Of a DNA stretch of 64,000 nt, positions 1 through 64,000 are shown piece after piece (within the stretch, counting starts at the first letter, position 1; each line of letters opens with the position of its first letter). This DNA is from Candidatus Daviesbacteria bacterium (lineage in GTDB: Bacteria; Patescibacteriota; Microgenomatia; Daviesbacterales; UBA10151), in NCBI GenBank assembly GCA_016432425.1, contig CP066688.1, positions 726,647 through 790,646 on the forward strand. Direction: 5' to 3'. A model generated the notes under the pieces. That model saw only the letters and a list, made by a program, of their open reading frames with translations. It was not told the origin of the DNA and searched no databases. Made by a program: the position numbers and the translations under genes.

Positions 1-794
1 AGGTTCAGTAAAGAAGCCACTGAAAAAGCAGCTAAGGCATTATAAACTTGATAAATCCCGGGAATCGGTAAGGTAATTGGTAATTGATAATTGGTAATTG
101 ACAGTTGGAAAGAAATTCCCGCCAGGCCTTTGGCTTTAATATTTTGAGCTTGTACATTAAGTTTAGTAGCAGATCCGGGATGTTCCCCGGCAATCTTGTG
201 CTCTTTGTCAGCTATGCCAAAAGTAATAATCTTACCCTTAAAAGAGTTAGTTAATTTAAGTAAGTTAGCATCATCCCCATTAATAATTAAAGTAGTAGAT
301 TTAGGTAGCTGCTGCAAAGAATTTTGCCAGCGTTTAACTACCGAATCTATCTCTCCATAGCGATCTAGCTGATCACGAAATACATTTAAAAAAACAATGA
401 TTTTGGGCTGTAATTTGGGAGCTAAATCATTAAAAGCAGCCTCATCCAGCTCCCAAATTCCCAAATCAAACGGCTTTAATTTACCGGTTAAAAGATTAGT
501 TTGCGAGAGAAGTGCTGAAGCTACTCCCCGCTCTAGATTGGATCCGGTGGCATTTCTGATTACTTTTAAATTCTGACTCTCTGCCAAATGGCTGAGTAAC
601 CTGGCAGTAGTAGTTTTACCATTTGTGCCGGTAATAATAATATTTTGAGGAATCTGTTTAGCTAATTTAGCCACTAAATCCCGCTCCAGTTTTAAAGCAT
701 ATAAACCGGGGGCAGCAGATCCTCCGCCTTTACCTAATTTTTTACTTAAAAAAGAAATGAGCTGTCCCGCAGCTACAGCAGCTGAAGTTTTCAT
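1..794 (-). CDS. Mur ligase family protein (MurT-like), N-terminal part; the gene continues past the window start
   Basis: Minus-strand ATG at 794 with an in-frame TAA 6 codons upstream. My translation begins MKTSAAVAAGQLISF and contains IIITGTNGKTTTARLL, a Mur-ligase ATP-binding P-loop. Not in the ORF track because there is no stop inside the window. Confidence 0.6.
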   Translation of the reverse strand, partial: MKTSAAVAAGQLISFLSKKLGKGGGSAAPGLYALKLERDLVAKLAKQIPQNIIITGTNGKTTTARLLSHLAESQNLKVIRNATGSNLERGVASALLSQTNLLTGKLKPFDLGIWELDEAAFNDLAPKLQPKIIVFLNVFRDQLDRYGEIDSVVKRWQNSLQQLPKSTTLIINGDDANLLKLTNSFKGKIITFGIADKEHKIAGEHPGSATKLNVQAQNIKAKGLAGISFQLSITNYQLPITLPIPGIYQVYNALAAFSVASLLN

Positions 795-814
795 ATTGCC
801 TATTATAGCTTAAA

Positions 815-1381
815 TTAGTTCAATTTAGCAGAATTTCCTGCCTCCCAAAAGGAGCTGTCAGTATTTTTATAGTGATATCTATCAGAAAATTTTTCTAAAT
901 CAGCTAAGAAATAAGCCACATGGGCACCCCAAGTAGGAGAAGCAGCATAAACCTTATTCATGGCATAAGGGTTAGTTAAACCTTTATTAATATAATTTTG
1001 TTTAAGTCCCTCGGTGACAGTATAAATACCGTCTCTCCAGGAATTAAAATCCAAAGTTTGATCGCCATAAATTCCCCAGCCCCAGGCATTAAACCCGTAA
1101 GACTGTTTACCAAAAGTACTTTCCACTCCGGAAATAGCCGGAACTAATTTCCAATCTACCCCATATGTATCAGCCGCCTCAATAAAATCTTGAGCTTGAT
1201 ATTGCAGGGGTGAATTATATTTAGCCAGGTAGGCTGCTAAAATTTGGGCGCGTTGATCCAATTGTTTAGCTTGGACCTGAGTTGGAGAGGAAACAATTTG
1301 GATAGAAGAAATCTGTTTATCAAAAGATAAACCAGAAAGGGGTAAAAGTAAAATTGTAATTAGTAATATTTTTATATTCAT
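815..1381 (-). CDS. secreted glucosaminidase/lysozyme-like domain protein (paralog 1)
   Basis: Signal peptide MNIKILLITILLLPLSG (the internal Met is the likely start). Motif PAISGVESTFGK...NAWGWGIYG resembles the glucosaminidase ES..GK plus N.FG.GI motifs. Paralogous to the next gene. Confidence 0.45.
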   Translation of the reverse strand: MNIKILLITILLLPLSGLSFDKQISSIQIVSSPTQVQAKQLDQRAQILAAYLAKYNSPLQYQAQDFIEAADTYGVDWKLVPAISGVESTFGKQSYGFNAWGWGIYGDQTLDFNSWRDGIYTVTEGLKQNYINKGLTNPYAMNKVYAASPTWGAHVAYFLADLEKFSDRYHYKNTDSSFWEAGNSAKLN

Positions 1382-1495
1382 ATTCGCGACCATAAAAAAA
1401 TCCTGATATTTGAGGGGACAAATATCAGGATTAGGACTAATTATAGCTAAAATTGCTCAAAAAGTCAAGTACTATGGGTTAAAATAAGAGCAAAA

Positions 1496-2071
1496 TTACT
1501 GCAGTTCCAACATGAAGGAACGTACACCTTTGGCCCAAGCGCCATCCTTACCCAGAGAAGGCGGGGTATATTTAGTCATGATCTCTTCCGGAGTTTTTAA
1601 ACCAAGGTTTACATAATCTTCCCGCAGAGCTTGCCCAACTCGCTGGATTGCCTCTTCCCAGGAAGGGAATTTGCGAACATTGTTGCCATAAATTCCGTAA
1701 CCAAAAGGATTATAGGAGTTAGCAATCACTCTTTTGCCCCCATTCGACTCTTGCATGGCAATGGCTGGTAGTAGCCGCCAATCGAGTTGGTATTTATCAG
1801 CTACCTTAATAAATTCATTGGCATAATCAGTCAAAACTGATTTATAACCTAAGAAAAAATCTTCAATAATTTTGGCCCGGGCGTCAGTATGAACAATGGC
1901 ATCAGAAACGACAGTATTCTGGGCTGGTAAAGCGCTGTAAAGCTTAAAATCGTGGCTAACTACCGGGGTGTACTTAGCAGTAGATAGATGCATCAGTAAT
2001 ATTAGGGAGAATATTAAGCTGGTAAAGGAGGTCCCAAACCAAGAGGCCACCAAGGTAGTTTGTTTGTCCAT
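1496..2071 (-). CDS. secreted glucosaminidase/lysozyme-like domain protein (paralog 2)
   Basis: N-terminal TM/signal. Motif LLPAIAMQESNGGKRVIANSYNPFGYGIYG matches the FlgJ/LytD-type AQAALESGWGKS...NNLFGIK pattern. Shares the DW(K/R)L.PAI..ES..GK...GIYG...SW core with 815-1381. Confidence 0.45.
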   Translation of the reverse strand: MDKQTTLVASWFGTSFTSLIFSLILLMHLSTAKYTPVVSHDFKLYSALPAQNTVVSDAIVHTDARAKIIEDFFLGYKSVLTDYANEFIKVADKYQLDWRLLPAIAMQESNGGKRVIANSYNPFGYGIYGNNVRKFPSWEEAIQRVGQALREDYVNLGLKTPEEIMTKYTPPSLGKDGAWAKGVRSFMLELQ

Positions 2072-2116
2072 CTGCTAATGATCTAAGTTAGACAAATTTT
2101 TTGCTTTTGTCAAGTT

Positions 2117-3127
2117 TTAGGAGGCAAATACTTTGGGGGTTAGAACATCCAAAATAGCTTGGGCGCAAACTTCTGAATTATGCCTTACCACTTTCAGTTG
2201 ATGTGCTTGCCCTTGTTCTATTTCTATCCTAGTAAAATTACCACGATGAATTTTGTTGGCTAGCGAACAACCAGCTAAATCATTTATCACTGGATACGAA
2301 CCAATGCGAGCGTAAGTAGGAGGAAAATCATGATCTGGTTCATTAACAAAGGCGTGGTCAATAGGTCTACCTAAAATTCCTACTATAACATGAGCAAATT
2401 TTCTAGCAGTATAGCCGTTGGTTTCAGCAAATTTAGTACTGGCGTTACAAAACCAAAGCAGTGGAGACCTACTTTGTCTAATAGCTTCGGCTAGTCCAGG
2501 TGTTTTTAAAATAGGCACTAATGAGGTCCAAAGATCGCTAGGTGGTATTAAAATAGCATCTTTTGGGGTTAAACCATTGATAATCTCCAAAACCTCAGGA
2601 TTAGCTCTGGGAGGCTGAGGAATAAATTCAATATCTGTAATTGCTGGAGTATTAATTTCTCGGGTATCAATATTAGTTTCACCTTCTAAGTATGACCCAT
2701 CCTCCATTCTAGCCCTGATATGGACATTATCATCGCTTATAGGAATAACTCTACCAACATAATGGGCAGCAAAGGCTTTCTCTAAGAGTTTTACTCCTCC
2801 GGAATGGCTACCTGTTATTATTTCGGCCGCTGCTAGTAGCTCGGTAAGAGGGCGATGTCCTTTTAGACTACTGTTACCATTCCACCTGAAACCAGCTAGC
2901 TTACCCACATCCCCCTCTTTGTCTCTAATATGAATTCCAATTCTATGAGTAGCGTCTCCTGGCGGTAAAACTCCTTCTTCTATCCGTAGTAAGCCAGAGT
3001 GGCCACCACTATCATGAACACCGGTAACGCTGATTACATTGGGGGTTAAATTTAAGAGGCCATCTTCAATACTAATACAACCTTTTCCTCCAGCGGGTAT
3101 GACAATTCTAGGCTCATAATCCTTCAT
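2117..3127 (-). CDS. YvcK/CofD-family (UPF0052, gluconeogenesis factor-like) protein
   Basis: 336 aa. Motif VTGVHDSGGHSGLLR resembles the DDGGSSGRLR signature of YvcK/CofD. Size fits the family. Confidence 0.5.
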   Translation of the reverse strand: MKDYEPRIVIPAGGKGCISIEDGLLNLTPNVISVTGVHDSGGHSGLLRIEEGVLPPGDATHRIGIHIRDKEGDVGKLAGFRWNGNSSLKGHRPLTELLAAAEIITGSHSGGVKLLEKAFAAHYVGRVIPISDDNVHIRARMEDGSYLEGETNIDTREINTPAITDIEFIPQPPRANPEVLEIINGLTPKDAILIPPSDLWTSLVPILKTPGLAEAIRQSRSPLLWFCNASTKFAETNGYTARKFAHVIVGILGRPIDHAFVNEPDHDFPPTYARIGSYPVINDLAGCSLANKIHRGNFTRIEIEQGQAHQLKVVRHNSEVCAQAILDVLTPKVFAS

Positions 3128-3203
3128 ACAAAACTTCCGAAAATTATCATATCACAATAGATCAATATGCAAAAGATCCTTATTTAAGGTAAAATATACC
3201 TAC

Positions 3204-3288
3204 GCCCCGATGCTGGAATTGGTAGACAGGCTAGTTTCAGGAACTAGTGCCCGAAAGGGCGTGGGAGTTCGAGTCTCCCTTGGGGCAC
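3204..3288 (+). tRNA. tRNA-Leu (anticodon CAG), type II
   Basis: Hand fold: acceptor GCCCCGA/TTGGGGC; anticodon stem CTAGT/ACTAG with loop TTCAGGA; long variable arm TGCCCGAAAGGGCGT; T-arm GGGAG-TTCGAGT-CTCCC. No encoded CCA. Confidence 0.8.
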
Positions 3289-3292
3289 TTAA

Positions 3293-3377
3293 GCCGAGGT
3301 GGCGGAATTGGTATACGCGTACGCTTGAGGTGCGTATCCCGCAAGGGGTGCAGGTTCAAGTCCTGTCCTCGGCACCA
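3293..3377 (+). tRNA. tRNA-Leu (anticodon GAG), type II, CCA encoded
   Basis: Acceptor GCCGAGG/CCTCGGC; anticodon stem TACGC/GCGTA with loop TTGAGGT; long variable arm; T-arm CAGG-TTCAAGT-CCTG; ends ACCA. Confidence 0.8.
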
Positions 3378-3388
3378 AAATAATTTAT

Positions 3389-3461
3389 GGACGGTTAGCT
3401 CAGTTGGTAGAGCGCTTCATTTACACTGAAGATGTCGGGGGTTCAAGTCCCTCACCGTCCA
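3389..3461 (+). tRNA. tRNA-Val (anticodon TAC)
   Basis: Acceptor GGACGGT/ACCGTCC; D-arm GCTC-AGTTGGT-AGAGC; anticodon stem CTTCA/TGAAG with loop TTTACAC; T-arm GGGGG-TTCAAGT-CCCTC. Confidence 0.85.
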
Positions 3462-3462
3462 C

Positions 3463-3975
3463 TTACTTTCCTATTCCCAAAACTTGGGATCCTAGCCAGG
3501 GTTGGTAATTGACCAGATGTAAAGAAAATTCTTGGTATATCTTAAAAAGAAAAAGTAAAATTAAAACTGCTGTAGATAATTTTCTGGACCAAAGTAATTT
3601 TTCTCCCCAGAATTTTTGATAAATTAAATAAAACAAAAAGAAGAATTCAAATAAATTGGGAAAGAAAAATAATAATTGCTTTGCTTGAGTAATCTCAAAA
3701 AGAATAACACCAACTATTCTATAAAAAAATAAACTGCTGGCAATTTTTTTAACTAATTTGTCTCTCCAGGTTAAAGCTACTATAAATTCCAAAGTCAAAT
3801 AATGAAGATCTAATACTTTATCTAGGTTTTGGTAAAGTATTAATTTCCCTGGGTCAAAAGCCTGTAGGATATTAAAATCAATATAATCCAGGAAAATACT
3901 TAAGAGCCCGCCAATGAGGGGCCATCTTAGAATTAGCAGTGGCAAAGTGATTCTTAAAAGAATTACTAATATCAA
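3463..3975 (-). CDS. hypothetical polytopic membrane protein
   Basis: 170-aa ORF, strongly hydrophobic with several predicted TM segments. No recognisable motif. Confidence 0.4.
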   Translation of the reverse strand: MILVILLRITLPLLILRWPLIGGLLSIFLDYIDFNILQAFDPGKLILYQNLDKVLDLHYLTLEFIVALTWRDKLVKKIASSLFFYRIVGVILFEITQAKQLLFFFPNLFEFFFLFYLIYQKFWGEKLLWSRKLSTAVLILLFLFKIYQEFSLHLVNYQPWLGSQVLGIGK

Positions 3976-4061
3976 GTTATTAATATATTTTTATCCAAGC
4001 TTTAGAGAATCAGATAAACTTAAAGTAAGAAAAAGATAGGAAAATTTGTTATGATTTTAAT

Positions 4062-4268
4062 ATGGTAGATCCGGGAAAGATTTTTGCCCTGCTGGGAATT
4101 CTTTTTTTAATGATTTCTTTATTATGGAATGTAATTGCCCCTAATTTGCCCAAAATTCCCGGGGATATTTATATAAATAGAGGTGGAATTAAGATTTATA
4201 TCCCCTGGTTATCTTCCTTAATCCTTTCCGCCATCTTAACTTTACTCTTCAATTTTTTTAGAAAATAG
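4062..4268 (+). CDS. DUF2905-family small membrane protein
   Basis: 68 aa. LPKIPGDIYINRGGIKIYIPWLSSLILSAILTLLFNFFRK matches the DUF2905 pattern (PGDI..R.G.....P), two TM helices. Confidence 0.7.
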   Translation: MVDPGKIFALLGILFLMISLLWNVIAPNLPKIPGDIYINRGGIKIYIPWLSSLILSAILTLLFNFFRK

Positions 4269-4433
4269 GGTAAAATCTACAGTGATTTGCCGGAATTGCC
4301 AACGTGGTCAAGGCGGGCGCTTGAAGAGCGTTTTATCTCAGTCCGATTCTGGGTTCCGGCACCGAAAGTTTCTGTGGGAATAACAACCTCCGCCAAAGGC
4401 GGAGAACGTTGTTCCCTGGAAATCGGCATTTCT

Positions 4434-4508
4434 GCGGGAATAGCTCAGCGGTAGAGCGTCTCATTGCCAATGAGAAGGTCACGGGTTCAAATCCCGCTTC
4501 CCGCTCCA
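4434..4508 (+). tRNA. tRNA-Gly (anticodon GCC), CCA encoded
   Basis: Acceptor GCGGGAA/TTCCCGC; D-arm GCTC-AGCGGTA-GAGC; anticodon stem TCTCA/TGAGA with loop TTGCCAA; T-arm ACGGG-TTCAAAT-CCCGC; ends TCCA. Confidence 0.85.
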
Positions 4509-4880
4509 TAGGAATTTTATCGAACTCGTGGATTTTAGCTTCAGAAAGTTGCTGAAATTCTGTAAAATCTAAACCTATAACCTTATACCCTAACAGGAAT
4601 CGAACTAGCCTCAAGCTCGTTATTTCCCCTCTTGATCAGATTTTTCAAAACTACCCATCCACTTTGACCCGTTCAATGAGCGAGGCTCGCCAAAGGCGGC
4701 CCATAAAATTCTTGCATAACTGCACAAGCCAGTAAATACACAACTTCTTGTATGTCCTTTAGCTCTTCTTCTGATGAATTAGGATAATATCTCTTGATTA
4801 TTTCCAGCGGTAACATTTGCAATTATCACCCCCTTAATCTAAAATTAGAAAGATTTTACGGTTTGTGATCAAGGTATAAT

Positions 4881-6596
4881 ATGATTGAGGCAGAAATGTA
4901 CAAGAAAATAGAAATAAATAGGAAAAATATATTTATTGGAGTTGCATGGCCCTATGTTAATGGAGACATACATATTGGTCATATGGCAGGATATCTTCTT
5001 CCTGCTGATATAATTGCTAGATATTATCGAGCAGATAATTATAAGGTCTTAATGGTATCAGGATCAGATTGTTTTGGAACTCCAATTACCATTGAAGCCG
5101 ATAAAAGAGATTTACCCCCTCAAACTATTGCTGATATCTATCATAAACAAGATGAAAGACTCTTTAAAGAAGTTCTAGGTTTAACATATGATATTTACAC
5201 AAGGACTGATACTGAAAATCATATAAAAACAGTACAAGATGTTTTTATGGGACTTCTTGACAGAGGGTATATTTTTATTGACACCACCAAACAATTCTAT
5301 TCACCTCAAGAAAAAAAATTCCTGCCTGATAGGTATGTTGAAGGCGAGTGTAAAAATTGTGGATATGATGGTGCGAGGGCAGATCAGTGCGAAAACTGTG
5401 GTAAATTATTAGAACAAGATGAATTGATTAATCCAAAGAGTAAACTAACAGAACAAGAAGTTATACTTAAAGATACAGAACATTACTTTTTAGATTGGTC
5501 TCTGTTACAACCACAAATTAATGATTATGTAGCAGGCTCTGGATCGCATTGGAAAAATTGGGTTTTTCAAGAAACACAAGGCTGGCTTAGGAAAGGATTA
5601 AAACCCAGAGCAATCACCAGGGATATTAATTGGGGAGTTCCTTTACCTACGGATAGAATACCTAGTGATAAATTAATAGATAACCATCAAGAAAAACGTC
5701 TTTATGTATGGTTTGATGCCGTGATAGGGTATCTATCTGCTTCAAAACTTTGGGCTCAAGAAAACTCTGAAAACTGGGAAAATTTTTGGTACAATCAAGA
5801 TTCCAAACATTACTATTTTATGGGGAAAGACAATTTGATATTTCACACTATCCTATGGCCAGGACAGTTAATCGGATATGATCCAAAATTACACCTCCCT
5901 GATATGCCTAGTGTAAATATGTTTTACAATTTAGAAGGTCAAAAATTCTCTAAAAGTAAAAATATTACTATTGGCATAGAAGAATTAGTTAATCAATTTG
6001 GTAATGATGCTGTAAGATTTTATACTACCTTAACTATGCCCGAGACAAAAGACGCTAGTTTTAAATTCGATGATTTCATAGAAAAAAATAACCAGTTATT
6101 AGTTGGAAATCTAGGAAATTACATTCATAGAATTTTATCTATTGCGAGTACAGAAGATATCGGAAAAATTGCAGCATACCCTTTGTCTAGTGAGGTAAGT
6201 AAAGCTATAGATACATCCTTTGAAAAGGCTAGGTCTCATATTCAAAATTGTGAATTCAGGAATTATTTAGATGATTTATTAAATCTTTCGGATTTTGGGA
6301 ATAAGTTTTTTAGTTACCAAGAAGTGTGGAAATTAAAAAAAACAGATCGTGAGCAATACTGCAGTGCTTTAAAGCAATTGTATTCAATGATATTAGCGTT
6401 AGGTTATTTAATGGTACCAGTTTTACCGGAAACGTCTACTAGATTAGCACAGATGCTAGAAATTGAAACCTTCGATAAATGGCCTCAGGTAAATGAAGAA
6501 ATAAATAGGATTGAAGATCAACTAAAACAAGTCAAACAACCCATTAAGCCGACACCTTTATTTAGAAAGATTGATCCAAAAGAAACCCTAAAATAA
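4881..6596 (+). CDS. metG: methionine--tRNA ligase (class I aaRS)
   Basis: HIGH motif in PYVNGDIHIGHMAGY; KMSKS-type KFSKSK; zinc knuckle CKNCGY...CENCG; DCFGTPI resembles MetRS DAHGTPI. 571 aa. Confidence 0.9.
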   Translation: MIEAEMYKKIEINRKNIFIGVAWPYVNGDIHIGHMAGYLLPADIIARYYRADNYKVLMVSGSDCFGTPITIEADKRDLPPQTIADIYHKQDERLFKEVLGLTYDIYTRTDTENHIKTVQDVFMGLLDRGYIFIDTTKQFYSPQEKKFLPDRYVEGECKNCGYDGARADQCENCGKLLEQDELINPKSKLTEQEVILKDTEHYFLDWSLLQPQINDYVAGSGSHWKNWVFQETQGWLRKGLKPRAITRDINWGVPLPTDRIPSDKLIDNHQEKRLYVWFDAVIGYLSASKLWAQENSENWENFWYNQDSKHYYFMGKDNLIFHTILWPGQLIGYDPKLHLPDMPSVNMFYNLEGQKFSKSKNITIGIEELVNQFGNDAVRFYTTLTMPETKDASFKFDDFIEKNNQLLVGNLGNYIHRILSIASTEDIGKIAAYPLSSEVSKAIDTSFEKARSHIQNCEFRNYLDDLLNLSDFGNKFFSYQEVWKLKKTDREQYCSALKQLYSMILALGYLMVPVLPETSTRLAQMLEIETFDKWPQVNEEINRIEDQLKQVKQPIKPTPLFRKIDPKETLK

Positions 6597-6664
6597 GTTT
6601 CTACTAAAACCAAAGAAAAAACTGAGTTTCTAAATGTTGTCGAATTTCTTTTTGGCGATTAATA

Positions 6665-7585
6665 CTACCTTTTTTCAAATTCATATATAAAGCATCCAGG
6701 TTTTATGTATATTCCGTTTTCTTTTTGATAGGTGTTAAAATCTTGTTTCAACTCATCAATTATCTCTTCAACATCATTTGATTTGTTAAAATATGTTTCC
6801 ATATGGAAATTCATGAATGTTTCTAGTGCCTCATTCATGGATTCATATCGTATCGGGTCGCCTACTAAATGAGTTGTAGACATTTTTCCGATTCCCTCCC
6901 GTAAACATATATTGGAAACCTCGTCGATTAATAATTTGGATGGAGATTGGATATTGATATCTGAAAATATTGGGAAAACCTTTTTCCATTGTTTAAAAAG
7001 AATAGTTTGCTCTTCACTCTGACTATCAAAGTGAATAATATATAATTTTCCATTTGATTCTAAATTATTTTTTATAAACCTGAGGATGTTATTTTTTACA
7101 TATTCAGATTTTGATGGGTCATGAATCAAATGCTGATGTACTGAATGTGAGAAGCTCCACAAGCTATACACAAAATCATATTTATTTTTGGCGCTAGAGA
7201 AATAGTTAATGGTATCACTGCGGATAAAAGAAATACCTCTTTGATTCCGATATTTTTTTTGGGAATAATCGATCATTTGAGGACTAAGATCAACCATGTC
7301 CAGGGATGTATATCTAGGTATGTGTTCCAGAAAAATATCAGTGGCTCTACCTGAACCAAAGCCCAGTTCAAGCGCTCGTATGATCGGAAGAGGTCTTATT
7401 TTACTGTCCAAATAATTTGAAAAAAGTTTAAGGTCAGTGACGGAGTTAAATACATACTCCTTAAGTATGCTATTATAGTAATCTGGAGGTATATATTCTG
7501 AAATTTTGTCTGCATGTAGCTTGAGCCAAGGATATTTCTGTTGCAAATAGCTTAATTGCATATCCCACTTATGATAAATCATCAT
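6665..7585 (-). CDS. class I SAM-dependent methyltransferase
   Basis: Motif I LELGFGSGRATD (E/DxGxGxG) followed by acidic motif II (DMVDLS). 306 aa with a ~90-aa N-terminal extension. Confidence 0.65.
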   Translation of the reverse strand: MMIYHKWDMQLSYLQQKYPWLKLHADKISEYIPPDYYNSILKEYVFNSVTDLKLFSNYLDSKIRPLPIIRALELGFGSGRATDIFLEHIPRYTSLDMVDLSPQMIDYSQKKYRNQRGISFIRSDTINYFSSAKNKYDFVYSLWSFSHSVHQHLIHDPSKSEYVKNNILRFIKNNLESNGKLYIIHFDSQSEEQTILFKQWKKVFPIFSDINIQSPSKLLIDEVSNICLREGIGKMSTTHLVGDPIRYESMNEALETFMNFHMETYFNKSNDVEEIIDELKQDFNTYQKENGIYIKPGCFIYEFEKR

Positions 7586-7616
7586 TCCAACTTAGTCAAA
7601 ATAAAAAAACATTTGA

Positions 7617-8639
7617 TTAATCAGTAAGTATTTTATAAAGAGTAGAGGAAAGTTTAGTCATTTGTGAATGAGATTGGATACAAATACGTAACCAACAATC
7701 ACCAGTGAACCCCAGCTCGGCTCCATCTCTAACCAGAAAACCTTGTTCTTTAAGTTTGCTCGCCACTTTAGTACTGGTCTTATTAACCAATATTTTTAAT
7801 AGAATAAAATTAGCTTCAGGCACGAATGGTTGCAACAAACCATAGAATTTGTCTTGGAACAATTTGTAAGTGTCAGGTCTAGCTTGAAGAAAAAATTTTC
7901 GTGTTTTAGTAAGGTGAGTAGTCTGTTTAACCAGCCAAGAGGTGACTTTTTCACTAAAAGCGTTGGTGGAGTATGGTATGTGAAATTCTTTGTATTTAGC
8001 AATATTTAAGGGAGATGAAACCAAAAATGCTGACCTAATACCCGGTACAGCAAATACCTTAGAAAATGAAGTAACAACAAAAAGGTTATCTAAATTTTGA
8101 GCCAGAGATGTAAGAGTTAATTGCGAATAATCCTGGCGAAAAATGAGATAAGTCTCATCAACAACAAAACAAGTGTTGGGATGATCTTTTATTATAGTAA
8201 GAATTTTTTCTCGTTCTATAAGTGTAGAAGTGGGGTTGTTAGGGTTACAAAGATAAACAACTGTGTTTGGAGTAAGTTGACTTTCAAGGATAGGTAAGTT
8301 CAAAACAAAATTTTCAGCCTCTACCAAAGAGAGGATATTGATTTTATGACCTGCTTTTTGACTGGCTAAAGAATATTCCCAAAAAGTAGGATACGGAATC
8401 AAGGAAATTTTCTTATTGAGAAATCTAGGTAAAATGAAAAGAGCCTCAGTGGAGCCATTACAAAAGATAACCCCATCGGGAGCAAGATCGAAAGCAACAG
8501 CAATATCTCTACTGACAGATTCACTGTGAGCATCTGGGTAATGTAAAGCAGAATTAATCAAATCCTGAGCCTGCACGAAAAATGCAGGAGGACAGCCGAG
8601 CACATTAATATTTTGAGCAAAGTCTAGGACTGTTTTCAT
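7617..8639 (-). CDS. class I/II PLP aminotransferase (HisC/CobD-like)
   Basis: CNPNNPTS (NPNNPTG box) and the PLP-lysine motif SFSKVFAVPGIRSAF typical of histidinol-phosphate aminotransferase / threonine-phosphate decarboxylase. Confidence 0.7.
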   Translation of the reverse strand: MKTVLDFAQNINVLGCPPAFFVQAQDLINSALHYPDAHSESVSRDIAVAFDLAPDGVIFCNGSTEALFILPRFLNKKISLIPYPTFWEYSLASQKAGHKINILSLVEAENFVLNLPILESQLTPNTVVYLCNPNNPTSTLIEREKILTIIKDHPNTCFVVDETYLIFRQDYSQLTLTSLAQNLDNLFVVTSFSKVFAVPGIRSAFLVSSPLNIAKYKEFHIPYSTNAFSEKVTSWLVKQTTHLTKTRKFFLQARPDTYKLFQDKFYGLLQPFVPEANFILLKILVNKTSTKVASKLKEQGFLVRDGAELGFTGDCWLRICIQSHSQMTKLSSTLYKILTD

Positions 8640-8671
8640 TTTATGCTATAATTAAGCTAATTATACTAAAT

Positions 8672-10144
8672 TTGAATATGATTCTAAATAGTAAAAATAG
8701 GAGTGAGGCAAAAAAGTATTTTGAACAGGTAATAGATATGGGTTTGGACTTCAAACTTCAGGATAAGGTGACACCAAAACATTTATCCATTAAGGAAGGG
8801 AAAAAACTCCTGATAGACTTTCCAGAGAATGGAGTTTCCATAGATGATATCTTGAAGGAATTTTCAGAGAAGGTTCTTCCTTATTGTACAAACTTCAGTA
8901 GCCCAAATTTTATGGGTTTTCCGGATGCAGGAAATTCAGTGGCAGCTATATCCGCAGGCTTGCTATATAACATGTTGCAACAAAACCTTATCAATCAAAG
9001 TTTTTGTGGTCCTTCTGCAACCTTTGTGGAGATAGCAGTGATCAAATGGCTCAGAGAAGTAGTGGGTTACAAAAATGGGGAAATAAACGATATTTGGGAT
9101 GTGGGTGGAATAATCACTCCTGGAGGAACGTCTAGTAATACTATAGGTATAATATTAGCTAGAGAAAACAGGTTCCCTGATGCAATGAATAAAGGTGTGG
9201 AAGATTTGGACAAGGCATGGTTGGTAGTACCGAAAGGGATAGGTCATTACAGCGTAAAGAGTGGACAAATGTGGGCTGGATGTGGGAACAGGTTAATTGA
9301 GGTAGAAACCAAAGATTTCCGTTATGATCTAGACGAGCTTAAAAAGACACTTGAGATAAATAAAGGGAAGGTGATGTGTGTAGTGGCATACGCTGGGGAT
9401 AGTAGGACGATGACCGTAGATAATTTTACCAAGGTGGTTAAGATTGTCAAAGCCGTTGATCCAACTATTTGGTTACATGCAGATGCATGCCATGGGTTTT
9501 CTTTGGGATTTAGTCCTAAATTGAAGCATAAAATCAAAGGAATTGAACTATTTGATAGTATAACCATGGATCCACATAAGGTGATGATGACTCCGTATGT
9601 AATAAGTGTCCTTTTAGTCAAAAACCCTCAGAAATTCAAAACTATTACAAGCATGTCCGATTTGATAATGCAAGAACAATTTGCCTTCGGACAAATTACA
9701 CCTTTTTTGGGTAGTCGGCCTTGGTTATCGTTAAAACTGTGGTTTGTGATGAAAAATCTGGGCAAAAAAGGGTTCGCTCAATTAATAGAAAGACGTCATA
9801 AATTAGCCCAATATTTAGCCAGTAAACTTGAGAGGGATTCAGATTTTATACTGCTTAATAAGGTGGAGATAAATTCAGTGGCATTTATGTACCGCAAAGG
9901 TATTGATTTACAAGACATTGAGAGATTGAACAAAGTAAACAAGAAAATACACAATGATATCATCGAAGAGGGTTTGTACCATTTACATCAATTCAGCGTC
10001 CCGGATTCAGGGAAGCTTAAAAAGGGCGAGATAGTATACCCACAAAGGTATATGGCAGGAAATCCGAACATTTCGGAAGTAGATATCGATAAAATGCTGG
10101 AATATGTTAGAAGAATAGGAGAAAATGCAGTAAAAGAGCCATAA
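8672..10144 (+). CDS. group II PLP-dependent decarboxylase (aromatic-L-amino-acid / DABA decarboxylase family)
   Basis: 490 aa. DPHKVMMTPYVISVLLVK resembles the NPHKWLLV PLP-lysine region of DDC-type decarboxylases. N-terminal SPNFMGFPDAG resembles HPNFFAYFPS. Confidence 0.7.
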   Translation: MNMILNSKNRSEAKKYFEQVIDMGLDFKLQDKVTPKHLSIKEGKKLLIDFPENGVSIDDILKEFSEKVLPYCTNFSSPNFMGFPDAGNSVAAISAGLLYNMLQQNLINQSFCGPSATFVEIAVIKWLREVVGYKNGEINDIWDVGGIITPGGTSSNTIGIILARENRFPDAMNKGVEDLDKAWLVVPKGIGHYSVKSGQMWAGCGNRLIEVETKDFRYDLDELKKTLEINKGKVMCVVAYAGDSRTMTVDNFTKVVKIVKAVDPTIWLHADACHGFSLGFSPKLKHKIKGIELFDSITMDPHKVMMTPYVISVLLVKNPQKFKTITSMSDLIMQEQFAFGQITPFLGSRPWLSLKLWFVMKNLGKKGFAQLIERRHKLAQYLASKLERDSDFILLNKVEINSVAFMYRKGIDLQDIERLNKVNKKIHNDIIEEGLYHLHQFSVPDSGKLKKGEIVYPQRYMAGNPNISEVDIDKMLEYVRRIGENAVKEP

Positions 10145-10875
10145 TGGGTAATGATGAACTGGTTGGGCAAATAAAAGCACATTTAGAAAAAGTGTTTGGT
10201 CAAAGAAAATATTTCGCTCTAATATATGGATCTTTCGCCAATGGTATGCGTAATGTCGGTTCAGATGTGGATTTGTGTGTGATAACAGAGGAATTCTCAA
10301 TGAAGGAATTAGCGGCTTTAATACGATTTATTTTAGACTTACATAGCAGAAATAAGCTGAAAGTGGATAACGAAGTACCTTTCGAGAACAAATTGATGGC
10401 CAGTTACCAAGATGCAGAAGACGCCTCATATATGACTGGTTTTGAAGTAAGGCATGAACAGATAATAATTCCCCCGGTAGAAAAAAGTAAAAATTTTTTG
10501 GAATCCAGAGCTGTAAAATTAAGATTAATCTTGAATGCTTTAACTTCACCCCACATAAAGATGGGTAATGACTTGGAAACTTATAAGAAATTTAAAGCTT
10601 TAGCAGAGAAGAATACATTACTTTTGGCGATATCTTTGAGCTTCTCAGACAGTTTTGAGTTAGACAAACTACTACAAAGTTTAATGATCGGCAGGAGAGG
10701 AGAAGAGGGAGAAATGTACCTGGGGTATAAACAATATCCATCGGTGCAAGTATATATGAAAACATGGTTACAAAAACAGGGTGGTAAGTTAGCAAAAATT
10801 AACAAAAAAAACGAGTGGAAGAAGTTAGTTAAAGAGGCTAAAAGAAGATCAGTTATAGTTCAATCTATGAACTAA
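10144..10875 (+). CDS. nucleotidyltransferase-domain protein (Pol-beta superfamily; ANT/Lnu-like size)
   Basis: GSFANGMRNVGSDVDLCVI is the GS...G......D.DL nucleotidyltransferase signature. ATG overlaps the upstream stop (ATAATG), suggesting translational coupling. 243 aa. Confidence 0.6.
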   Translation: MGNDELVGQIKAHLEKVFGQRKYFALIYGSFANGMRNVGSDVDLCVITEEFSMKELAALIRFILDLHSRNKLKVDNEVPFENKLMASYQDAEDASYMTGFEVRHEQIIIPPVEKSKNFLESRAVKLRLILNALTSPHIKMGNDLETYKKFKALAEKNTLLLAISLSFSDSFELDKLLQSLMIGRRGEEGEMYLGYKQYPSVQVYMKTWLQKQGGKLAKINKKNEWKKLVKEAKRRSVIVQSMN

Positions 10876-10945
10876 TTTTTAAAAAAGCTGCTACAAGAAT
10901 TAAGTTTCTAAATACATACTTATACATTTTTTAGTCCTAAAGCAT

Positions 10946-11064
10946 AAGCAGAGCTTGATACTTCGTATTAAGCAGAGCTTGATTTCTAGCAAGCTCGAAA
11001 TTAGACTAAATCAGGTAATAGACCGTCAGATAAGCAGAGCTTGTCTTCGAATAAGCAAAGCTTT
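10946..11064. repeat. cluster of four copies of 12-mer AAGCAGAGCTTG (iteron-like)
   Basis: Exact copies at 10946-10957, 10970-10981, 11032-11043; variant AAGCAAAGCTTT at 11053-11064. Each is a mini-hairpin AAGC-AGA-GCTT. The same 12-mer recurs in tandem 27-nt repeats at 30613-30684. Confidence 0.7.
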
Positions 11065-11270
11065 CCTTTTTCTGATGAAAAACGTAGGAACAATCTGATA
11101 AACTCTGGCAGTCTGGCTAAGACCTCGTCAGAAGCTCCAGACCGGATACCCTCGTCCGAAAAGTGACGAATAGCTTGATACAGCGGGCTAATCTTAGGGT
11201 TTAAGTTTAACATCTTTGTTCCAAATCTTCGAGCCTAAATCTTTAACTAAGAGATCGGATTCACACCCTT

Positions 11271-11711
11271 TTATCTTAAACTAATTGAAAGACTACCTAA
11301 AGATATAATTACCTGTGTTGCGACCCCCCAGAAGGATGAAGTTTCTCTCTGGATGGCACAGTGCCAATCATAATACCCCTTGAATAGTTTATTCTTTAAA
11401 GAAGGTTTCCAAATCATACCAATACTATCAAAGTCAGGTATATTTGCTGCAAAAGCTGTAAGCCAAACAGTATTAGCTGTAATTTGACTATGAGTACTAA
11501 TGATATTTACTAAGAAAACTGCTAGCGTTATATCTATGGGAAGTCTTATCCACGTTTTGTATGTGATTTTATAAGGATAAAGGATCTCTTGCCAATGAGG
11601 AATAGAGTCTAAAATGAAGTGACTACCAATCGCCAGAGGAATTGAAAGAGCAGGGTTTGGCACCAAGACTGCTATTGTGGCCCCAACTAAAGAATGTGGT
11701 GTTGTTAGCAT
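11271..11711 (-). CDS. membrane-bound metal-dependent hydrolase, YdjM/DUF457-like
   Basis: N-terminal HSLVGATIA and LDSIPHW motifs resemble the DUF457 H...(F/A)S and DxxH patterns. Several TM segments. Confidence 0.4.
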   Translation of the reverse strand: MLTTPHSLVGATIAVLVPNPALSIPLAIGSHFILDSIPHWQEILYPYKITYKTWIRLPIDITLAVFLVNIISTHSQITANTVWLTAFAANIPDFDSIGMIWKPSLKNKLFKGYYDWHCAIQRETSSFWGVATQVIISLGSLSISLR

Positions 11712-11825
11712 GTGATCAATTATCTCACTTTTCCCCTTCCATAGCGCGATAATCTTTCATCAGCTTGTTAAAATGGATGAGGACCTGATCCAAAACGGGC
11801 GCTAAATAAGAATCGTCCCCCGTTC

Positions 11826-13139
11826 TTAAAAACCATTAATTAAAACCACCGGCTCCGGGTGTTTATTGGAAGGGTCGCTGTGGCCACTACCTAAAATTTC
11901 TGCTAAAGCCTTCAGGCTGTCCCTGACCTGGGTCCAAGTAGCTCCCGGGTTTGATTTTAAATACAGGGCTGCAGTTCCAGCTACATGAGGTGAGGCCATG
12001 CTGGTTCCGCTGATGGATTTATATCTACCTCCTACCCAGGTGGAATTAATGCTCACTCCCGGCGCTGCCAAATCTACCACAGATCCAAAGTTAGAAAAGC
12101 TGGCAAAAGTATCATCTGCCCCGTAAGTGGTGGCAGAGCCCAAACCTCCAGCCAAACCATCTGAATCACTCAAAGCAGAAACTGTGATGAGAGCATCATC
12201 ATAAGCAGCAGGCACCATCAAACCGGCATCCTGGTTGCTGTTGCCTGCAGCTGCCACATAGGTTATCCCTGCCGAGGCAGACCTGCAGATAGCCTGATGT
12301 AGAGCATCCTGATTTGAGCTGCCGCAGTTATTATCACTTTGTCCGCCTCCTCCCAGGCTCATATTGGCAACTTTAATATTAAACTTAGAGGCATTTTGGG
12401 TCACCCAGTCAATGCCGCAAATTACCGAAGACCAGGTTCCACTGCCACGGGAGTCTAAAACTTTAACTGCCATCAGTTTGGCCTGAGGGGCTACCCCTAC
12501 CACTCCCAGATTATTTTGCAGGGCAGCAATTGTCCCGGCCACATGGGTGCCGTGGCCGTTATCGTCATCACCTTTTCTTAATGGTCTGATGCAGTTCACA
12601 TTGGCCAAAATATTGCCTGCCAAATCCGGATGGTCCAGGTCAATACCGGTATCAATGACTGCCACCCCGATACCATCACCATAATTATTAAGCTGGATGC
12701 CGTTAATTCTTCTGATGCCGGTAGGAGTGGATTGGACAGCAGTTGTGCGGTGACTTAAGGCAAAAACTTTTTTATCCTGGGAGATAAATTTTACCCTGGA
12801 ATCCTGTCTGATCTGCTCAATTTTTTGATCAGTAATATTGGCTGAGAAACCTTTAAGGGGCTTTGAGTATTTATGTTTAATGCTGATTTGGTGCTGGCCT
12901 TGAAGCTGATCAGCCACCTCAGCAGGATTTTGTACCTCATCTTTGAACACCACAATATACTCGCCCGGGATATTCACAGAAATATTTCCTTCTTGAATTT
13001 TTGATTCTCCCAAGTTCCCCTCAGCGCTGTTGTTTGAGGTATTAAGGTTAAGATTAATATTGGTCTCAGTAGCTAAAATTGGCGCAGCAAGGAAAAGATA
13101 GAGGAAGGAAGCAAAAAGCAGCAGAGCAGTCTTAAACAT
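11826..13139 (-). CDS. secreted subtilisin-like serine protease (peptidase S8) with I9 propeptide
   Basis: Catalytic triad motifs VAVIDTGID (Asp), HGTHVAGTIAA (His), GTSMASPHVAG (Ser). N-terminal signal peptide plus inhibitor-I9-like prodomain. Confidence 0.9.
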   Translation of the reverse strand: MFKTALLLFASFLYLFLAAPILATETNINLNLNTSNNSAEGNLGESKIQEGNISVNIPGEYIVVFKDEVQNPAEVADQLQGQHQISIKHKYSKPLKGFSANITDQKIEQIRQDSRVKFISQDKKVFALSHRTTAVQSTPTGIRRINGIQLNNYGDGIGVAVIDTGIDLDHPDLAGNILANVNCIRPLRKGDDDNGHGTHVAGTIAALQNNLGVVGVAPQAKLMAVKVLDSRGSGTWSSVICGIDWVTQNASKFNIKVANMSLGGGGQSDNNCGSSNQDALHQAICRSASAGITYVAAAGNSNQDAGLMVPAAYDDALITVSALSDSDGLAGGLGSATTYGADDTFASFSNFGSVVDLAAPGVSINSTWVGGRYKSISGTSMASPHVAGTAALYLKSNPGATWTQVRDSLKALAEILGSGHSDPSNKHPEPVVLINGF

Positions 13140-13225
13140 GTTGATTTCTGTATTATACCATTTATTACAAATCCCTTACTTGATTTAAATATGTTCTTTT
13201 ACTCATTCAAGGTAATGTTAAATAA

Positions 13226-13831
13226 ATGTTTATTTCCAAGTTAAACTTAAAAGAGCCGGGAGCAACTTACCTGCCGATTTTTAATGCAAATGCATTATTT
13301 AAAAAAATCTTAATTGCGGCACTAATTATTGCAATTTTGGGGGGAGCAGGTTATCTGGTTAGTAGATTTTACGACACAGGATCTCAAAACGCTTCTCCAT
13401 CTTCATCCTCAGTCAAATCCCAGAGGATTTCTTTGTCCGAGAGTTTCGAAATCCCAACCGGGCTGGAGGGGAAAGATGCAGGAGCCCCTCTTAAGGTTAG
13501 TTTTCAGCGGGCCCAACTTGCCAACCGCATCTTCATCTCCGGTAAACCGGTGATGGCCAAAGATGGCACCAAATTCTTAATGCTAAACTTCCTTTTGGAA
13601 AACAGTAACAGCAAGGCTTTAAATGTTAAAACTACTGATTTGATCAGACTGATTGACCAAAACGGCAAGAAGTTTGCCCCCAGCTATTTTAATAAAGGAA
13701 AACCTTTGGCTGCTGACTCAACCAAAAAAGATACCTTAGGGTTTTTGGTACCTGACAATATTAAGGAGTTTAAGATTCAATATGGCACTATTGACGGCCC
13801 CAAAAAACTACTGGAGCTAAAATTTAACTGA
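13226..13831 (+). CDS. hypothetical membrane-anchored secreted protein
   Basis: N-terminal TM (ILIAALIIAILGGAGYLV) then a Ser-rich linker and a beta-rich domain. No recognisable motif. Confidence 0.4.
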   Translation: MFISKLNLKEPGATYLPIFNANALFKKILIAALIIAILGGAGYLVSRFYDTGSQNASPSSSSVKSQRISLSESFEIPTGLEGKDAGAPLKVSFQRAQLANRIFISGKPVMAKDGTKFLMLNFLLENSNSKALNVKTTDLIRLIDQNGKKFAPSYFNKGKPLAADSTKKDTLGFLVPDNIKEFKIQYGTIDGPKKLLELKFN

Positions 13832-13842
13832 CACTTCAATTT

Positions 13843-14001
13843 CACTTAAGTGCTATAGAAAATTATTACCGAACTCTTACTACAACATTATTACTTTTTA
13901 AACAGCAGACTTTAATATAGTAAAAGCTATGAGTTATACGGTTATCTGTTCGTCATAGCTTAAGTTGCCAGCGGAGGCTGTCCTATTTAATCAAAGTAGG
14001 G
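13843..14001 (+). promoter_or_regulatory. structured leader/regulatory region upstream of the repeat-protein operon
   Basis: Perfect 10-bp palindrome CACTTAAGTG (13843-13852). Hairpin AAGCTATGA...TCATAGCTT (13914-13952). Long imperfect hairpin GCGGAGGCTGTCCTA...TAGGGCAACCTCCGC (13961-14001). Strong SD GGAGGTGA 8 nt before the ATG at 14112. Confidence 0.35.
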
Positions 14002-14111
14002 CAACCTCCGCTTCAAAATCACCAAACTACAGGTGATGGCGGACTTGGGTCTTAAAACGCTTCCCTCTTTAAAAGACTTGAGATTTTTAAGTGGAAGGAG
14101 GTGATTTATAG

Positions 14112-15752
14112 ATGTTAAAAAAATGGCAAAAGATTCCAGCAGCTATAGCTATGGGAGCAGCCACTCTGGCATTTGCTTTAACCCCAGTTTTAGCTGTTGA
14201 TGTAACTAGCACTAATGAGATGACTGGCTCAGGATCTACCAATACTACCACGACCGATGTCACCAATACCCAGACTGTGACTAATGATAATACCTCAGTA
14301 GTCACCAATACCTTTACTATCACTGCCACAACCGGCGGTAATAGCGCCTCGGACAATACCGGGGATGGGGAGGTTGGCAGCGGTGATGCAGCAAGTAGTG
14401 TCACTTCTGATACAACCAGTAATGTAAACACTACTGATTTGTCAACAGCAGGTACTATGTCGGTAGATTCCGCCAATTCAGTGACCGGTTCTTCCTCCAC
14501 TAATACAACTGACGTAACAGTGACCAACGATGCAACGGTGGTTAACACCAATGATCTGGAAGTCACTAATACGCTGGATTTGTTATCAGACACCGGAGGA
14601 AATACTGCAGATAGCAACACTGGTAATGGCACTGCCTCCAGCGGCGACGCATCTGCAAATGGGGATGTTTCTACAACCGGCAATATCAATGATACCACCG
14701 TATCAATGGCAGCTGATCCGATTGATGTCTCAAACGACACCACCGGATTTGACTCCTTAAATACTGTCTTGGTTGATGTCAGCAATACTGTGACTGTCAT
14801 TAATGATAATGCACCAATAGTGCCTACTACGATCACCAATGATATGAGTTTAACCTCACTCAGCGGTGGCAACAGCGCTGATGGCAATACCGGAGACGGT
14901 AGCGTTGATGGCGGTGGTGCGGATACAACAGTCAGCCTGGCAACAGATGTTAATTCCAACATGGTAGATATTGGGGCAGGAGGAGATTTGGATATTAATA
15001 TGTCCAATGACACTACCGGCTCAAGCTCAACCAACAGCATGGATGCATCTGTGACCAATGATCTGACTGTGGTTAACACCAATGATGCAGATATCCTAAA
15101 TGATATCAGTATGCTCTCTGATACGGGCGGAAATTCCGCATCAGGTAATACCGAGGATGGGTCTGTAGACAGTGGTAATGCCGGGTTAATGGCAGATGTG
15201 GCAACCACAGCCAATTCCAATGACGTGGATACCGGCGGAGCCTTTGGCGATATAGACGCCATGCTATCCAATAGCGTAACGGGCTCTTCATCAGACAACA
15301 CCATCGATTTGAGCGTTGACAACACCAATACTGTCTTAAATGACAATGTGGTGGATGTTGACAATTTGCTGGATATTATCGGATTGACCGGTGATAACAG
15401 CGCCGATGCCAACACCGGCGACGGTTCTGCCTCCAGCGGTGATGTGGATGTGGAAGCTGAGGTCACAACAGATGTCAACTTCAATACCACAGATGATATG
15501 GCAGCTGGGGACGTGGACGTGGATGAAGAAAATACCATGACCGGTTCCGGCTCAACCAATGACATCACGGATACGATTACCAATACCTTAACTCTGGTAA
15601 ATGACAATGATTCCGACGTCTTAAATGACGCCACCGGAACATTGGACACCGGCGGAAATAGCGCCGATGGCAACACTGGGGACGGTGAGGTGGCAACCGG
15701 GGATGTTGATTTGGAGTTAGACTTCACTACTAATGAAAACATGAACATGTAG
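14112..15752 (+). CDS. secreted Thr/Asn/Ser/Asp-rich tandem-repeat protein (about six ~88-aa repeats), no anchor
   Basis: Sec signal peptide MLKKWQKIPAAIAMGAATLAFALTPVLA preceded by SD GGAGGTGA. Recurrent core TGGNSA(S/D)(D/G)NTG(D/N)G within a longer repeat N..TGS.STN...D..VTN..TVVNTND. The antisense 559-aa ORF is a compositional shadow. Confidence 0.75.
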   Translation: MLKKWQKIPAAIAMGAATLAFALTPVLAVDVTSTNEMTGSGSTNTTTTDVTNTQTVTNDNTSVVTNTFTITATTGGNSASDNTGDGEVGSGDAASSVTSDTTSNVNTTDLSTAGTMSVDSANSVTGSSSTNTTDVTVTNDATVVNTNDLEVTNTLDLLSDTGGNTADSNTGNGTASSGDASANGDVSTTGNINDTTVSMAADPIDVSNDTTGFDSLNTVLVDVSNTVTVINDNAPIVPTTITNDMSLTSLSGGNSADGNTGDGSVDGGGADTTVSLATDVNSNMVDIGAGGDLDINMSNDTTGSSSTNSMDASVTNDLTVVNTNDADILNDISMLSDTGGNSASGNTEDGSVDSGNAGLMADVATTANSNDVDTGGAFGDIDAMLSNSVTGSSSDNTIDLSVDNTNTVLNDNVVDVDNLLDIIGLTGDNSADANTGDGSASSGDVDVEAEVTTDVNFNTTDDMAAGDVDVDEENTMTGSGSTNDITDTITNTLTLVNDNDSDVLNDATGTLDTGGNSADGNTGDGEVATGDVDLELDFTTNENMNM

Positions 15753-15762
15753 TGAAGATTTC

Positions 15763-15794
15763 CCAAGGGGGTTTGTGGAAGCCAAACCCCCAGG
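15763..15794 (+). terminator. intra-operon hairpin (attenuator/partial terminator) between repeat genes 1 and 2
   Basis: CCAAGGGGGTTTG-tggaagc-CAAACCCCCAGG, a 9-12 bp GC-rich stem 10 nt after the stop of gene 1. The downstream tract is only moderately U-rich. Confidence 0.4.
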
Positions 15795-15836
15795 GAATAA
15801 ATATTCTTCGAGCGAAGCGGGAAGTTACTTAAAATT

Positions 15837-18290
15837 ATGAATAAATTAGCTGTAAACTTTACTGCCTTAATATTAATAATTAGTCTAGGTTTAAATGGGC
15901 CTGTCGGGTTAGTATTGGCTCAAGAAGCTACTCCTAGTGCGGAAAGTTCCACTACCGAAAATTCCACCACCGGCGCTAATTCCACCAACACTGCCACTGC
16001 AACTGTAGACCAAACTTCTACCACCACTAACACCAATGATGCCATTGCCGTTAACACTACTGATGCACTTTCTGCCTCCGGGGATAATGCAGCTTTAGAT
16101 AACACGGGTGATGCTTCAATCACCACCAACACTGCTGCAACCTCTGCTACTACCTCAACTGAAACTAACCAAACTATTTGGGAACCAATGCCCTGGACTA
16201 CTTGGACAGGTGAGGGTGACTGGCAGACCAGAGCAGAAAACTCCACCACCGGTGCTGACTCTACCAACACCGCCACAACTAGTGTTTCACAAACAGATAC
16301 CCTAACCAACACCAACACTGCTGATGTGACAAACAGCGCTACTACTACTTCTTTAACAGGCGCAAATGTTGCCTCGGATAATACCGGCTCAGCCACTATC
16401 AGCACCGGGAATGCCTCCACCACCACCGCTACTCAAACTACTGCTAATACTAACATTGTTTCCTGGACAGGTGAGGGTGACTGGAGCAATCTGTGGAACG
16501 GTGAGGCAGTTAATTTTCTGACCGGTGCTAACTCCACCAATACTTCAAGTGTAGATTTTACTAAAGTGCTGGATGTTTTAAATGAAAACGGGGTGAATGT
16601 GGATAATTTGATTGCCTCCTTTGCCACCAGTGGAGATAATATTGCCTCGGATAATACCGGAAATGCCACTATTACTACCGGTAGCGCCTTAGTCCTTTCC
16701 ACTTTATTTAATCTGGTTAATACTAATATTTTTGGTACTGATATTATGGAGATTCTATACCAGGATATCTTCGGCACCTTTTCCGGAAATATTGACCTAT
16801 CTTTCGGCAACTTATTTTCTTTGCCCAACTTAATCTCCCAGCCTTTAACCCTAAATTCCAGCAACGATACCACTGGTTTTAACTCGGATAATACAGCCAC
16901 TACTGTAGGCAGTTTCACTGTGGATATCACTAATGATAATAGCGGTGTATTAAATAATGCCCTAGATTTATTTGCCATAACCGGCTCCAACACTGCCTCG
17001 GATAATACCGGAAACGTGCTAGTGGAGACAGGAAATGCGGAGGTTATGGTTAACTTAGTCAATTTCCTAAATACTAATATCTCCACCAATGAGCTTTACC
17101 TGGGGGTAATTAATGTCTTTGGGGACTGGACCGGGAATTTGATACTGCCTGAATATAATGGGGTAACCAGTAGTTCCCCGCTACCGCTACTTTCATCAAC
17201 AAAAAATATCCAAACAGGTGCTACTTCAGATAATACTGCTACTATGACCACAGATAACATTTTGACTGTAGATAATACTAACAATGCTACTGTTGATAAC
17301 GTATTCAACTTATTTGCTGAAACAGGAGGTAATAGCGCCTCTGATAATACTTTATCAGCCAGTGTTACCACCGGTTTGTCCCAAGTGGAAGCCAACCAGG
17401 CTACCTTTGCCAATACTAACGTGGTAAGTAATGCTCCCTGGTGGTTAGTTATAATTAACAATTTAGGCACTTGGGTACCGGTACTACTGCCTCCTTTAAA
17501 CATCGGGACACAGCTGGTTTTGGATTTAGATGATTTGGGAATGAATATTCCCAGCAGCAGTGAAACTTTAGATTTAACTGCCGCTAATAATCTTACCGGT
17601 AGTTTATCCAGCAATGAGGCAAGTGTCACTTTGAATTCTGAGACTAATATTACCAATACTAATGTGGGAACAATTATTAATGATGTTAGCGCTTTAGCTT
17701 CAACAGGAGGCAATGAGGCTAGTAGAAATACCGGATCGGCCACAATTGCCAGTGGTAATGCTTCTATCTTGGTTAATACTTTAAACTTTCTCAATACTAA
17801 TGTAATAGCACCCTCGATACTAATATCAATAGTTAATGTTTTCGGCAGCTGGATGGGAGATGTTTTAAGCTTTGGAACACAAGCACCTCTTCCGGCCGTT
17901 TCTGCCCCCGACCAGCCTATTGCCCAGGCAGAAAACTCGGGAAATATCACCAATGCTCCAGCCAGTCCTTCCAACCCCACCACATCTTCCGAGACAAATT
18001 CATCCCAGAGTTCACCAAGTGTAAATTTTAGTTCTGCCGCACCCCTTTCATCCGTGTCTAATAACCAAAGTACCACCCCTCCCAACTTTAATACCCAAAG
18101 CAATATTCAAAACCAAGAAGGCGAAGTTTTGGCATTTTATGAGGAAAAAGGTGGTGGGGACGGAGGATTCCCCTCTCAAGTAAATGAGGAAACACCGGAT
18201 ACAAAAGGAACTCTTATCCTGATGCTAATTGCCCTGACAGCTGTTTTGTTCATCTTAACAAGAGTTAGCAGAATAATTTCACGAAAATGA
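15837..18290 (+). CDS. secreted Thr/Asn/Ser-rich tandem-repeat protein with C-terminal TM anchor
   Basis: Signal peptide MNKLAVNFTALILIISLGLNGPVGLVLA. Repeats SGDNAALDNTGDASITTNTA, TGANVASDNTGSATISTGNAS, SGDNIASDNTGNATITTGSA, TGSNTASDNTGNVLVETGNAE, TGGNEASRNTGSATIASGNAS. C-terminal GTLILMLIALTAVLFILTRVSRIISRK. TGA stop overlaps the next ATG (ATGA). Confidence 0.75.
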   Translation: MNKLAVNFTALILIISLGLNGPVGLVLAQEATPSAESSTTENSTTGANSTNTATATVDQTSTTTNTNDAIAVNTTDALSASGDNAALDNTGDASITTNTAATSATTSTETNQTIWEPMPWTTWTGEGDWQTRAENSTTGADSTNTATTSVSQTDTLTNTNTADVTNSATTTSLTGANVASDNTGSATISTGNASTTTATQTTANTNIVSWTGEGDWSNLWNGEAVNFLTGANSTNTSSVDFTKVLDVLNENGVNVDNLIASFATSGDNIASDNTGNATITTGSALVLSTLFNLVNTNIFGTDIMEILYQDIFGTFSGNIDLSFGNLFSLPNLISQPLTLNSSNDTTGFNSDNTATTVGSFTVDITNDNSGVLNNALDLFAITGSNTASDNTGNVLVETGNAEVMVNLVNFLNTNISTNELYLGVINVFGDWTGNLILPEYNGVTSSSPLPLLSSTKNIQTGATSDNTATMTTDNILTVDNTNNATVDNVFNLFAETGGNSASDNTLSASVTTGLSQVEANQATFANTNVVSNAPWWLVIINNLGTWVPVLLPPLNIGTQLVLDLDDLGMNIPSSSETLDLTAANNLTGSLSSNEASVTLNSETNITNTNVGTIINDVSALASTGGNEASRNTGSATIASGNASILVNTLNFLNTNVIAPSILISIVNVFGSWMGDVLSFGTQAPLPAVSAPDQPIAQAENSGNITNAPASPSNPTTSSETNSSQSSPSVNFSSAAPLSSVSNNQSTTPPNFNTQSNIQNQEGEVLAFYEEKGGGDGGFPSQVNEETPDTKGTLILMLIALTAVLFILTRVSRIISRK

Positions 18291-19201
18291 GAAATAAGTT
18301 AATTAGTTTAATTATCTTGATCGGATTGACATTTGCTATACCCGGATCCGCGATGGCAGATACCGAAGTGACATCGTCTAATTCCTCCACCGGTGCTGAC
18401 TCTACCAATACCACCAGCTCAACTGTCACCAATGATAACTCTGTTGTCAATAATAATACGTCAGTAGTTACCAATACCATTGATATTACGGGCTCAACAG
18501 GAGCCAACAGCGCCTCAGCTAACACCGGTGACGGTACAGTTGGTAGCGGCTCAATAGACGGCAATGTGGAGGTAAGCAGTACCGATAATCAAAATACTAC
18601 CCTTTTGACAGATAGCGGCAGCATCAATATTACCCAACAAAATACAGAGACCGGCAGTAATTCAACAAATTCCTCCAGCATTAATGTCAGCAATATCAAC
18701 ACCGTTACCAACACTAATGATTCTGTCAAAGAAAATAACTTAATTGTCGATCTTTCCACCGGAGGCAATATAGCAGATGGAAATAGCGGTGGAAGCAGTA
18801 TCACCAGCGGAGATATCACATTTAATGTCGGAGTCACTAATGTGGATAATATCAATGAAACAAATATTGGCCCACCGGCTCCGGGAGGAGTTTCTCAGCC
18901 ACCTGAGGGCCAGGGAGGACAACAGCCGCCACCCCAAGTAGGTGGCGGAGGAGCAGCCATAGCACAAGCCCTGGGAGGGCCAACAGAGGTTACTTCTGCC
19001 CAACCTGCAGGTGAAATATTGGGAATTTCCTCCTTGCCAATTACCGGCCCCACAATAAATCTTTGGATTTTAGCGCTGCTGGCTGCCTCTGTGGCATTGT
19101 TAGGTTGGTTTATGATTAACCGCTCCTACGCTTGGGAAAAAGCCTTAATTAGAAAAAGACTCTCCTTTTCAATTAAAACCCCGCCGAGAAGGCGGGGTTA
19201 A
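18287..19201 (+). CDS. secreted repeat protein with LPXTG (LPITG) sortase cell-wall anchor
   Basis: Signal peptide with AMA-DT cleavage region. Repeats TGANSASANTGDGTVGSGS and TGGNIADGNSGGSSITSGD. Pro/Gly-rich stalk. C-terminal LPITG + hydrophobic segment + RKRL tail is a canonical sortase sorting signal. Confidence 0.75.
   Translation: MRNKLISLIILIGLTFAIPGSAMADTEVTSSNSSTGADSTNTTSSTVTNDNSVVNNNTSVVTNTIDITGSTGANSASANTGDGTVGSGSIDGNVEVSSTDNQNTTLLTDSGSINITQQNTETGSNSTNSSSINVSNINTVTNTNDSVKENNLIVDLSTGGNIADGNSGGSSITSGDITFNVGVTNVDNINETNIGPPAPGGVSQPPEGQGGQQPPPQVGGGGAAIAQALGGPTEVTSAQPAGEILGISSLPITGPTINLWILALLAASVALLGWFMINRSYAWEKALIRKRLSFSIKTPPRRRG
19179..19197. terminator. GC-rich hairpin overlapping the operon stop codon (possible bidirectional terminator)
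   Basis: CCCCGCC-gagaa-GGCGGGG at the end of 18287-19201. It sits between convergent genes (DUF378 on the minus strand). No clean T-run on the plus side. Confidence 0.35.
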
Positions 19202-19230
19202 TAATACCTTAACTATAACTCTTCCCTAAA

Positions 19231-19428
19231 TTATTTCTTTCCACCATCCATTAACAACATGTAAACTTTATACACTCCTACCACACCGATGACAATATAA
19301 ACTACTTTAGTTAAAGTAGTACCCGTACCCAAGATTGCTTCAACTAAATTCAGGTTGAGCAAACCAACTAGTCCCCAGTTAACAGCTGCTATAGCTACTA
19401 CCCAACCGACTAAAGCTTTGGTACCCAT
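19231..19428 (-). CDS. DUF378-family small membrane protein
   Basis: MGTKALVGWVVAIAAVNWGLVGLLNLNLVEAILG matches the DUF378 signature (..ALNWGLVG..). 65 aa, two TM helices. Confidence 0.7.
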   Translation of the reverse strand: MGTKALVGWVVAIAAVNWGLVGLLNLNLVEAILGTGTTLTKVVYIVIGVVGVYKVYMLLMDGGKK

Positions 19429-19499
19429 TTATATCACCTCCCCTCTATACTCCATTTTAGACACAAAAATATGGATGGTGTCAAATGGTAAAATTACTT

Positions 19500-22400
19500 T
19501 TAACGAAGAGAACGTGGAGTTGGCACTGAAGGTCTAACCGCTCCGATAATCTTTTCTAGACTTAAAAGATGTTGTTGTGGCGTATCGAATACCCGCAGTA
19601 TTCCCCATAAACCATCATTTAAATGATTGAAAAAGACGTTACATTTGAATAAAAAGTCCCCCGCAACACTCCCCGCACCTCCACCTCCCAAAAGCGTCAA
19701 ATTAAAAGCCCTGCCGGTATTAATACCTCCTTGAGTGTTTAGTATCGTTGATTGCGGATCATTTTGCTCATGCATCCAACTGTGTCCATGAAGATTAAAA
19801 GCATGTCCCCGAGGTTTATCTTGCGGATTAAAAACCCTCAAGACAACCGGATCACCTTTGTAAGCTTGAAATACCGGCGTGGCCGGGTCATTGTGTCCCA
19901 CTTCCGGATTGGAACTGAAAATCCATGCCTCTTCGCCCTCATGGGCAAGCCGGTTGGCAAAACGCTCTGCCCGGTAATTAATACCTTTATGCCCTTGGTC
20001 TTCCGGATCTGTCTTTCTTGGGGTATTGGAATCCTCTATATCCTCATGGCCTTCTTTAAGATCAGGAATTGGCAGATTGTTTTTACTAAAGAGGTTTAGA
20101 CCATCCTGAAAGGCAATTACAAACTCCCGAAAAGCTTTATATTTTCTCTCCGCTTGATCAAAATACTTAATCACTGCCGACTCCCCGCTTTCTGTTGGAG
20201 TACCTTTTTGAGGATCTAGATAAGTGGCAAATTTATGTTCAACTATTAAGCCCCCAAAAAGTCCATGGTGGCGATGCCCGCGGATGTCCCCAAAATCCGC
20301 CAAATTTATAATCCCCAAATTTTTAGTATCAACGTACCATTTGTAGCTAATGGTTTCCCCTGGTGCTATTGTCTGATCAAAATTATATCCTACAGTTGCC
20401 CCATCTGAACCAACCACGTCATATTTTAAAAGATGGGGGTGTAGGGAAACTCTTTTGCTGGTATTCCACCGAGGATTACTATCCTCTTTCTTTTCTTCTT
20501 CCTCCACACCACAGGAGTCAGCGCCAAACGCCTGATTGCAAACCGTCCCATCAGCAAGTTTAGGAAAAATATCTTCCGGCGGATGGGTATCACCCACATG
20601 GGGTTTAATCCCTTCTGTCGGCAGTAAATTTTTCAGTGTGATATTAATACAATCTCCTTCATTAGCCCGGATAAATAAAGGTTTATCAGAAGGAATTGGT
20701 TTATTGGCTTTGTCCAATAAAGTATACATCAGGCCATTGGGATCATGGTCTCCCTCGCCGTTATAGACAATTTTTTTAGAGATAGCTCCTAATTTGTAGT
20801 TTCGTTGTGGCGCTCCCGGCAAACAAGGATTTCCCGGACTCTTAGCTTTTTTCAAAGGTTCTCCTGGTTTTAAAGCTGGCCACTGCGAAGTGGCAACCGG
20901 AGGCTTATTTTGGGGCAATGGTTTTAGATCAGGAGTTTGTGAGGCAAAAACCCTCATAATTCCCCACATTCCGTTCCATAAATCATCCATCGGTAAAGAT
21001 CCATACAAATAATCGCCAGAAGATCCGGCCCCACCCAACAAGATTTGAGTTGCTCCGTGTATCATCTCTCCAATTTCCCTGGCTCTTTCTGCACCCGATA
21101 ACCTTTTAACCAATTTTGTCCCCTGAAGCTCAAAATTAAAAAACTCCGCAATGTTCATTGATTGGGCATCATACAAATTAGACTGGGGATCATCGGGCTC
21201 ATGTAGCCAACGATGGCCATGAATATTAAAATTATGTTGTTCTTCGTGAGCGCCTTGCACGAGACGGACCACAATCGGATCCCCCCGGTAAGCTTTAAAA
21301 ATCGGCGTGGCCGGATCTCCAAAAACAGCGGAACTAAAAATGTAGGCAGGATCATTTTTATTGGCAATTGAAGAAGGCAGATGCGGGTTGATTCTGATTT
21401 GGAAAGGTTCGTTGCGGTAGTTAACAGTCATGGTCCCCTGGTCTGCGCCATAATCTCCAGCTCCATCCATACCTCTGGGGGAAATCGGCACTATATCTTT
21501 CTCTGCAGGCCCTTGGTTTCCGGGTAAATCCGGAGCAGGCCTAAAGCCAGGCACAAAATCAGCGTAAAAAATACTAAATTCCCTAAAACTGGTACCCTTA
21601 GGAACAATAATATTAGCCGTCGTTCCCACCCCATCGCTGGAAGAACCATCTGGTTTTTCCCAGGTAGAACCATCTGGCTCCACATTCCAGGCAGCATAAA
21701 GACCATGCTGCTGGCCGGTGTTGGGAAATTGATGATCGTGGAAAAATACTGTCCGAAGATTCATATCCACAAAAAGCCTGCTGCCAATTGTTTGACCGGC
21801 CAGCGCTGACTGATCATAATTCCAACCGACCGAAGTTCCGTCAGAACTTAATAAATCGTACATAAAAAGATGCGTATGAACACTTAATTCGCTCATTGGT
21901 CCTTGATGATGAAAAATCTGGTCTTCAAACAGATCTTTTTCCCCATCTCCATGGATATCTACCGGCACAGGTTGGCCTACATTTTCAGGATTATTTAAAT
22001 CATCCTCATGGGTAAGGTTGGTAAAACGGATATTGGCGCATTCACCAACCTGGTTACGGATGACATAAGGTTCAGGCTTTTCTTTGCCGGATAAAACATC
22101 TTGAAGATGTGATTTTTCCACGTATAGTTTTCCGTCGGGATCTTGCCACCCACCTGTCCCGTTACCGCTTTCATTCATCACTAACGCTTTAAATGTGGGA
22201 TGGTCCGGATCAGCATCAATCGCCACCGGGTGATAGGTTCTTTCTTTAGCACCTGTTGGGCAAGGGTCCTGATAAAAAACGCCAGGTGTGGTATCACTCC
22301 CGGGTCGGCCGTTATTGCCGGCCATATTGGTTTTTTCCAACTCGGTTGGTTTTCTGACGGTATCTCCAGGGCGCCTGAGCGGTTTGTTATTTGCATCAGT

Positions 22401-24017
22401 TTGATAAGGGTCTTCAACCACAAAATTTGGCGGACGGTAAGCTTTTTGTAGAAACTGGCCTTTGATAAACAAAGGGAAACCCGGTTGTACCTCGGTGGGA
22501 GCAACTGTCAGTCCTTTTCTGTCTGGTAGTTCCTGCAGGGTTTCGATTGGTGTTCCGTCAGGATAAACTTGGTTATATTCTGTATTGCGAAGTTTGTCAA
22601 AGGTCCGCAAGGTCCCCCAAAAACCTTGGGCAAAATGAGGGTAAAGATGGCAGTGAAAAATAGCATCACCTGGTGATCCGGGAGCGGCGCCAGCCCCCTT
22701 CTCATAGCGTAACTGAAAAGTTTGTCCCGGCCCAGTCAGTTGAACATCTAATCGAGTGGAGTTGGGATCATCCGGTTCATGAAACCAGCGATGTTGATGT
22801 TGATGAAAAGTATGATGTTCTTTTTCTCCGGGATGAATAATACGAAAGCGCAGCGGATCACCCACATAAGCCTTGGGTATTAGATTGTCACTATCAACAA
22901 CAATTTTCCCACCCTCTGTTTTAGAAACCAGCTTGCCATGGTCTCCAAACGGCCAGGATTGCAGATGTACTTCCTCACTAAAACATTTAGCTGATTGATC
23001 AGGAGCGATCTCCTTTAAGTCGGTATCAAAACCGTCACAGAAATTATCTGTTGGTAAAATAACTCTCCCGTTTGGCAAAGTCACAATTTTACCGGCTCGA
23101 TGATCTAAAATAGCCCGCAATCTATTACGGAGCGGTTCAGAACGGTAATTAAAACCGAAAGTGGAGTCTTCTAAATTAGTGGTAGGAAAAGTCGGATGCG
23201 ATCCTGAAGCATCAATAATTTCTTCATTTTCATCTAAAAATACCAAAGCGTAATCTCTAAAGTCATTGGGATTTTCTTTATCTCCTCCGGGTACTTCAAT
23301 ATCTGCAAAAACCGGCGTCTCGACACCGATTAGCTTCCCTGCAATATCTTTTAAAATTTCAGCTCCGGTAACAGGATTTCTCCAAACAGAACCTTTGGGT
23401 TCAACAATAAATCCCCCGTAAAGACCAATCTTCATGGTGTTTTTTTCACTGGCAGGATTAGTATTGGCCATATCATTAATGGGGAACTGGCCTTCGTTTT
23501 CGGCATACCAGACGTAGACTCTTTCCTCTCCTGTGGCAGCAGTGGTATCATTGTTGAGGCCGACGCGGCTGCCGTCAGAGGTCTTTGGGTCATAAGATAA
23601 ACCTGCTATTGTCATACCTACCCGCTTATCCGGAACCTCATTTTTAAAACGGACTACCACACAATCCCCCGCATTGGCCCGAAGCACCAAAGGAGAAGCC
23701 AAATTTTTATTGCCTAAAATGCTGTCTTTATTGGGGAAAGCCTGAGGGTTATTTAAAGCGTAGATGTTAGCTTTTGTAAAACGGTCACCCCAACCATTTA
23801 GAGGTAAGTCTGATACTTCAAAAGCGGCTACATCATAATAAATAGTCCGCTCTGATTTTTTATCCTGACAGATTTTAGTATTTCCAGTCTCTGGATGATC
23901 GGATGAGTAAAGTGCCAAAACATGATGTTGTTTGAAAAGAAGAAAAAATACAGTTATTAAAAAGCCCACAAAAAGTAGGCATATTCTAAGCTTAAAATAA
24001 TTAATATTTAAATGCAT
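19500..24017 (-). CDS. giant (1505 aa) membrane-anchored multicopper-oxidase-like protein, three fused laccase-like modules
   Basis: N-terminal TM (ICLLFVGFLITVFFLLF). Module A has degenerate L1/L2 (MTIAGL; IGLYGGFIVEP without His) but intact L3 HTFHQHQHRWFHEPDDP and T1/T3 motif FHCHLYPHFAQGFWG. Module B has HTHLFMYD, FFHDHQF...HGLY and FNIHGHRWLHEPDDP; its L4 is lost (YGSLPMDDLWNGMWG). Module C has LHPHLLKYD, GHRHHGLFGGLIV and FNLHGHSWMHEQNDP; its L4 is degenerate (FKCNVFFNHLNDGLWG). Confidence 0.75.
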   Translation of the reverse strand: MHLNINYFKLRICLLFVGFLITVFFLLFKQHHVLALYSSDHPETGNTKICQDKKSERTIYYDVAAFEVSDLPLNGWGDRFTKANIYALNNPQAFPNKDSILGNKNLASPLVLRANAGDCVVVRFKNEVPDKRVGMTIAGLSYDPKTSDGSRVGLNNDTTAATGEERVYVWYAENEGQFPINDMANTNPASEKNTMKIGLYGGFIVEPKGSVWRNPVTGAEILKDIAGKLIGVETPVFADIEVPGGDKENPNDFRDYALVFLDENEEIIDASGSHPTFPTTNLEDSTFGFNYRSEPLRNRLRAILDHRAGKIVTLPNGRVILPTDNFCDGFDTDLKEIAPDQSAKCFSEEVHLQSWPFGDHGKLVSKTEGGKIVVDSDNLIPKAYVGDPLRFRIIHPGEKEHHTFHQHQHRWFHEPDDPNSTRLDVQLTGPGQTFQLRYEKGAGAAPGSPGDAIFHCHLYPHFAQGFWGTLRTFDKLRNTEYNQVYPDGTPIETLQELPDRKGLTVAPTEVQPGFPLFIKGQFLQKAYRPPNFVVEDPYQTDANNKPLRRPGDTVRKPTELEKTNMAGNNGRPGSDTTPGVFYQDPCPTGAKERTYHPVAIDADPDHPTFKALVMNESGNGTGGWQDPDGKLYVEKSHLQDVLSGKEKPEPYVIRNQVGECANIRFTNLTHEDDLNNPENVGQPVPVDIHGDGEKDLFEDQIFHHQGPMSELSVHTHLFMYDLLSSDGTSVGWNYDQSALAGQTIGSRLFVDMNLRTVFFHDHQFPNTGQQHGLYAAWNVEPDGSTWEKPDGSSSDGVGTTANIIVPKGTSFREFSIFYADFVPGFRPAPDLPGNQGPAEKDIVPISPRGMDGAGDYGADQGTMTVNYRNEPFQIRINPHLPSSIANKNDPAYIFSSAVFGDPATPIFKAYRGDPIVVRLVQGAHEEQHNFNIHGHRWLHEPDDPQSNLYDAQSMNIAEFFNFELQGTKLVKRLSGAERAREIGEMIHGATQILLGGAGSSGDYLYGSLPMDDLWNGMWGIMRVFASQTPDLKPLPQNKPPVATSQWPALKPGEPLKKAKSPGNPCLPGAPQRNYKLGAISKKIVYNGEGDHDPNGLMYTLLDKANKPIPSDKPLFIRANEGDCINITLKNLLPTEGIKPHVGDTHPPEDIFPKLADGTVCNQAFGADSCGVEEEEKKEDSNPRWNTSKRVSLHPHLLKYDVVGSDGATVGYNFDQTIAPGETISYKWYVDTKNLGIINLADFGDIRGHRHHGLFGGLIVEHKFATYLDPQKGTPTESGESAVIKYFDQAERKYKAFREFVIAFQDGLNLFSKNNLPIPDLKEGHEDIEDSNTPRKTDPEDQGHKGINYRAERFANRLAHEGEEAWIFSSNPEVGHNDPATPVFQAYKGDPVVLRVFNPQDKPRGHAFNLHGHSWMHEQNDPQSTILNTQGGINTGRAFNLTLLGGGGAGSVAGDFLFKCNVFFNHLNDGLWGILRVFDTPQQHLLSLEKIIGAVRPSVPTPRSLR

Positions 24018-24141
24018 TAAAAAAGGGATTTTAGAAAAATAATTAAGATTTTAGATCTTATTAATTAATTTATCTGGCGCCGCTAATAAACAAATAAGAA
24101 AACTGTAGGAAATTAGTAAAAGTACATAAGGAACTTTTTGT

Positions 24142-24432
24142 TTATCTAGCTATAGTCAATTCCAGTGGGAGAACTATTCCTGCTTGATCTTCAAGATTAC
24201 CCACTCTTTTATTTAGTTTACTAATATTATCTTTATTATTTTCCGTATTTACTGCTATTTGATTCAAGGTTACTTTTTGTGCATCCAAATCTTCTTGTAC
24301 TTCAGTCATATTTTCAGTTAATTTAACAGTTTGCTCCCATAGAGTATCAAGTTTTTTTACAACTGGTTCCAAAGCAGTATTAACCTCTTCCTTAACTACT
24401 CCCCGGATTTGATTTAGATCATCATTAATCAT
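24142..24432 (-). CDS. hypothetical small coiled-coil protein
   Basis: 96-aa ORF with heptad-like charged/hydrophobic pattern (LEPVVKKLDTLWEQTVKLTENMTEVQEDLDAQKVTLNQ). Confidence 0.35.
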   Translation of the reverse strand: MINDDLNQIRGVVKEEVNTALEPVVKKLDTLWEQTVKLTENMTEVQEDLDAQKVTLNQIAVNTENNKDNISKLNKRVGNLEDQAGIVLPLELTIAR

Positions 24433-24548
24433 AGATTTATATTATAAAAAATAACCTTAAGATTCAAGATAGATCATTTCAAATGGTAAAATTGCCCAAG
24501 TTTAAGGTATAATGATTTTGAAATTATCTTGATGGGAGGTGAGGAATT

Positions 24549-24797
24549 TTGGATAAAGTAATAGGTAAAGTAGTCCATTACTATGATAAATTAGGAGTGG
24601 CCATTATTGATCTGGAAACAGGTGGGTTAAAGATGGGAGATCAAGTTAAATTCAAACATGGTGAGGAAGAATTTACTCAGAAAGTGGAATCCTTACAGGT
24701 TGATCATGAAAATGTGGAATCTGTTAAAAAAGGAGATTCGTTTGGAGTAAAGGTTGATAACCCCACAAAACCAGGTACTGAAGTTTATCTTGCTTAA
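24549..24797 (+). CDS. hypothetical small beta-barrel protein (EF-Tu domain-II-like)
   Basis: 82 aa. VIGKVVHYYDKLGVAIIDLETGGLKMGDQVKF...GDSFGVKVDNP resembles translation-factor domain-2 beta-barrels. SD GGGAGGTGAGG upstream. Confidence 0.4.
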   Translation: MDKVIGKVVHYYDKLGVAIIDLETGGLKMGDQVKFKHGEEEFTQKVESLQVDHENVESVKKGDSFGVKVDNPTKPGTEVYLA

Positions 24798-24841
24798 GAT
24801 ATTATATTCGAGAGTAAGTTCATAATCTGTCCAAAACACAT

Positions 24842-24912
24842 TGCGGGATCGTCTAACGGTAGGACAACAGACTTTGGATCTGTTTATCATGGTTCGAATC
24901 CATGTCCCGCAG
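24842..24912 (+). tRNA. tRNA-Gln (anticodon TTG)
   Basis: Acceptor TGCGGGA/TCCCGCA; D-arm GTC-TAACGGTAG-GAC; anticodon stem ACAGA/TCTGT with loop CTTTGGA; T-arm CATGG-TTCGAAT-CCATG; discriminator G. No CCA. Confidence 0.8.
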
Positions 24913-24999
24913 CCCATTCGACTCTGGTTCGACTACTTCGACTGTGCTCAGTACGAGTTCGCTCACCATCGCTCAGGGCTATAGCCGAATTATATAATT
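24910..24999 (+). repeat. 90-bp perfect direct repeat, copy A, starting in the last 3 nt of tRNA-Gln
   Basis: CAGCCCATTCGACTCTGGTTCGACTACTTCGACTGTGCTCAGTACGAGTTCGCTCACCATCGCTCAGGGCTATAGCCGAATTATATAATT is identical to 26110-26199, offset exactly 1200 bp. Confidence 0.9.
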
Positions 25000-25059
25000 G
25001 AATTAATTCAGGATTTAAGTCGAATGGTCCTGAGTGAGCGAAGCGAATCGAAGGATAAC

Positions 25060-25332
25060 ATGCCCTATTTTGTTTATATTCTTAGAACCTCCTCTCAGAC
25101 ACTTTATATTGGACAAACTAATAATCTAGAAAAAAGGTTAAAAGAACATCAAAATAAAACTAGTAAATCTGCTAAGTACATTAAATACTTTGATTCATGT
25201 CAACTGGTTTATACGGAAGAATACCCTACAAGAATTGAAGCCATGAGGAGAGAATTTCAGCTAAAAAAATGGACAAAAGCCAAAAAAGAGTCACTAATAA
25301 GTGGTAATATCAAGCTGTTAAAAAAACTATGA
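25060..25332 (+). CDS. GIY-YIG nuclease-superfamily protein (YhbQ/UPF0213-like)
   Basis: MPYFVYILRTSSQTLYIGQTNNLEKRLKEH is a canonical GIY-YIG core. The 12 codons the ORF track places upstream (MVLSERSESKDN) are encoded by a copy of the dispersed ~30-nt repeat, so the start is more likely Met-13. Confidence 0.7.
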   Translation: MPYFVYILRTSSQTLYIGQTNNLEKRLKEHQNKTSKSAKYIKYFDSCQLVYTEEYPTRIEAMRREFQLKKWTKAKKESLISGNIKLLKKL

Positions 25333-25380
25333 ACTTACTAATATTCGATTCTAGGTTGAAATGTTAGGAAAAATCCCGAG

Positions 25381-25409
25381 GTGTCAACCTAATCCACCCC
25401 CGGGGTGGA
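25381..25409. repeat. hairpin repeat GTG(T/C)CAACCTAATCCACCCC(C)GGGGTGGA, copy 1 (terminator-like)
   Basis: Stem TCCACCCC/GGGGTGGA, located just downstream of the convergent GIY-YIG and DedA-like genes. Second copy at 26282-26310. Confidence 0.6.
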
Positions 25410-25468
25410 AAATGGAATTACTTCACTATGTGGGTTTCTAGAAAATGAAGAATAAATAATAAGCACTT

Positions 25469-26044
25469 TTAAAAAGAATGGGCTGCAATTATTACAATAA
25501 ATATCCCTATCGTGTTCAAAAGAAAGGTAAGTAGTAAAAATTGCCAGTTTTTTAACTTGGATGCTCCCAATAATCCTATCCCAACCTCGTCGGGGAATGG
25601 CGAAGCAATTATAAATGCTCCAAAGAGTGGCAAAAACCAAGCAAAGTACGGAGTTTTGAATAACTTAACAAGTAAATTACCTCCATTACTAAGGAATAGC
25701 GGTTTTAGTTCGTCAAATACTCTATCCCTTAAAAACCTAAATATTAAATAATCACCAATAACTGCCCCAGCCCCTGCAAATATTGCTACTAATAGAGGAT
25801 TTAAAGTATCAGCTAGAAAGAACAATAATACTGCTGCAGGGGCGACTGTAAAAATAGAAACAAATAGAATACCCCCGATAAATGCCCCAATATAACCAAA
25901 ATTACCAACAGTAGAAATTATATTCTTTGCAAATGGGTGGTCAGCAAAGATAAAGAATATAACCAAGCTTAAAACTAGTAATGCAGTATTTTTATAGTTC
26001 CAGTTTGTCCATTTTGAAGTGACATGCAAAATTTTTTCTTCCAT
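25469..26044 (-). CDS. polytopic membrane protein with DedA/VTT-like motif
   Basis: 191 aa, 5-6 TM segments. GAFIIASPFPDEVGIGLLGASKL resembles the DedA (F/L)PxxPG(E/D) re-entrant loop motif. Confidence 0.35.
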   Translation of the reverse strand: MEEKILHVTSKWTNWNYKNTALLVLSLVIFFIFADHPFAKNIISTVGNFGYIGAFIGGILFVSIFTVAPAAVLLFFLADTLNPLLVAIFAGAGAVIGDYLIFRFLRDRVFDELKPLFLSNGGNLLVKLFKTPYFAWFLPLFGAFIIASPFPDEVGIGLLGASKLKNWQFLLLTFLLNTIGIFIVIIAAHSF

Positions 26045-26109
26045 AATTATACTCTAGCATAATTCCATAAGTAGTCTTTATAATAAGTTCCAACATAGTC
26101 AACCAGTGC

Positions 26110-26199
26110 CAGCCCATTCGACTCTGGTTCGACTACTTCGACTGTGCTCAGTACGAGTTCGCTCACCATCGCTCAGGGCTATAGCCGAATTATATAATT
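26110..26199 (+). repeat. 90-bp perfect direct repeat, copy B
   Basis: Identical to 24910-24999. Confidence 0.9.
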
Positions 26200-26281
26200 T
26201 CTCTATTTATAGAAGCTAACTTCACCATTTCTGTTACCAGAGATGAGGTTAGAAATTACTTATTATAGGTAAGTTCCTTTG

Positions 26282-26310
26282 GTGCCAACCTAATCCACCC
26301 CCCAGGTGGA
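26282..26310. repeat. hairpin repeat, copy 2
   Basis: GGTGCCAACCTAATCCACCCCCCAGGTGGA; paired with 25381-25409. Confidence 0.6.
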
Positions 26311-26363
26311 TTGAAATTACAATATACCTATCTGAGAATAGGTTGAAAACTTGACTAACTGCC

Positions 26364-27680
26364 ATGTTATATTTTACAAAGTATAGATATAGGATAAAAA
26401 ATTTCTTTTCCATGGGTTCTCACTCGAAACTGCGAAAAAGTATCTACCAAAATCTCTTGGATCTTTGTACCGAGGAAGGGATTACTGCTTCCTCCCGAGA
26501 GGAAATTTTTGGTTGTATTTTTGGTCGGGATACTGCTTTAACTGTGTTAAAAATCCTGCGGGTTCATAGCAAAAATCCCAGCTTGCAACTTTTAGAAACT
26601 GCCAGAAAAGCCCTGCTGACTATGGTGGCTCTGCAAGGGAATACTCACAACTTGGAAAGTGGTGAACAGCCAGGTAAATTTATTCATGAGTACAGAACTG
26701 AGCGTTTTGAGCATTTGCTCATTTTAGAAAAACCTTGGTTTGTTTATCCTGATGGAGCTCTTAAAAATTATGACTCCCTGGACTGTACCCCCTTAACTTT
26801 AATTGCTATTTATAAATATTGGCAAATTACGGAGGACAGTCAATTTTTGCTGAGTGTTTTACCAGCGGTGGAGGCAGGACTAAATTGGCTGCTTAGCTGT
26901 GGCGATTTGGACCAAGATGGTCTGGTGGAATATAATTTACCAAAAAGAGCGCATGGAGGTTTAGTAGTACAGTCTTGGACAGATTCTCATGAATCAATCC
27001 GCCAAGCTGATGGTTTCTTTCCCAAATACCCCATTGCTCCGGTGGAAGTACAGGCTTTTGCCTGGTTAGCTTTATGGTTGTGGGCACATTATTTTGAGCT
27101 TAAGAGTCCCAAATTTGCTAAATTACTGCAAAAATCTGCCCAAAAATTAAAAAAAGCTTTTAATAAAAAATTCATCATTAATGATAAGAAGTTATATTAC
27201 GGAGCCCAGGCTTTAGATGGAGATAAGAAACCAATTAAAACTATTACTGGCAATCCCTTACTTTGTCTCTGGGCCACTCTGGAGAAAAATGGCCGCAGAG
27301 AGTGTATTTTGGAAGGTAGCTATATTGGGGATTTTGTTGCTCGCGCTTTTAAAAAAGACCTTTTTGACCCCGAAGCAGGAATTAGAACTATGAGTACTAA
27401 ATCCCCCACTTTTAATCCCAACCAAGACTGCTACCATAACGGTAGTTTTTGGCCCATTTTAAACGGTTTAATCCATGAAGGTTTGGAGATTTGGGGATTT
27501 GCCAAAGAAGCTAAAAAATTAAAACAGGCCTCACTCAAAGCCATTCTTTATTTTGGAACTCCCCTTGAGCTTTATATTAAAAATGGCCAAGGTCTTCTGG
27601 AATACCAATCTCCTACTGGCCAGCAGGGTTGCAGAGTTCAAGCTTGGTCAGCAGCCGCCACCCTGGATTTAATAACTTGA
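26364..27680 (+). CDS. amylo-alpha-1,6-glucosidase / glycogen-debranching-enzyme-like (alpha/alpha)6-barrel protein
   Basis: CIFGRDTALTVL (FGRD motif of the GDE_C family) plus an (alpha/alpha)6 hallmark pattern (DQDGLVEY, WTDS, FWPILNGL). 438 aa. Confidence 0.55.
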   Translation: MLYFTKYRYRIKNFFSMGSHSKLRKSIYQNLLDLCTEEGITASSREEIFGCIFGRDTALTVLKILRVHSKNPSLQLLETARKALLTMVALQGNTHNLESGEQPGKFIHEYRTERFEHLLILEKPWFVYPDGALKNYDSLDCTPLTLIAIYKYWQITEDSQFLLSVLPAVEAGLNWLLSCGDLDQDGLVEYNLPKRAHGGLVVQSWTDSHESIRQADGFFPKYPIAPVEVQAFAWLALWLWAHYFELKSPKFAKLLQKSAQKLKKAFNKKFIINDKKLYYGAQALDGDKKPIKTITGNPLLCLWATLEKNGRRECILEGSYIGDFVARAFKKDLFDPEAGIRTMSTKSPTFNPNQDCYHNGSFWPILNGLIHEGLEIWGFAKEAKKLKQASLKAILYFGTPLELYIKNGQGLLEYQSPTGQQGCRVQAWSAAATLDLIT

Positions 27681-27712
27681 CTTTATCTTAATTTAAGAGG
27701 CACAATGAGGGT

Positions 27713-27910
27713 ATGGATATGAAGAGGTCATATCAATATTTTGCCAAACATCCTCACTTTAATGCCATAGCCCATACCCTGGCCGGTATCGGGATAGGCA
27801 TGCTTTTAGTTTATCCTATTTTTGAGGGTCACACCGTCCGTTATGGACTTATTTTCTTAAGCTTAGGTTTAGCCTTACATGCTTATCCCCTCTTTATCGG
27901 CAAAAAGTAA
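27713..27910 (+). CDS. hypothetical small membrane protein
   Basis: 65 aa, two hydrophobic helices. Confidence 0.3.
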   Translation: MDMKRSYQYFAKHPHFNAIAHTLAGIGIGMLLVYPIFEGHTVRYGLIFLSLGLALHAYPLFIGKK

Positions 27911-27954
27911 TTGCGCGATCCCTTGCGCGATTATTACGCGATTTATGGTATAAT
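27911..27954 (+). promoter_or_regulatory. TGCGCGAT repeat array plus extended -10 promoter for the Fic gene (apparently leaderless)
   Basis: TTGCGCGAT at 27911 and 27924, TACGCGAT at 27936 (13-nt phasing), then TGgTATAAT (27946-27954) only 7 nt before the ATG at 27962. Confidence 0.5.
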
Positions 27955-27961
27955 ATAGCTA

Positions 27962-29020
27962 ATGTTTGATCCTACCTACTCTATCACTACCACAATTTTA
28001 TCCAGAATTGCGGAAATTGCCGAGATTAAAGCAGCGATTGAACGTTCCCGGGTCCTGCCTTTAAACGAGGCCCAACTGCGCCGCCAGGCCATTTTGCGGA
28101 TGGCCCATACTTCTACTTCCATAGAAGGTAATAAATTGGCCCAATTTGAAGTAGGTAAGGTGTTGGAAGGTCAGGTAGTGAGAGCTCCCCAAAAAGATAT
28201 TCTGGAAGTAGAAAATTATTATCAGGCCTTAAAACTTTTAGATGAGCTGTCTAAAAAGAAAAATGATATTACCGAAGAAGAAATCTTGAATCTACATAAA
28301 ATAATTGTTAACGGTTTGGTGGAGCCGGAAAAGATAGGTAAACTTAGGCCCGGTGATGTTTATATTTTAGATGATTTAGGTGATGGCCGGGAGCAATTGC
28401 GTTTTAAAGCCCCACCCGCCAAAGAAGTAAAAAAATTAATTACTGAGCTGCTGGCTTGGTTAAAAGATTCCCGGGAAAAAGGAGTACATCCTATTATCAG
28501 AGCCGGAATCCTGCACTTGCAATTTGTGACTGTCCACCCTTTTACTGATGGTAATGGCCGTCTGGCTAGGCTGCTAACCCAACTGCTGCTTTATCGGGAT
28601 AACTGGGATTTTCGCCGGGTGATTGTTTTGGAAGATTATTATAACCGTGATCGGTTGAGCTATTATAGCGCGGAAAATTACAGCCAGGGCAAAAATTATC
28701 AAAAAGAAATGGATTTTACTCATTGGCTGGAGTATTTTACCACCGGATTTTTGGTGGAGGCAAGACGTGCTTTGGAACAAGTTCAGGCAATTGGTTTTGG
28801 TAAAAAGAGCCGCAAATCCGAACAGATTTTCTTAACTAATGATGAGCTGCAAATGATGGATTTTTTGACTACAGTGGGAAAAATTACTTCGGATGATGTG
28901 ACTGATATTCTAAAGGTGGGCAAAAGATCAGCCCAATTAAAACTAAAACGCCTCTTGGATTATAGATTGATCAAGCAAACCGGTAAGGGTCCGGCTACTT
29001 TCTACACCTTGGCCAAATGA
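27962..29020 (+). CDS. Fic/Doc-family protein (putative AMPylase) with N-terminal inhibitory motif and C-terminal winged-helix
   Basis: Fic motif HPFTDGNGRLARLL (HxFx(D/E)GNGRxxR). N-terminal inhibitory TSIEGN ((S/T)xxxE(G/N)). C-terminal HTH-like DFLTTVGKITSDDVTDILKVGKRSAQ. Confidence 0.85.
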   Translation: MFDPTYSITTTILSRIAEIAEIKAAIERSRVLPLNEAQLRRQAILRMAHTSTSIEGNKLAQFEVGKVLEGQVVRAPQKDILEVENYYQALKLLDELSKKKNDITEEEILNLHKIIVNGLVEPEKIGKLRPGDVYILDDLGDGREQLRFKAPPAKEVKKLITELLAWLKDSREKGVHPIIRAGILHLQFVTVHPFTDGNGRLARLLTQLLLYRDNWDFRRVIVLEDYYNRDRLSYYSAENYSQGKNYQKEMDFTHWLEYFTTGFLVEARRALEQVQAIGFGKKSRKSEQIFLTNDELQMMDFLTTVGKITSDDVTDILKVGKRSAQLKLKRLLDYRLIKQTGKGPATFYTLAK

Positions 29021-29080
29021 TTTATGGTGAGTGAACTTGTACTGAGTGTAACCGAAGTAGCTGAACTAGTGCGCTTTTTT

Positions 29081-29127
29081 CTGCGCGATAATTGCGCGAT
29101 TTGCTTTTTTTACTCCATTATGGGATA
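29081..29127 (+). promoter_or_regulatory. second TGCGCGAT repeat pair plus extended -10 upstream of the RRM gene
   Basis: CTGCGCGATAATTGCGCGAT (29081-29101) then a T-run and TGgGATAAT (29119-29127), about 75 nt upstream of 29200. Confidence 0.45.
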
Positions 29128-29199
29128 ATAATTTTAGTGTGATGAGTGCATTTAGTATTTTTATCTAATCACCTCGCATGAATTTAGAAAGAAAGAGAG

Positions 29200-29466
29200 G
29201 TGATTTTTTTGAACAATAAGAAATTATTCGTTGGTTCCCTACCATGGGAAGTTGATGATAACAAACTCGCGGAAATTTTTTCTCAAGCTGGAACAGTAGT
29301 TTCTGCTCAAGTAATTAAAGATCGTGATAGTGGTCGCAGTAAAGGATATGGTTTTGTGGAAATGTCTACAGAAGAAGAAGCCCAAAAAGCAGTTCAAACC
29401 TTAAACGGTTCTGATGTTTCTGGTCGTCAAATTGTAGTCAACATTGCCCGTCCTAGAGAAAATTAA
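29200..29466 (+). CDS. RRM-type RNA-binding protein
   Basis: RNP-2 LFVGSL and RNP-1 KGYGFVEM. 88 aa. The start is a GTG at 29200 or a TTG at 29209, after the RBS GAAAGAGAGG. Confidence 0.85.
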   Translation: MIFLNNKKLFVGSLPWEVDDNKLAEIFSQAGTVVSAQVIKDRDSGRSKGYGFVEMSTEEEAQKAVQTLNGSDVSGRQIVVNIARPREN

Positions 29467-29489
29467 TTTCCTAGGATTGATTTGTAATT

Positions 29490-29513
29490 AAACCCTCGGA
29501 AAACCGAGGGTTT
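29490..29513. terminator. bidirectional intrinsic terminator
   Basis: AAACCCTCGG-aaaa-CCGAGGGTTT with A-run upstream and T-run downstream, between convergent genes (RRM gene and deacetylase). Confidence 0.75.
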
Positions 29514-29516
29514 AAT

Positions 29517-30440
29517 TTAAGGGAACATAGAAGCAAATTTTTCTATAGGTAAACTTCCACCAATTTTTACTCTGGGCATATCATAGACAGTACCTTCTGT
29601 CTCAAGAGTCCCTGCCCACGTGCCTACAGACCCTAAATATCCGGCCGCTTTGGCAGTTGTCCAAACTCTCTCATCAGAGGTGCCGTAGGGATAAGCCATA
29701 AAATTAACTGGTTTACCTAATATATCTTCTAAAACTTTTTTACTCTGTATCAACTGATAAGTTAATTGATCATTGTCCATACTTGGTAAGTTTACATGGT
29801 TAACGCTGTGACCCTGAAAAGAGATTAATCCAGTTGAATTCATCTCTTTAATTTGATCCCAGGATAAATAATACCCCTGGTTCATTAAACCAGTGGGAAT
29901 AAAAGATACGGCATGAAAATTCAGACGGCGCAAAATAGGAAAAGCATTGACATAAAAATCAATATAACCATCATCAAAAGTAAGGACTATTGGTTTACCT
30001 GGTAGCTCAGCAGTCCCTTTTAACCTGGCATATAAAGTATCTAGGGTAATAGGAGTATAACCGCGAGTGGCCAGATGAGTCATTTGTTTTTCAAATAAAT
30101 CCGGAGCCACTGATAAATTGTCTCTGGCTTTATCATCTGGATTGGGGTTGTTGCCAATATAATGGTACATCAAGATTGGGACATTTACCGAGCGCCCATA
30201 ACTTACTGGTATAGAAATTTTAGGAGACGCTGTAGCATTGGGAGTACTTTGGGTAGAATTGGTAGCTTCAACTTTTAACTCTGAATTTAGGATAGGGGTA
30301 TTGACGGTTTTTGACTTGATTGTTTGATTTAGGCCTAGCAGATTTGTTTGGGTAGTGATAATTACTTCTAATAATATGAGTAATGCCAAGACCAAGACGG
30401 CATTTAAAACAGTAATTTTTTGATTTAAAAACTTAAGCAC
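29517..30440 (-). CDS. polysaccharide deacetylase (CE4 / NodB-homology) family protein
   Basis: VLTFDDGYIDFY (TFDDG motif), HSVNH, ILMYHY, with N-terminal TM/signal. 307 aa. Confidence 0.75.
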   Translation of the reverse strand: MLKFLNQKITVLNAVLVLALLILLEVIITTQTNLLGLNQTIKSKTVNTPILNSELKVEATNSTQSTPNATASPKISIPVSYGRSVNVPILMYHYIGNNPNPDDKARDNLSVAPDLFEKQMTHLATRGYTPITLDTLYARLKGTAELPGKPIVLTFDDGYIDFYVNAFPILRRLNFHAVSFIPTGLMNQGYYLSWDQIKEMNSTGLISFQGHSVNHVNLPSMDNDQLTYQLIQSKKVLEDILGKPVNFMAYPYGTSDERVWTTAKAAGYLGSVGTWAGTLETEGTVYDMPRVKIGGSLPIEKFASMFP

Positions 30441-30508
30441 AACTCAACTATTATAATTCTCCTTAAGGTTTTGGTACAATATAGGGCATGCCGGGGTGGC
30501 GGAAGAAA

Positions 30509-30590
30509 GGGCTAGTGGCGGAATTGGTATACGCGCGCGCCTTAAGAGCGTGTGGGGAAACCCTTGTGGGTTCGAGTCCCACCTAGCCTA
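30509..30590 (+). tRNA. tRNA-Leu (anticodon TAA), type II
   Basis: Acceptor GGGCTAG/CTAGCCT (G1-U72 wobble); anticodon stem CGCGC/GCGTG with loop CTTAAGA; long variable arm TGGGGAAACCCTT; T-arm GTGGG-TTCGAGT-CCCAC. Confidence 0.75.
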
Positions 30591-30596
30591 CATTCT

Positions 30597-30616
30597 CGGG
30601 GACTAGTTCATCGGTA
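30597..30616 (+). repeat. 20-nt duplicate of the tRNA-Pro 5' end (CGGGGACTAGTTCATCGGTA)
   Basis: Identical to 30706-30725, the first 20 nt of the intact tRNA-Pro 109 bp downstream. Confidence 0.85.
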
Positions 30617-30684
30617 AGCAGAGCTTGCCATCTGGTGATGGTAAGCAGAGCTTGCCATCTGGTGATGGTAAGCAGAGCTTGCCA
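30613..30684 (+). repeat. tandem 27-nt repeat GGTAAGCAGAGCTTGCCATCTGGTGAT, 2.7 copies
   Basis: Copies at 30613-30639, 30640-30666 and partial 30667-30684. Contains the 12-mer AAGCAGAGCTTG and the hairpin CCATC-tggt-GATGG. Flanked by inverted repeats GACTAGTTCATCGG / CCAATGAACTGTC. Confidence 0.85.
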
Positions 30685-30705
30685 ATGAACTGTCGGATTA
30701 TATTT

Positions 30706-30777
30706 CGGGGACTAGTTCATCGGTAGAACGCTCGGTTTGGGACCGAGAAGTACAGGGTTCAATTCCCTGGTCCCCGA
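30706..30777 (+). tRNA. tRNA-Pro (anticodon TGG)
   Basis: Acceptor CGGGGAC/GTCCCCG; D-arm GTTC-ATCGGTA-GAAC; anticodon stem CTCGG/CCGAG with loop TTTGGGA; T-arm CAGGG-TTCAATT-CCCTG; discriminator A. Confidence 0.85.
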
Positions 30778-30796
30778 CTCTAATAATTACTCTTCA

Positions 30797-31354
30797 ATGG
30801 ACGAGCCAAACTTAAAACTAGCTTTACTTCAGGGTAAAATTGTGGTTATGCCTACAGACACTATTTATGGGATAGTAGGCTCTGCCCTAACCCAGGAAAC
30901 TGTGGAGAAGATTTATGCTTTGCGCAAAAGAGCTCTTAGTAAACCAATGATTATTCTAATTTCCTCTCTGGAAGATTTAAAGAAATTTAAGGTAGAATTA
31001 GATAGTTTTACCCTGGATTTTTTAAATAAACATTGGCCAGCAGCTTTAAGTGTAGTACTCCCCTGCTTATCCCCTGAATTTGAGTATTTACACAGAGGTA
31101 CAAAGAGTTTGGCTTTTAGAATGCCGAAAAATATTAAGTTGCTGAACTTATTAAGGCAAGTGGGGCCATTGGTTGCTCCCAGTGCTAATTTTGAAGGGGA
31201 AAAACCGGCTGAAAATGTGGAGGAAGCCAGAAAGTATTTTGGGGATGAGGTAATTTATGTGGATGGAGGAAAATTATCAGGTCAAACTTCTACTTTAATA
31301 GAAATTAAAAACAGCCAGGTAAAAATCTTGCGTGAAGGTGCAGTTAAAGTTTAA
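30797..31354 (+). CDS. tsaC: L-threonylcarbamoyladenylate synthase (YrdC/TsaC family)
   Basis: VMPTDTIYGIVGSAL, KPMIILISSLEDLKKF, PSANFEGEKPA (SAN..G motif). The ORF-track start at 30737 overlaps tRNA-Pro; the internal Met at 30797 is the likely start. Confidence 0.8.
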   Translation: MDEPNLKLALLQGKIVVMPTDTIYGIVGSALTQETVEKIYALRKRALSKPMIILISSLEDLKKFKVELDSFTLDFLNKHWPAALSVVLPCLSPEFEYLHRGTKSLAFRMPKNIKLLNLLRQVGPLVAPSANFEGEKPAENVEEARKYFGDEVIYVDGGKLSGQTSTLIEIKNSQVKILREGAVKV

Positions 31355-31497
31355 GAGCGGGTGAGGGTACTTCGCTCGAACCTTTTTGATTATATCACTC
31401 CTGAATTAGAACTCGAGCTAATAACTCTTATGCATCACTTAAAAATTGATAGCTTTAAAGAACTAAATAGAGCCAACAGGTTTAAGTAATTATCACT

Positions 31498-31770
31498 TTA
31501 TTTTCTATACACTTCATCATGCGTACCTAGATCTACAAAATATGCGATATCTTTGTCTAGCAGTAAGTAAACCATTCTAAGTCCTTTACTTAGGGAGATA
31601 CTCCATCTATTCGTAAGGTTACCTGTTAATTTATGTGTTCTTAGCGATGGGTGTTTCGGATTTTCTTGAAATAATGCAAGCTGTTTTTCTATTTTTTTGC
31701 TTAGTTTCTTGTCTTTTCTTTTTAATTTAGCAAGTTCACTAATAACTTCAGAAGAAAATTTAACGCGCAT
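31498..31770 (-). CDS. type II toxin, RelE/YafQ-family mRNA interferase
   Basis: HKLTGNLTNRWSISLSKGLRMVYLLLDKDIAYFVDLGTHDEVY matches the YafQ/RelE pattern (H.L.G......R..Y......I....G.H). 90 aa, immediately downstream of the antitoxin. Confidence 0.7.
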   Translation of the reverse strand: MRVKFSSEVISELAKLKRKDKKLSKKIEKQLALFQENPKHPSLRTHKLTGNLTNRWSISLSKGLRMVYLLLDKDIAYFVDLGTHDEVYRK

Positions 31771-31773
31771 TTA

Positions 31774-32037
31774 TTATTTAAGATCTTCAAAAAATTTATG
31801 CATATCTTTAACTTCTACTGCTTTATCATACTCTTCTAGTGCTTTTTTTGTATTTCTTTCTACACGTTCTGAAGCTATAAAAGTTGGATATTCTTCGTTT
31901 TCCACCTCTTTAAGGATTAAATGTTTAACTAATTGAGTCACAGGAACTCCAAGCCTAGCAGCCTTTGACTCTAAGCGATCGTTTAATTGTTCAGAGAGAC
32001 TGATTTTTAGCTGAATTTGTGAAGATATGGTATTCAT
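31774..32037 (-). CDS. type II antitoxin, RelB/DinJ-like (ribbon-helix-helix)
   Basis: 87 aa. N-terminal RHH-like KISLSEQLNDRLESKAARLGVPVTQLVKHLI and an acidic C-terminal tail. 3-nt gap to the toxin gene. Confidence 0.65.
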   Translation of the reverse strand: MNTISSQIQLKISLSEQLNDRLESKAARLGVPVTQLVKHLILKEVENEEYPTFIASERVERNTKKALEEYDKAVEVKDMHKFFEDLK

Positions 32038-32212
32038 AGTACCTATATACTACCTAAAAAGTACCTAGTTGTCAAGATGAGATTGGGATGCTATACTTCT
32101 ACACCGAATGATCCTTTTGGTGAAAGCACTTTTTTAGGGAGCGAACGTTGGCGTGATGCACTTATGATCCATTTTGGGAAAGTTTTACTTTTCTGGCCAC
32201 AGGGACCGACTT

Positions 32213-32656
32213 TTATTCTGCAATTTCTAGTTTCTCAATATTGAGTACTGCCAATGGCCCATAAATCTCAATACATTTATTTTGAATGCATTGTTTTGAA
32301 GAACTGGTATATTTTCCTTCAATGTATTTTACTCTCTTTCCGTTAAATTGTTCTAAATCTATGTCGCTTTTTCCTACTGTTATCCTAAAAAAATTAGTAT
32401 TTCCGTTCTCATTGTTGATAAAAACATCAGGTCCTTTGTATTCGACACAATATGCGTTGCCCTGACCTTGGAATTGTTCCTGCCAACCTTGTCCATTAGG
32501 GCAATTTTTAGTAATTCTGTATTCGCCTTTAGAATTGTTCAGTGGAAAAAAGTGCGGAGGTTCATCAGTAAAGATTGCCCTTGCAAACCAACCTATAAAG
32601 GCAAAAATAGCTAGAGTTAGTATAAGTAAGACCTTCTTTGTAGTAAGCTTTTTCAT
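32213..32656 (-). CDS. hypothetical secreted protein
   Basis: Signal peptide MKKLTTKKVLLILTLAIFAFIGWFARA; Cys-containing mature part. No motif. Confidence 0.35.
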   Translation of the reverse strand: MKKLTTKKVLLILTLAIFAFIGWFARAIFTDEPPHFFPLNNSKGEYRITKNCPNGQGWQEQFQGQGNAYCVEYKGPDVFINNENGNTNFFRITVGKSDIDLEQFNGKRVKYIEGKYTSSSKQCIQNKCIEIYGPLAVLNIEKLEIAE

Positions 32657-32740
32657 ATACCTTATTAGAACTTTTCTATCAGTTTATGTACATTTATGTA
32701 GATAACTGTTGATTGGAGCTCTTTTACGAAAAAGTTCGCA

Positions 32741-32895
32741 CTCAGTTTCGCCAAAGGTAGGCGGCGCGGTCCTTTTCGCGCCGCCTCTTGTCCGCTCGGC
32801 CTTCGGCCTCGCTCTATGTATTTTTTGCTAAGACAGAAAGACGAATGCGCGCGATTTTTTTATTTATAGTCCGCCTATGGCGGACAGAAAAACAA
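32741..32895. other. GC-rich hairpin cluster in AT-rich intergenic DNA (candidate structured ncRNA or terminator stack)
   Basis: CGCCAAAGG family motif; AGGCGGCGCG-gtcctttt-CGCGCCGCCT; GGCC-ttc-GGCC; T-run; AATGCGCGCGAT (TGCGCGAT-like); GTCCGCC-tat-GGCGGAC. Confidence 0.4.
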
Positions 32896-33074
32896 AACCA
32901 ATTTAATGTTTTCTTGCCCCAACCCTACCCAGCGCGAAAACTTTTTAACTACCTATATTATACAGAAAATTATAAAGGTTGGAAGTAATTGGCCAATTTC
33001 GCCCATTTTGGCCATCCTCTCCCCGAAGTGCTACGGTGTAAACTTTAATGATTCAATTACTCTCAATTTTAAAA

Positions 33075-34127
33075 TTAAGAACTAGCGCTTACTTTAGGAC
33101 TATAGTTTTCTACTCTAATCATTTGATTATTCCGCCTATCTTTAAATACTAAGAAGTATCCGGTGTCATCTTTTGCTTCTTTGTATCTTTTGCTTGCCTG
33201 TTCCAGTGAACTAACCGCTGCCATATCCGCTTCCCACTCTGAACCTCCCAAGAAGTGACTAGTCTCATGTCTAAATAATTGGCTTAACCACTGACCATAA
33301 TTTTCATACTTCATAGGCACGTACTCACGTAAATGACCCTCAGTTGGTTGGTTTTTAAGTATGGCCGACGGTTCTGGTAAATCATCCCTACTTGTTAATA
33401 GTTCGGTTAAGGTACCCGTAGCCAAGATTAAAAAATATCTATCTTGCATTCTACGTCTCTGTTCTGTATCTTCCAAATCAATCTCATGTTTCATAAAGTG
33501 GCCCACGGCTTTAATATAAGGGCCTTGATAATTAATTCTACTAAAAAAATCTCTTAAATCATTATTGGGGACTTGTAATGCATCTTCACCAGTAATAATT
33601 TTGGATCCTAATAATACAATATCTAGTGTTGGTTTCTCAAATATAAACTCTCTACCGCTCAAGTTAGTTTTCTGTAATCCTTTAGCTCGAGTTTCCTTAA
33701 GATTTTTAAATAGAGGCATTTCTAGAATTCCCTTTCTCAAGAAAAGATCATACTCACTAGTACTTGTTATAGTAATACCATAATCTTTTAATTCTTGCTC
33801 GGTTAAAGTATCGGACGGCAGTTCTTTTAATTGTCCCCTTTCCGCCACATTTAATGTAGGTGTAGCTGTGGGTACAGACAGATGATAAGTAGATTCAACT
33901 TTGGGCACTTGAGTTCCTTCCGTAGCCTTAGTATTTCCACAACCAGCTGATAGCAATAGTTGAAGCATTATCAAACTTGCTAGGCTTCCGTGTAAAAATC
34001 TCTCACTTAATTCATGCAGTTTGTTTCTAATATTTACCGGTAGCTTAGCTTTTTCGTCTGAAATGATCTGCTCCGACCGCTCTAAAATGCTAATCTGTTT
34101 TTGTTCTGCTTCGGCTAGATTCTCCAT
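33075..34127 (-). CDS. hypothetical protein with internal lipobox-like segment and HExxH-like motif (possible Zn-metallopeptidase)
   Basis: LIMLQLLLSAGCGN (lipobox LSAGC) about 50 aa into the ORF, so the true start may be the internal Met. C-terminal FRHETSHFLGG (HExxH). Low-complexity otherwise. Confidence 0.35.
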   Translation of the reverse strand: MENLAEAEQKQISILERSEQIISDEKAKLPVNIRNKLHELSERFLHGSLASLIMLQLLLSAGCGNTKATEGTQVPKVESTYHLSVPTATPTLNVAERGQLKELPSDTLTEQELKDYGITITSTSEYDLFLRKGILEMPLFKNLKETRAKGLQKTNLSGREFIFEKPTLDIVLLGSKIITGEDALQVPNNDLRDFFSRINYQGPYIKAVGHFMKHEIDLEDTEQRRRMQDRYFLILATGTLTELLTSRDDLPEPSAILKNQPTEGHLREYVPMKYENYGQWLSQLFRHETSHFLGGSEWEADMAAVSSLEQASKRYKEAKDDTGYFLVFKDRRNNQMIRVENYSPKVSASS

Positions 34128-34129
34128 AT

Positions 34130-34417
34130 TTAACTCTTCATTTTATTTTTAAATTCTTCTAAGTAACTTTTTAAGACTACTCTGTCGATTTGAGGAAATA
34201 TATATTCAAATTTATCAGCAGATAAAACAATTTCTGGATTATCCTGAGAAAATCTCAGAACAATAAATTCAGTTATACGCTCCATTAAAATCGGCCTTAT
34301 TTTATCCATTTCTTCTGATGGTAAATTATCTAATTCTAAAAAAATGATGGGATCAAAATAATTCATTTGATTATTCACTTTTATTTTATCCTCTTTTAAT
34401 CTTTTTCCAAAACCCAT
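34130..34417 (-). CDS. hypothetical protein
   Basis: 95-aa ORF, no motif. Overlaps the ImmA-like ORF start by 32 nt. Confidence 0.3.
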   Translation of the reverse strand: MGFGKRLKEDKIKVNNQMNYFDPIIFLELDNLPSEEMDKIRPILMERITEFIVLRFSQDNPEIVLSADKFEYIFPQIDRVVLKSYLEEFKNKMKS

Positions 34418-35009
34418 CCGGAACGATTACTAATTTTAGAAAACTTAGCCTTACTAGAAGACTGTCTGCAGTAACTTCAAATTCTTGTGCTAATTCAGGA
34501 AAAGTATCGGGAAGATCAAAAACTGAACAAGGCGTTGGTATGCGATTTTGGATAACAAATTGATCCCATTTTTCTTTCAAAACTTTTTCCGGCATTAACA
34601 CCATACTTGCAAAAGTTCTTGCCTGTCTTTCAATATAATCAAATAATTTAGTATCCAGTTTTTCTTGCCAAGTAATATATTCCTCTAAACCTTTTGGCCC
34701 ATCTTTACTGTACCAATCTTTATGAAGAAATAAATGACCTATTTCCTCAGCAATAGTAAATCTTATTCTTTCAGGTTGTTTTGTGTACATACCTTCATCA
34801 ATTACAATAGAATCAAAATTCTGATTAATAAACGCATTGACTCCAAAATTTTTGATTAAACCACTGATTAGGATAATTTTAAGTTCCAATTTTAATTCTG
34901 CAATATCCTCAATTGGTACTGGAAGAGTTAAGGAAGAATGATAACTTTCTAAAAATAGATTCGCTTGGTTTTTAACGTCTTGTAAAGTTATGTTGCTGGG
35001 TGTTTTCAT
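34386..35009 (-). CDS. ImmA/IrrE-family (peptidase M78 / DUF955-like) protein with variant EExxH motif
   Basis: FTIAEEIGHLFLH aligns with the M78 (F/L)xxAHELGHxxLH motif, but the first His is replaced by Glu. Immediately downstream of an XRE regulator. Confidence 0.55.
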   Translation of the reverse strand: MKTPSNITLQDVKNQANLFLESYHSSLTLPVPIEDIAELKLELKIILISGLIKNFGVNAFINQNFDSIVIDEGMYTKQPERIRFTIAEEIGHLFLHKDWYSKDGPKGLEEYITWQEKLDTKLFDYIERQARTFASMVLMPEKVLKEKWDQFVIQNRIPTPCSVFDLPDTFPELAQEFEVTADSLLVRLSFLKLVIVPDGFWKKIKRG

Positions 35010-35396
35010 TCATTTTTCGAGGAGTTTTATTAGCTGCTCCAGTTTTTTCCTATCCAATTTTTTATTTCTCATAGTTCTAAAAAATGCGGGTAACAGATTA
35101 TTTATATTTTCTTGATTTTTTATATCAGTGGGAATTTGTCCTTTGGCTGTATGTGCTAAATCATGAAATTTAATCCAATCTTCTGTATCTCTTTTTATCT
35201 TTAGAGCAGCTGCATATCCTGCTAATTTCTCATCATCTAGCGTAGGCGGCAAGATATTCCTTTCAAGTCTACTTATATTTCCTGGATCATAACCGTATCT
35301 TTCGCAGAAGGCACGAAGGGAAAATCCAAGCTCTATTCTTCTTGATCTGAAGAAATCACCGAAATTTTGGTTTGAAGCATCTTGACTTTTATTCAT
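35010..35396 (-). CDS. XRE-family HTH transcriptional regulator (Cro/C1-type)
   Basis: FRSRRIELGFSLRAFCERYGYDPGNISRLERN is a Cro/C1 HTH. Adjacent to the ImmA-like gene, as in ImmR/ImmA pairs. Confidence 0.7.
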   Translation of the reverse strand: MNKSQDASNQNFGDFFRSRRIELGFSLRAFCERYGYDPGNISRLERNILPPTLDDEKLAGYAAALKIKRDTEDWIKFHDLAHTAKGQIPTDIKNQENINNLLPAFFRTMRNKKLDRKKLEQLIKLLEK

Positions 35397-35478
35397 AGGT
35401 GTTGTAATAATAATACAACACTATTCTAGTATAAACTTTGACTGGTTGTCAAGTTTTGAAGGGAGGTGGAAAAAATTT

Positions 35479-35703
35479 ATGACTTATAAATGCAAGTATT
35501 GCAAATGGGTTGGTTTTAGAAAGGATTTTGAGATCGATCATGTTATTCCAATTGCCAGATCGATTCTACAGAACATCTTACAACCGGCATTAGATTTAAT
35601 CTGTTCCGGTTGCAACAGACAAAAAGGCAAAATGACTGGGGCAGAATACAGATTATGGAGATTGTTAAATCCATACAGAGCAAATTCAGGACCGATTATC
35701 TAA
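35479..35703 (+). CDS. HNH endonuclease
   Basis: CKYC...DHVIPIARS...N...CSGCNRQKG is an HNH motif with two Cys pairs. SD GGGAGGTGG 9 nt before the ATG at 35479; the track's longer ORF includes the RBS. Confidence 0.7.
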   Translation: MTYKCKYCKWVGFRKDFEIDHVIPIARSILQNILQPALDLICSGCNRQKGKMTGAEYRLWRLLNPYRANSGPII

Positions 35704-35759
35704 AATGAAAAGATTAATATTTTGAAAAGTTCTTTAAAATTTTTGCGTTTTTTGTTCTT

Positions 35760-35865
35760 TTTAACCGGCGGCTGGTGCCAAGTTACAATTTGGGCTTTGC
35801 AGAGCTCTGCGGCCCCCCTCCCGCGCAGAGCCAACCCTCCGTCCGCTTTGCGGACTCCCTTTCGG
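35760..35865 (-). other. GC-rich structured tail following the tRNA-like element (candidate ncRNA)
   Basis: About 65% GC versus about 38% background. Hairpins GTCCGC-aaa-GCGGAC and CTCTGCG-cgggaggggggc-CGCAGAG on the minus strand. Confidence 0.35.
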
Positions 35866-35936
35866 AGCGGGTGAGGAGAATCGGACTCCCGTATCCAGTT
35901 TGGAAAACTGGTGTTCTACCATTGAACTACACCCGC
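35866..35936 (-). tRNA. tRNA-Gly (anticodon TCC)-like gene with noncanonical T-loop
   Basis: Minus-strand acceptor GCGGGTG/CACCCGC; D-arm GTTC-AATGGTA-GAAC; anticodon stem CCAGT/ACTGG with loop TTTCCAA; T-arm GGGAG-TCCGATT-CTCCT (position 55 is C, not U). Confidence 0.5.
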
Positions 35937-35982
35937 ACATCAAAATGAATTAAGAATTATTTTACCAGTCTTTGGGCTAGAT

Positions 35983-36291
35983 TTAAAGCGCTTGGAGGTC
36001 GCGGTCGAGTTGAGTTATATCCGAATTATCACTGGTAGTATCAGCAGAATTTAGTTCATTATTTAAGCTATTCAAACTGGATGGAGTTGAACCGGTTGTG
36101 GCAGGAGTATTGGTGGGTACTCCAAGACTACCTTGATTTCTTATATACAGATAAACTCCCGTTGCCAGCACTACCACTACTAAAATTATCATAATAACCC
36201 ATGTAATTGAATTACCCTTTTTATGACTGTCTGGAGTATCAGTTGGTATTTGTATATTGGGCATCGGTTGACTGCTAGTGTTATTGTCCAT
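35983..36291 (-). CDS. hypothetical membrane-anchored Ser/Thr-rich protein
   Basis: TM segment WVIMIILVVVVLATGVYLYI followed by an S/T/N-rich tail. Confidence 0.35.
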   Translation of the reverse strand: MDNNTSSQPMPNIQIPTDTPDSHKKGNSITWVIMIILVVVVLATGVYLYIRNQGSLGVPTNTPATTGSTPSSLNSLNNELNSADTTSDNSDITQLDRDLQAL

Positions 36292-36913
36292 TATTTTCTC
36301 CCAAAGTGCTGGCCGCAGTTTGAATGGCCTTGGCTACTGCCTGTTTAGTCTCAGTTAAAGTAGTTTTGGTAGCCTGTAAATCCTGGCGTAGGCTGTCAAA
36401 AGCAGCTTTGGCATTGGTCTTAACTTTGCCTTCAGTAGTGACATTAACATTATAATCTTTGGCAGATTGGTTTTCTACGGCAATTTTGGCCTCCGCAATC
36501 TTGGCTTTGGCATCAGCAATAGCAGCTTGGGCAGCGGTCGTATCACCGCTGGCATTTCCTACCCTGGTTTCCACCTTAGCCAAAATATCTGACATGGTAT
36601 TGATAAACCTTAGGAAGGCATTGGTTCTGTTTTCGTTAATTTTATTTAAGTTTTCATTAAATTTTTCTACCCGCTGGGCTCTTTTTTGGTCCTTGAATTT
36701 GGCCAGCCTGGATTTTAGCGCTGCTGTCCGGGAGGCAATATTTTCTTTTCTCTGGTCTAATCTTTCCTGGAGGGTAGCTTTCCTAGTTTCAAATCTTTCT
36801 TTAAGAGTTTCTTTTTTGGGAGTGGAGCTGGAGGTAGAAGTTTGAGCTAAAACAGTAGGGACTATAGTAAGAAGTAAAACTGCAGCGGACAAGGCTAACT
36901 TTAAATTTACCAT
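36281..36913 (-). CDS. hypothetical secreted coiled-coil protein
   Basis: Signal peptide MVNLKLALSAAVLLLTIVPTVLA, then a K/E/A-rich helical region. Its antisense ORF 36459-36845 is a shadow. Confidence 0.4.
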   Translation of the reverse strand: MVNLKLALSAAVLLLTIVPTVLAQTSTSSSTPKKETLKERFETRKATLQERLDQRKENIASRTAALKSRLAKFKDQKRAQRVEKFNENLNKINENRTNAFLRFINTMSDILAKVETRVGNASGDTTAAQAAIADAKAKIAEAKIAVENQSAKDYNVNVTTEGKVKTNAKAAFDSLRQDLQATKTTLTETKQAVAKAIQTAASTLGENNGQ

Positions 36914-36981
36914 TATAAATAGATTAACAAGCTCTTTCTAGTTTGTCAAATTGACCTTAAAATTGGTACAATACTTAGGCT

Positions 36982-37055
36982 GCCCCCATAGCTCAGTGGA
37001 TTAGAGCAGATCGGTTCTAACGATAAGGTCGGAGGTTCGAATCCTCCTGGGGGCG
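36982..37055 (+). tRNA. tRNA-Arg (anticodon TCT)
   Basis: Acceptor GCCCCCA/TGGGGGC; D-arm GCTC-AGTGGATTA-GAGC; anticodon stem GATCG/CGATA with loop GTTCTAA; T-arm GGAGG-TTCGAAT-CCTCC. Confidence 0.8.
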
Positions 37056-37059
37056 CAAT

Positions 37060-37530
37060 TTAAACACTCCAACCGCGGTTGGGAGTATTTCTTAATTCTT
37101 CTGTTTCAGTGGGTCTACTATAATCATCTTCTAGCCTATAAGTATCACCTGTTTCCGGAGTAGAAACCTCTAAGATATTGGCATCAGTAACGGCAATTAA
37201 TCTGTGCCTTTGGCCAGGTATATTGGTATAACCAACCCCTCTTTGCATAATAATAGACTCAATAATTTCCTGGCTATTTTCTAGAAGCAACACAACTTCT
37301 CCATCCAAAAGATATTGGGTTTCTATTTTTTCATCATGAAATTGAAAACTAATTTTGTTTCCTCCTCTAACATGAAGCCGTTTGCCTACATAAGGTAATC
37401 CCGGAGGAGTCCAAATTATTTCATAGCCCCATGGTTTTTCCACTCTACTACAATGAGGGGCGGTCACAAATTTTGACCTATCAACCCCAGTTAAAAACCT
37501 AACCATCTGCTCAGTTAGTCCTTCTATCAT
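37060..37530 (-). CDS. cupin-domain protein
   Basis: EKPWGYEIIW...HVRGGNKISFQFHDEKIETQYLLDGEVVL matches the cupin G(X)5HXH...G...Q.H..K.E pattern. Confidence 0.55.
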   Translation of the reverse strand: MIEGLTEQMVRFLTGVDRSKFVTAPHCSRVEKPWGYEIIWTPPGLPYVGKRLHVRGGNKISFQFHDEKIETQYLLDGEVVLLLENSQEIIESIIMQRGVGYTNIPGQRHRLIAVTDANILEVSTPETGDTYRLEDDYSRPTETEELRNTPNRGWSV

Positions 37531-37573
37531 ACTCTATATTATATATCACCTATAAAAATGTTAAAATACGCTT

Positions 37574-38710
37574 GTGAAGATTCTTTTTGCTTTAGCCCTT
37601 AGCCTACTTGTTTTGTTAACCATTCCCCTACTACTTTCTCCGGTTTTAGCAATTACTGATCCTCTTTCAGTTACTAATAATAAATTTGGTATCCATATTA
37701 TCTCTCCTACTTCTGACGAAGCCTCCCAGGCTGCCAGTTTAGTTAATTCTTCCGGTGGTGATTGGGGTTATGTCACTTTGGTCATTGAAGACAAGGATAA
37801 AGATGTAAATAAATGGCAGAATTTTTTTAACACCTTGACAGATAAGCATCTTATTCCTATTGTCAGAATTGCCACCCATCCGGCAGATGGAGCCTGGGTT
37901 TCCCCTACTGCCACCGCAGCGCTGGCTTGGGCAGATTTTTTGAACCAGTTAACTTGGCCGATTAAAAACCGCTATGTGCTAATTTATAACGAACCTAACC
38001 ACGGAGCCGAGTGGGGTGGAAATGTAAATCCCGACCAATATGCCACCATTTTATCTTTGACCATTGATGCTTTAAAAAGCAGAAGTAGTGATTTTTTTGT
38101 GCTAAATGGCAGCCTAGATGCTTCCAGTCCCCAGCAATTGCCAGAACTTGCTGATGAAATTTGGTTCCTGCAAAAAATGAATGAGGCAGTGCCGGGTATT
38201 TTTAATAAACTAGACGGTTGGAGCTCCCACAGTTACCCTAATCCTAACTTTGCAGGGTTGCCCACGGATAGTGGCCGGGGCAGCATCAAAACTTACCAAT
38301 GGGAACTGGAAACTTTAAAAAGTTTAGGATTGGCTAAAAACTTACCAGTATTTATTACTGAAACTGGCTGGAAACATCAAGGCGATCAATCTTTTTTTGA
38401 GGAGTTGAGTAATTATTATCAGGCAGCTTTTACGCAGAGTTGGACAGACCCAAATATTGTGGCTATTACTCCCTTTCTTTTAAATTATTTAGAGCCTCCT
38501 TTTAATAGTTTTTCTTTTCTGGGGCCTCAGGGACAAATTTATCCTTTTTATACTGCAGTCCAAAGTTTACCCAAGTTAACTGGTCAACCACAATTAAATT
38601 TGCTACCAGAGGTAAAAGGCATTGATTTAGACCTTCAATCAGTGGATTTAAAAACTAAAGAGCCAGAGTTTAATCTTTGGACCTTTTTAACTATGGTGGG
38701 CCCTTTTTAA
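37574..38710 (+). CDS. secreted glycoside hydrolase, clan GH-A (GH5-like)
   Basis: Signal peptide. LIYNEPNHGAEWGG (NEP acid/base motif) and LPVFITETGWK (TE.G nucleophile motif). Confidence 0.55.
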   Translation: MKILFALALSLLVLLTIPLLLSPVLAITDPLSVTNNKFGIHIISPTSDEASQAASLVNSSGGDWGYVTLVIEDKDKDVNKWQNFFNTLTDKHLIPIVRIATHPADGAWVSPTATAALAWADFLNQLTWPIKNRYVLIYNEPNHGAEWGGNVNPDQYATILSLTIDALKSRSSDFFVLNGSLDASSPQQLPELADEIWFLQKMNEAVPGIFNKLDGWSSHSYPNPNFAGLPTDSGRGSIKTYQWELETLKSLGLAKNLPVFITETGWKHQGDQSFFEELSNYYQAAFTQSWTDPNIVAITPFLLNYLEPPFNSFSFLGPQGQIYPFYTAVQSLPKLTGQPQLNLLPEVKGIDLDLQSVDLKTKEPEFNLWTFLTMVGPF

Positions 38711-38787
38711 ATTGGGGGGTTGACAGGCAGGCAGAAGTAGTGTAGTATAAGCTTACTTGTTAACCGTAAGGTTTACAAGTTCTCTAA

Positions 38788-38812
38788 AAGAGCCCCGCAA
38801 GGGGCTTTTTTA
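38788..38812 (+). terminator. intrinsic terminator
   Basis: AGCCCCGCAAGGGGCT followed by TTTTTT, downstream of the GH5-like gene. Confidence 0.8.
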
Positions 38813-38851
38813 GTGGAGAATTAGCCCACAAACTGATAAAATACAACATAT

Positions 38852-38924
38852 GGTGATTGTAGCTCAAAAGTAGAGCGTCCGCCTGTGGAGCGGAAGGAAG
38901 CGGGAGCGTTACCCGTCAGTCACC
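38852..38924 (+). tRNA. tRNA-His (anticodon GTG) with G-1 and unusual T-loop
   Basis: G-1 plus acceptor GTGATTG/CAGTCAC; D-arm GCTC-AAAAGT-AGAGC; anticodon stem TCCGC/GCGGA with loop CTGTGGA; T-arm GCGGG-AGCGTTA-CCCGT (no T54/psi55); discriminator C pairs with G-1. Confidence 0.5.
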
Positions 38925-38949
38925 CATAACCGTAAGAAGATTCTCTGGT

Positions 38950-39025
38950 GCCCTTGTAGCTCAATTGGATAGAGCGCTTCGCTTCGGACGAAGAGGTTTT
39001 GGGGGTTCGAGTCCCTCCAAGGGCG
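38950..39025 (+). tRNA. tRNA-Arg (anticodon TCG)
   Basis: Acceptor GCCCTTG/CAAGGGC; D-arm GCTC-AATTGGAT-AGAGC; anticodon stem CTTCG/CGAAG with loop CTTCGGA; T-arm GGGGG-TTCGAGT-CCCTC; 7-nt variable loop. Confidence 0.65.
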
Positions 39026-39047
39026 CACTTAGAAAAGGAGGTGGAAA

Positions 39048-39281
39048 ATGCCTAAAAGAAAAATTTTTGATGAGGAAAAACATCAACAAGTAGAAACTCC
39101 AGAAGAAGAAGGTGAGCAATCTATTTCTGGTGATACACCCGCTCCTGAATCTGATGATGATACATTAGAAAATGTGCATAAGGTCGGATTATATGAGGAT
39201 CAGGATGAGGAGCATCCAGGGGAATTGGGAATAGCAGAAGAGATAGAGGAAGATGAGGAAGAACGTAAAAGAGAGGATTAA
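39048..39281 (+). CDS. hypothetical small highly acidic protein
   Basis: 77 aa, rich in D/E. Strong SD AAAGGAGGTGG 5 nt upstream. Sits between tRNA genes. Confidence 0.45.
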   Translation: MPKRKIFDEEKHQQVETPEEEGEQSISGDTPAPESDDDTLENVHKVGLYEDQDEEHPGELGIAEEIEEDEEERKRED

Positions 39282-39294
39282 AGTGAAGTTTTAT

Positions 39295-39369
39295 GGCCCC
39301 ATAGCTCAGTGGTAGAGCAGTTGCCTCTTAAGCAATTGGTCGGAGGTTCGAATCCTCCTGGGGTCACCA
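39295..39369 (+). tRNA. tRNA-Lys (anticodon CTT), CCA encoded
   Basis: Acceptor GGCCCCA/TGGGGTC; D-arm GCTC-AGTGGT-AGAGC; anticodon stem GTTGC/GCAAT with loop CTCTTAA; T-arm GGAGG-TTCGAAT-CCTCC; ends ACCA. Confidence 0.8.
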
Positions 39370-39416
39370 AATGGTTGCAAAACAGACTGCGGATTAGTTT
39401 GATATAACGAGCTAAA

Positions 39417-40031
39417 ATGAAGGCAAAAAAACCTAACAAACGCTTATGGCTTACGCTTTTAATGATTGTTGCAATTCCTGTGTTGTTAGTAACTACATAC
39501 ATTATTTACCTTAATGCAATCGAAGCTAATCCTCATCCAATAGTCCCAAGTCAATCTTCTATTGTAGAAACAAATGGTGGTTACAAAAGATATACAAATA
39601 ACCATTTTAAATACTCTTTTGAATATCCCATTGATTACAAATTGGTTGAAAATATGGAATCTTATAAAGATGGTTTTTATAGACAAACTGTACTTGGTAA
39701 AGATGAGAATTATGACACACCTAATACAAAATTCATTTCAGGATCAGTTATCTCTTTTTACTTTTACACAGATCGAACGATGACTCAAGAAATTGATAAA
39801 ATAAAAAAAGACAATGAGGGATCACAATTTAATGATGTACAATTTAAAGGAACAAATGTAGTTGAATTAAAATTTCAGAGGTATCCTCAATCCAGGACTT
39901 TATTTATCCCAAGACCAGATGGATTCCTGGTAATAAGATTTGGCCCTGGTGAACAAACAAGTTTGGATTCACTGGTCCAATACACAAAAGACTTTAATAA
40001 TATTTTAGATTCTTTTGACCTTCTAAATTAA
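39417..40031 (+). CDS. hypothetical membrane-anchored protein
   Basis: N-terminal signal-anchor LWLTLLMIVAIPVLLVTTYIIYL, then a globular domain. No motif. Confidence 0.4.
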   Translation: MKAKKPNKRLWLTLLMIVAIPVLLVTTYIIYLNAIEANPHPIVPSQSSIVETNGGYKRYTNNHFKYSFEYPIDYKLVENMESYKDGFYRQTVLGKDENYDTPNTKFISGSVISFYFYTDRTMTQEIDKIKKDNEGSQFNDVQFKGTNVVELKFQRYPQSRTLFIPRPDGFLVIRFGPGEQTSLDSLVQYTKDFNNILDSFDLLN

Positions 40032-40090
40032 TAGTTAGTATCTTAGTCGAGGATATAATTAATTTTACCTAATGACCTCTTGGCGAAAGT

Positions 40091-40161
40091 ATCCTTCGAC
40101 TCACTTCACTCGCTCAGGACTTAGCTTTACTGTTAGGGAGCCCTTCGACTTCGCTCAGGAT
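40091..40161 (+). repeat. two tandem copies of the dispersed ~30-nt repeat ATCCTTCGAYTC...CTCAGGAC
   Basis: ATCCTTCGACTCACTTCACTCGCTCAGGAC (40091-40120) and CCTTCGACTTCGCTCAGGAT (40142-40161). Related copies at 25027-25056 (reverse orientation), inside the 90-bp direct repeats, and a 20-nt exact match inside uvrA (48576-48595). Confidence 0.75.
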
Positions 40162-40414
40162 AAACGATTCTGATGATTCATTTTGGCCCGCTTCGCCAGC
40201 GAGGCGAGCTACAGGGATCGAAACCTTATTGCATAGCAAGAGCTTGTTCAGTCTCTCTTCTTAAGTGCTACAATTAATTCATGTCCGCCAAAAATAAAAT
40301 CAACATAGGTTCTCTTTGGAAATGGCATATAAAGCAGATCAAGCATTTGTACTTAATTTCTCAAATAGATTTAAATCAGACAGAAAATTGCCGAGACAGT
40401 TGAAAATTGTGAGT

Positions 40415-40448
40415 GTAAAAAAGCCCCGTATGGTAAACATACGGGGTA
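40415..40448 (-). terminator. intrinsic terminator for the minus-strand substrate-binding-protein gene
   Basis: Minus-strand reading: CCCCGTATG-tttac-CATACGGGG followed by CTTTTTT. Confidence 0.7.
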
Positions 40449-40577
40449 AGTGAGTATATTAAATCAAAAATAAGCTCATTTGTCAATGTCTTATAGTTAA
40501 AATTAGTTAAGAAAAGTTAACGTACTTAACTATGTATTTTTTAGCCCAAATAAATAGGCATATCAAGACATGAATTT

Positions 40578-41915
40578 TCAGTTAGACTTAGCAAATTGGG
40601 GCAGTTGCAGGGGTAAAACTTGGTTTAAATTAGTTTCTGCTTTTTTAAGATAAACTACGCTGTATTTGGGGAAATAAAGAAAAGTAGCAGGGGAATCCTC
40701 CAAGAGCACTTTTTGAAAATCAATATATGCATTTTTGCGTTCTCCTGCATTACTTAACTTCCTCCCATCCTCTAAATCCTTATCAGCCCTGGCTTGAGAA
40801 TATTTAGTGGGATTAGTTTTATCCTGGGTAGAATGCCAGAGAAAATATTGATCCGGGTCAGTGGGAATATTTTGTACAACTAACAAGGCTTGAAAATTTT
40901 GGGCAATCCCCGACTCCGCCCTCATTACCACATTCAACCCTAAACTTTTCCAAGCTGAAACTACTCTTTCCCCCACTATCTCCAGTTGAGGAGTGACTGT
41001 CAAAATAATTTGTTTATCCAAAGAGCTGATCCCGGAGTTTTTGGCTCTATTTAAGGCTTCTTTGGCCTGATCAGCATCATTTAAATAATCTTTTAAATCA
41101 GTTCCGTAGGCCCAGGAGAAAGGAGGGATGGGTGATTTGGCAACTGTTTCTCCGCTTATTTCCGGGGCAGAGAAACTCAAAGCCTGACGCAGCGATCGGT
41201 TTCCCAAAAACGGGTCTTTGGTGTTATACAAAATGGTCACTATTTTGGAATAATCAGTAGCTTGCTTGGTAGAAATAAACGGACCGGATAAATTTTGATT
41301 AGAGCTAACACCGAACAAACTTTGAACTTCCCCCAATGAAAAACCTGTCAGGGCAGTTTTTTCATTGGGATAAAAACGGATGATTAACTCCGGCAATTTA
41401 GCATCAAGCGGAGACAGTGTTACCTTGGTCAGAAAAATACGGCTTTTTTCTACTGCAGTTAAGCGATAAGGCCCGGTTCCTAAACGGGTGCCCTTTTTAA
41501 AAATGGGACTAACTAGCAGTGAAGGAAAAGGTGAATAGGGCTCTTTTAATTTAAACTCCACGGTTTTTTCATCAGGAAAACTCACCTCTACATTGGGAAT
41601 ATTAATGTCCAAATCCCCGGATTTTAAATTTAAGTTGTCAGCCCACCTAAGGTTATCTTTTAACTTAAATTTAAAGGTAGTAGCATCATTATTGACCTCC
41701 CACCCGGCAGCTAAATCTCCCACTGTCCGGCCTGTTTGGTCAGTTTTGGTCAGCCCTTGTGAGAGCAGTTTAGTTACCTCCAGGGGTAAATCTGCCTCTT
41801 GATAAGTGCCGACTAAACCTTCAGAGAGGATCTTTTTACCCCATAAAATATTAAATTGAATTTGGAAAATTGTTAGTAAAACCAAGGCTGTTACCACCCC
41901 TAAAAAAATCCACAT
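40578..41915 (-). CDS. ABC transporter substrate-binding protein, family 5 (peptide/nickel type), membrane-anchored
   Basis: SBP_bac_5-like N-terminal region (GTYQEADLPLEVTKLLSQGLTKTDQTGRTVGDLAAGWEV..) after a TM helix. Start set at the internal Met (MWIFLGVV) because the longer ORF overlaps secG. Confidence 0.6.
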   Translation of the reverse strand: MWIFLGVVTALVLLTIFQIQFNILWGKKILSEGLVGTYQEADLPLEVTKLLSQGLTKTDQTGRTVGDLAAGWEVNNDATTFKFKLKDNLRWADNLNLKSGDLDINIPNVEVSFPDEKTVEFKLKEPYSPFPSLLVSPIFKKGTRLGTGPYRLTAVEKSRIFLTKVTLSPLDAKLPELIIRFYPNEKTALTGFSLGEVQSLFGVSSNQNLSGPFISTKQATDYSKIVTILYNTKDPFLGNRSLRQALSFSAPEISGETVAKSPIPPFSWAYGTDLKDYLNDADQAKEALNRAKNSGISSLDKQIILTVTPQLEIVGERVVSAWKSLGLNVVMRAESGIAQNFQALLVVQNIPTDPDQYFLWHSTQDKTNPTKYSQARADKDLEDGRKLSNAGERKNAYIDFQKVLLEDSPATFLYFPKYSVVYLKKAETNLNQVLPLQLPQFAKSN

Positions 41916-41980
41916 CTTACGCTTGATCAAATTAATTACAATCAAGCTGAAAATTCTAAATTGAGAGTTAAATTCAAACA

Positions 41981-42196
41981 TTAGATGACTAGACCTAAAA
42001 CAGAGATAGCAATGAAAGCGACTGCTAAAAACCAAGTGAACCGATAGAGCAGTTTTTCTGCCCCCCGGCGGGTCCGATAAAAGGAAAGTTCTCCTCCAAA
42101 AGTACTACCTAACCCTGCCCCTTTTTGTTGGATAATAATAACTAAAATTAGTAGAATTGCCAAAATAATTTGAATTAAAAATAAAACCGGCTTCAT
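41981..42196 (-). CDS. secG: preprotein translocase subunit SecG
   Basis: 71 aa, two TM helices. QQKGAGLGSTFGGELSFYRTRRGAEKLL matches the SecG G-rich loop. Confidence 0.75.
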   Translation of the reverse strand: MKPVLFLIQIILAILLILVIIIQQKGAGLGSTFGGELSFYRTRRGAEKLLYRFTWFLAVAFIAISVLGLVI

Positions 42197-42222
42197 GGTT
42201 TTGTATTATAACATCTAATCAT

Positions 42223-42624
42223 CTAATCAACTAACCAGTGGAAAAAGTGAGTAAAAAGACCGATTAAGAAAGAAGCACTCACTGCCACCCATAGAGTAGA
42301 TAAATAAATTGCAGGGATGGTAAACCCATTTACCGAGGCCCCGGGAAAATCATAAGGTAGGAGTTTAAATTGGGGTAAAATAGTCATTAGAGCATAAAGG
42401 GCGACTACATTAGCAATCCAGGAAAACATGCCCAAGGTTAATAAATTTAAAGGCAAAAGCAAAACTTTCAAAACTGGCACCAGAATTAAATTAATCACGG
42501 TAAAAATTAACCCCCCCAACAACAGAGTTTGATAACCGCCTTCATAAGAGACTCCTTTGATAATTTGGGTAGTAAAATATAATGCCACTAAATTAATTAG
42601 GTAATAGCGTAAAATTCTCTTCAC
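42223..42624 (-). CDS. DUF360 / YvlD-like (phage-holin-4-2 superfamily) membrane protein
   Basis: Four TM segments. LINLVALYFTTQII...LLLGGLIFTVINLILVPVLKVLLLPLNLLTLGMFSWIANVVALYAL matches the DUF360 pattern. Confidence 0.6.
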   Translation of the reverse strand: MKRILRYYLINLVALYFTTQIIKGVSYEGGYQTLLLGGLIFTVINLILVPVLKVLLLPLNLLTLGMFSWIANVVALYALMTILPQFKLLPYDFPGASVNGFTIPAIYLSTLWVAVSASFLIGLFTHFFHWLVD

Positions 42625-42645
42625 CTTTTTAAATTAACAGAAAAA

Positions 42646-43962
42646 TTAATTCTCGTCAAAAGTAGCTTTACGGTGGAGGGAACGATAAAAAGTAATAGCA
42701 AAACGGTGGGATTCATCACGCAGCCGTTGCAGTAGCTTTAAAGCCGGGGAAGATTTAGGTAATTTGGTGACTGTCCCGTCTGGTTGGTAGAGCCACTCCA
42801 TTCTTTTAGCTAAACCATAAGTAGGTATCTGGAGGTGGGCGGCCAGTAACTGCTCATGAATAGCCCGGACTTGGGCTATTCCCCCATCAATAATTATCAA
42901 ATTAGGCAAGGGCCAATTATTTTTTAATCTTCTTCTCATCATTTCTGCGTGCATCCCCACGTCATTGGGTTTACTCGGTCCGCCAGCTGGCGGACTGATT
43001 TTAAATTTACGGTACTGACTTTTATCTATTTCCCCGTTAGTTAATACCACCATGGAGCCGGTGGCAAAACGGCCCTGGATATTGGAAACATCATAACCTT
43101 CAATCCGCTCGGGCAGTTGCTTTAAATTTAAAGCTTGCTGCAAATTCTCCAGGGCTTTTTGCCTTTGTTCTTCTAAAAAATTGGGATTTTCTAAATAAGA
43201 CTGGACACGATTGGCTTGGAGCAAATAGTTGATACCATCAATCATTTTTTTGGCTTTCTGTGCAGCTTCAAAATTCTCTGCTTTGGCAAAAGAGGTCATT
43301 TGCTTATTTAAGTCCCTGATTAAACTAAAATGTTTACCCTCCATGAATTTAATAAAGTTAGCAATGTTCTTTTTATAATTTTTAGGGGAAATTTCTCCAG
43401 TACAAACTCCCGGACAAAGACCTAAATGGTAATAAAAACAGGCTTTGCCTGTTTTTGAGATAACTTCGTTATCATAAAAACCCGATGAACGTTTGGTTAT
43501 TTTTGGAGGATTACTGCACCAGGGGAAAACCCGTCTTAGCGATTTTAAAGTAGCTTTAACAGTGGTACTAGAGGGAAAGGGGCCGAAATATTTTAAAGAG
43601 CCTGCCAAGTCTTTTTTTCTGGCAGTTAAAATTTTAGGATAATCTTCCTTGGTCACTCTGATATATAAATAATCTTTATCATCGACTAGCCTAATATTAA
43701 ACTTAGGCAAATATTTTTTAATTAAGTTTGCTTCTAAAATTAGGGCTTCCAATTCTGACTCTACCAAGATAGTTTCCACCCCGGCAATTTCCCCTACCAG
43801 AGTAGCGGTTTTAAGATCATGGGAGGAGTTAAAATAACTAGCCACCCGAGCTCTTAGATCAATTGCTTTCCCCACATAAATTACACCACCGCTTTTATCT
43901 TTAAATTGATAAACTCCGGGACGGCGTGGAATCTGGCTAGAGGTAATAAAAGCAGGAATCAC
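42646..43962 (-). CDS. uvrC: excinuclease ABC subunit C, short form lacking the C-terminal (HhH)2
   Basis: N-terminal GIY-YIG (PRRPGVYQFKDKSGGVIYVGKAIDLRARVASYF), a UVR-like region, and a C-terminal RNase-H-like endonuclease region (IEGYDVSNIQG...IIDGG). 438 aa versus about 600 for canonical UvrC. Confidence 0.8.
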   Translation of the reverse strand: MIPAFITSSQIPRRPGVYQFKDKSGGVIYVGKAIDLRARVASYFNSSHDLKTATLVGEIAGVETILVESELEALILEANLIKKYLPKFNIRLVDDKDYLYIRVTKEDYPKILTARKKDLAGSLKYFGPFPSSTTVKATLKSLRRVFPWCSNPPKITKRSSGFYDNEVISKTGKACFYYHLGLCPGVCTGEISPKNYKKNIANFIKFMEGKHFSLIRDLNKQMTSFAKAENFEAAQKAKKMIDGINYLLQANRVQSYLENPNFLEEQRQKALENLQQALNLKQLPERIEGYDVSNIQGRFATGSMVVLTNGEIDKSQYRKFKISPPAGGPSKPNDVGMHAEMMRRRLKNNWPLPNLIIIDGGIAQVRAIHEQLLAAHLQIPTYGLAKRMEWLYQPDGTVTKLPKSSPALKLLQRLRDESHRFAITFYRSLHRKATFDEN

Positions 43963-43989
43963 ACTGCATATTCTACAGAAATTTAAGTT

Positions 43990-45915
43990 TTACTTCAAAT
44001 TATTCTTCCCCACTTTTTTGGTGCTGGCGGGTAGTGATTCCTGTAGCGGAAGAGCTCTTCGTTTGTAAATGTATCGACTTAAAATTACCAGATAAATAAT
44101 TAAAATCGCTCCCACTAAAACAAAAACAGCAATGGGGGCAAATTGAGATTGTAAAAAAGGTTTAACCAAAACTTCTTTATTATATTTTTGGCCGGTAATA
44201 TTTACAGTCACAGTATCAGCATAATTGTCAAACAAAGATTTGGTTCTCACGTTATAAATAAATTCAGCTGAACCAAAGGCAGGAATGGGTCCTAAATTTT
44301 GATTTGTAGCTTCCAAAATATTTAAATTATTGGCAAAAACACTAAAGGGACTGGATTGTTTTAAACCATTGCCATTGTTGGAGATAATTACTTTAATTTG
44401 TCCGGGGAATCCTGCCAAAATGGGGTTACCAGCTTGAATATCTACTGATAAATTAGGTTTGGCAATAAAATCTATCTCGGAGAGGGTGACTTTGACATCA
44501 TGGGACTCTACCCCGTCATATTTATATGATCCCGCCGCGGCGGGACTCTGGGAAGATAACCCCTTCACCGCAAAAGCAAAATGATTTAAATCAAATTGGG
44601 AAAAATAATCCACTCCTCCGGTAGTAGATTCCCAGGTAGGGTCGATCATCACCCAACCGCGACTGTCATCCCAAAACTCAGGCCAGGCATGTAAAATATC
44701 TTTACTTAAAGAAAGAGGCCGCAAAGCCGGATTGGAAGTATAGGCAAAACCATTAATTTCTCGGGCCGGTACCCCGGCAGCCCGGGAGAGGGCAATAAAT
44801 AAATCAGTATATTCCATGCAAACTGCCGAGTTAGGATTATTTAAGGCAGTGACTGCCCCCAAACGTTCGATAATATTGGAACTTAAGCGCGAGGGGTCAT
44901 ATTTTAAGTAAGAGGCCACCCAGCGATGAACTGCGCGGGCCTTTTCTAAATTAGTAGCTGGACTCTCTCCTAAAATCTCCGTTAATTTAAGTTTAATGGC
45001 CGGGTTATCAACCTCCCAATACTTATCCGCTAGCAGGTATTTAGATTTTAGACTTGAATCTAATTTGGGGTTTTTAACTTTAGAGCGGATATAAAGTTTG
45101 GTTGAACCGATTATTTTAACTTGGAGTTGTTGGCTTCTGCTGAGGCGGTACCAGGCCAGGTAATTTCCGTCACTGTCAACTGTCACATTAAGAGGTTGGG
45201 GTTCCATCCTGGTAAAAATTACATCCTGGTAGGCAGTATCCGGAGGTAGGGCAATGTTGGTGACAACCGGGACCAGATTTTTATTTTCTAGATTGTAAGT
45301 TAGATCAAAATCGAATAATTGGAAGGAGCCAAAATTAGCCAATACGCCACTATTTTCCAGCTGGGATTTATCAAAAGTTAAAAATCTTTTGCCTCCCACT
45401 AAAGTTTGGCTTTTAGGAGTGGGGGTAATGGCGGTGGGGTCACCAAACTCCACCGGTACAGACAAAGTTAAGTTATAAGATTTAAGGTTAGAGGTAGAAG
45501 TGACCTTGGGGACAGAAACTTCCCATACTTTACCTTGTTTCTGGGCAAAATCAGTGGATTTAAAAGACAGAGTCCAGGGCAATTCTTTGCCAAGTCCGGC
45601 CACTTGTTGGTTAAATTTTACTGCAATGGTGGTATTAGTTCCGGATTGGTTAGCAGTAGTTTTTAAGGGGCCGGAAGGGTCAGAAGCGGCAATATCAGTA
45701 ATTTTGGTAGCCCCAATGGTTAATTTAAATTCAGAAGCATAATATTGAGTGGTTAAATTTTTGAGGTTAATTTTTTCGGTAACAGTAGTTACCCCATCTG
45801 TACCCACGTCATAAGTGACATCGTAAGTAGTAGCAAACTCTTCTGCAGCAAAAGCTTTTGGGACAATTAAAACAGTAAGGGTCAAAAAAATAGCTACAAA
45901 AAACTTTTTTAACAT
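43990..45915 (-). CDS. secreted transglutaminase-like cysteine-protease-domain protein with C-terminal TM
   Basis: Signal peptide. Core AVCMEYTDLFIALSRAAGVPAREINGF...HAWPEFWDDSRGWVMIDPT (Cys-His-Asp transglutaminase-like). C-terminal TM FAPIAVFVLVGAILIIYLVILS. Co-directional and closely spaced with uvrC. Confidence 0.7.
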   Translation of the reverse strand: MLKKFFVAIFLTLTVLIVPKAFAAEEFATTYDVTYDVGTDGVTTVTEKINLKNLTTQYYASEFKLTIGATKITDIAASDPSGPLKTTANQSGTNTTIAVKFNQQVAGLGKELPWTLSFKSTDFAQKQGKVWEVSVPKVTSTSNLKSYNLTLSVPVEFGDPTAITPTPKSQTLVGGKRFLTFDKSQLENSGVLANFGSFQLFDFDLTYNLENKNLVPVVTNIALPPDTAYQDVIFTRMEPQPLNVTVDSDGNYLAWYRLSRSQQLQVKIIGSTKLYIRSKVKNPKLDSSLKSKYLLADKYWEVDNPAIKLKLTEILGESPATNLEKARAVHRWVASYLKYDPSRLSSNIIERLGAVTALNNPNSAVCMEYTDLFIALSRAAGVPAREINGFAYTSNPALRPLSLSKDILHAWPEFWDDSRGWVMIDPTWESTTGGVDYFSQFDLNHFAFAVKGLSSQSPAAAGSYKYDGVESHDVKVTLSEIDFIAKPNLSVDIQAGNPILAGFPGQIKVIISNNGNGLKQSSPFSVFANNLNILEATNQNLGPIPAFGSAEFIYNVRTKSLFDNYADTVTVNITGQKYNKEVLVKPFLQSQFAPIAVFVLVGAILIIYLVILSRYIYKRRALPLQESLPASTKKVGKNNLK

Positions 45916-46030
45916 CTTAATTATTGTAGCAAAATAACCTGAACTAAACCATTTTAAATAGGATTTATTTCAAACTACATACGGCCGTGGGTAGTTTGAA
46001 ACATTTTGGATAACTAAGCTATCTTTACAA

Positions 46031-49000
46031 TCAAATTAAAATCTTAGCTAAATACTGTCCAGTGTAAGAAGATTTTATTTTGGCAATTTGGGCAGGAGTT
46101 CCCTCTGCTATCACTCTCCCTCCTTTATCTCCACCCTCTGGGCCCAAATCTATTACCCAATCAGTGTTTTTAATGACATCTAAATTATGCTCAATCACGA
46201 TGACCGTATTACCAAAATTAACTAATTTTCGCAGTATCGTCAGCAGCCTTTCAATGTCAGCAAAATGCAGCCCGGTAGTAGGCTCATCCAAAATATAAAC
46301 TGTCCGGCCGGTTTGCCGCTTAGACAGCTCGGAGGAAAGTTTAATCCTTTGGGCCTCACCCCCTGATAAAGTAGGGGCTGGTTGGCCCAAACGGATATAA
46401 CCCAGTCCTACATCAAAAAGAACTTGCAGTTTAGTTTTAATTACCGGAATATTTTCAAAAAACTTTAAGGCTTCCTCGACAGTCATATCCAAAACTTGAG
46501 CAATATTTTTTTCTTTAAATTCTATCTCCAAAGCTTCCCGGTTGTATCTTTGCCCGCTACAAGTTTCACAAGTAACGTAAATATCCGGCAAAAACTGCAT
46601 TTCAATTTTAATCTGGCCTTCTCCCTCACAAACCTCGCACCTGCCCCCTTTGACATTAAAAGAAAATCTGCCCGGTCTATAACCCCTAACTTTAGCCTCC
46701 GGACTATTGGCAAATAAATCCCTGATGGCAGTAAAAGCTCCGGTATAAGTAGCTGGATTAGACCGGGGGGTCCGCCCAATAGGACTTTGGTCCACTAAAA
46801 CTACTTTGTCCACATATTCAATGCCTTCGAGAGCTTTAAATTGGCCGGGTTTTTCCCTAGACCGATAAATTTTTTGAGCTAGGGCCCGATATAAAACATC
46901 ATGGATTAAAGTGGACTTACCGGATCCAGACACCCCAGTAATACAAACAAATTGGCCTAAAGGGAAATCTACATTAACATTTTTTAGATTATGTTCACAT
47001 GCACCTTTAAGTGATAATTTTCCTAAATTCACCCGTTCTCTTTTTAAATTATCGTCTACTTTAACCTGTTTGGCTCCGGATAAATACAGGCCAGTTAAAG
47101 AATTTTTATTCTTTTTAATTTCCATTGGAGTTCCCTGGGCGACAATTTTTCCTCCATGTTCCCCGGCTCCTGGCCCAATTTCGATCATTAAATCAGCATT
47201 TTCCATGGTTTCAGCGTCATGTTCGTTAACGATGACAGTGTTGCCTAGATCCCGAAGCTTTTTTAGTGTTTCAATCAACCGGGTATTATCACGTTGATGC
47301 AAGCCAATGGAAGGTTCATCTAAAACATATAACACCCCTGATAAACCTGAACCTATTTGGGAAGCCAGCCTGATTCTTTGGGATTCCCCTCCGGCCAAAG
47401 TCATGGCCGGCCGATCCAAAGTTAAATAATCCAACCCCACATCCATTAAAAACTGCAGGCGGGCTTTGATCTCTTTGAGTATGGGGGTAGCAATTTGGTT
47501 TTCTCGAACCGACAAAATCATCCCGTCATTGTTTTCAACAGATTGTTTCGCTTCGCTCGCAATGACATGGGGGGTAAGTTTCTTAATCCATGCTAAAGCC
47601 TGTTCAATTGACTGACTGGTCACCTCAGCAATATTTAATCCATTTATTGTCACAGATAAAGCTTCTTCTTTTAACCTGCCCCCGTGACATTTAGGGCAAA
47701 TTTCTTTGACCATATACTTTTCAATTTCTGCTTTGACAAAATCTGATTCCGATTCCTGGTATCTTTCTTTTAGATAATTAACTAAACCCTGGAAACTGGA
47801 ATAAAAATGGGTCCAGCGGCCCTGCCTGTTTCTACCTTCTACTTTAAACTGGTCCCCTCCGGCCCCAAAAAGTAATATTTTGCGGGCCTTCGGGTTCAAT
47901 TGCCCTAATCTGGTATTTAAATCAAACCCGTGCTCCTTGCCCACAGCTTCTATTAACCTGGTAAACCAAGTTTCATGGGTAGATAACTTAGACCAGGGTA
48001 AAATTCCTCCCTCGTTAATAGATAAAATGGGATTCAAAATTGCCTCCGGGTCTATTTCCAAGAGAGATCCTAACCCGGTACAGGTAGGACAAGCTCCATG
48101 GGGTGAGTTAAAAGAAAATAGCCTGGGTTCAATCTCCGAGAGAGCAATATTATCCACCGGACAGGCAAACCTCTCGGAATAAAGATGGTCAGTCATTTTC
48201 TTGGGTTCGGCTGGAAACTCTAAGGAGGCATCCAAAACATCAGCCACAATTACTGCGCCTTCTCCTAGTTTTAAAGCAGTTTCAATACTTTGGGAAAGTC
48301 GGGATAAAAAGGCTGGATCACTGGTAGATTTTTTTTCTATGACCAAACGGTCTACTGCCACATCAATAGAGTGTTTATTAGTTTTAATTAAAACCAAATC
48401 ACCCGCTCCGCGGGCGGAGCGAGGCGAGTCTGTTAAATCTCGGACCTGGCCATCAACCCTTACTTTAGAAAAACCCTTTTTTAAAAGATCATTAAATAGT
48501 TGTGAATACTCCCCTTTACGGTCTTTGACTATGGGAGCTAAAATCATTACTCTGCGACCCTTTTTAGAATGAGATCCTTCGACTTCGCTCAGGATGACAT
48601 TCGTCATTTGCTCAACGCTCATGCGGGAAATTTCCCGTCCGCAAATAGGACAATGAGGATGGCCAATCCGGGCAAAAAGTAACCTAAAATAGTCATAAAT
48701 CTCCGTGGTAGTGCCAACAGTGGAACGGGGGTTATGAGAGACTCCTTTTTGGTCAATGGAAATAGCCGGAGAAAGCCCTTCAATATAGTCCACATCCGGC
48801 TTGTCCATCACTCCCAAAAACTGGCGGGCATAGGCAGACAGTGATTCTACATAACGCCGCTGGCCCTCTGCATAAAGGGTATCAAAAGCTAAAGAAGATT
48901 TACCTGAACCGGATAGCCCGGTAAAAACAATCAATTTGTTTTTAGGTAGCTCTAAATCAATATTTTTAAGATTGTGTTCCCGGGCACCTTTAATGATTAT

Positions 49001-49048
49001 TTTGTCAGTAGTAGCCATGGTGAATGGATATTTTAGACTATTTGGCAA
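46031..49048 (-). CDS. uvrA: excinuclease ABC subunit A
   Basis: Two ABC modules: Walker [11 protein letters not shown] and [10 protein letters not shown]; signatures [12 protein letters not shown] and [11 protein letters not shown]; Zn-finger Cys clusters. 1005 aa. Confidence 0.95.
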
Positions 49049-49068
49049 GATTTTTCTAGGGGTAAAGC

Positions 49069-50706
49069 TTACTTTTGGTTAATAATTCTCACAATAGTAA
49101 AAGCCAGTTCACCGCTGGGATATTTAATTTCTTTTAAAAGTTTTACTTTAGGGTCACCAGTAAATTTATCCCTTTGCAGCCGATCTGCTGACATCACAAA
49201 AATAGTCCCCACGTCTCCCCGTTCACTGGCCCAGTCAACATGGCGAAAATAAATATTCCCTACTTGAACTGGTCTAATTTTGTTAGGATTACTATAATAA
49301 TAACTTTCTACCGGAGGTAATTTAGCAACTGTTTGTTGATATAAAGCAGGATTAACTTTAGCAAAAAATAAATATTGAATGTAGCTTTCAGTGTTGGGAT
49401 CATCAAAAACTACTTTAGTATAATTAGTTTGTGTTTGAATAAAATTTACCACTTCTTTGTAACCAAAATCCCAATCCCTAGCTCTGGTGGCACTGTTAAC
49501 CACACTATAGTTAAACAAAAATAAATTTAAATCTACCAGAAGAATTAAAATTACGCCGGTAAAAATTAACCGCCTGTATTTGGAAAAATTAATGATTTGA
49601 TTTAAACCAACCGCTATCAAAACAGTTAACGGGAAGTACAGTAATAGCGAGCGATAAGTGTGAAATGGGTCTGAAGTAACTGATGCGGGAATGGGGGCAA
49701 TGATAGCCCAACCCAAAAGTAGCTTAACCTTAAGATCTAATTTTTTTAACGCCAAAACTAAACCTAAAATTAAACAAGGCAATAAAATTGCATAAAAAAC
49801 ACTATAGTTTTCGACTGCTCTCTGGCGTAAATAATCCCCGGCAAAAAATAAATTTTGAGGAGAAAAATAAGATAAATAAAGTGCTAAGAGCTGGCGAGAA
49901 AGGAGGTATGGTCGATTGTTAACCAAAAATCTTGCCGGTTGACCCTCTTCCCAACCCGGTGGCTGTCGATCTTGAGAAAAAATTGTCACCCCTAAAGCCC
50001 GATGATAACCACCTGCCCGAAAGGTTAAATTTAAAAGCGGTAACATTAAGACTGCACTAAAAATTATCAGGGGGATTAATTTAAATTTAATAGCCCACAG
50101 TTTTTTCCAATAGAAAATTAGCAGCGATAAGATAAAAAACGGAACTACAAATCTTTCTGCTTGATAAGAGTACATAGCTAGAATAAAAAATAAAACAGTA
50201 AAAAATAACCAACGGATTTGTTGATGATTGATAAACTTCAGGATAAACAAAAACCCGGCGCTAAACATAGTTAAAGCTAAATTGCCTTCAAAAGCTCCCC
50301 GCGAATAAAAAATATGCCAGGGAGAGATTGCCAAAACAAAAGTAGCCAGCAGCGAAATGTTTTTATTTCCCCACAACTGCTGACAGATTAAATAAATTAA
50401 AATCAAAGCTCCTACTCCAGCAAAAGCCGACAAAAGCCTGGTGGAAAATTCATGCAAATCAAGCAAACCAATAATGGGAGCAGATAAATATTCATAAAGC
50501 GGTAAAAAGAAAACTTCAAAAGAGCGGAAAACAATCGGGAATTTCATCCCAAACTCATCCTGACCGGTTTGCCAAATTGAATAAGAGTTATAACCGAGTG
50601 CCGCTTCATCCCGGAAAAATCCTGAAGGAATGTTGCCTAAAGCTGTCAAACGCAATCCGATTCCTAAAATTAGTATTAAAAACAAGAGTTTTAATTGGTT
50701 AGACAT
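49069..50706 (-). CDS. polytopic glycosyltransferase, family 39/83-like (PMT_2 / ArnT-type)
   Basis: 545 aa, more than 10 TM segments. N-terminal loop [14 protein letters not shown] (DE motif region of the GT-C fold). Adjacent to a GT2 Dpm1-like gene. Confidence 0.55.
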
Positions 50707-51454
50707 AGAATGAGATTAATTGCAAAAGATAAATTATTGTTGATAAAATCAGTAGAAGATGGCTAAACAGATCTTTGCGTTTGAGAAAGGTCATTAAACC
50801 TCCCGTGACCAAACAAGTTAATGGAAAAATAACTAAAAACCCAGCTAGTGTAGTTTGGTCTGCCAGCAATACTGGGATCATCAGGGAAAAAATTATCCAG
50901 CCTAGATAGAACCAAACTAAGTCTGGCTTGGTTTTTAAAAAGCCAATGATTAAAAATGGGATAGTTATCCAAAATAACTTCAGGTTTTCTCTAACCCCAG
51001 CCCGCTCGCGGGGATGATTACTAAAAAATAAATTACCAATATCAAAATTCTGGAAAAATAACTTTTCGCGATACCTAAATGATTCAACTAGTTTATTTTC
51101 TGCTAAATTAGTTAATATTTTTTCTGGAGTTCCTTGGCCTGTGACTGTGGAAATTAAAGTCCGCTTCTGATCAACATTTTGGCTGATTTGTTCCGGAATA
51201 ATTAGTACAGAAGTCAGAAAAATTAAGCCAGCAGCTAACAGTAACACTGAACCAGCCCGGTAAAAATTTGAAGTGATAATTTTTGTGGAAATTAAGCCAA
51301 TTACCAGGGGTATGAGGTAAAAATAATTATTTAAATAAAATAGCCAAGGTGAACTAGCTAAAAGCAAACCAAACAAACCAATAAGACTTAAATTATATTT
51401 AAATCTTTTGAGCAGCAACAGACATAGTATAATAAAAGCAATTTTAACGAACAT
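50699..51454 (-). CDS. hypothetical polytopic membrane protein (possibly a GT-C accessory)
   Basis: 251 aa, multiple TM helices. Overlaps the downstream GT39-like gene by 8 nt. Confidence 0.35.
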   Translation of the reverse strand: MFVKIAFIILCLLLLKRFKYNLSLIGLFGLLLASSPWLFYLNNYFYLIPLVIGLISTKIITSNFYRAGSVLLLAAGLIFLTSVLIIPEQISQNVDQKRTLISTVTGQGTPEKILTNLAENKLVESFRYREKLFFQNFDIGNLFFSNHPRERAGVRENLKLFWITIPFLIIGFLKTKPDLVWFYLGWIIFSLMIPVLLADQTTLAGFLVIFPLTCLVTGGLMTFLKRKDLFSHLLLILSTIIYLLQLISFYV

Positions 51455-51465
51455 AAAATTATTAT

Positions 51466-52134
51466 ATGCACTTATCAGTCATCATTCCAGTTTATAACGA
51501 GGAAAAAACTGTCGAAGCGCTCCTAAAAAAAGTCTTGAGTTTAAAAAATATTTTTGAAGTAATTGTGGTTAATGATGGCTCTGAGGATCAAACAAAAGGA
51601 CAATTAGATAAAATCAAAAATCCTAAACTAAAAGTATTTCATCACCCTGTTAATCAAGGTAAGGGAGCGGCTGTTAGAGATGGAATTAAGAAGGCCAAAG
51701 GAGATTTTTTAATTATCCAAGATGCAGATTTAGAATATGATCCCCATCAGTTTGGTAAGCTAATGGACCAAGCTACCATGAACTTAGTAGTTTATGGTTC
51801 CCGAATTTTGGGTCATAACAGACACAGTTATATCAGAACTTATTTAGGAAATGTGTTGGTGACTAATTTTTATAATTTGTTATATTTTAAACATTTAACT
51901 GATACCTATACCTGCTACAAATTAATCCCCACTAAAATTGCCCAAAAATTAAAATTAGCATCCAATGGTTTTGAAATTGAAGCAGAGATTACTGCCAAAT
52001 TAACCAAAATGGGAGTTAGAATTATTGAAGTTCCAATTAAATTTAAACCAAGAAGTTATGAACAGGGTAAAAAAATTAAGGCTAAGGATGCCCTTCTAGG
52101 CTTGTGGACATATCTAAAAATTAAGTGGATGTAA
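51466..52134 (+). CDS. family 2 glycosyltransferase, dolichyl/polyprenyl-phosphate sugar synthase-like (Dpm1/GtrB type)
   Basis: LSVIIPVYNEE, VIVVNDGSEDQT, GKGAAVRDG, IIQDADLEYDP (DxD), a canonical GT2 core. 222 aa. Confidence 0.8.
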   Translation: MHLSVIIPVYNEEKTVEALLKKVLSLKNIFEVIVVNDGSEDQTKGQLDKIKNPKLKVFHHPVNQGKGAAVRDGIKKAKGDFLIIQDADLEYDPHQFGKLMDQATMNLVVYGSRILGHNRHSYIRTYLGNVLVTNFYNLLYFKHLTDTYTCYKLIPTKIAQKLKLASNGFEIEAEITAKLTKMGVRIIEVPIKFKPRSYEQGKKIKAKDALLGLWTYLKIKWM

Positions 52135-52156
52135 TTGTTGTGGTAGAATTTGGTTT

Positions 52157-52558
52157 ATGGAAGAAAGGTTTGAACCAATTGGACAACAGGATGATTTAGA
52201 TGATGTCTTTGACCGGGTACGAGAAAGAATTATTGCTAAGTATGGTTCACCTGAAGGCCCACCAACAACAGAAGCCAGAGTAGATGCTCTCCTTTTAGTG
52301 CTTACTTTGAGTGGCAAAGCTAAGATGGATTCACTGTCTGATACCGACACCGCGAGAGAGCGTGATCTGCAAGAGGCAGATAGCTGGGATAGCGCTATCA
52401 GAGCTGCTACTCATGAAGATAATTGGGTACCTTTGAAAAAAGAAATTCTGTCTCTGGCTAGGTTAGTCAAAGAAGAAAGCACTACTGATAAGAATCCGGG
52501 ATTATTGCAACAAGAAGCAGATGCTTATACTAAGCTGGCCAACTCCTTAGGTGTTTAA
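52157..52558 (+). CDS. hypothetical protein
   Basis: 133-aa ORF, acidic, no motif. Its 3' end overlaps the convergent uvrB by 12 nt. Confidence 0.3.
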   Translation: MEERFEPIGQQDDLDDVFDRVRERIIAKYGSPEGPPTTEARVDALLLVLTLSGKAKMDSLSDTDTARERDLQEADSWDSAIRAATHEDNWVPLKKEILSLARLVKEESTTDKNPGLLQQEADAYTKLANSLGV

Positions 52559-54511
52559 TTCTTTGATTTGATCCCGCAGTCTGGCTGCGGTTTCAAAGTC
52601 TAAAATTTCTGCTGCTTGTTTCATTTGTGCTTCCAAAGTTTTAACCATTTTCTCTCTTTCTTTAATGGGAATATCCTCTACTGTTAAAACTTCCTCTCCG
52701 GTTTCCGCCTCTACTTTTTCAATTAACCGATCCCTCATTGGTTTAACAATAGCTTTAGGGGTAATGTTGTGTTTTTGGTTGTAATCTTGTTGGTATTTAC
52801 GCCGGCGTTCCACCTCATCAATGGCCGCTTTCATGGATCCAGTGATCACATCGCCGTACATGATGACCTTGCCATCAATATGTCGGGCTGCCCTACCCAT
52901 GGTTTGGATTAAAGAAGTTTTAGACCTTAAAAACCCTTCTTTGTCCGCATCTAAAATAGCTACCAGGGATACTTCCGGTAAATCCAAACCTTCCCGCAGC
53001 AGGTTAATTCCCACGATCACATCATATTCCCCTAGTCTTAAAGCCTGCAAAATATCAGTTCGCTCTAACGTTTTAACATCAGAATGCAGATAATGCACCT
53101 TGATACCTTTTTCGGCTAAAAATTCCGCCAAATCTTCAGCCATTCTTTTAGTTAAAGTAGTTACCAAAGTCCGCTCACCTAGTTTAACCCGTTGTTTAAT
53201 TTCTTCCATTAGATCATTAATTTGGCCTTTAATAGGGCGCACTTCCACTGCCGGATCCAAAATTCCGGTTGGCCTAATCAGTTGCTCTACCACCCCCTCT
53301 TTCCCAGCTAAACTTAGTTCATATTCATCAGGAGTAGCAGAAGTAAAAATAACTTTATTCATAAAACGGGCAAACTCATCAAATTTTAAAGGGCGATTAT
53401 CCAAAGCTGAAGGCAACCTAAAGCCAAAATCAATCAAAGTTTCTTTTCTGGAGTGGTCGCCATGATACATGCCTCTGATTTGGGGAATGGTCATGTGTGA
53501 TTCATCAATCACCATTAAAAAGTCTTTGGGGAAATAATGCAGCAAGGTATAAGGAGGTTCCCCGGGTTCTCTACCATCAAAATAGCGGGAGTAATTTTCA
53601 ATACCGTTGCAAAATCCATATTGGCGGATCATTTCCAAATCATAATTAGTCCGCTGTTCCAGCCTTTGAACTTCCACCAACTTGCCTCTAGTTTTCAAAT
53701 CTTTAACCCGCTTTTTTAAATCATGTTCAATTTGTATCAGAGCCGGTTTTAACCGTTGCTCAGGAGTAATGTAGTGTTTGGCCGGATAAATAATTTGAGT
53801 TTCCTCCACCGGAGTCAGATCTGCTGTCAAAGGATCTAAAATAGCCACCCTTTCTACCTCGTTACCTAAAAATTGTACCCTTAAAGCACTGTCTTTATAG
53901 GCAGGGAAAACATCTACAGTATCCCCTTTCACCCGAAATGTGCCTCTTTTAAAATCTACGTCATTTCTTTCATAATAAATTTTGCTTAAAAATTTAATAA
54001 TCTGGTCGAAAGTGGCCTTCATCCCCCGTTTTAACTCTAAAATAGACTGGCCGTATTCTACCGGAGAACCTAAGTTGTAAATGGCAGAAACGGAAGCAAC
54101 CACTATTACATCAGATCTGGTCATTAAAGAGGCAGTGGTAGATAGCCTGAGCTTTTCAATTTCTTCATTAATGGAAGCATCTTTTTCTATATAAGTATCA
54201 GATTGGGGAATATAAGCTTCCGGCTGGTAATAATCATAATAAGAGACAAAATATTCGACAGCATTTTGAGGGAATAATGATCTAAACTCCTGGGTCAACT
54301 GGGCGGCTAAAGTTTTATTATGGGAAATCACCAGAGTTGGTTTTTGGATCCGCTCAATAACTTGAGCTGCAGTAAAAGTTTTCCCGGAACCGGTTACCCC
54401 TAAAAGAACTTGGTGTTCTCTACCGGCATTGATGCCTTTAACCAGTTGCTCAATTGCTTGAGGCTGATCTCCGGTAGGTTTAAAATCGGAAGAAATTTGA
54501 AATTTAGCCAT
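52547..54511 (-). CDS. uvrB: excinuclease ABC subunit B
   Basis: Helicase motif I GVTGSGKTFT; beta-hairpin region YYDYYQPEAY; motifs II-VI; C-terminal UVR domain. 654 aa. Confidence 0.95.
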   Translation of the reverse strand: MAKFQISSDFKPTGDQPQAIEQLVKGINAGREHQVLLGVTGSGKTFTAAQVIERIQKPTLVISHNKTLAAQLTQEFRSLFPQNAVEYFVSYYDYYQPEAYIPQSDTYIEKDASINEEIEKLRLSTTASLMTRSDVIVVASVSAIYNLGSPVEYGQSILELKRGMKATFDQIIKFLSKIYYERNDVDFKRGTFRVKGDTVDVFPAYKDSALRVQFLGNEVERVAILDPLTADLTPVEETQIIYPAKHYITPEQRLKPALIQIEHDLKKRVKDLKTRGKLVEVQRLEQRTNYDLEMIRQYGFCNGIENYSRYFDGREPGEPPYTLLHYFPKDFLMVIDESHMTIPQIRGMYHGDHSRKETLIDFGFRLPSALDNRPLKFDEFARFMNKVIFTSATPDEYELSLAGKEGVVEQLIRPTGILDPAVEVRPIKGQINDLMEEIKQRVKLGERTLVTTLTKRMAEDLAEFLAEKGIKVHYLHSDVKTLERTDILQALRLGEYDVIVGINLLREGLDLPEVSLVAILDADKEGFLRSKTSLIQTMGRAARHIDGKVIMYGDVITGSMKAAIDEVERRRKYQQDYNQKHNITPKAIVKPMRDRLIEKVEAETGEEVLTVEDIPIKEREKMVKTLEAQMKQAAEILDFETAARLRDQIKELNT

Positions 54512-54613
54512 AATAGCTAATTATACAACGAAGGGGACCTGAAGACTAACCTCTTGCTATTTTCTTACCTGATCTTAGGGTTTTCTTTAAGTGTAAGTGC
54601 TTAAATTAAAGTT

Positions 54614-55123
54614 ATGGCTGATCAAACATTGCAGAAAACTGAAGGTCAACTGCCCAGTTATTTATCAGAGGCCCAGTTAAGTTTTATCACTCAAAAAACA
54701 CCTAAACAATATATTAAAACCCGGCCAGGCCCTGGAGGGATCCCTTTATCTTATGTTGAAGTTGGATATGTCATCAATATGTTAAACCAGGTGTTTGGCT
54801 GGGACTGGGATTTTAGGATCTTAGAGGAGCAGATTGGTAAAAAGCAGGTTTGGGTCAGGGGTGAGCTGACTGTCAGAGCCAGGGGCCACTCTATCACTAA
54901 GGGTCAGTTTGGAGGGGCAGATATTAAATTTAATAGAATTAGTGGGGAACCCATTTCCATTGCCGATGATTTAAAAGCTGCCGGCTCGGATTGTTTAAAA
55001 AAATGTGCCTCCATGTTGGGAATTGCCGGGGATGTCTATTGGAAAGAGCTGGAATTTCAAGCATCAGAGGAAGAAACCACTTCCACACAACAACCAGCAT
55101 ATTCTCATAAAGTTTCATATTGA
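54614..55123 (+). CDS. Rad52/Rad22-family single-strand annealing protein (Sak-like)
   Basis: [36 protein letters not shown] aligns with the Rad52 core ISKR.GFG....[28 protein letters not shown]...[21 protein letters not shown] aligns with GYGVSEG...[20 protein letters not shown]. Confidence 0.75.
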   Translation: [169 protein letters not shown]

Positions 55124-55183
55124 TTCCCACTTGTATTTTTAATCATTATAGGGTAGAGTCAAGTTGTTAGACTGATTTTTACC

Positions 55184-58100
55184 TTGAAAATATTTAAAAA
55201 AGTATTTGCTATATTTTCTGTCCTGGCTCTGATTTGGAGCCAAATACTTGCCCCTTCTTTAATCTTGGCCCAGGAGGTTACCTCATCCTCTAGCGCAGAG
55301 TTAAGTGTTTCCCAAGAACCATCCCCCACCCCCTCACCTACTCTCATCCTGGATGAAAATTTACAAGCTCCACCGGCCACCGAGTCAGCAGTGATCATTG
55401 ATACTACCCCCGCTGAAAACGAGCCAAGTGCCACTGTCACACCGGAGGTTTGGCAAGGCAATGAGGATGGATCATCCACTACTACTGCTAATGTAGTTTT
55501 AAACCAAATATACAAAGCCCCTCAAAATGATAAAGTAACAGTTACTTTTACTAAGTTACCGGAACCCCCGGGAACATTAACCATTAAGCAGATCATTTTA
55601 TCCCAGGAAGATAAGGAAGATTTGGGAGCTTTCTCGGATACAGCTTATGAAATTACCTCCACTATGCAGAATGAAACATTTGAGTATGATCTCACCCTTC
55701 CATTGCCCAGTGAGGCAAAAGATAAAGATATAGAAATAAAAGTAGCAGAAAATGTTGACGGATTAGATTCCGGAGAAACAGTTGAACCCAAAGAAAAGAC
55801 AGCAGAGTTTGTTAAAATTACAGGCTTAAACCATTTTACAGTCTTTGTATTAGTCCCACCCGCTACAACAGGGGTAACTAATCAGGCAATTGCAGTTGTT
55901 GCAGATGCATATATCAAACAAGATGCCACCACAACTAATTTCGGTAACACTGGTGGAGACATTATTAGTGTCTATTCTAGAACCACTAATATGAATCGGA
56001 GAGCTGTAGTTAAGTTTGATATATCCTCAATTCCTACAGGATCAACTGTATCCAACGCTACATTAAAACTTAAAATTACTAACCCTCCAGATGTATCAAG
56101 ACAGCATGATGTATACAAAATTACTGCTGATTGGGTAGAGGGGGATGGGGGAACAAACAATTCTCCTGTAGGTGAGGTTGCCTGGGATAGTCTTAATGGT
56201 ACCCGTACACCTACTTTAACTTTTTCAGGATCACCTACATCATCTGTCACTACTGGAACTACAGATAATACAGTGATCAGTTGGAATGTAACTGCAGATG
56301 TAAATGCTTATCTTGCAGGAAGTACTACGAATTATGGGTGGATTATTAGGGATAGCGTAGAAGATGGAACAAGTACTGATGATTATTCTGTAGATTATGC
56401 AGCTTCTACAGCTACTAGTGCCAATAGACCACAGCTTTCTATCACCTTTGACCAGTCAAATGTTTCAGGCTACCATCACGCCACATCACAGGCTGCAGTT
56501 ACTAGTTCTGCAGGTGACAACACAGGTTATCAGACAAACCCAACCTCTGTTTTTGCACCGGATAATATCTATGCAGTTGATACTGACTCAGGTACCGCTA
56601 CTAATGATACCTGTACAGGAACAGGCAACGACAAACACATCTTTTCTAATTTTGACTTAGATACTCAAATCCCTGACGGGGATGTAATAGATGGTATTGA
56701 GGTTAGACAGGATTTAAAGGTTGACTCCCTTACAAGTTCACCATTTAGCTGTGTAGAAATTTCCTGGGATGGTGGAGCTAACTGGACTTCTGTTGAACAC
56801 AAACAAACATTATCAACAACCACTGAAACTTCCTATACTTTTGGAAGCAGCATTGATACTTGGGGTAGAACCTGGAGTAAAAATGGCACTGCCAACGATT
56901 TTTCGAACCCTAATTTCAGGGTTAGAGTGATAAATGGAGATACAAACAGCGGTGGTTCTGGTAGGGATTTCTCGCTCGACTGGATTGGAGCAAAGATTAC
57001 CCATTATACGCCAGGTACTATTGTGATTATTAAAAATAGTGTCCCTAATGATGAGCAGGATTTTTCTTTTACCACCTCAGGTGATGGTTTATCTGATTTT
57101 AGCTTGGATGATGATACTGACAATACTTTGTCAAACCAGCAAACTTTTACCAATCTTACCCCGGGTTCATACGATGTTGTGGAAGATGGAGTTGACGGCT
57201 GGCAATTAACAGATCTTTCCTGTGATGATGACAATTCAGAAACTGATTTAGATAACGGAGCAACCATCAATGTAGAGGCCGGAGAAACTGTAACTTGTAC
57301 CTTTGAAAATACAAAAAGAGCAAGGATTATGGTGGATAAAGTTACTGACCCCTCAGGAAACCCTCAAAGTTTTGATTTTAATCTTACCGGAGGGATATCC
57401 GAGATTGTTGATGAGAGTTTTTCTTTAACGGACGGGTCGGAAGAGTTCTCAACCGGTTTCTCGCTGGAACCAGGTGATGGTTATAGTATTTCTGAAGATC
57501 TGCCGGAAGGCTGGGATCTAACATCAGCTACGTGTAGTGACGACAGTTCAGTTGATAATATTTCTTTAGATGCGGGAGAATCAGTTACATGTACATTTAT
57601 CAATACTAAGCTAGGTTCTATTAGTGGGTATAAATTCTATGATTGGGACGGAGACGGCATTTGGGATGATACTGAAGATCCGATTGAGGAATGGCTAATC
57701 AACTTAAGTGGTGCTGCGGAAGAAGAAACTACTACAGAGTCTGGGGAATGGGGTGACTGGGGCTATTACTTCTTTGGCAATCTTCTACCAGGCATTTATA
57801 ATGTCTGCGAAGGTACAGAAAATAATTGGATACAAACCTTCCCTACCAGTGGTTTTGGCTGTGATAATGGTACAGTAGGATATGAAATTCCGTTATCTGC
57901 TGGGCAAGAAAGTACGGGTAACAATTTTGGTAATACCCAACCAGGTAGCATTTCCGGGCAAAAATTTGAAGATTTAGATGGCGATGGGATAAAAGATGAA
58001 GACGAGATCGGAATTGAGGGGTGGACTATCTTTTTAGATACAGATAGTGATGGTGTTTTGGATGAGGATGAAGTATCAACAGACACTGATGGGGACGGAA

Positions 58101-59764
58101 ATTATGGGTTCGCAAATCTTGAGCCTGGAACATATAAGGTAAGAGAAGTCTCACAAGATGGTTGGGTACAGAAAACTGAAAACCCCGAAGATATCACCAT
58201 TAATTCCGGAGAAGAAAAAACAGGCATTGATTTTGGTAATTTTAAGAAGGTGATTATTACCGGACTGAAATGGGAGGATCTGAATGCTAATGGAGTAAAA
58301 GAGGATGCTGAACCGGTCTTAGGTGGGTGGAACATTGATGTTAGCAGAGTTACTACCTCGTCTAAACTCTCCGAAGATGGCCTTAGTACCATTCCAATAG
58401 AATTAGTTCAATTACAGCTTACTTCCCAAACAGCTACTAGCAGTGGGGAATTTACTGCTATAGTAGACAGACCAGGAACATATAGAATTACAGAGCAACC
58501 TCAAACTGGTTTCCAACCAACTTCTCCTGGTAAATCTTACACTGATTCATTCTTCGATATTTTTGTAGATTTTAGCGGACAGGTTACTCCTGGCCAGAAA
58601 ACATCAATCACCAAGGATAAAAATGGTAAACTCTTATGGTTTGGCAATGCTCCATACCAGCAAATAGGTGGAACCGGCACCAAATTTGTGCCCACCAGCG
58701 GGAACAGCAGTTTAACTATCTCTTTGATTGTGGTCGATCCCGCCCCCATCTGTCCGGGCGGGGCCTGTGTGACGGTGGAGGGTCAGACAGTGGGCAGTAA
58801 TGTAGTTTTGCAAAGTGGTACCATAATTACTAAAAGCGGTGGAGGAAACTTTGACGCCTCACAGTTGGGCGCCAGCTCTCCTACTTTATCTTCCATGACC
58901 GGATTAGACAGTAATGTGGTAGTTGATGGGGCCCTGCAATGGGGAATTCCTGATTTTGGTTTGGAGTTTAAAGACTCAAATGGAGATCCAAAGCCGATTA
59001 CTTTGAACATTTTTGTTGGCACCAGCCTTAACGGGCAAGTACTAAATGTTGTTCGATCAGCAGGCCTAACCGGACCTTGGGTGAGTGAGGGAATTGAGGA
59101 TCCTAAAACTTGTACAGTTGCTGCAGGAATTTGTACCTTCCAGGCTACTAAAGCCTCATTTTATGCCACCACCCATACTGCTACCACCAGTTCATCTTCC
59201 ACTTCCGGTGGTGGGGTAAGTTTGAGTGCTGCTGGTGCCCCGTCATGCGGTGATACCAAACCAGGCAGCGCTCCAACATTATTATCAGCAACTCCCGGTG
59301 CCAATAGTGTTAACCTGGCATGGTCAAAAGCTGTTAATCCTGTTACTTACTATTTGGTGAATTATTCCACCACTCCCGGAACATTCCAGTTTGGTAACCC
59401 CAATGTGGGCGGATCTGACACTACCAGTTACATAGTTTCCGGATTGTCCGGTGGCGTTACTTATTATTTTAAAGTTAGGGCTGGTAATGGTTGTGCTCCG
59501 GGTTCGTATTCTAATGAACTGGCAGCCACACCAGGTGGGGAAACTATTTCAGGACCTGCTGCCGGATTTGCCCCAGGAATTTTAGGTGTATCTACTGACA
59601 GTCAAGAAAATATTGAAGTTGATACTCAAACAGGTGCAGTTAAGGGTGAGACTACCGGGGAAACTACATCTCCATCAGTTGCTTCTACTTCTATTAATCC
59701 AGTTCAGGCAATTTTTAATTTTCTAGGTACCATATTGGGATGGATAGGATCCTGGTTTAAATGA
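55184..59764 (+). CDS. giant (1526 aa) secreted multidomain surface protein: DNRLRE-like domain, SdrD-B/CnaB-type repeats, FN3 domain, C-terminal TM
   Basis: Signal peptide. DNRLRE-like RTTNMNRRAVVKFDISSIPTGSTVSNATLKLKI...VYKITADWVEGDG. Repeats GSISGYKFYDWDGDGIWDDTEDPIEEW and GSISGQKFEDLDGDGIKDEDE...TDTDGDGNYGFANLEPGTYKVREV (SdrD B-like). FN3-like LAWSKAVNPVTYYLVNYSTTPG...YYFKVRAGNG. C-terminal hydrophobic IFNFLGTILGWIGSWF. Confidence 0.75.
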   Translation: MKIFKKVFAIFSVLALIWSQILAPSLILAQEVTSSSSAELSVSQEPSPTPSPTLILDENLQAPPATESAVIIDTTPAENEPSATVTPEVWQGNEDGSSTTTANVVLNQIYKAPQNDKVTVTFTKLPEPPGTLTIKQIILSQEDKEDLGAFSDTAYEITSTMQNETFEYDLTLPLPSEAKDKDIEIKVAENVDGLDSGETVEPKEKTAEFVKITGLNHFTVFVLVPPATTGVTNQAIAVVADAYIKQDATTTNFGNTGGDIISVYSRTTNMNRRAVVKFDISSIPTGSTVSNATLKLKITNPPDVSRQHDVYKITADWVEGDGGTNNSPVGEVAWDSLNGTRTPTLTFSGSPTSSVTTGTTDNTVISWNVTADVNAYLAGSTTNYGWIIRDSVEDGTSTDDYSVDYAASTATSANRPQLSITFDQSNVSGYHHATSQAAVTSSAGDNTGYQTNPTSVFAPDNIYAVDTDSGTATNDTCTGTGNDKHIFSNFDLDTQIPDGDVIDGIEVRQDLKVDSLTSSPFSCVEISWDGGANWTSVEHKQTLSTTTETSYTFGSSIDTWGRTWSKNGTANDFSNPNFRVRVINGDTNSGGSGRDFSLDWIGAKITHYTPGTIVIIKNSVPNDEQDFSFTTSGDGLSDFSLDDDTDNTLSNQQTFTNLTPGSYDVVEDGVDGWQLTDLSCDDDNSETDLDNGATINVEAGETVTCTFENTKRARIMVDKVTDPSGNPQSFDFNLTGGISEIVDESFSLTDGSEEFSTGFSLEPGDGYSISEDLPEGWDLTSATCSDDSSVDNISLDAGESVTCTFINTKLGSISGYKFYDWDGDGIWDDTEDPIEEWLINLSGAAEEETTTESGEWGDWGYYFFGNLLPGIYNVCEGTENNWIQTFPTSGFGCDNGTVGYEIPLSAGQESTGNNFGNTQPGSISGQKFEDLDGDGIKDEDEIGIEGWTIFLDTDSDGVLDEDEVSTDTDGDGNYGFANLEPGTYKVREVSQDGWVQKTENPEDITINSGEEKTGIDFGNFKKVIITGLKWEDLNANGVKEDAEPVLGGWNIDVSRVTTSSKLSEDGLSTIPIELVQLQLTSQTATSSGEFTAIVDRPGTYRITEQPQTGFQPTSPGKSYTDSFFDIFVDFSGQVTPGQKTSITKDKNGKLLWFGNAPYQQIGGTGTKFVPTSGNSSLTISLIVVDPAPICPGGACVTVEGQTVGSNVVLQSGTIITKSGGGNFDASQLGASSPTLSSMTGLDSNVVVDGALQWGIPDFGLEFKDSNGDPKPITLNIFVGTSLNGQVLNVVRSAGLTGPWVSEGIEDPKTCTVAAGICTFQATKASFYATTHTATTSSSSTSGGGVSLSAAGAPSCGDTKPGSAPTLLSATPGANSVNLAWSKAVNPVTYYLVNYSTTPGTFQFGNPNVGGSDTTSYIVSGLSGGVTYYFKVRAGNGCAPGSYSNELAATPGGETISGPAAGFAPGILGVSTDSQENIEVDTQTGAVKGETTGETTSPSVASTSINPVQAIFNFLGTILGWIGSWFK

Positions 59765-59789
59765 TCCAGTTTGTCCTAGTTGACAAGTT

Positions 59790-59841
59790 TGGTTTAACTT
59801 TGGTATTGTTTTGGTGATGATTCGATTTTACTCATCATAAT
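59790..59841 (+). promoter_or_regulatory. putative lexA promoter/operator region
   Basis: TTGACA (59790-59795) with a downstream AT-rich -10-like segment, and the imperfect palindrome TTGTC-ctagt-TGACAA. No canonical GAAC-N4-GTTC box seen. Confidence 0.25.
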
Positions 59842-60459
59842 ATGCCGGTTACTTTATACAAGAGACAAAAACAGATTTTAGACTTCATTAAACAGTATAT
59901 CGGTAAATATGGTTATTCCCCCACCCTGTCTGAAATTGCTGACAGCATCGGGGTCTCCTCCTTAGCTACTGTCCATGAGCATTTACAAATTCTGGTCTCC
60001 AAAGGTGTGGTCAAAAAATTTGAAGGAGCTGTCAGAGGTTTGGAAGTTATTGACCAAGAAATTTCTCATGCTACTCAAGGGGTAGAACTGCCGATTTTAG
60101 GTTATATTGCGGCCGGACAACCAATTCAAACTTTCACTGACCCTGATGCCACAGTTAAAGTGGCCCCGGCCATGATTTCCGGCAAAAAAAGGTCTTATGT
60201 GCTCCAAGTTAAGGGAGATTCCATGATTGAAGATGGAATTTTAGATGGGGATTACGTCATTATTGAAGAACAAACTATTGCCGCAGACGGAGATATAGTG
60301 GTGGCCTTGCTGGAAAACGGCTTGGCCACACTAAAGCGGTTTTTCCGGGAACCAAATAGGATTAGGTTAGAGCCGGCTAATGCTAGTATGGAGCCAATTT
60401 ATGCCACAGATGTCAAAATTCAAGGGAAATGTGTGGGGGTAATACGAAGATTTCAGTAA
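59842..60459 (+). CDS. lexA: LexA repressor (S24 peptidase)
   Basis: N-terminal LexA winged-helix (SPTLSEIADSIGVSSLATVHEHLQILVSKGVV). Cleavage-site region and Ser/Lys dyad (KGDSMIEDGILDGD...; ...KRF). 205 aa. Confidence 0.85.
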   Translation: MPVTLYKRQKQILDFIKQYIGKYGYSPTLSEIADSIGVSSLATVHEHLQILVSKGVVKKFEGAVRGLEVIDQEISHATQGVELPILGYIAAGQPIQTFTDPDATVKVAPAMISGKKRSYVLQVKGDSMIEDGILDGDYVIIEEQTIAADGDIVVALLENGLATLKRFFREPNRIRLEPANASMEPIYATDVKIQGKCVGVIRRFQ

Positions 60460-60592
60460 TTACCTAAAAACAACTCCAAAGTTAAAACTCACCTTACAGA
60501 AAAATATCCTATATCTTTAGCAAGGTACGTTTACAGGTTACCATTGTTTAAAACGGTTGTCAAGGCATCCATTTTTAGAGTAATCTGAACAA

Positions 60593-61726
60593 GTGAAAAC
60601 AAGGGTTAGAGACGGAAACCCTTCTAAAGATTTTTCAAGTCTAGACTGCCCGGAAAGGAATTTGTCTAGACTCGTGGAAGAATTTAAGGTTTACCTGCTC
60701 AATAATGATAGAAAAATACGAACAGTTTATAGGCATCTTAAAAACCTCGAAAGAGTTCTTGCCTACTGCCCCAATTTTTCAAAGGAGGAAATTGAAGCGT
60801 ACTTTACGAGCCTTAAAGAACAAGGTTGCAAGAATACTTACTTAAACTCTTTAACTTCTACCATCCGCCAGTATGGTCATTTTAAAAATGACCAAGACTT
60901 AAAGGTATGGAAATTTAGAAAAAAGGAGCAATTCTCCAAAGCTACCATGTCTGATGAAGAAATTGAATCATTCCTCAACTTACAGTTTCAAAAATCAACA
61001 AAACCCTATTACGATAGAAGAACCAATGCCTATCACGAACCATTTTTATTTAAGAGATGGAGGATTTGGAATGCATTTTTTTCAATCATGGCTTTCTCCG
61101 GTATGCGCCCGGGAGAAGTTGCTGCACTGCGGGTTGGTGATATTGATTTTGGGAGGCAGGTATTTGTAATCCGTGATTCAAAGACTAATACTCCGGGGAT
61201 AGCCCCAATTGCTCCCAATGTTATTGAACTAGTCAAAAAACACATTGAGGGATTAACCGGTGAATATCTATTCCCCTCTCCTGAAGGTGGTAAGTCTTGG
61301 AAAGGTAAAGATATGGATGGTGGAGAGCCTATCTTAAACAGTAATGCCTGGCACGACCATTTCCATAAAAGATTAAAAATCTTAGGAATCAAAAGAACAA
61401 ACCTTACTGTCTATAGCTTCCGCCATTCATACGCCACCAGGCTATTAGAATCCAATGTAAGTCTATTCCATGTTAAAAAACTCCTCCGCCACAATGACCT
61501 TAGGAGCACACTGGTATATGAACATCTAACCACAAAAGACTTGATAGACGCTGTTCAAAAATTACCCCTTGTAAGGCGCGGAACCCATCCAAAAACGATT
61601 CTACAGGCAATAGTAGAGCTCATTAAGTCGTTCAAAATTGAAGAGGATGTTCGTTTTAATTATAAAATAGAAGAAAACGAAAACTCAGTTCGCTTTGAGG
61701 TTCATATAAAAGAGGTACACACTTAG
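60593..61726 (+). CDS. tyrosine-type site-specific recombinase/integrase
   Basis: RPGEVAALRVGDIDF (box I Arg), YSFRHSYATRLL (HxxR), LLRHNDLRSTLVYEHL (catalytic Tyr). GTG start. Confidence 0.8.
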   Translation: MKTRVRDGNPSKDFSSLDCPERNLSRLVEEFKVYLLNNDRKIRTVYRHLKNLERVLAYCPNFSKEEIEAYFTSLKEQGCKNTYLNSLTSTIRQYGHFKNDQDLKVWKFRKKEQFSKATMSDEEIESFLNLQFQKSTKPYYDRRTNAYHEPFLFKRWRIWNAFFSIMAFSGMRPGEVAALRVGDIDFGRQVFVIRDSKTNTPGIAPIAPNVIELVKKHIEGLTGEYLFPSPEGGKSWKGKDMDGGEPILNSNAWHDHFHKRLKILGIKRTNLTVYSFRHSYATRLLESNVSLFHVKKLLRHNDLRSTLVYEHLTTKDLIDAVQKLPLVRRGTHPKTILQAIVELIKSFKIEEDVRFNYKIEENENSVRFEVHIKEVHT

Positions 61727-61727
61727 A

Positions 61728-61955
61728 TTAGAAAGGAAAGATATCCTTAACTTTAGCATCTAAAGCTCTGGCTATCTTATAAATCATTTTTAGATTGGGT
61801 CTTCTATAACCTGTTTCAACATACCCGATAAATGTTGTAGAGACCTTAACCTTTTCAGCTAATTGTTCTTGGGTCATTCCTTTTACCTTTCTAATCTTTT
61901 GGATTTTGCGACCGAGCCTGTAATCCTGCTCGGTTATTTTTTTAACCTTAGACAT
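61728..61955 (-). CDS. XRE-family HTH regulator (Cro-like)
   Basis: GRKIQKIRKVKGMTQEQLAEKVKVSTTFIGYVETGYRRPNL is a Cro/C1 HTH. Convergent and abutting the integrase gene. Confidence 0.7.
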   Translation of the reverse strand: MSKVKKITEQDYRLGRKIQKIRKVKGMTQEQLAEKVKVSTTFIGYVETGYRRPNLKMIYKIARALDAKVKDIFPF

Positions 61956-62199
61956 ATGCTAAGGCTACCAATTTATATTGTTAGAGTTTACTAACCCATA
62001 TGTTTATGATTGTGTTCAAAATACCTTGTTTCTTATAAACACATAGGTTAGGATAAAAATTATAAAAGAAAGGAGGATAAATCAACTTACTATATTAGCA
62101 GCTTTAGATAGGCGCACATCTCCCTATTGATTTTAAAATTAAAAAAAGATTAAAATGCTCGGATTGACACGTAAGATTAGAACAGAGTAATCTAACGGC

Positions 62200-62610
62200 G
62201 TGTTCTACTACCTCAAGGATAAATTACTCGCCCTACTTGCTGCCGTGATAGCAGGCCTATCCATAGCTTCTATCATATATATTTATAGAATTCCTGGAAT
62301 CGGCCAAAATTATCATAACCAATTTTTAGGAATCAATTTTAAGTTTTGGATTTTATTAAGACTAATGGAATATATCGTTGTTAGTATTATTGCCGTTTTC
62401 ATTTACCACCTCTTTGCAGAAAGAAGGATTAAGAAGCTGGAAGATAAGTTTAGTAATTACCTAAAGGATTTGGATGAACTAAATGAGGAATGGGCAGATG
62501 AAAATCATGAGCTTTGGGAATTTATAGAGTCTATTTTAAAAGAGAAGGATATTAAAAAGATTAAAAGAAAAGCCAAAAGCCTGCTTAAATCCAGAACTAA
62601 GAGTAAATAA
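62200..62610 (+). CDS. hypothetical membrane protein with C-terminal K/E-rich coiled tail
   Basis: Two or three TM helices, then KKLEDKFSNYLKDLDELNEEWADEN. Confidence 0.35.
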   Translation: MFYYLKDKLLALLAAVIAGLSIASIIYIYRIPGIGQNYHNQFLGINFKFWILLRLMEYIVVSIIAVFIYHLFAERRIKKLEDKFSNYLKDLDELNEEWADENHELWEFIESILKEKDIKKIKRKAKSLLKSRTKSK

Positions 62611-62613
62611 GAA

Positions 62614-62748
62614 TTATATCTTCAGTTTTATCCCCGTTTGCATGTAAACTTCCTTCAGAACATATTCCTTAGAAAAACCTTTTTTTATAAGCATTTCAAA
62701 AAGTATCTTTGCCTCTTTTTCCAACTGCTCTTTAGACTTAGTCTGCAT
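62614..62748 (-). CDS. possible small protein (44 aa)
   Basis: My minus-strand reading from the ATG at 62748 gives MQTKSKEQLEKEAKILFEMLIKKGFSKEYVLKEVYMQTGIKLKI and ends at a TAA. Below the ORF-track size cutoff; no RBS found. Confidence 0.2.
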   Translation of the reverse strand: MQTKSKEQLEKEAKILFEMLIKKGFSKEYVLKEVYMQTGIKLKI

Positions 62749-62840
62749 CACGATTCGAGTATATCATTATTTTAATTATCTGATTAAAGAAAAGTACCCC
62801 GTGTGCATTGGGCACGTATAAGTTTTCATAGTTTTTATAA

Positions 62841-63890
62841 TTATTTTTCCTCCCCATGTTTAAAACCCAGGTGATGTTTGAACTTGAATATAACCAGGAT
62901 CTTAAAAATAATAATAACAAGGATTATTCCTATCGTAAAATACGAGAGATTTTTAAGAGAGAACGCATTGAACAGTAAAACAGCAAGACTGGAATGGACA
63001 ATAACTCCTAAGATTATCATCAATCCGATTCCACCGAACAGAAAGTAGTTCTTAATACGTTTTGAATTGTCAGTCATATTCATCATACTCATTTTAAAGT
63101 TAGAAAAATCTTCGGAATGGATGCTCTCTTCGTTTATTCCTATTTCTTTAAGTAATGCTTTCATTGCATTAACCATTTCAGATAGTCCAGCAGTGTAATA
63201 AATAGGTGATTTCAAATCACCCAGATATTTTTTGAGCATTACCTGATCTATAAATCCAGTTTCTCCTTGCCATGATTTTTTCGACTTTTCCATCTGAGTC
63301 ATGGTTGCAATCAATGTAAATTTGGGGTTTTGCTTTGCTAAATTCTGAAGCTCGTCTAAATATGGTGCATCTTCTGGTCTGCGGTTGGAATAGAACAGAA
63401 AGATTTTGTGCGGCAATTTTCTCTCTATAGCATCTTTGATCATAGAATAAGCAGGAACTATGCCAATTCCACCAATCAGAAATACAGCAGGAATTGAAGG
63501 GTCATCATGGATGACAAATGATCCATGCGGACTATGCAGTAATATCTGAATAAGTACCTTTTCTCCAATCTGCATTTTTCCTAAAACTCTTTTAAACGCA
63601 GAATCCGTCATTCTCATAGCAACAATTAAATCTTTATCTTTTGGGGTATTTGCCAGAGTCAGAAATCTGCTATTTCCCTTACTATCAGTTTCCGGAGGAT
63701 TAAGAAGCGTCATCCGAACATGCTGACCGGCATTAAAATGAAACTCCTGAGGTTTTTCAAAAATAAATTCGTACGTTCTTTCTGCTATCAGTTTTTTACC
63801 CTTCAAAGCGATTTCAAATGACGCTTTCTCCATTGAATTCATAGACTTGTCCAACCCCAGATGACCAAGAAGCATGTTGTAGTGTTTCAT
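62841..63890 (-). CDS. ferredoxin-NADP-reductase-type FAD/NAD(P)-binding oxidoreductase with C-terminal membrane anchor
   Basis: FAD-binding RFLTLAN (RxYS-type). NAD-binding VFLIGGIGIVP (GGxGxxP). C-terminal hydrophobic helices LFGGIGLMIILGVIVHSSLAVLLF...IGIILVIIIFKILVIF. Confidence 0.6.
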   Translation of the reverse strand: MKHYNMLLGHLGLDKSMNSMEKASFEIALKGKKLIAERTYEFIFEKPQEFHFNAGQHVRMTLLNPPETDSKGNSRFLTLANTPKDKDLIVAMRMTDSAFKRVLGKMQIGEKVLIQILLHSPHGSFVIHDDPSIPAVFLIGGIGIVPAYSMIKDAIERKLPHKIFLFYSNRRPEDAPYLDELQNLAKQNPKFTLIATMTQMEKSKKSWQGETGFIDQVMLKKYLGDLKSPIYYTAGLSEMVNAMKALLKEIGINEESIHSEDFSNFKMSMMNMTDNSKRIKNYFLFGGIGLMIILGVIVHSSLAVLLFNAFSLKNLSYFTIGIILVIIIFKILVIFKFKHHLGFKHGEEK

Positions 63891-63904
63891 ATATTCTTTA
63901 TTAA

Positions 63905-64000
63905 CTAAGACTTTGACGTGATTTTCTTGTGTAATCGCACGAACTCCTCCAGCTCACCATCAGTCAACCCGTCAAACATATCTCCCATTTCATTTATGCG
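63905..64000 (-). CDS. C-terminal fragment of a gene starting beyond the window end
   Basis: Minus-strand in-frame reading ...MGDMFDGLTDGELEEFVRLHKKITSKS ending in TAG, 14 nt before the next minus-strand start. Confidence 0.3.
   Translation of the reverse strand, partial: RINEMGDMFDGLTDGELEEFVRLHKKITSKS

Follow-up and report, generated by a model that had tools for sequence, protein, structure and literature searches.

Behind a tRNA-Gln gene of a CPR bacterium of the Daviesbacteria a 90-nt sequence occurs in two identical copies, and a gene for a GIY-YIG nuclease and a gene for a membrane protein lie between them. The locus raises the question whether the repeats are the att-like ends of a mobile cassette that was recently integrated or duplicated at the tRNA gene, as the initial annotation had proposed, or whether one copy belongs to the site and the other was made from it. 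We analysed the locus within a window of 64 kb, by which we mean the whole stretch of DNA that was studied, and compared it with the corresponding loci of related genomes.

Anatomy of the two repeat copies

The tRNA-Gln gene (anticodon UUG) was found on the forward strand at 24842..24912 (Rfam RF00005, 63.4 bits; ARAGORN 24841-24916). Copy A of the repeat is located at 24910-24999 and copy B at 26110-26199, both on the forward strand, and they were identical at all 90 positions (90/90, 100%). The distance from start to start is 1200 nt, as reported earlier; no significance was found for this exact figure. Because the tRNA end calls differ, copy A begins either 3 nt inside the tRNA (CAG, by the Rfam ends, in agreement with the initial annotation) or 7 nt inside it (CAGCCCA, by the ARAGORN ends). 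When the 70-nt core of the 90-mer was searched with up to 3 mismatches allowed, copies A and B were the only two sites in the window, and matches were obtained in 0 of 100 shuffles. Since other members of the same repeat family differ by 8-30%, the identity at 90 of 90 positions indicates that the repeats are recent.

Copy A comprises the 5' strand of a closing helix, TTCGAC-rich units and a small hairpin GGCTATAGCC, and reaches an AT-rich apical palindrome. Copy B repeats this 5' part of the spacer and stops there. No GTCGAA pairing partner was detected 3' of copy B and its fold gave no closed structure (z -1.9); copy B is thus a structured element cut short, which lacks the 3' strand needed to close the helix. 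The edges of copy B coincide with the hairpin base and the hairpin tip. Past either edge no homology was found between the surroundings of the two copies, apart from the core of a separate hairpin repeat, H, described below.

Three other origins of the 90-mer or its surroundings were considered, and none was supported. A MITE or transposon insertion would be expected to carry terminal inverted repeats and a target-site duplication, and the 90-mer has neither: its ends CAGCCCATTCG... and ...ATTATATAATT are not mutually inverted, and the flanks GTCCCG / GAATTA and CAGTGC / TCTCTA share nothing. A derivation of the 90-mer by decay from the 3' half of tRNA-Gln was dismissed as well, as only TGGTTCGA is in common, the score was reached by 597 of 2000 shuffles and it was no better than the score against other tRNAs. 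A foreign origin of the 1.2-kb unit could not be read from its composition. The GC content of the unit is 33-36% compared with 39% in the window, but the adjacent native DNA drops to still lower values (26-32%).

The structured spacer and its repeat family

Copy A is native sequence of the site. It makes up two-thirds, on the 5' side, of a structured and conserved spacer of ~150 nt, which extends from the tRNA-Gln 3' end to the start of the GIY-YIG gene. The spacer is closed by a 9-bp helix (CCATTCGACT/AGTCGAATGG) and contains two hairpins in addition. Paired cells amounted to 95.5%, compared with 85.3% in shuffles, and the covariation score was 0.295, compared with 0.119 in shuffles (reached by 0 of 500) and 0.025-0.067 in slid controls. 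The fold z-score of the spacer was -2.3 in the window and -3.7, -5.0 and -4.2 in the related loci L012, L031 and L096, respectively; in L096 the closing helix is preserved as TTCGTC/GACGAA. In a covariance search against Rfam 15 the spacer was unmatched; the tRNA alone passed, and the other matches had E values of at least 3.9 and were unrelated.

The closing helix is completed by an inverted repeat unit, A', at 25016..25059 on the forward strand, in which the 3' helix strand AGTCGAATGG (25018-25027) is followed by CCTGAGTGAGCGAAGCGAATCGAAGGA. Unit A' also provides a Shine-Dalgarno-like GAAGGA at 25050-25055, and by reading of the sequence the ribosome-binding site lies on or next to the 3' helix strand.

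The spacer is composed of REP-like TTCGAC...GCTCAG units, diverged copies of which were also found between other genes of these genomes. Within the window a diverged, inverted member of the 90-mer family lies on the reverse strand at 29017..29069, directly after the stop codon of a SoFic-like Fic gene (nhmmer E 2.4e-08), and two short units of the same family (TTCGACT...GCTCAG) lie in intergenic sequence on the forward strand at 40095..40158. The strict motif gave 6 sites in 64 kb as compared with 0.4 in shuffles, and the copy number of the family in the window is low, ~8 units. Upstream of GIY-YIG genes TTCGAC words were 7-fold enriched within 220 nt, and in the window an inverted pair of units precedes the gene. 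A degenerate 27-nt core of the 90-mer gave 0 matches in metagenome contigs, and 'TCGAA' words seen downstream of tRNA-Gly were discarded as chance matches.

The genes between the repeats and the right flank

Both genes that had been placed between the repeats were confirmed. The GIY-YIG gene (25060..25332, forward strand; GenBank QQG43323.1) encodes a minimal nuclease of 90 aa of the bacterial Slx1/UPF0213 (COG2827) type and was recognised by Pfam PF01541 with an E value of 1.9e-17. The protein consists of the catalytic domain throughout, and its best relatives in the PDB are stand-alone UPF0213 proteins (phmmer: 1zg2, BH0048, E 4.8e-11, residues 1-81; 1ywl, E 4.5e-07). The true start is probably the ATG at 25060, as annotated in GenBank, with GAAGGA located 4 nt upstream. 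The first 12 codons of the longer open reading frame (25024-25059) had been described as a copy of the dispersed repeat, and they indeed match 40090-40120 with 87% identity over 31 nt; judged from the sequence, they are unit A' mis-read as N-terminal coding. Against PHROGs and PADLOC the nuclease gave weak, generic GIY-YIG matches only and the membrane protein none. In the species-representative genome collection, which does not include the genome of the window, the best GIY match was 86%.

The convergent gene, on the reverse strand at 25469..26044, encodes a multi-pass membrane protein of 191 aa that is possibly YqaA/DedA (VTT)-like. The earlier designation as DedA-like is in line with one homologue, 67% identical and named YqaA/SNARE-associated by JGI, but no Pfam match at E<=0.01 was obtained; the VTT profile PF09335 scored E 3.7 and 8.5 bits against a cut-off of 33.9, covering profile positions 2-120 of 123. 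The upstream region of the gene (26045..26109, reverse strand) contains TTGACT and TATAAT-like boxes identified by eye and ends exactly at copy B, and DNA homology to relatives ends 15 nt upstream of the start codon. The closest homologues of the membrane gene (85% and 81%) were found in other gene contexts. From these sequence comparisons the membrane gene appears as a lineage-specific occupant of the interval between the GIY-YIG gene and the following glycoside hydrolase gene (GH), outside the ancestral unit. Since membrane-gene homologues were also found less than 2 kb from GIY in four other lineages (L084/L088, L079, L032), the pairing of the two genes may not be accidental.

The right flank is formed by GH (26412..27680, forward strand; GDE_C / MGH1-like), which is the syntenic anchor shared with L096. 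A secondary hairpin repeat that had been noticed inside and just outside the repeat pair was recovered with a length of ~42-45 nt and ~86% identity between its copies. Copy H (GGTGTCAACCTAATCCACCCCCGGGGTGGA..., 25376..25424, forward strand) lies after the GIY-YIG gene and copy H' (26277..26323, forward strand) upstream of a promoter-like TTGACT box of GH. Their local alignment score was 48, compared with a shuffle mean of 15.5, and 0 of 500 shuffles reached it. A remnant of H', AGGTGTTTACTAATCC, is present at the same place in L096. We also considered H as a general right end of GIY elements and rejected it, because outside the window, which holds it twice, H was seen only in L034 (Daviesbacteria). 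We likewise rejected the idea that the region after copy B derives from the stretch following the GIY-YIG gene by deletion of GIY: only the H core of ~42 nt is homologous, and to the left of it the score was reached by 186 of 500 shuffles. A terminator scan of the region gave no hits.

The tRNA-Gln/GIY-YIG module in related genomes

As far as the compared sequences indicate, the order tRNA-Gln, spacer, GIY-YIG gene is a module that is widespread across Microgenomates and represents the conserved native arrangement. The GIY gene is located less than 400 nt downstream of tRNA-Gln in 22 of 89 related GIY copies, and the nearest upstream tRNA on the same strand is tRNA-Gln in 53 of 57. Spacers resembling copy A follow directly 3' of tRNA-Gln in L012 (86% identity), L014, L070 and L071, and inverted units lie immediately before the GIY start in L031, L016, L036/37, L045, L024, L030, L022 and L046. 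The nuclease itself varies: the position next to the tRNA is taken by GIY genes of different subfamilies, tandem GIY copies are present in L044, L046 and L051, and among the loci GIY identity is discordant with synteny. A second copy of the tRNA-proximal spacer was absent from every other tRNA-Gln locus compared (57 loci) and was found in the window only. Cassettes bounded by repeats and arrayed behind tRNA-Gln as in an integron were rejected as an explanation, as no other locus repeats its spacer. In the part of the literature that was searched, we found no description of a UPF0213 gene linked to tRNA-Gln or of its repeat-built structured leader.

The closest syntenic relative is L096, in which the tRNA-Gln 3' end is followed by 96 nt, the GIY-YIG gene, 118 nt and GH. 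Its GH is 76% identical to that of the window at the amino acid level, and synteny is also seen at the start of the Fic gene. Between GIY and GH, L096 contains neither the membrane gene nor a second copy of the 90-mer. By this gene order, the indel consists of the membrane gene and copy B, not of the GIY-YIG and membrane genes; as L096 keeps GIY without the membrane gene, these two genes probably did not arrive as one incoming unit. The GIY protein of L096 is only 46% identical to that of the window despite the synteny, and we concluded that more than one remodelling has taken place here. Partial duplications at the edges of tRNA genes were also observed at tRNA-Pro in the window and at tRNA-Gln in L097.

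Origin of the second copy

The reading that we prefer, and to which we give an even chance, is that copy B is a recent local copy of part of the native spacer between tRNA-Gln and GIY, made by copy-paste or template switching, and not an att site. A 90-nt piece would recently have been copied 1.2 kb downstream, from 3 nt inside the tRNA, at the hairpin base, to the AT-rich palindrome at the tip, and would have landed beside the promoter of the lineage-specific membrane gene. Direct observation covers the anatomy, conservation and structure, as well as the uniqueness of copy B and the gene order of the relative; the mechanism that we infer is a template switch, or a patch copied from a template, in the course of repair or of a restart of replication, at a locus that may have been made break-prone by the long imperfect palindrome together with the adjacent structure-specific nuclease. 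Copy B would then be a non-functional by-product, and RecA-type recombination between the two copies could delete or amplify the 1.2-kb unit. No close relative carries the membrane gene and misses copy B alone, so that the events may have happened in more than one order. The interleaved arrangement A-H-B-H', with H and H' only ~86% identical, requires at least two events and is not accounted for by the proposed explanation.

The layout A-X-A is formally symmetrical, and the integration of a 1.2-kb circle by recombination yields the same product. A circular or tandem-derived unit of GIY-YIG gene, membrane gene and 90-mer would in that case have recombined into a resident 90-mer behind tRNA-Gln and could be excised again. 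Perfect repeats with sharp edges and no flank homology are indeed expected of recombination between circle and chromosome, the repeat begins inside the tRNA, and GIY identity not following synteny suggests an exchange of GIY alleles. A Logan contig (L002, 1171 nt) moreover reads membrane gene, 90-mer, GIY, which is a circular permutation. We did not accept this contig as evidence of a circular form, because a k=31 graph collapses the 90-nt repeat and contains the permuted path in any case; hairpin H is the only place where the contig breaks, and chromosomal branches can be lost through tip clipping. The integration of a circle is unlikely in our view, as the unit has no recombinase (the bracketed 1110 nt contain the GIY-YIG and membrane ORFs only, by Pfam and NCBIfam), the duplicated part of the tRNA is no longer than 3-7 nt, an A-X-A layout was seen at no other tRNA-Gln/GIY locus and the nearest relative retains GIY while missing just the membrane gene and copy B. 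The required pre-integration site (tRNA-Gln, 90-mer, H', GH, no GIY) was found nowhere: among the relatives compared, none of which is closer than 76-85% amino acid identity, it did not occur, and an exact-pattern scan of JGI metagenome contigs (tRNA end and 90-mer start ... H core, at the spacing of an empty site) gave 0 matches. Recent repeats, a nuclease locus at a tRNA 3' end and a unit that can be deleted or amplified are therefore what we keep of the cassette originally proposed. The att-like pair bounding the GIY-YIG and membrane genes found no support, given that copy A is native, copy B is truncated, an integrase is missing and the gene order of L096 speaks against it.

Instead of copying, two old and diverged family members could recently have been homogenised over 90 nt by gene conversion. 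Members of the family are scattered through the window in diverged form, the H/H' pair is an older duplication in the same interval, and three copies without a tRNA (L034, L057, L023) keep CA(G/A)C(C) and an upstream TTATAAT-like box, as copy B does. Diverged homologues would normally leave partial similarity past the converted tract, however, and here it is zero at both edges; the upstream alignment to L034 and L057 is weak. We consider gene conversion still less probable than the integration of a circle. An assembly artefact, in which a collapsed-repeat cycle was passed once or strain variants were merged so that no single molecule contains A-X-A, would be conceivable for a metagenome-assembled genome such as the source, as small-k short-read graphs cannot resolve a 90-nt repeat and the Logan contigs break at the repeat edges. 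The source record is nevertheless a single contig of 820,589 bp with QQG-type protein accessions, which points to a finished, curated genome, 150-nt reads are long enough to span the repeat, and independent samples fit each chromosomal junction (L004 covers 25212-26421; L007/L008 start at 26170), so that we regard an artefact as very improbable. Least of all do we expect copy B to be a selected functional duplicate, such as a leader, promoter or insulator for GH or the membrane gene. A TTTATAAT box does lie ~26 nt upstream of copy B on the forward strand, and copy B, being inverted relative to the membrane gene, would precede it much as inverted units precede GIY. On the other hand, the conserved fold requires a 3' half that copy B lacks, a unit at this position was seen in none of the relatives, and promoter-like matches in the region are at chance level (12 found, 8.1 +/- 3.1 expected).

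Comparison with known systems

Taken alone, the 90-bp repeat pair of our preferred reading is an ordinary recent duplication, marking a deletable or amplifiable 1.2-kb segment in one CPR genome. The wider association of tRNA-Gln, GIY-YIG gene and structured spacer is the more interesting lead, as bacterial UPF0213/Slx1-like proteins (YhbQ and its relatives) have no established function. The UPF0213 family is a minimal stand-alone GIY-YIG domain with a predicted role in repair and, given a fusion with TrmH, possibly in RNA metabolism (PMC1564403). The window protein belongs to this Slx1-like/UPF0213 (COG2827) group as a stand-alone domain of ~90-100 aa similar to BH0048/EF2693, and it has the same size and the same motifs as BH0048 (1zg2); EF2693 (1ywl) and E. 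coli YhbQ belong to the group as well. In the literature searched, neither a regular position behind tRNA-Gln nor a structured repeat leader was described for the family. The module suggests hypotheses for this family that can be tested, namely that the gene is transcribed together with the tRNA, that the helix controls its translation and that hairpins direct cleavage, accompanied by local recombination.

It is tempting to go further and to see in the module a new selfish or semi-domesticated element. Its minimal Slx1-type nuclease would recognise the hairpin or cruciform of its own leader instead of a DNA sequence to which a binding domain attaches. The element would settle behind tRNA genes, with tRNA-Gln as the main site, its expression would depend on the tRNA transcript and on a helix that sequesters the ribosome-binding site, and it would seed REP-like TTCGAC...GCTCAG units and local duplications such as the 90-mer. 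We put this forward as a doubtful proposal only, a little above the integration of a circle in probability.

SegB of the T-even phages, a free-standing GIY-YIG homing endonuclease whose gene likewise adjoins tRNA genes, sets a precedent for duplications that accompany a nuclease at such loci. SegB of phage T6 cuts within tRNA genes and drives segmental duplication or amplification of a unit of tRNA and segB via short homologies (PMC13096335). The Seg proteins possess a DNA-binding region and are more than 2x as long, whereas the window encodes a bare Slx1/UPF0213 domain of 90 aa; a test against the I-TevI/Seg homing endonucleases found the GIY-YIG catalytic domain present and a linked DNA-binding domain absent. 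For the presence/absence polymorphism expected of homing there are indirect hints only, namely the varied GIY subfamilies at one position, the tandem copies and the discordance of GIY identity with synteny. The host of SegB is a phage, and here it is a CPR bacterium with one extra 90-nt fragment and no tandem array. With the integrative elements that target tRNA genes the locus shares the direct repeats, one of which overlaps the tRNA 3' end. Such elements carry an integrase and a substantial 3' segment of the tRNA, while here neither was found and the overlap is 3-7 nt. The left repeat is in addition conserved and native, and the relative misses only part of the bracketed DNA.

The module may also be a source of REP-like repeats in CPR genomes. 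It resembles the REP / RAYT (REPIN) systems in that one nuclease-type gene lies beside palindromic units of a dispersed and diverged intergenic family. The RAYT enzyme, however, is a Y1 HUH transposase and not a GIY-YIG protein, the window has ~8 units per 64 kb, and units flank the gene on both sides in some loci only, inverted copies being found downstream of GIY as well in L031 and L012.

Anatomy of the repeat pair

Two direct repeats of 90 nt, copy A (24910-24999) and copy B (26110-26199), were 100% identical and 1200 nt apart, and when the 70-nt core of the 90-mer was searched with up to 3 mismatches these copies were the only matches in the window, with none in 100 shuffles. Rfam placed the tRNA-Gln(UUG) at 24842-24912 (63.4 bits) and ARAGORN at 24841-24916, thus the first 3 nt of copy A belong to the tRNA by the former and the first 7 nt by the latter. 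A second, hairpin repeat (H, 25376-25424; H', 26277-26323) had a core of ~42 nt with ~86% identity and a score that 0/500 shuffles reached. As copies A and B match at 90/90 positions versus ~86% for H and H', the two pairs differ in age. The 12 leading codons of the longer GIY-YIG ORF were a repeat unit, and in GenBank the gene is given with its start at 25060 and a 90-aa product. In all these points the initial annotation was confirmed. Its cassette also held in gene content, with a GIY-YIG ORF (PF01541, 1.9e-17) and a convergent membrane ORF of 191 aa between the copies, but 'DedA-like' would be a weak label for the latter (VTT E 3.7; one homologue named YqaA by JGI). Its interpretation was partly supported, as described below.

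A structured spacer between tRNA-Gln and GIY

The GIY protein was scanned against one genome per species, yielding 79 loci, essentially all from Microgenomates (L numbers denote loci); members of the 90-mer family were found with an nhmmer model seeded by the 90-mer. Relatives in the same orientation lay directly 3' of tRNA-Gln in L012 (86% identity), L014, L070 and L071, and inverted units abutted the GIY start in L031, L016, L036/37, L045, L024, L030, L022 and L046. The window's own copy A is paired with an inverted unit of this kind (A', 25016-25059), with perfect 10-nt arms CCATTCGACT (24914-24923) and AGTCGAATGG (25018-27).

The consensus structure from an alignment of twelve tRNA-Gln-to-GIY spacers had a closing helix of 9 bp that encloses two hairpins. 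Paired cells amounted to 95.5% versus 85.3% in shuffles, six pairs showed compensatory changes, and the covariation score was 0.295 versus 0.119 (0/500 shuffles as high; slid controls 0.025-0.067). Single-sequence folds gave z-scores of -2.3 to -5.0, and the closing helix was kept as TTCGTC/GACGAA even in the divergent spacer of L096, the closest syntenic relative. A Shine-Dalgarno-like GAAGG(A/G) lay in or adjoining the 3' strand of the helix, in some loci together with the start codon. Because of the covarying helix and this motif the spacer looks like a structured leader, which could restrain translation of the nuclease. An Rfam search returned no family for the spacer.

In L031/L016 (5929-6000) the sole in-frame start codon sits in the closing helix and the reading frame then runs through the inverted unit, which adds an N-terminal extension of 23 codons (NALSERVVRKIEPRSES); the 5' coding region apparently tolerates repeat units. 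A family unit was also found just 3' of GIY in L012 (more diverged) and in L031, where the inverted unit (6200-6400, 92% identical to the window's copy) is inserted near the GIY 3' end. The C-terminal tail is there encoded twice, ending in RQKKEALINQNKTLLKR and a stop codon ahead of the insert and in KAKKEALISGNMELLKKL and a stop codon behind it, a recombination footprint at the GIY 3' end.

The GIY-YIG module behind tRNA-Gln

The GIY protein is a bare catalytic domain, nearest to the UPF0213 proteins BH0048 and EF2693; both are members of the bacterial Slx1-like lineage, which is described as GIY-YIG in its minimal, stand-alone form (PMC1564403). A tRNA-Gln lay <400 nt upstream in 22/89 GIY copies among the loci (13 CUG, 9 UUG), and where a same-strand tRNA was present upstream within the locus DNA it was tRNA-Gln in 53 of 57 copies. 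Other GIY subfamilies also take the tRNA-proximal position, the main-type copy sometimes being displaced outward (L044, L046). GIY similarity and synteny were discordant: the most similar GIY (L098, 87%) lies behind tRNA-Gln(CUG) in a different neighbourhood, and that of L096 is only 46% identical. The pattern agrees with a gene that is exchangeable and prefers this site. Part of it could also reflect two paralogous loci that were inherited vertically; in the GIY tree CUG- and UUG-linked copies were separated only partly.

The combination of tRNA-Gln, a covarying spacer made of repeat units and a minimal GIY-YIG gene of Slx1-like type appears to be undescribed in the literature searched, and the value of follow-up rests with this wider module. 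In L051 (1-2300) four GIY-YIG genes of different subfamilies, two of them separated by a two-gene insert, each lie directly 3' of a tRNA (tRNA-Gln, tRNA-Phe, tRNA-Val) within 2.3 kb. Both L097 (4307-5644) and L098 (1-746) carry, a few kb upstream of the module, a gene for a class-Ic aminoacyl-tRNA synthetase (GluRS/GlnRS type).

Origin of copy B

Copy B retains the small hairpin but just one strand, the 5' one, of the closing helix, whose 3' partner is missing; GTCGAA was absent from the 220 nt downstream, and no closed fold was obtained (z -1.9). It is probably non-functional, and that it serves as a functional duplicate is the least credible of the readings considered. On the left the 90-mer is bounded by the base of the hairpin, 3 nt into the tRNA, and on the right by the point where the apical palindrome AATTATATAATT ends. 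Identity between A and B breaks off sharply on either side and no similarity is left outside the 90-mer, and among all tRNA-Gln loci compared the spacer was repeated in the window only; gene conversion of old repeat units we hold to be rather improbable. The initial annotation had proposed an att-like, recently integrated or duplicated mobile cassette. Recombinational integration or excision of the 1.2-kb unit would agree with perfect repeats bracketing two genes at a tRNA 3' end, but copy B is truncated, and L096, the best relative of the adjacent glycoside hydrolase (GH; 76% aa identity) and syntenic at the Fic start as well, has the order tRNA-Gln 3' end, 96-nt spacer, GIY, 118 nt, GH, with neither a membrane gene nor a second spacer copy. 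We concluded that the pair is a recent duplication and not an att pair, and we regard integration or excision as unlikely. An assembly artefact is very improbable: independent k=31 Logan contigs (SRR121134xx runs) reproduced the unique interior (24970-26139) and the right junction (25212-26421, plus contigs beginning at 26170), and covered the left side as far as a break within the tRNA. One Logan contig was circularly permuted (25424-26199, then 25000-25394). It was rejected as evidence for a circle, because the 90-nt repeat collapses at k=31 and the path from membrane gene through 90-mer to GIY is present in the graph whatever the true structure. The proteins encoded here had identical counterparts, QQG43323-QQG43325, in a MAG of Candidatus Daviesbacteria (one contig of 820,589 bp).

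We give about an even chance to a recent copy-paste event, in which template switching or a templated patch, in the course of repair or restart, would have copied one hairpin arm; the locus would have been made fragile by a long imperfect palindrome beside a structure-specific-type nuclease. Anatomy, conservation and the gene order of L096 are observed, and the mechanism and the role of the nuclease are inferred. A precedent for GIY-YIG nuclease-driven amplification of a tRNA region is phage T6, in which SegB cleaves within the tRNA genes beside it and, via short homology, causes the tRNA + segB unit to be amplified as a segment (PMC13096335).

The window has another partial duplication at the edge of a tRNA gene, a perfect 21-nt copy (30596-30616) of the tRNA-Pro 5' end (30705-30725), 109 nt upstream. 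Behind this copy the 27-mer GGTAAGCAGAGCTTGCCATCTGGTGAT forms 2.7 perfect tandem copies (30613-30684) between tRNA-Leu(UAA) and tRNA-Pro. L097 (6766-6860) has an extra copy of the initial ~19 nt of tRNA-Gln (TTGCGGAGTCGTCTAATGG), located ~70 nt upstream of the full tRNA gene, which precedes a GIY-YIG gene.

Dispersed repeats and neighbouring genes

The repeat family is dispersed yet low-copy. The 220 nt preceding GIY genes showed a 7-fold enrichment of TTCGAC/GTCGAA words, and the strict unit TTCGA(C/T)T...GCTCA(G/C) had six sites in the window versus 0.4 in shuffles. These comprised copies A and B, A', a pair at 40095-40158 and a single site within uvrA. Divergence was greater in copies at 29017-29069 and 47547, and L096 had repeat units around the Fic promoter. 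The initial annotation had raised the occurrence of the 90-mer at other tRNA genes; within the window the element lay behind 0 of 12 other tRNAs. Family copies lacking a tRNA (L034, L057, L023) keep CA(G/A)C(C), which suggests that they derive from tRNA-adjacent ones. The uvrA ORF (46031-49048, minus strand) contains two short in-frame TTCGAC...GCTCAG units (47547 and 48578-48592), encoding VILSEVEGS and a 10-residue peptide, which could be repeat insertions or chance similarity.

The H consensus was GGTG(C/T)CAA(C/G)CTAATCCACCC..GGTGGA, a small hairpin element; significant copies were only the two in the window and one at L034 3654-3700, another Daviesbacteria locus, where it likewise lies beyond a convergent membrane gene (EamA-type) downstream of GIY-YIG. 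A ~160-nt leader with riboswitch-like conserved-looking segments (L034 3490-3650, minus strand) precedes that EamA-type transporter gene. The 118 nt between GIY and GH in L096 hold an H-like remnant and a conserved TTGACT box. The closest homologues of the window's membrane gene (85%, 81%) had nothing but this ORF in common with the window and lay in differing contexts; others lay <2 kb from GIY in L084/L088 (operon-like), L079 and L032, therefore some looser neighbourhood association exists.

The Fic-domain gene (27962-29020) matched the PADLOC SoFic defence model (8e-51), and the family member at 29017-29069, inverted, begins at its stop codon. An operator-like motif of 21 nt, TGCGCGAT(T/A)ATT(A/G)CGCGATTT, was present upstream of Fic (27924-27944) and of an RRM gene (29082-29102). 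The product encoded at 19500-24017 (minus strand), a multicopper oxidase of 1505 aa, is related to MnxG, a manganese oxidase (NCBIfam NF041487, 2.6e-95, falling well short of the equivalog cut-off), and is an unusual cargo for a small CPR genome.

What the first reader, a model, noticed from the sequence alone, without database searches (positions are those of the whole stretch)
27905..29130. Fic/Doc AMPylase gene and downstream RRM gene share TGCGCGAT repeat arrays in front of extended -10 promoters; the Fic transcript is apparently leaderless
Upstream of the Fic gene there are three copies of (T)TGCGCGAT phased every 13 nt, then TGgTATAAT only 7 nt before the ATG, implying a leaderless mRNA. 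Immediately after the Fic gene, two more copies (CTGCGCGATAATTGCGCGAT) precede TGgGATAAT and the RRM RNA-binding-protein gene. A further TGCGCGCGAT lies in the hairpin-rich region at 32852. The motif is GC-rich against an AT-rich background and looks like a dedicated operator. The Fic protein itself carries the N-terminal TSIEGN auto-inhibitory motif (class II) and a C-terminal winged helix that could bind these sites (autoregulation).
Basis: partly seen in the sequence, partly recalled or inferred. Interest (0 to 1): 0.5.

Follow-up and report, generated by a model that had tools for sequence, protein, structure and literature searches.

The report
Self-operator repeats bracketing a Fic gene
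Short GC-rich repeats in front of and just behind a Fic (protein-AMPylating) gene of a Daviesbacteria genome are most likely docking sites for that enzyme's own DNA-binding tail, letting it switch off its own leaderless gene. The layout recurs in about 80 related genomes, and the protein's DNA-reading residues and the repeats have changed together.

Summary
TTGCGCGAT-type repeats occur only at the two ends of the Fic gene in this 64-kb window. Each array has three head-to-tail copies with start-to-start spacing 12 then 11 nt, not 13. The TGCGCGCGAT near 32852 is an unrelated singleton.

In 80 metagenomic loci with Fic orthologues (53-76% identity), the same [12,11] array lies upstream. It is followed by TGnTATAAT and an ATG typically 6 nt later, with no Shine-Dalgarno sequence, so the mRNA is inferred to be leaderless. 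A second array sits at the Fic stop codon.

Two natural changes in repeat sequence track changes in Fic's own C-terminal winged helix. One maps to the recognition helix (residues 320 and 323), the other to the wing (339, 343, 344, 351). This supports autoregulation by Fic, as shown experimentally for the related CccR and suggested for SoFic.

The downstream array follows the Fic 3' end, not the RRM gene, so a shared Fic/RRM operator is not supported as a general rule. More distant CPR homologues (43% identity) keep only the upstream array.

Verdict: a new variant of a known kind (self-regulating Fic-wHTH enzymes), with an unusual gene-bracketing tandem operator. No binding or transcript experiment exists.

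The parts
27911..27919 (+). Upstream array, repeat R1 (TTGCGCGAT)
   Evidence: conserved at this position in orthologous loci
27923..27931 (+). Upstream array, repeat R2 (TTGCGCGAT), 12 nt after R1
27934..27942 (+). Upstream array, repeat R3 (TTACGCGAT), 11 nt after R2; ends 3 nt before the TG of the extended -10
27946..27954 (+). Extended -10 promoter element TGGTATAAT of the Fic gene; no -35 at canonical spacing
   Evidence: TG present in 62/63 and TATAAT in 56/63 unique orthologous upstream regions
27962..29020 (+). Fic gene (352 aa). Class II Fic AMPylase with a C-terminal winged helix. The ATG lies 7 nt after the -10 hexamer, so the mRNA is inferred to be leaderless
28112..28129 (+). Codons for the auto-inhibitory motif S51-T-S-I-E55-G56 ([ST]xxxE[GN])
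   Evidence: sequence; invariant in alignment A1
28535..28570 (+). Codons for the catalytic Fic motif HPFTDGNGRLAR (H192-R203)
   Evidence: sequence; invariant in A1
28832..29017 (+). Codons for the winged helix-turn-helix domain (res 291-352). Recognition helix 321-333 is nt 28922-28960; wing 337-350 is nt 28970-29011. Contains the residues that covary with the repeats (320, 323, 339, 343, 344, 351)
29069..29077 (+). Downstream array, degenerate repeat R1' (GTGCGCTTT)
29081..29089 (+). Downstream array, repeat R2' (CTGCGCGAT), 12 nt after R1'
29092..29100 (+). Downstream array, repeat R3' (TTGCGCGAT), 11 nt after R2'. R2'-R3' can also form a 7-bp hairpin followed by a T tract (terminator-like in this window)
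29101..29129 (+). RRM gene promoter: -35 TTGCTT (29101-29106), 17-nt spacer, TGGGATAAT (29121-29129). Directly abuts R3'
   Evidence: conserved in 32 loci
29209..29466 (+). RRM RNA-binding protein gene (85 aa from TTG). A neighbour of the element, not a defining part. Its leader carries an SD-sequestering hairpin at 29167-29175/29197-29205

Best explanation
The repeats are the operator of the Fic protein itself. Fic here is a class II AMPylase of the SoFic/CccR architecture: a Fic core plus a C-terminal winged helix (wHTH).

Inferred mechanism. One wHTH reads one 9-bp unit, T(G/T)CG(C/T)GAT. The recognition helix reads the TKCGC half in the major groove, and the wing reads the GAT(A/T) half. 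Three head-to-tail units at 12/11-bp phase put three wHTH domains on one face of the DNA. They cover about -51 to -20 of an extended -10 promoter whose +1 is at or next to the A of the ATG. Occupancy should exclude RNA polymerase, giving negative autoregulation that keeps a potentially toxic AMPylase low.

A second array of identical geometry sits just behind the stop codon in the Daviesbacteria-type lineage. It belongs to Fic, not to RRM. It is probably a second operator, acting as a partner in a repression loop and/or as a transcriptional roadblock in place of a terminator. In this window it abuts the -35 of the RRM promoter and could affect it incidentally.

Shown by computation: the conservation, the geometry, the exclusive association with Fic, the covariation and the fold. 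Inferred: binding itself, the sign of regulation, the transcription start, and the role of the downstream array.
For: (1) Exclusivity. In 564 kb (80 loci plus the window), the triple pattern occurs 138 times against 0-1 in shuffles. 66 are upstream of Fic and 63 are at its 3' end. The rest lie within 2 kb, mostly across an inserted cassette. In the window there are only the two flanking arrays.

(2) Geometry. Spacing is [12,11] in nearly every array, both arrays share the consensus TTGCGCGATA-nA-TTGCGCGATTA-TTGCGCGAT, and the distance from R3 to the -10 is nearly constant.

(3) Covariation, switch 1. Repeats of type TGCGC-NNRA instead of TGCGCGAT occur in 13 of 13 proteins with wing R339 and T343-T344, and in 0 of 48 with wing G343-P344. 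This holds for each array separately. The four most discriminating of 352 columns are 339, 344, 343 and 351, all in the wing.

(4) Covariation, switch 2. TTCGCGAT versus TGCGCGAT tracks residues 320, 351 and 323. The seven best columns are all in the wHTH, and 320 and 323 are at the start of the recognition helix.

(5) Both protein states are scattered on trees built from the N-terminal 285 residues. Parsimony needs 5-9 changes for the wing state and 7-10 for residue 320 in every bootstrap replicate. For example, L138's N-terminal region is 85% identical to L126 (the other class) but 77% to its nearest class-mate.

(6) Upstream and downstream arrays of one locus resemble each other more than arrays of other loci do: 0.786 versus 0.662, with 0 of 10000 permutations reaching this.

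(7) No other conserved DNA-binding gene is nearby, and upstream neighbours vary.

(8) Deep conservation. Fic-wHTH homologues at 43% identity from Moranbacteria, Berkelbacteria and Parcubacteria (6 of 6 loci) carry TTGCGCGAT x3 upstream. There, R3's TTGCGC sits where a -35 would be, 16-17 nt from the -10.

(9) Fold and family. PADLOC SoFic scores E=8e-51 over the full length. Foldseek gives full-length matches to CbFic2 8cil, CccR 7xux and SoFic 3eqx.

(10) Precedent. CccR represses its own promoter through its HTH (PMC9755527). SoFic binds its own promoter DNA (bioRxiv 10.64898/2026.07.09.737422).

(11) In the most divergent clade the upstream array is flipped but stays in place. That fits steric repression better than oriented activation.

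(12) Leaderless start. The gap from -10 to ATG is 6 nt in 41 of 63 unique loci and 7-9 nt in 15. TG precedes the hexamer in 62 of 63. None of 67 has an SD-like tetramer.
Against: There is no binding, footprint, transcription-start or expression data.

The covariation may rest on few independent events. On the C-terminal-domain tree the wing switch needs only about 2 changes (bootstrap replicates 1-8). The wing codons lie within about 60 nt of the downstream array. So descent plus internal recombination of the N-terminal part could produce the association without function. The argument then rests mainly on where the changes fall in the wHTH.

Direct repeats are an odd target for the two-fold symmetric dimers seen in CccR and SoFic. 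Stoichiometry on three sites is unknown.

Direct repeats at 11-bp phase next to a promoter that lacks a -35 are also typical of activators such as PhoB.

The function of the downstream array is not established. In this window it could simply be a terminator hairpin.

The AF2 model has only moderate confidence (pLDDT 78.8, 26-sequence alignment).
Confidence: 0.62

Rival explanations
1. Positive autoregulation. Fic-wHTH bound to the tandem repeats recruits RNA polymerase to a promoter that lacks a -35, in the manner of PhoB/OmpR-type winged-helix activators on direct repeats at 11-bp phase. At the RRM promoter the array would act as an upstream activator site.
For: Direct repeats at 11-12 bp phase abut a promoter with no canonical -35. 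The distance from the array to the RRM -10 clusters at 30-31, 40-44 and 51-53 nt, about one helical turn apart.
Against: The extended -10 (TG in 62/63) needs no -35 or activator. R3 occupies the spacer at about -28 to -20, and in Parcubacteria-type loci it lies on the -35 position itself. The array is inverted in one clade without moving. The characterised relative CccR is a repressor. RRM promoters separated from the array stay intact. Part of the 10-11-nt clustering comes from extra repeat units.
Confidence: 0.15
2. A different, unlinked transcription factor binds the repeats and co-regulates Fic and RRM as a small regulon. Fic's wHTH has another role, for example non-specific DNA binding that tunes AMPylation, as in CbFic2.
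For: No binding data exist. CbFic2's DNA binding stimulates catalysis rather than regulating a promoter (PMC10628234). In the window both promoters have an array.
Against: Repeat variants track residues of Fic's own recognition helix and wing. Arrays are found essentially only at Fic gene ends in 564 kb. The array follows Fic, not RRM. The motif is conserved with Fic in distant CPR lineages that lack RRM synteny.
Confidence: 0.1
3. The arrays are recombination or insertion sites marking a mobile Fic cassette or a cassette-insertion hotspot. On this view their similarity reflects duplication at integration, not regulation.
For: Direct repeats flank the gene. In some loci the flanking sequence is duplicated too (L152). 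An R-M cassette (L129), an nth gene (L203) and an extra ORF (L191) are bracketed by arrays. At least five different genes are inserted right after the downstream array. Upstream neighbours vary.
Against: Fic-RRM synteny is stable across 53-100% identity. No recombinase is associated. Distant homologues have only the upstream array, positioned on the promoter. The fixed register with the -10 and the covariation with wHTH residues are not expected of att sites. Insertions falling only in the short gap between the array and the RRM -35 are explained by purifying selection on everything else.
Confidence: 0.05
4. The repeats act at the RNA level or as an intrinsic terminator. Adjacent GCGC cores pair, so the downstream array simply terminates the Fic transcript.
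For: In the window, R2'-R3' is called a terminator-like hairpin with a T tract. GCGC cores are self-complementary.
Against: Only 5 of 37 downstream arrays are followed by a T-rich tail. The fold of the window's Fic 3' region is no more stable than shuffles (z=+0.47). The identical upstream array lies upstream of the inferred transcription start. Variation follows protein residues, not base pairing.
Confidence: 0.05

Closest known systems
CccR of Yersinia pseudotuberculosis (PDB 7XUX), a Fic toxin that is also a transcriptional autorepressor (PMC9755527)
   Same: Class II Fic with an N-terminal inhibitory motif and a C-terminal HTH/wHTH. It binds its own promoter near the -35/-10 and represses it. 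The AF2 model aligns to it over the full length by Foldseek (E=4e-10).
   Different: The CccR operator is two inverted 10-bp repeats separated by 26 bp (AGATAATCAT-N26-ATGATAATCT). Here there are three direct 9-bp repeats at 12/11 bp. CccR has no second array behind its gene. CccR is a secreted T6SS effector. Sequence identity is only about 20%. Repression is inferred here, not shown.
SoFic of Shewanella oneidensis (PDB 3EQX) and the 'SoFic' single-gene anti-phage system
   Same: Same domain architecture. The PADLOC SoFic model matches at E=8e-51 over residues 17-345. SoFic dimers bind the 100 bp upstream of their own start codon (bioRxiv 10.64898/2026.07.09.737422).
   Different: It is not an equivalog: NCBIfam NF046030 scores 51 bits against a cutoff of 550. 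No operator sequence is defined for SoFic. The gene here is conserved and syntenic in a whole CPR lineage rather than sporadic like defence genes. Its target is unknown, whereas SoFic targets EF-Tu.
CbFic2 of Coxiella burnetii (PDB 8CIL; PMC10628234)
   Same: Fic plus a wHTH that binds DNA. Second-best structural match (Foldseek E=1.5e-12).
   Different: According to the paper's title, DNA binding induces CbFic2's (de)AMPylation activity and the enzyme targets histone H3.
Tandem helically phased operators read by winged-helix or RHH proteins (pho boxes of PhoB; parC iterons of ParR; plasmid iterons)
   Same: Direct repeats at about 11-bp phase, overlapping or flanking a promoter, implying cooperative head-to-tail binding on one DNA face (from general knowledge, not tested here).
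   Different: There is no receiver domain, partition or Rep function.

Membership tests
Fic/Fido AMPylase, class II (intramolecular N-terminal inhibition) | Catalytic motif HxFx(D/E)GNGRxxR | tested here: met
   HPFTDGNGRLAR at residues 192-203; invariant in 26 homologues; Pfam PF02661 E=3.2e-20
Fic/Fido AMPylase, class II (intramolecular N-terminal inhibition) | Inhibitory motif [S/T]xxxE[G/N] on a helix N-terminal to the Fic core, with no separate antitoxin | tested here: met
   S51-TSI-E55-G56, with H49-N57 invariant. The upstream small ORF is not conserved in other loci. The helix itself is poorly modelled (pLDDT<50 at 48-58)
Fic/Fido AMPylase, class II (intramolecular N-terminal inhibition) | AMP transfer to a protein target | not testable with these tools
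   No biochemical data; target unknown
Fic-wHTH bifunctional enzymes/regulators (SoFic, CccR, CbFic2 architecture) | [quoted passage not shown] | tested here: met
   AF2 model: H293-305, H310-317, H321-333, strands 337-340 and 347-350. Full-length Foldseek matches to 8cil, 7xux and 3eqx. PADLOC SoFic E=8e-51
Fic-wHTH bifunctional enzymes/regulators (SoFic, CccR, CbFic2 architecture) | Specific binding to its own promoter, with autoregulation | tested here: inconclusive
   There is only indirect support: exclusive association of the arrays with the gene and covariation of repeats with wHTH residues.
CccR-type operator | Two inverted 10-bp repeats separated by about 26 bp, matching the roughly 70 A spacing of the dimer's HTH domains | tested here: not met
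   Three direct repeats at 12/11-bp spacing in both arrays, compared
SoFic equivalog (NCBIfam NF046030) / SoFic anti-phage defence system | Score above the curated equivalog cutoff; sporadic defence-island context; phage protection | tested here: not met
   51 bits against a cutoff of 550. The gene is conserved with stable Fic-RRM synteny across the lineage. Phage protection is not testable
Leaderless mRNA | Transcription start at or within a few nt of the start codon; no SD | tested here: inconclusive
   The -10 hexamer ends 6 nt (41/63) or 7-9 nt (15/63) before the ATG. TG precedes it in 62/63. None of 67 has an SD-like tetramer. The start codon is fixed by the conserved N-terminus M1..P4. 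The transcription start was not measured
Class I FicT/FicA toxin-antitoxin module | Separate small antitoxin gene that supplies the inhibitory helix | tested here: not met
   The inhibitory motif is intramolecular. No conserved small partner gene is present
PhoB/OmpR-type activation on direct repeats | Response regulator with a receiver domain; sites that replace the -35 in fixed orientation | tested here: not met
   No receiver domain. The array orientation is inverted in one clade

The most novel reading that the evidence does not exclude
In Daviesbacteria, the two identically built arrays and the Fic protein form a gene-bracketing nucleoprotein device. Fic dimers bridge the promoter array and the stop-codon array, closing a 1.1-kb loop around their own gene, or they block read-through as a protein roadblock. 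Site-specific DNA docking also gates the AMPylase/deAMPylase activity, as DNA binding does for CbFic2. The enzyme's own locus would then be both its operator and its allosteric scaffold. The natural wing and helix switches (GKGP to R..STT; A320 to T320) would define orthogonal Fic/operator pairs.
Probability: 0.15. Interest if true: 0.7.

Novelty: new variant of a known kind. Interest (0 to 1): 0.5.

Why it matters
Fic enzymes with a winged-helix tail are very widespread, but an operator sequence has been defined for only one (CccR), and promoter binding has been shown for a second (SoFic).

This locus, with about 86 related loci, gives a defined 9-bp recognition unit and a fixed three-site architecture. 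It also shows two natural specificity switches that map onto the recognition helix and the wing. Together these form a ready-made recognition code that a handful of gel shifts could test.

The result extends Fic self-regulation to the Candidate Phyla Radiation, where almost no transcriptional regulation has been characterised. It also supplies well-supported examples of CPR promoters: an extended -10 with a leaderless start, and a -35/-10 pair for the RRM gene.

The operator copy directly behind the stop codon is unusual. If it forms a loop or a roadblock, it would be a compact way to insulate a toxic gene in very small genomes.

Tried and rejected
Only 3 of 120 hits were CPR. One of these (L023) proved useful.

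(2) A regulon search found no further arrays in the 64-kb window, and essentially none away from Fic in 564 kb. Whole Daviesbacteria genomes could not be scanned.

(3) The TGCGCGCGAT copy at 32846-32855 was rejected as a singleton with the wrong spacing.

(4) The idea that the repeats serve as -35 elements was rejected for this window: spacers to the -10 would be 9 or 20 nt. It does hold for R3 in Parcubacteria-type loci.

(5) The terminator or RNA-hairpin reading of the downstream array was rejected as a general explanation.

(6) A viral-contig scan for triple arrays gave 9 hits. None is next to a Fic gene. Three are coding repeats (L214, L218, L219). L211 and L215 lie next to a small wHTH ORF with no detectable similarity to the Fic wHTH. 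This was not pursued.

(7) Rfam found nothing but tRNAs in the window.

(8) A literature search for the motif string and for Fic in CPR found nothing relevant.

(9) A first bootstrap script with Biopython NJ timed out. It was redone with UPGMA. The single NJ tree gave the same parsimony count of 7.
Full report
**What is in the sequence.** The region reads as the first stage described, with corrections.

- Directly after the stop of a small ORF (27910) come TTGCGCGAT (27911), TTGCGCGAT (27923) and TTACGCGAT (27934). Start-to-start spacing is 12 and 11 nt, not 13.
- Three nt later comes TGGTATAAT (27946-27954), and 7 nt after the hexamer the ATG of a 352-aa ORF (27962-29020).
- Behind that ORF lie GTGCGCTTT (29069, a degenerate copy that was overlooked), CTGCGCGAT (29081) and TTGCGCGAT (29092). 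Spacing is again 12 and 11.
- R3' abuts a -35-like TTGCTT (29101). Seventeen nt further on lies TGGGATAAT (29121-29129).
- The RRM gene most likely starts at TTG 29209, behind GAGAGGTGA. It is called as 85 aa on identical Logan contigs.

Exact TGCGCGAT occurs four times in 64 kb, all here, against 0.35 expected; 0 of 100 shuffles reached this. Pair and triple array patterns exist nowhere else in the window. The 'further copy' near 32852 is a lone TGCGCGCGAT in a hairpin-rich spacer. It does not fit the unit or the spacing.

**The proteins.** The ORF is a Fic protein (Pfam E=3e-20). It carries the catalytic motif HPFTDGNGRLAR (192-203) and the class II inhibitory motif S51-xxx-E55-G56, both invariant in 26 homologues.

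An AlphaFold model (pLDDT 78.8) shows a C-terminal winged helix: helices 293-305, 310-317 and 321-333 (recognition helix), with wing strands 337-340 and 347-350. The model aligns over its full length with CbFic2 (8cil), CccR (7xux) and SoFic (3eqx). The PADLOC SoFic model matches at E=8e-51. It is far below the NCBIfam SoFic equivalog cutoff, at 51 versus 550 bits.

The closest database proteins are labelled Candidatus Daviesbacteria. The downstream gene is an RRM protein (Pfam E=2e-23; NCBIfam Rbp_regulator).

**Comparative anatomy.** I fetched 80 metagenomic loci that encode Fic orthologues of 53-76% identity.

- Nearly all show three repeats at [12,11] spacing upstream, followed by TGnTATAAT.
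- Nearly all show a second three-repeat [12,11] array that starts 3-10 nt after the Fic stop codon or overlaps it.
- Both arrays share the consensus TTGCGCGATA-nA-TTGCGCGATTA-TTGCGCGAT.

In 564 kb the triple pattern occurs 138 times, against 0-1 in shuffles. Sixty-six are upstream of Fic and 63 are at its 3' end. The few others lie within 2 kb, mostly on the far side of an inserted cassette.

**Leaderless start.** Among 63 unique upstream regions, the -10 hexamer ends 6 nt before the ATG in 41 and 7-9 nt before it in 15. TG precedes the hexamer in 62. None of 67 regions has an SD-like tetramer.

The N-terminus is conserved from M1, so the start codon is not in doubt. With a 6-nt gap the A of the ATG sits at the canonical +1. 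This is an inference from promoter geometry, because no transcript ends were available.

About a dozen other genes in the window have the same layout. Leaderless starts therefore look ordinary in this genome.

**Who reads the repeats.** Upstream neighbours of Fic vary, and no other DNA-binding gene is conserved nearby. The decisive evidence is covariation.

- *Switch 1.* Thirteen unique loci carry repeats of type TGCGC-NNRA (for example TGCGCAAGAT, TGCGCTAGAT, TGCGCGTGAT) instead of TGCGCGAT, in both arrays. All 13 encode a wing with R339 and T343-T344. All 48 others have G343-P344 and GAT-type repeats. The four most discriminating of 352 alignment columns are 339, 344, 343 and 351, all in the wing.
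- *Switch 2.* TTCGCGAT versus TGCGCGAT tracks residue 320 (T versus A/G/S), residue 323 and residue 351. The seven best columns all lie in the wHTH. Residues 320 and 323 sit at the start of the recognition helix.

So a change in the 5' half of the unit maps to the recognition helix, and a change in the 3' half maps to the wing. This is the geometry expected of a winged helix on DNA.

Both protein states are scattered on trees of the N-terminal 285 residues. Parsimony requires 5-9 and 7-10 changes in every bootstrap replicate. For example, L138 is 85% identical to L126 of the other class but only 77% to its nearest class-mate. The arrays of one locus also resemble each other more than arrays of other loci do: 0.786 versus 0.662, with 0 of 10000 permutations reaching this.

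*Caveat.* On the C-terminal tree the wing switch needs only about 2 changes (bootstrap replicates 1-8), and the wing codons lie next to the downstream array. Internal recombination of the N-terminal part could therefore inflate the apparent number of independent events. The location of the changes in the DNA-reading elements is the stronger argument.

**Depth of conservation.** One hit from the motif-only genome scan (L023, Moraniibacteriota) turned out to lie directly upstream of a Fic-wHTH of 43% identity.

Five further loci of that family have TTGCGCGAT x3 upstream. They carry the source labels Moranbacteria, Berkelbacteria, Parcubacteria and Margulisbacteria, plus one unlabelled. In these, R3's TTGCGC sits 16-17 nt from the -10, where a -35 would be. 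Leaders are 11-30 nt without an SD, and there is no downstream array.

The upstream operator is therefore old and overlaps the core promoter in both families. The stop-codon array and the exact leaderless register are innovations of the Daviesbacteria-type lineage.

**The downstream array and the RRM gene.** Fic-RRM synteny is common, but the array tracks Fic.

- It is present at the Fic stop in 29 of 31 unique loci with RRM adjacent.
- It is present in 8 of 8 loci where other, mostly reverse-strand, genes were inserted between Fic and RRM.
- It is present in 15 of 19 loci without RRM downstream.
- Two loci with RRM adjacent lack it.

In the insertion loci the RRM promoter keeps its -35 and TGnGAyAAT without an array. 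The one exception is L203, which has an array on both sides of the insert.

Where array and promoter are adjacent, the distance from R3 to the -10 clusters at 40-44 nt. It is 31 nt in this window and 30 in L164, and 51-53 in four loci. An influence on RRM transcription is therefore possible, but it is not what maintains the array.

In this window R2'-R3' also scores as a terminator-like hairpin with a T tract. Only 5 of 37 loci have such a tail, and the fold is unremarkable. Most loci have no room for a terminator between Fic and the RRM promoter. A protein roadblock or a loop with the promoter array is therefore my preferred reading, but it remains untested.

**Mechanism proposed.** Fic binds its own promoter array through the wHTH, covering about -51 to -20, and excludes RNA polymerase. 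This would be negative autoregulation of a potentially toxic enzyme.

The sign of regulation is inferred from four things:
- the position of the sites;
- the self-sufficiency of an extended -10;
- the in-place inversion of the array in the most divergent clade (L199, L202-L204);
- the experimentally shown autorepression by CccR (PMC9755527) and promoter binding by SoFic (bioRxiv 10.64898/2026.07.09.737422).

CbFic2 shows that DNA binding can also switch on Fic catalysis (PMC10628234). That keeps open a more novel reading in which the arrays also gate enzyme activity.

**Comparison and novelty.** The protein is a member of the class II Fic family and of the Fic-wHTH architecture. It is not a SoFic equivalog.

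The operator fails the CccR pattern of two inverted 10-mers spaced by 26 bp. It is instead a tandem, helically phased triple site, duplicated behind the gene. I found no paper that mentions the motif or Fic in CPR bacteria.

I rate it a new variant of a known kind. It has solid comparative support and no experimental support. Interest is moderate: the result is not surprising in principle, but it is unusually well defined and directly testable.

Noticed in passing
window 29101-29208 (promoter and leader of the RRM gene): The RRM gene has a conserved promoter (-35 TTGCTT, TGGGATAAT) and a leader of about 70 nt. A 9-10-bp hairpin pairs AUCACCUC (29167-29175) with the Shine-Dalgarno GAGGUGAU (29197-29205). 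The hairpin is kept in 32 loci, but with almost no compensatory change. There is no Rfam match. It could be a thermosensor or an autoregulatory site of the RNA-binding protein.
   Followed up: partly
L128 ~3945-3980, L131, L156 (upstream arrays); L146 ~5075-5110 (downstream array): A 32-nt palindromic element, CCAGCCTCGACTAnACGTCGAGTCTAGGCGGG, is inserted at exactly the same point, after R3 'TTGCGYGA'. It occurs in four arrays of different loci and pushes the -10 about 32 nt away from the operator. Other CCTGCC...GGCAGG hairpins sit next to arrays in L151, L128, L143 and L159.
   Followed up: no
L129 2139-3990; L191 5060-5750; L203 5050-5900; L202 5062-5880: Extra genes are bracketed by arrays. 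L129 has an R-M cassette (methyltransferase plus endonuclease) between a promoter-less array and the Fic promoter array. L191 has a 209-aa ORF between the Fic stop and the downstream array; by eye it looks like a double LuxR-type HTH protein (not scanned). L203 has an nth-like gene (also judged by eye, not scanned) with an array on both sides. At least five different reverse-strand genes are inserted in the short gap between the downstream array and the RRM -35.
   Followed up: partly
L199, L202, L203, L204 (about 48 nt upstream of Fic): In the most divergent orthologue clade (53-55% identity), the upstream array lies on the opposite strand with mirrored spacing but in the same place. The downstream array keeps the usual orientation.
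   Followed up: partly
L023 1060-1100 (-); L205, L207, L208, L209, L210 (about 40-75 nt upstream of Fic): Fic-wHTH homologues of 43% identity from other CPR lineages keep TTGCGCGAT x3 (spacing 11/11 or 12/11) with R3 at the -35 position. They have no downstream array, no RRM neighbour, and SD-less leaders of 11-30 nt.
   Followed up: yes
L211 4133-4162 and L215 2076-2105 (IMG/VR contigs); also L212, L213, L217: Array-like triple repeats occur in contigs classified as viral, with no Fic gene nearby. In L211/L215 the array lies in the promoter region of a two-gene unit whose second product (86 aa, 3607-3867 minus strand) looks by eye like a small winged-helix protein (not scanned). It has no detectable similarity to the Fic wHTH. 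L214, L218 and L219 are coding repeats.
   Followed up: partly
L070 446-473 (-): A triple array in a Patescibacteria contig lies about 250 nt downstream of a 321-aa gene with a Doc/Fic-type motif (HPFVDGNKR) of a different family.
   Followed up: no
window 32740-32890: Three GC-rich hairpins sit in an otherwise AT-rich spacer: GGCGGCGCGG..CGCGCCGCC, GGCCTTCGGCC and GTCCGCCTATGGCGGAC. There is no Rfam match.
   Followed up: no
window, e.g. 802(-), 24441(-), 30450(-), 37538(-), 37561(+), 42205(-), 45923(-), 51453(+)/51461(-), 52143(+), 54520(-): About a dozen other ORFs have a TAnAAT hexamer 6-9 nt before their first start codon. This suggests leaderless mRNAs are common in this genome.
   Followed up: partly
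window 30706-30777 vs ORF 30737-31354: A tRNA overlaps the mechanically listed start of the Sua5/YrdC-family ORF, so that gene must start further downstream. Two tRNAs (30509-30590 and 30706-30777) lie between it and the polysaccharide deacetylase gene.
   Followed up: no
window 31498-32037 (-): A ParE/YafQ-like toxin (90 aa) and a ribbon-helix-helix antitoxin (87 aa) form a pair 2.5 kb downstream of Fic.
   Followed up: no

Follow-up and report, generated by a model that had tools for sequence, protein, structure and literature searches.

A REP-type hairpin array, probably without present use, between the tRNA-Leu and tRNA-Pro genes of a Candidatus Daviesbacteria genome

The spacer between a tRNA-Leu and a tRNA-Pro gene in a Candidatus Daviesbacteria (CPR) genome is occupied by a REP-type palindromic array of three tandem hairpin units, and this assignment, rather than one to a classical MITE, is well supported. 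Sequence comparison also argues well for reading the array as a derived insertion at the tRNA-Pro 5' end. The explanation that we prefer for the whole, with somewhat better than even confidence, is that a REP-type array was inserted at tRNA-Pro, was shaped by fold-back re-copying and now probably does nothing useful. Its 12-mer core, AAGCAGAGCTTG, forms the unvarying tip in a family of hairpin repeats that is apparently both unusually widespread and undescribed.

The spacer and its surroundings

The window analyzed here is a stretch of 64,000 nucleotides (64 kb), to which all positions refer, and it carries the following features.

30509-30591, + strand: tRNA-Leu(TAA), upstream member of the tRNA pair (ARAGORN; Rfam RF00005, 54.4 bits)
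30596-30616, + strand: stub, an exact 21-nt copy of tRNA-Pro -1 to +20 (100% identity)
30601-30694, + strand: complete long hairpin of 94 nt, made of stub, array and inverted copy (RNA and ssDNA folds)
30613-30684, + strand: tandem array, 2.7 copies of the 27-nt unit GGTAAGCAGAGCTTGCCATCTGGTGAT (TRF, 100% matches, score 144)
30616-30627, + strand: 12-mer core AAGCAGAGCTTG, copy 1, a REP-type hairpin tip
30643-30654, + strand: core copy 2, at the top of the long hairpin when folded as RNA
30670-30681, + strand: core copy 3
30682-30694, + strand: inverted copy CCAATGAACTGTC, 3' hairpin arm, imperfect complement of the stub segment GACTAGTTCATCGG
30695-30704, + strand: A/T-rich tail GGATTATATT from hairpin to tRNA-Pro, resembling the leader of the closest relative, L189 (..GGATTAa)
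30706-30778, + strand: tRNA-Pro(TGG), intact, its first 20 nt being copy 2 of the direct repeat (ARAGORN; Rfam, 63 bits)
10923-11064, + strand: second cluster of the same hairpin family, between convergent genes (cores at 10946, 10970 and 11032, and a degenerate one at 11053)

A first-pass annotation had described a 20-nt duplication, 2.7 repeats of 27 nt, an inverted complement and the two tRNAs, all of which were recovered in place, and the duplication proved to be slightly longer than described. The 20-mer CGGGGACTAGTTCATCGGTA occurs exactly twice in the 64-kb window, at 30597 and 30706 (0.01 expected), within a full direct repeat of 21 nt, TCGGGGACTAGTTCATCGGTA, at 30596-30616 and 30705-30725. 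The stub is offset from the genuine tRNA-Pro 5' end by 109 nt, with 88 nt between the repeats, and it comprises the tRNA-Pro acceptor 5' strand, the D-stem 5' strand and the D-loop. Each 27-nt unit consists of two small palindromes, GGTAAGC-AGA-GCTTGCC and ATC-TGGT-GAT, and the inverted copy pairs with its stub segment with one bulge and one mismatch.

Folding of the whole spacer predicts a single 94-nt hairpin, with the stub as its 5' arm, at -56.4 kcal/mol as RNA (z = -7.9) and -27 kcal/mol as ssDNA (z = -6.1). In the predicted fold of the precursor, this hairpin and the two cloverleaves form separate domains; the hairpin ties up the D-arm portion of the stub, and the cloverleaves are normal, which lends no support to an earlier suggestion that the RNA mimics a tRNA-Pro 5' fragment. 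Promoter and terminator consensus sites are absent from the spacer, the TATATT of the tail lying too near tRNA +1. Against Rfam 15, only tRNAs reach the gathering threshold, and the best sub-threshold match under permissive thresholds is a generic long hairpin (25 bits, cutoff 80). Given the TRF score, the 12-mer and 20-mer counts and the fold z-scores, this anatomy lies far beyond chance.

Spacers from tRNA-Leu(TAA) to tRNA-Pro at 25 related loci are usually 3-40 nt long (median about 27 nt; at most 40 nt in 15 of the 25), the 12-mer is found near tRNA-Pro at none of 120 tRNA-Pro loci, and the closest tRNA-Pro (L189, 71/73 identical) has a spacer of 17 nt. Relatives thus lack the insertion, in keeping with the first-pass reading of the spacer as an insertion. 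Orthologous loci were sought through TsaC homologues, among which only L119 retains the deacetylase / tRNA-Leu / tRNA-Pro order; synteny was mostly lost, and a DNA scan with a tRNA-Pro 22-mer was used instead. As for the two copies of the direct repeat, comparison with L189 favors neither as the ancestral one.

At up to one mismatch, AAGCAGAGCTTG has six matches in the window (0.31 expected), all of them exact and on the + strand (10946, 10970, 11032, 30616, 30643 and 30670), and the embedded 12-mer is indeed, as had been claimed, the motif found near 11 kb. With the degenerate seventh copy at 11053, the total is seven copies in two extragenic clusters per 64 kb, against 0.3 expected. The cluster at 10923-11064 has an outer inverted repeat (10923-10936 / 11004-11017) and no direct repeat of at least 9 nt besides the repeat family itself. 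The neighbors of the tRNA-Pro locus are Fic, RRM, polysaccharide deacetylase, TsaC and a toxin-antitoxin pair. No integrase, recombinase or transposase was found within about 4-5 kb of the tRNA-Pro spacer, and neither tblastn nor a profile search matched a RAYT in the 64-kb window.

A hairpin family across genomes and its link to RAYT genes

Paired exact copies of AAGCAGAGCTTG, 5-35 nt apart, were found at 115 loci or more in many phyla, against about 0.13 expected, in contigs of one genome per species (expectation: 596 Gb x 2 strands x 31 gap lengths / 4^24); the enrichment supposed at first pass is thus seen both in the window and across genomes. Of these, about 14 were set aside as tandem repeats within coding sequence (K-A-E-L-E and similar), where the 12-mer arises by codon usage. 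The matches include four Daviesbacteria and about 12 other CPR records. Flanks of the core vary among loci and pairing is maintained, with at least four of five further pairs complementary at 148 of 290 cores, against 42 (maximum 58) with shuffled partners; as 5' flank, low-GC loci have (A)T and high-GC loci have C. These hairpins are scattered in arrays across low-GC genomes, several CPR lineages included. Tandem arrays of 2-5 units with a period of 21-43 nt occur at six loci (L005, L007, L008, L010, L044 and L085), and arrays near tRNAs lie on either strand relative to them.

A de novo search for a recurrent gene family beside the arrays of 40 low-GC loci returned only housekeeping-like genes, and 0.74 Mb of mostly related CPR contigs held no exact 12-mer save at two viral loci. 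A phage origin was rejected, the paired 12-mer occurring in only two viral contigs, one of which is a coding repeat. Literature searches with the 12-mer and its complement, as DNA and as RNA, returned only unrelated primers, and those on RAYT in CPR and on palindromic elements in tRNA genes returned no description of the AAGCAGAGCTTG family or of the layout described below.

It is in other phyla that the hairpins adjoin transposase genes. RAYTs are HUH/Y1 enzymes acting on single-stranded DNA hairpins. In L046, L099 and L011, the genes beside the hairpins are matched by the NCBIfam profile NF047646 ('REP-associated tyrosine transposase') at 94-108 bits, above its cutoff of 80. At four further RAYT genes chosen by protein alone (L245, L248, L251 and L257-260), the core lies within 30-200 nt of the gene ends, exact in three and with one mismatch in one. 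The RAYT gene is flanked by 12-mer hairpins at all seven loci examined, and inverted core doublets adjoin it in L248 and L257. The genes so flanked form one RAYT clade and come from Planctomycetota, Gammaproteobacteria, Bacteroidota and Ignavibacteriales. No RAYT was found in the low-GC or CPR loci examined, and none of this clade in the same 0.74 Mb of contigs, and only the identity of the 12-mer core would link the CPR copies to RAYT. The Y1-like genes near the 12-mer cluster of L054 each have their own, different palindromes and were dismissed as unrelated to the AAGCAGAGCTTG family.

The layout of the spacer, in the order of target copy, hairpins, inverted target copy, tail and target, recurs with a AAGCAGAGCTTG core at eight further loci, namely L010 (25-nt repeat), L115 (21), L047 (13), L097, L102, L081, L054 and L039. 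The repeat in L047 restores the ATG of an apparent rpsL, and the target in L102 is the 3' end of a tRNA-Gly. The direct repeat, 21 nt here, measures 8-25 nt elsewhere in the family and is absent at many copies; an upstream flank of at least 9 nt is repeated downstream in 12 of 94 clusters against five in a mirrored control, which is a modest signal. With other hairpin tips, the same layout is found at CPR tRNA loops, in tRNA-Pro (L167, L188, L234, L203 and L119), tRNA-Gly (L119) and tRNA-Leu (L124 and L207), and two tip sequences are common to different tRNA genes and genomes. In CPR loci, each of the ten upstream stubs has its first base at tRNA +1 and its last in the D-arm region (nt 12-21); as their mirror image, all nine downstream stubs run from the T-arm, mostly the T-loop, to the tRNA 3' terminus. 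Inserts in relatives measure 27-134 nt. RNA-templated copying from mature tRNA would explain such terminus-bound repeats but is disfavored, since the gene-proximal 3' copies mostly lack CCA.

Origin of the array and competing explanations

We infer that a hairpin was inserted into a single-stranded loop and that fold-back copying or template switching then regenerated tRNA-Pro. The hairpin would have entered at the exposed single-stranded D-loop of tRNA-Pro, after GGTA, and would have served as primer or trigger for fold-back copying of the target beside it, giving the inverted copy at 30682-30694; synthesis would then have switched back and re-copied the target, giving the direct repeat and an intact tRNA-Pro again. 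The only survivors would be those events in which the re-copy reached a functional boundary of the interrupted gene, and such a filter would explain why the repeats start at tRNA +1 or -1. Given that the 27-nt copies are 100% identical, the unit may have expanded recently by slippage. Y1 (IS200/IS605) transposition makes no sizeable target duplication (PMC2817692), so that the direct and inverted copies require an extra, unproven step. The array is likely co-transcribed with tRNA-Leu and tRNA-Pro, and in the spacer transcript it would form an independent hairpin that sequesters the D-arm part of the dead stub and is removed by an RNase P cut at 30705/30706; it probably has no useful role at present.

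A different order of events, with duplication first, seems to us unlikely. Here tRNA-Pro or its 5' part would have been duplicated in tandem, the upstream copy would have become a pseudogene and the REP hairpin would have arrived later in the dead D-loop; the remainder of the dead copy would have decayed or been deleted, and the seeming inverted copy would be what is left of the D-stem 3' strand after palindrome-correcting template switches had sharpened it. Several loci are consistent with this order: the upstream copy of L119 still has both the D-stem 3' strand and the anticodon stem (GAAGAACGCTCG...CGAGG), with hairpins inserted in both loops, L234 contains another tRNA-Pro copy whose D-loop bears a 65-nt insertion and which has no restoring repeat, and tandem 5' halves occur in L142, L145, L175 and L230. 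In the spacer itself, the sequence after the array, ATGAACTGTCGGATT, by manual count shares 10 of the first 15 aligned positions with tRNA-Pro nt 20-34, which fits a decayed duplicate, and hairpins are documented to arise and be perfected through template switching (PMC8794818). However, the stub, with one bulge and one mismatch across 14 of its positions, is a better partner for the inverted copy than is the D-stem region of the tRNA, the same layout with the same 12-mer is found at non-tRNA targets, and the exact +1 start of all stubs would be left unexplained. Simple tandem duplication was itself rejected, as the leader that precedes the stub is not found again in the tails. Quite improbable, in our view, is the integrative-element scar in the 5' half of tRNA-Pro that the first-pass annotation had offered, whereby a recombinase crossed over in the D-loop, the element brought a copy of nt 1-20 and its body was later deleted, leaving att repeats and a remnant. 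The direct repeat has its boundary exactly at the tRNA end, like the att repeats of tRNA-targeting elements, 17-nt repeats from T-loop to 3' end in relatives resemble classical att sites, and the toxin-antitoxin pair is found a few kb downstream, as is an M78 peptidase gene. Elements replacing the 5' end of a tRNA gene were reportedly described by Zhao and Williams in 2002. Against such a scar stand the lack of an integrase or recombinase within about 4-5 kb, the 88 nt between the repeats, nearly all of which are REP-type array and target-derived inverted copy, and the occurrence of the same architecture at non-tRNA sites with repeats of 8-25 nt; moreover, with inserts as small as those in relatives, every case would need reduction to almost nothing.

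Selection for the hairpin as such would make stub and inverted copy a functional RNA structure of the tRNA-Leu/tRNA-Pro precursor, one that might, for instance, guide processing or folding or persist as a stable small RNA; the 12-mer would merely be its current tip. The very stable fold agrees with this, and hairpins of the same design stand upstream of tRNA-Pro in L167, L188 and L234, where the upper stems differ and the pairing is kept (AGCG/CGCT, AGC/GCT, AGC/GTT, TAAGC/GCTTG) and each stub is identical to its own tRNA although the tRNAs differ. We nevertheless think a functional leader very unlikely, because the design is present in only about six of some 110 distinct tRNA-Pro loci and absent in the closest relatives, its tips belong to repeat families found elsewhere too, it is mirrored at 3' ends and at protein-gene starts, and the arrays take either strand; it also matches no Rfam family and comes with no promoter- or terminator-like site. 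What the first-pass annotation called a MITE-like insertion stands insofar as this is a small, non-autonomous palindromic insertion with a duplication of the tRNA-Pro 5' end, but the class does not. A classical MITE would be a deletion derivative of a DDE-transposase IS, with terminal inverted repeats and a target-site duplication from a staggered cut; the spacer is, like one, small, palindromic, non-coding, multi-copy and flanked by direct repeats. We consider that origin highly improbable, as the length of the direct repeat, variable between copies, already contradicts it, the outer arms derive from the target rather than the element, no transposase is near and no DDE-type parent was seen; the repeat matches the REP hairpins that flank RAYT genes, and the associated gene in other genomes is a Y1/RAYT gene. 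An assembly artifact, by fold-back or by collapse or expansion of a repeat in a metagenome-assembled genome, is scarcely credible: perfect tandem and palindromic repeats are error-prone, and the copy number of the 27-mer especially could be wrong, but the same core and architecture appear in more than 100 independent assemblies, isolates and long-read chromosomes included, and the downstream tRNA-Pro is intact.

Beyond the preferred reading, a REP-type insertion re-copied by fold-back, it can be speculated that two linked possibilities hold together, which we regard as rather unlikely. One is that AAGCAGAGCTTG is the recognition tip of a single ancient or highly transferable RAYT clade, whose substrate would be invariant from Planctomycetota to CPR. 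The other is that an undescribed process in CPR inserts family-specific hairpins in tRNA D- and T-loops and other exposed sites, and that the same event may regenerate the gene via one inverted and one direct copy of the segment from loop to terminus, in what would be a self-repairing mode of hairpin insertion. REP/RAYT systems are regarded as lineage-specific and mostly vertically inherited, and they have been studied almost only in Proteobacteria. An invariant-tip RAYT clade, if true, would contradict that view; a letter-identical tip across phyla and ultra-small CPR genomes would be a clean model for Y1 hairpin recognition and would help trace REP/RAYT transfer. The kind of element is in itself ordinary, and the pattern of copy plus hairpin recurs at other tRNA genes. 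Its recurrent layout of stub, hairpin, inverted copy, tail and intact gene suggests a survival route for essential single-copy genes of minimal genomes hit by palindromic DNA, and is a signature that can be searched genome-wide. We contend that tRNA-end fragments beside CPR tRNA genes should not necessarily be annotated as prophage att sites.

Comparison with known systems

Two repeat systems were considered and rejected, a CRISPR array since the 27-nt units run head-to-tail without spacers, and the RNA repeats of a type III toxin-antitoxin system since tRNA-Pro and TsaC lie downstream and other arrays have no recurrent downstream gene. Att-site repeats left in tRNA genes by integrative elements were reportedly treated by Williams in 2002 (NAR). 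Like these, the direct repeat is a tRNA segment ending at a tRNA terminus, with the gene kept intact and the other boundary in a loop; unlike them, it is the 5' and not the 3' part, bounded in the D-loop rather than the anticodon or T-loop, with a short insert, no integrase, and an inverted target copy and a dispersed hairpin repeat at the junction. In the E. coli tyrT operon, repeats in 178-nt tandem units carry the tRNA-Tyr 3' end; the partial tRNA copies in a tRNA operon spacer are alike, but tyrT has 3' fragments and neither a hairpin array nor a dispersed family.

Kugelberg and Roth are said to have worked on tandem inversion duplication. With this and with template switching and quasi-palindrome mutagenesis (PMC8794818, PMC7202029), the spacer shares the direct-inverted-direct order and a hairpin stem prolonged into the flanks, both expected products of fold-back copying. 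Template-switch events copy local sequence only, whereas the first junction here is occupied by a foreign, multi-copy hairpin family, and tRNA loops are specifically where the outcome recurs. Prokaryotic MITEs (PMC11602168) are likewise small, non-autonomous, multi-copy and provided with inverted repeats, but the spacer differs in its long and variable target duplication, its target-derived arms and an association with Y1 rather than DDE enzymes. The GC-cluster or hairpin elements of fungal mitochondria (PMC4478555) are also tiny, mobile, non-coding palindromes between or in genes, near tRNAs too, although sequence and hosts are unrelated and theirs is a fixed short target repeat.

Closest in kind are the REP/BIME repeats and RAYTs of E. 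coli, Pseudomonas and Stenotrophomonas (Nunvar 2010, PMC2817692; Bertels and Rainey 2011, PMC3116915; Bertels 2017, PMC5581495). The AAGCAGAGCTTG family departs from them in lacking the classical GTAG-type tag at the 5' hairpin foot and in conserving the tip of the hairpin instead of its foot; its core is identical across phyla, whereas described REPs are lineage-specific, and the low-GC copies have locus-specific, target-derived stems with direct and inverted target copies, which were not found reported for REPs. Nor do the cores form a REPIN, an inverted REP doublet acting as the mobile unit, those of the window being all direct. What the two share is short, imperfect, extragenic palindromes that form hairpins (here by fold and by flank pairing), often in tandem or mosaic clusters, with BIME-like arrays both in this spacer and elsewhere, and the flanking of a single-copy Y1 (IS200-like) transposase gene by the same repeat, as at each of the RAYT loci examined.

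The tRNA-Leu/tRNA-Pro spacer and its surroundings

Two tRNA genes, a cluster of hairpin repeats and several accessory genes of the window are considered here.

Features of the window
10923-11064: another cluster of 12-mer repeats, three exact copies and one degenerate copy
27962-29020: Fic-domain gene, upstream of the tRNA pair
30509-30591: tRNA-Leu(TAA)
30706-30778: tRNA-Pro(TGG)
31498-32037, minus strand: RelE/ParE-family toxin and ribbon-helix-helix antitoxin, just downstream of TsaC
34130-35009, minus strand: M78 (IrrE-like) peptidase gene, 3 kb past the toxin-antitoxin pair

The 114-nt spacer between the two tRNA genes harbors a 21-nt direct repeat, TCGGGGACTAGTTCATCGGTA, of which the copy at 30705-30725 spans tRNA-Pro position -1 to +20 and the copy at 30596-30616 is a stub, that is, a partial tRNA-end copy beside the intact gene. 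It also contains 2.7 tandem copies (100% identity) of GGTAAGCAGAGCTTGCCATCTGGTGAT as well as an inverted, imperfect stub copy, CCAATGAACTGTC, at 30682-30694; everything listed for this spacer in the first-pass annotation (a 20-nt duplication, tandem units and inverted copy) is present. Each 27-nt unit consists of two small palindromes, and therefore the whole of 30601-30694 folds as one long hairpin, both as RNA (-56.4 kcal/mol, z = -7.9) and as ssDNA (-27 kcal/mol, z = -6.1); this is the spacer fold that the annotation had proposed to examine. In a predicted fold of the 311-nt precursor region, the hairpin and both cloverleaves form separate domains. The 12-mer AAGCAGAGCTTG, correctly recognized earlier as common to the spacer and the cluster near 11.0 kb, is found as six exact copies in the window against 0.31 expected, always on the plus strand and only at these two sites. 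Among the 13 window tRNAs, only tRNA-Pro has a stub of at least 12 nt.

A segment resembling a tRNA-Leu 5' end, GCCGGGGTGGCGGAA (30490-30504), ends 4 nt before tRNA-Leu(TAA). It is identical at 14/15 positions to tRNA-Leu(GAG) at 3293, likewise at 14/15 to tRNA-Leu(TAA) of the relative L235, and unlike the acceptor stem of the window tRNA-Leu(TAA), GGGCTAG. The latter gene may be a replacement of an older copy whose 5' stub remains.

When metagenomes were scanned with 22 nt of tRNA-Pro, 120 loci were obtained, among which the order tRNA-Leu(TAA), tRNA-Pro is common. Spacers are at most 40 nt in 15 of the 25 measured, many of them 3-27 nt, and the 12-mer is near tRNA-Pro in 0/120 loci. The closest tRNA-Pro (L189, 71/73 identical) lies 17 nt after tRNA-Leu and has a leader end, GGATTAa, resembling the window tail GGATTAtattt, while the spacer of L205 and L232, ATC or ATT, is like the ACATTC preceding the window's stub. 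Judged by these related sequences, the long spacer is clearly new, which upholds its earlier reading as an insertion.

Downstream of tRNA-Pro lies a gene for a TsaC/Sua5-type threonylcarbamoyl-AMP synthase, whose next best homologue after a 100%-identical Daviesbacteria protein is 71% identical. In the locus of this homologue (L116), there are no tRNAs upstream of TsaC, and a variant core, cataAGCGGAGCTTacgacgctttgcgtc, is located in the intergenic region at 240-300. The toxin-antitoxin, M78 peptidase and Fic genes are like the cargo of mobile elements. Two convergent genes, one for a nucleotidyltransferase-domain protein and the other an unannotated 146-aa ORF, leave a gap of 395 nt that holds the 11-kb cluster. 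This cluster includes an outer inverted repeat, and its flanks show no direct repeat other than the 12-mer repeat family.

A hairpin family beside REP-associated tyrosine transposases

One genome per species was scanned for two exact 12-mers 5-35 nt apart, and at least 115 loci were recovered against ~0.13 expected by chance according to our own estimate. Among the matches listed, ~14 loci were set aside as coding tandem repeats (K-A-E-L-E) and the remainder are non-coding hairpins, in which a constant AAGC-AGA-GCTT(G) is enclosed by flanks that differ by locus yet are complementary, such as cgttcccAAGCAGAGCTTGggaacgag in Planctomycetota and Gamma- and Deltaproteobacteria, and tatAAGCAGAGCTTGata in low-GC genomes. 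The low-GC carriers among the matches listed include four Daviesbacteria, along with around twelve further records from CPR. At least four of five further flank pairs are formed in 148/290 cores, compared with 42 (maximum 58) when flank partners are shuffled. The nucleotide preceding the core is mostly C in the high-GC copies (81%) and mostly T in the low-GC ones (72%); in the latter it is never G and is therefore able to pair with the final G. Arrays like that of the window, with 2-5 units and a period of 21-43 nt, are found in L005, L007, L008, L010, L044 and L085. No Rfam family covers the 12-mer hairpins, and a literature search did not find the 12-mer in a relevant context.

At one locus (L046), a 177-aa gene has a two-hairpin unit on both sides, and homologues at L099 and L011 also adjoin hairpins. 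All three genes match the NCBIfam profile NF047646, 'REP-associated tyrosine transposase' (RAYT), at 94-108 bits (cutoff 80 bits), and the clade of the L046 gene includes >7,000 relatives. As an unbiased test, four further clade members were picked by protein identity alone, from Ignavibacteriales, two Planctomycetota lineages and one further lineage. In all four the core lies 30-200 nt from the gene ends, exact in three and as AAGCgGAGCTTG in one, with inverted doublets of the hairpin in the Planctomycetota loci, giving a core beside a RAYT in 7/7 loci in total. A hairpin beside a RAYT is the arrangement defining REP (short palindromic extragenic repeat) sequences and RAYTs (PMC2817692, PMC3116915, PMC5581495). 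What weakens this link is that no RAYT of this clade was found in the 64-kb window, in the 12-mer loci of low-GC genomes or in 0.74 Mb of further contigs, mostly from CPR. The exact 12-mer is absent from these contigs except for two viral loci, and the family is therefore lineage-restricted in CPR.

Upstream of RAYT genes of the same clade in L245 and L251 there are variant hairpins, CAAACTCTGTTTG, in which core G-C pairs are replaced by A-T pairs; they may represent a compensatory change inside the conserved tip. Also, L054 contains two paralogous Y1-transposase-like genes (1977-2749 and 6423-7196, 49% identical). The inverted repeats around each gene are its own and have no relation to the 12-mer; L054 is from a low-GC gammaproteobacterial genome, in which the pair probably represents two additional REP/RAYT-like or IS200-like units.

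The same layout at other sites

In several low-GC loci, the sequence directly 5' of the first core recurs 13-45 nt past the last core, and an inverted copy of the repeat's 3' part directly follows the array. This layout is seen in L010 (direct repeat of 25 nt), L115 (21), L047 (13), L097, L102, L081, L054 and L039. The array of L047 (minus strand, ~6968) follows the fourth codon of a gene that reads as rpsL, encoding ribosomal protein S12 (MPTINQLVKKGRKPVV). Its 13-nt repeat starts 2 nt ahead of the ATG, and the gene start was therefore interrupted and then rebuilt, with the tail providing AGGT 9 nt before the ATG and the old start remaining as a 7-codon mini-ORF. In L102 the repeated piece is a tRNA-Gly 3' end. 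Overall the signal is modest, with direct repeats of at least 9 nt in 12/94 clusters versus 5 in the control.

The layout is also found at tRNA genes with other hairpin tips. L167 and L188 read CGGAGACTAGTTCATCGG-agcgc..gctaa-CCGATGAAC-a(c)ataa-tRNA-Pro, and L234, L203 and L119 are analogous. When reduced to a single 27-nt unit, the window hairpin aligns column for column with these hairpins, the upper-stem pairs being altered and the pairing kept. Among 264 distinct tRNAs in CPR loci, 10, including Pro, Gly and Leu genes, have an upstream 5'-end copy of at least 12 nt, and all 10 copies begin at tRNA position 1 and stop within the D-arm region (nt 12-21). Downstream 3'-end copies accompany nine of the 264; all nine reach the 3' terminus, mostly as 17 nt from the T-loop to position 74, and mirror the upstream set (tRNA, tail, inverted copy, hairpin tip, stub). 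Two tip sequences are common to different tRNA genes of different genomes: GYTAGTC..GACTGGTCCTGCCA at tRNA-Pro of L203 and tRNA-Gly of L119 (29/37 identical by manual count), and CAGGGAGCGAAGCGAGC in L119 and L228. L119, a Daviesbacteria genome (GCA_030650035.1), has stubs at three tRNA genes (200-1230 and 4630-4780): a 5' and a 3' stub at tRNA-Pro, the former with a longer decayed tRNA copy carrying hairpins in its D- and anticodon loops, a 3' stub at tRNA-Leu(TAA) and a 21-nt 5' stub at tRNA-Gly(TCC).

Some side observations also concern tRNA genes. In the window, downstream of tRNA-Gln (24917-25046), a ttcgact motif is repeated and a ..CCTGAGTGAGCGAAGCGA segment resembles the CAGGGAGCGAAGCGAGC tip of the L119 and L228 3' stub modules. 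About 30-160 nt downstream of tRNA-Pro, L234 has a second tRNA-Pro copy whose D-loop is interrupted by a 65-nt hairpin-containing insertion, without a restoring repeat. At L142/L173, L145/L193, L175/L181 and L230, 5' halves of different tRNA-Pro alleles stand in tandem, each of them broken off in the anticodon loop between GGTTTG and CACT.... A palindromic unit, TTTGCACTTGAAAA / TTTTCAGTGTAAA, is repeated at the joins and also lies on either side of the intact gene. This unit is a different repeat family, and the tandem halves possibly reflect a different insertion process.

Origin of the layout and comparison with known systems

A REP-family array thus occupies the place of the relatives' short spacer, between a direct copy of the tRNA 5' end and an inverted one, and this stub-hairpin-inverted copy design is recurrent. 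Y1 enzymes act on ssDNA, and a single-stranded tRNA gene exposes its D- and T-loops. We propose that the hairpin would enter such a loop, that fold-back priming would copy the adjoining target in reverse, and that synthesis would then return to the template and copy the target again, with the array later lengthening by slippage. Should re-copying lengths fall off steeply, the need to keep the gene intact would select for repeats that begin exactly at a functional boundary, which could explain the anchoring at +1 and position 74, the ATG-anchored repeat of L047, and why the harmless 11-kb site has no such repeat. Template switching over short distances is documented to build and perfect hairpins (PMC8794818, PMC7202029). 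Known IS200/IS605-type transposition, however, produces no sizeable duplication (PMC2817692), and the extra step is therefore a genuine gap in the fold-back model. Copying from mature tRNA would also fit terminus-anchored repeats and is not favored, since most gene-proximal 3' copies lack CCA.

The fold-back model has to be weighed against other readings. That a tRNA duplication came first and the hairpin was inserted later is genuinely supported by L119 and L234, as well as by the resemblance (10/15) between the sequence behind the array and tRNA nt 20-34, but it leaves the tails, the +1 anchoring and the non-tRNA cases unexplained. Repeats bounded by a tRNA terminus fit the scar of an integrative element at tRNA-Pro, as suggested in the first-pass annotation, although there is no recombinase within about 4-5 kb of the tRNA pair and the insert is a hairpin repeat only. 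The covarying stems of L167, L188 and L234 likewise agree with a selected leader RNA; against it, the structure occurs rarely and is missing in the closest relatives, its tips are mobile, it lies on either strand relative to neighboring tRNAs, and regulatory signals are absent. The variable repeat length contradicts a classical MITE, and the many independent assemblies contradict an assembly artefact. The MITE-like insertion proposed earlier is borne out in part: an insertion with target duplication stands, but the element is best read as being of REP type.

The spacer is in kind a selfish palindromic repeat and is not categorically new. Three features are worth following up: the invariant cross-phylum core and its presence in CPR genomes, both of which appear to be undescribed, and the recurrent gene-regenerating layout at tRNA loops, which also appears undescribed. 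The 12-mer hairpins resemble REP/RAYT systems in flanking a RAYT gene at all seven RAYT loci examined; in contrast to described REPs, they have no GTAG tag, their conserved portion is the hairpin tip, and their core is identical across phyla.
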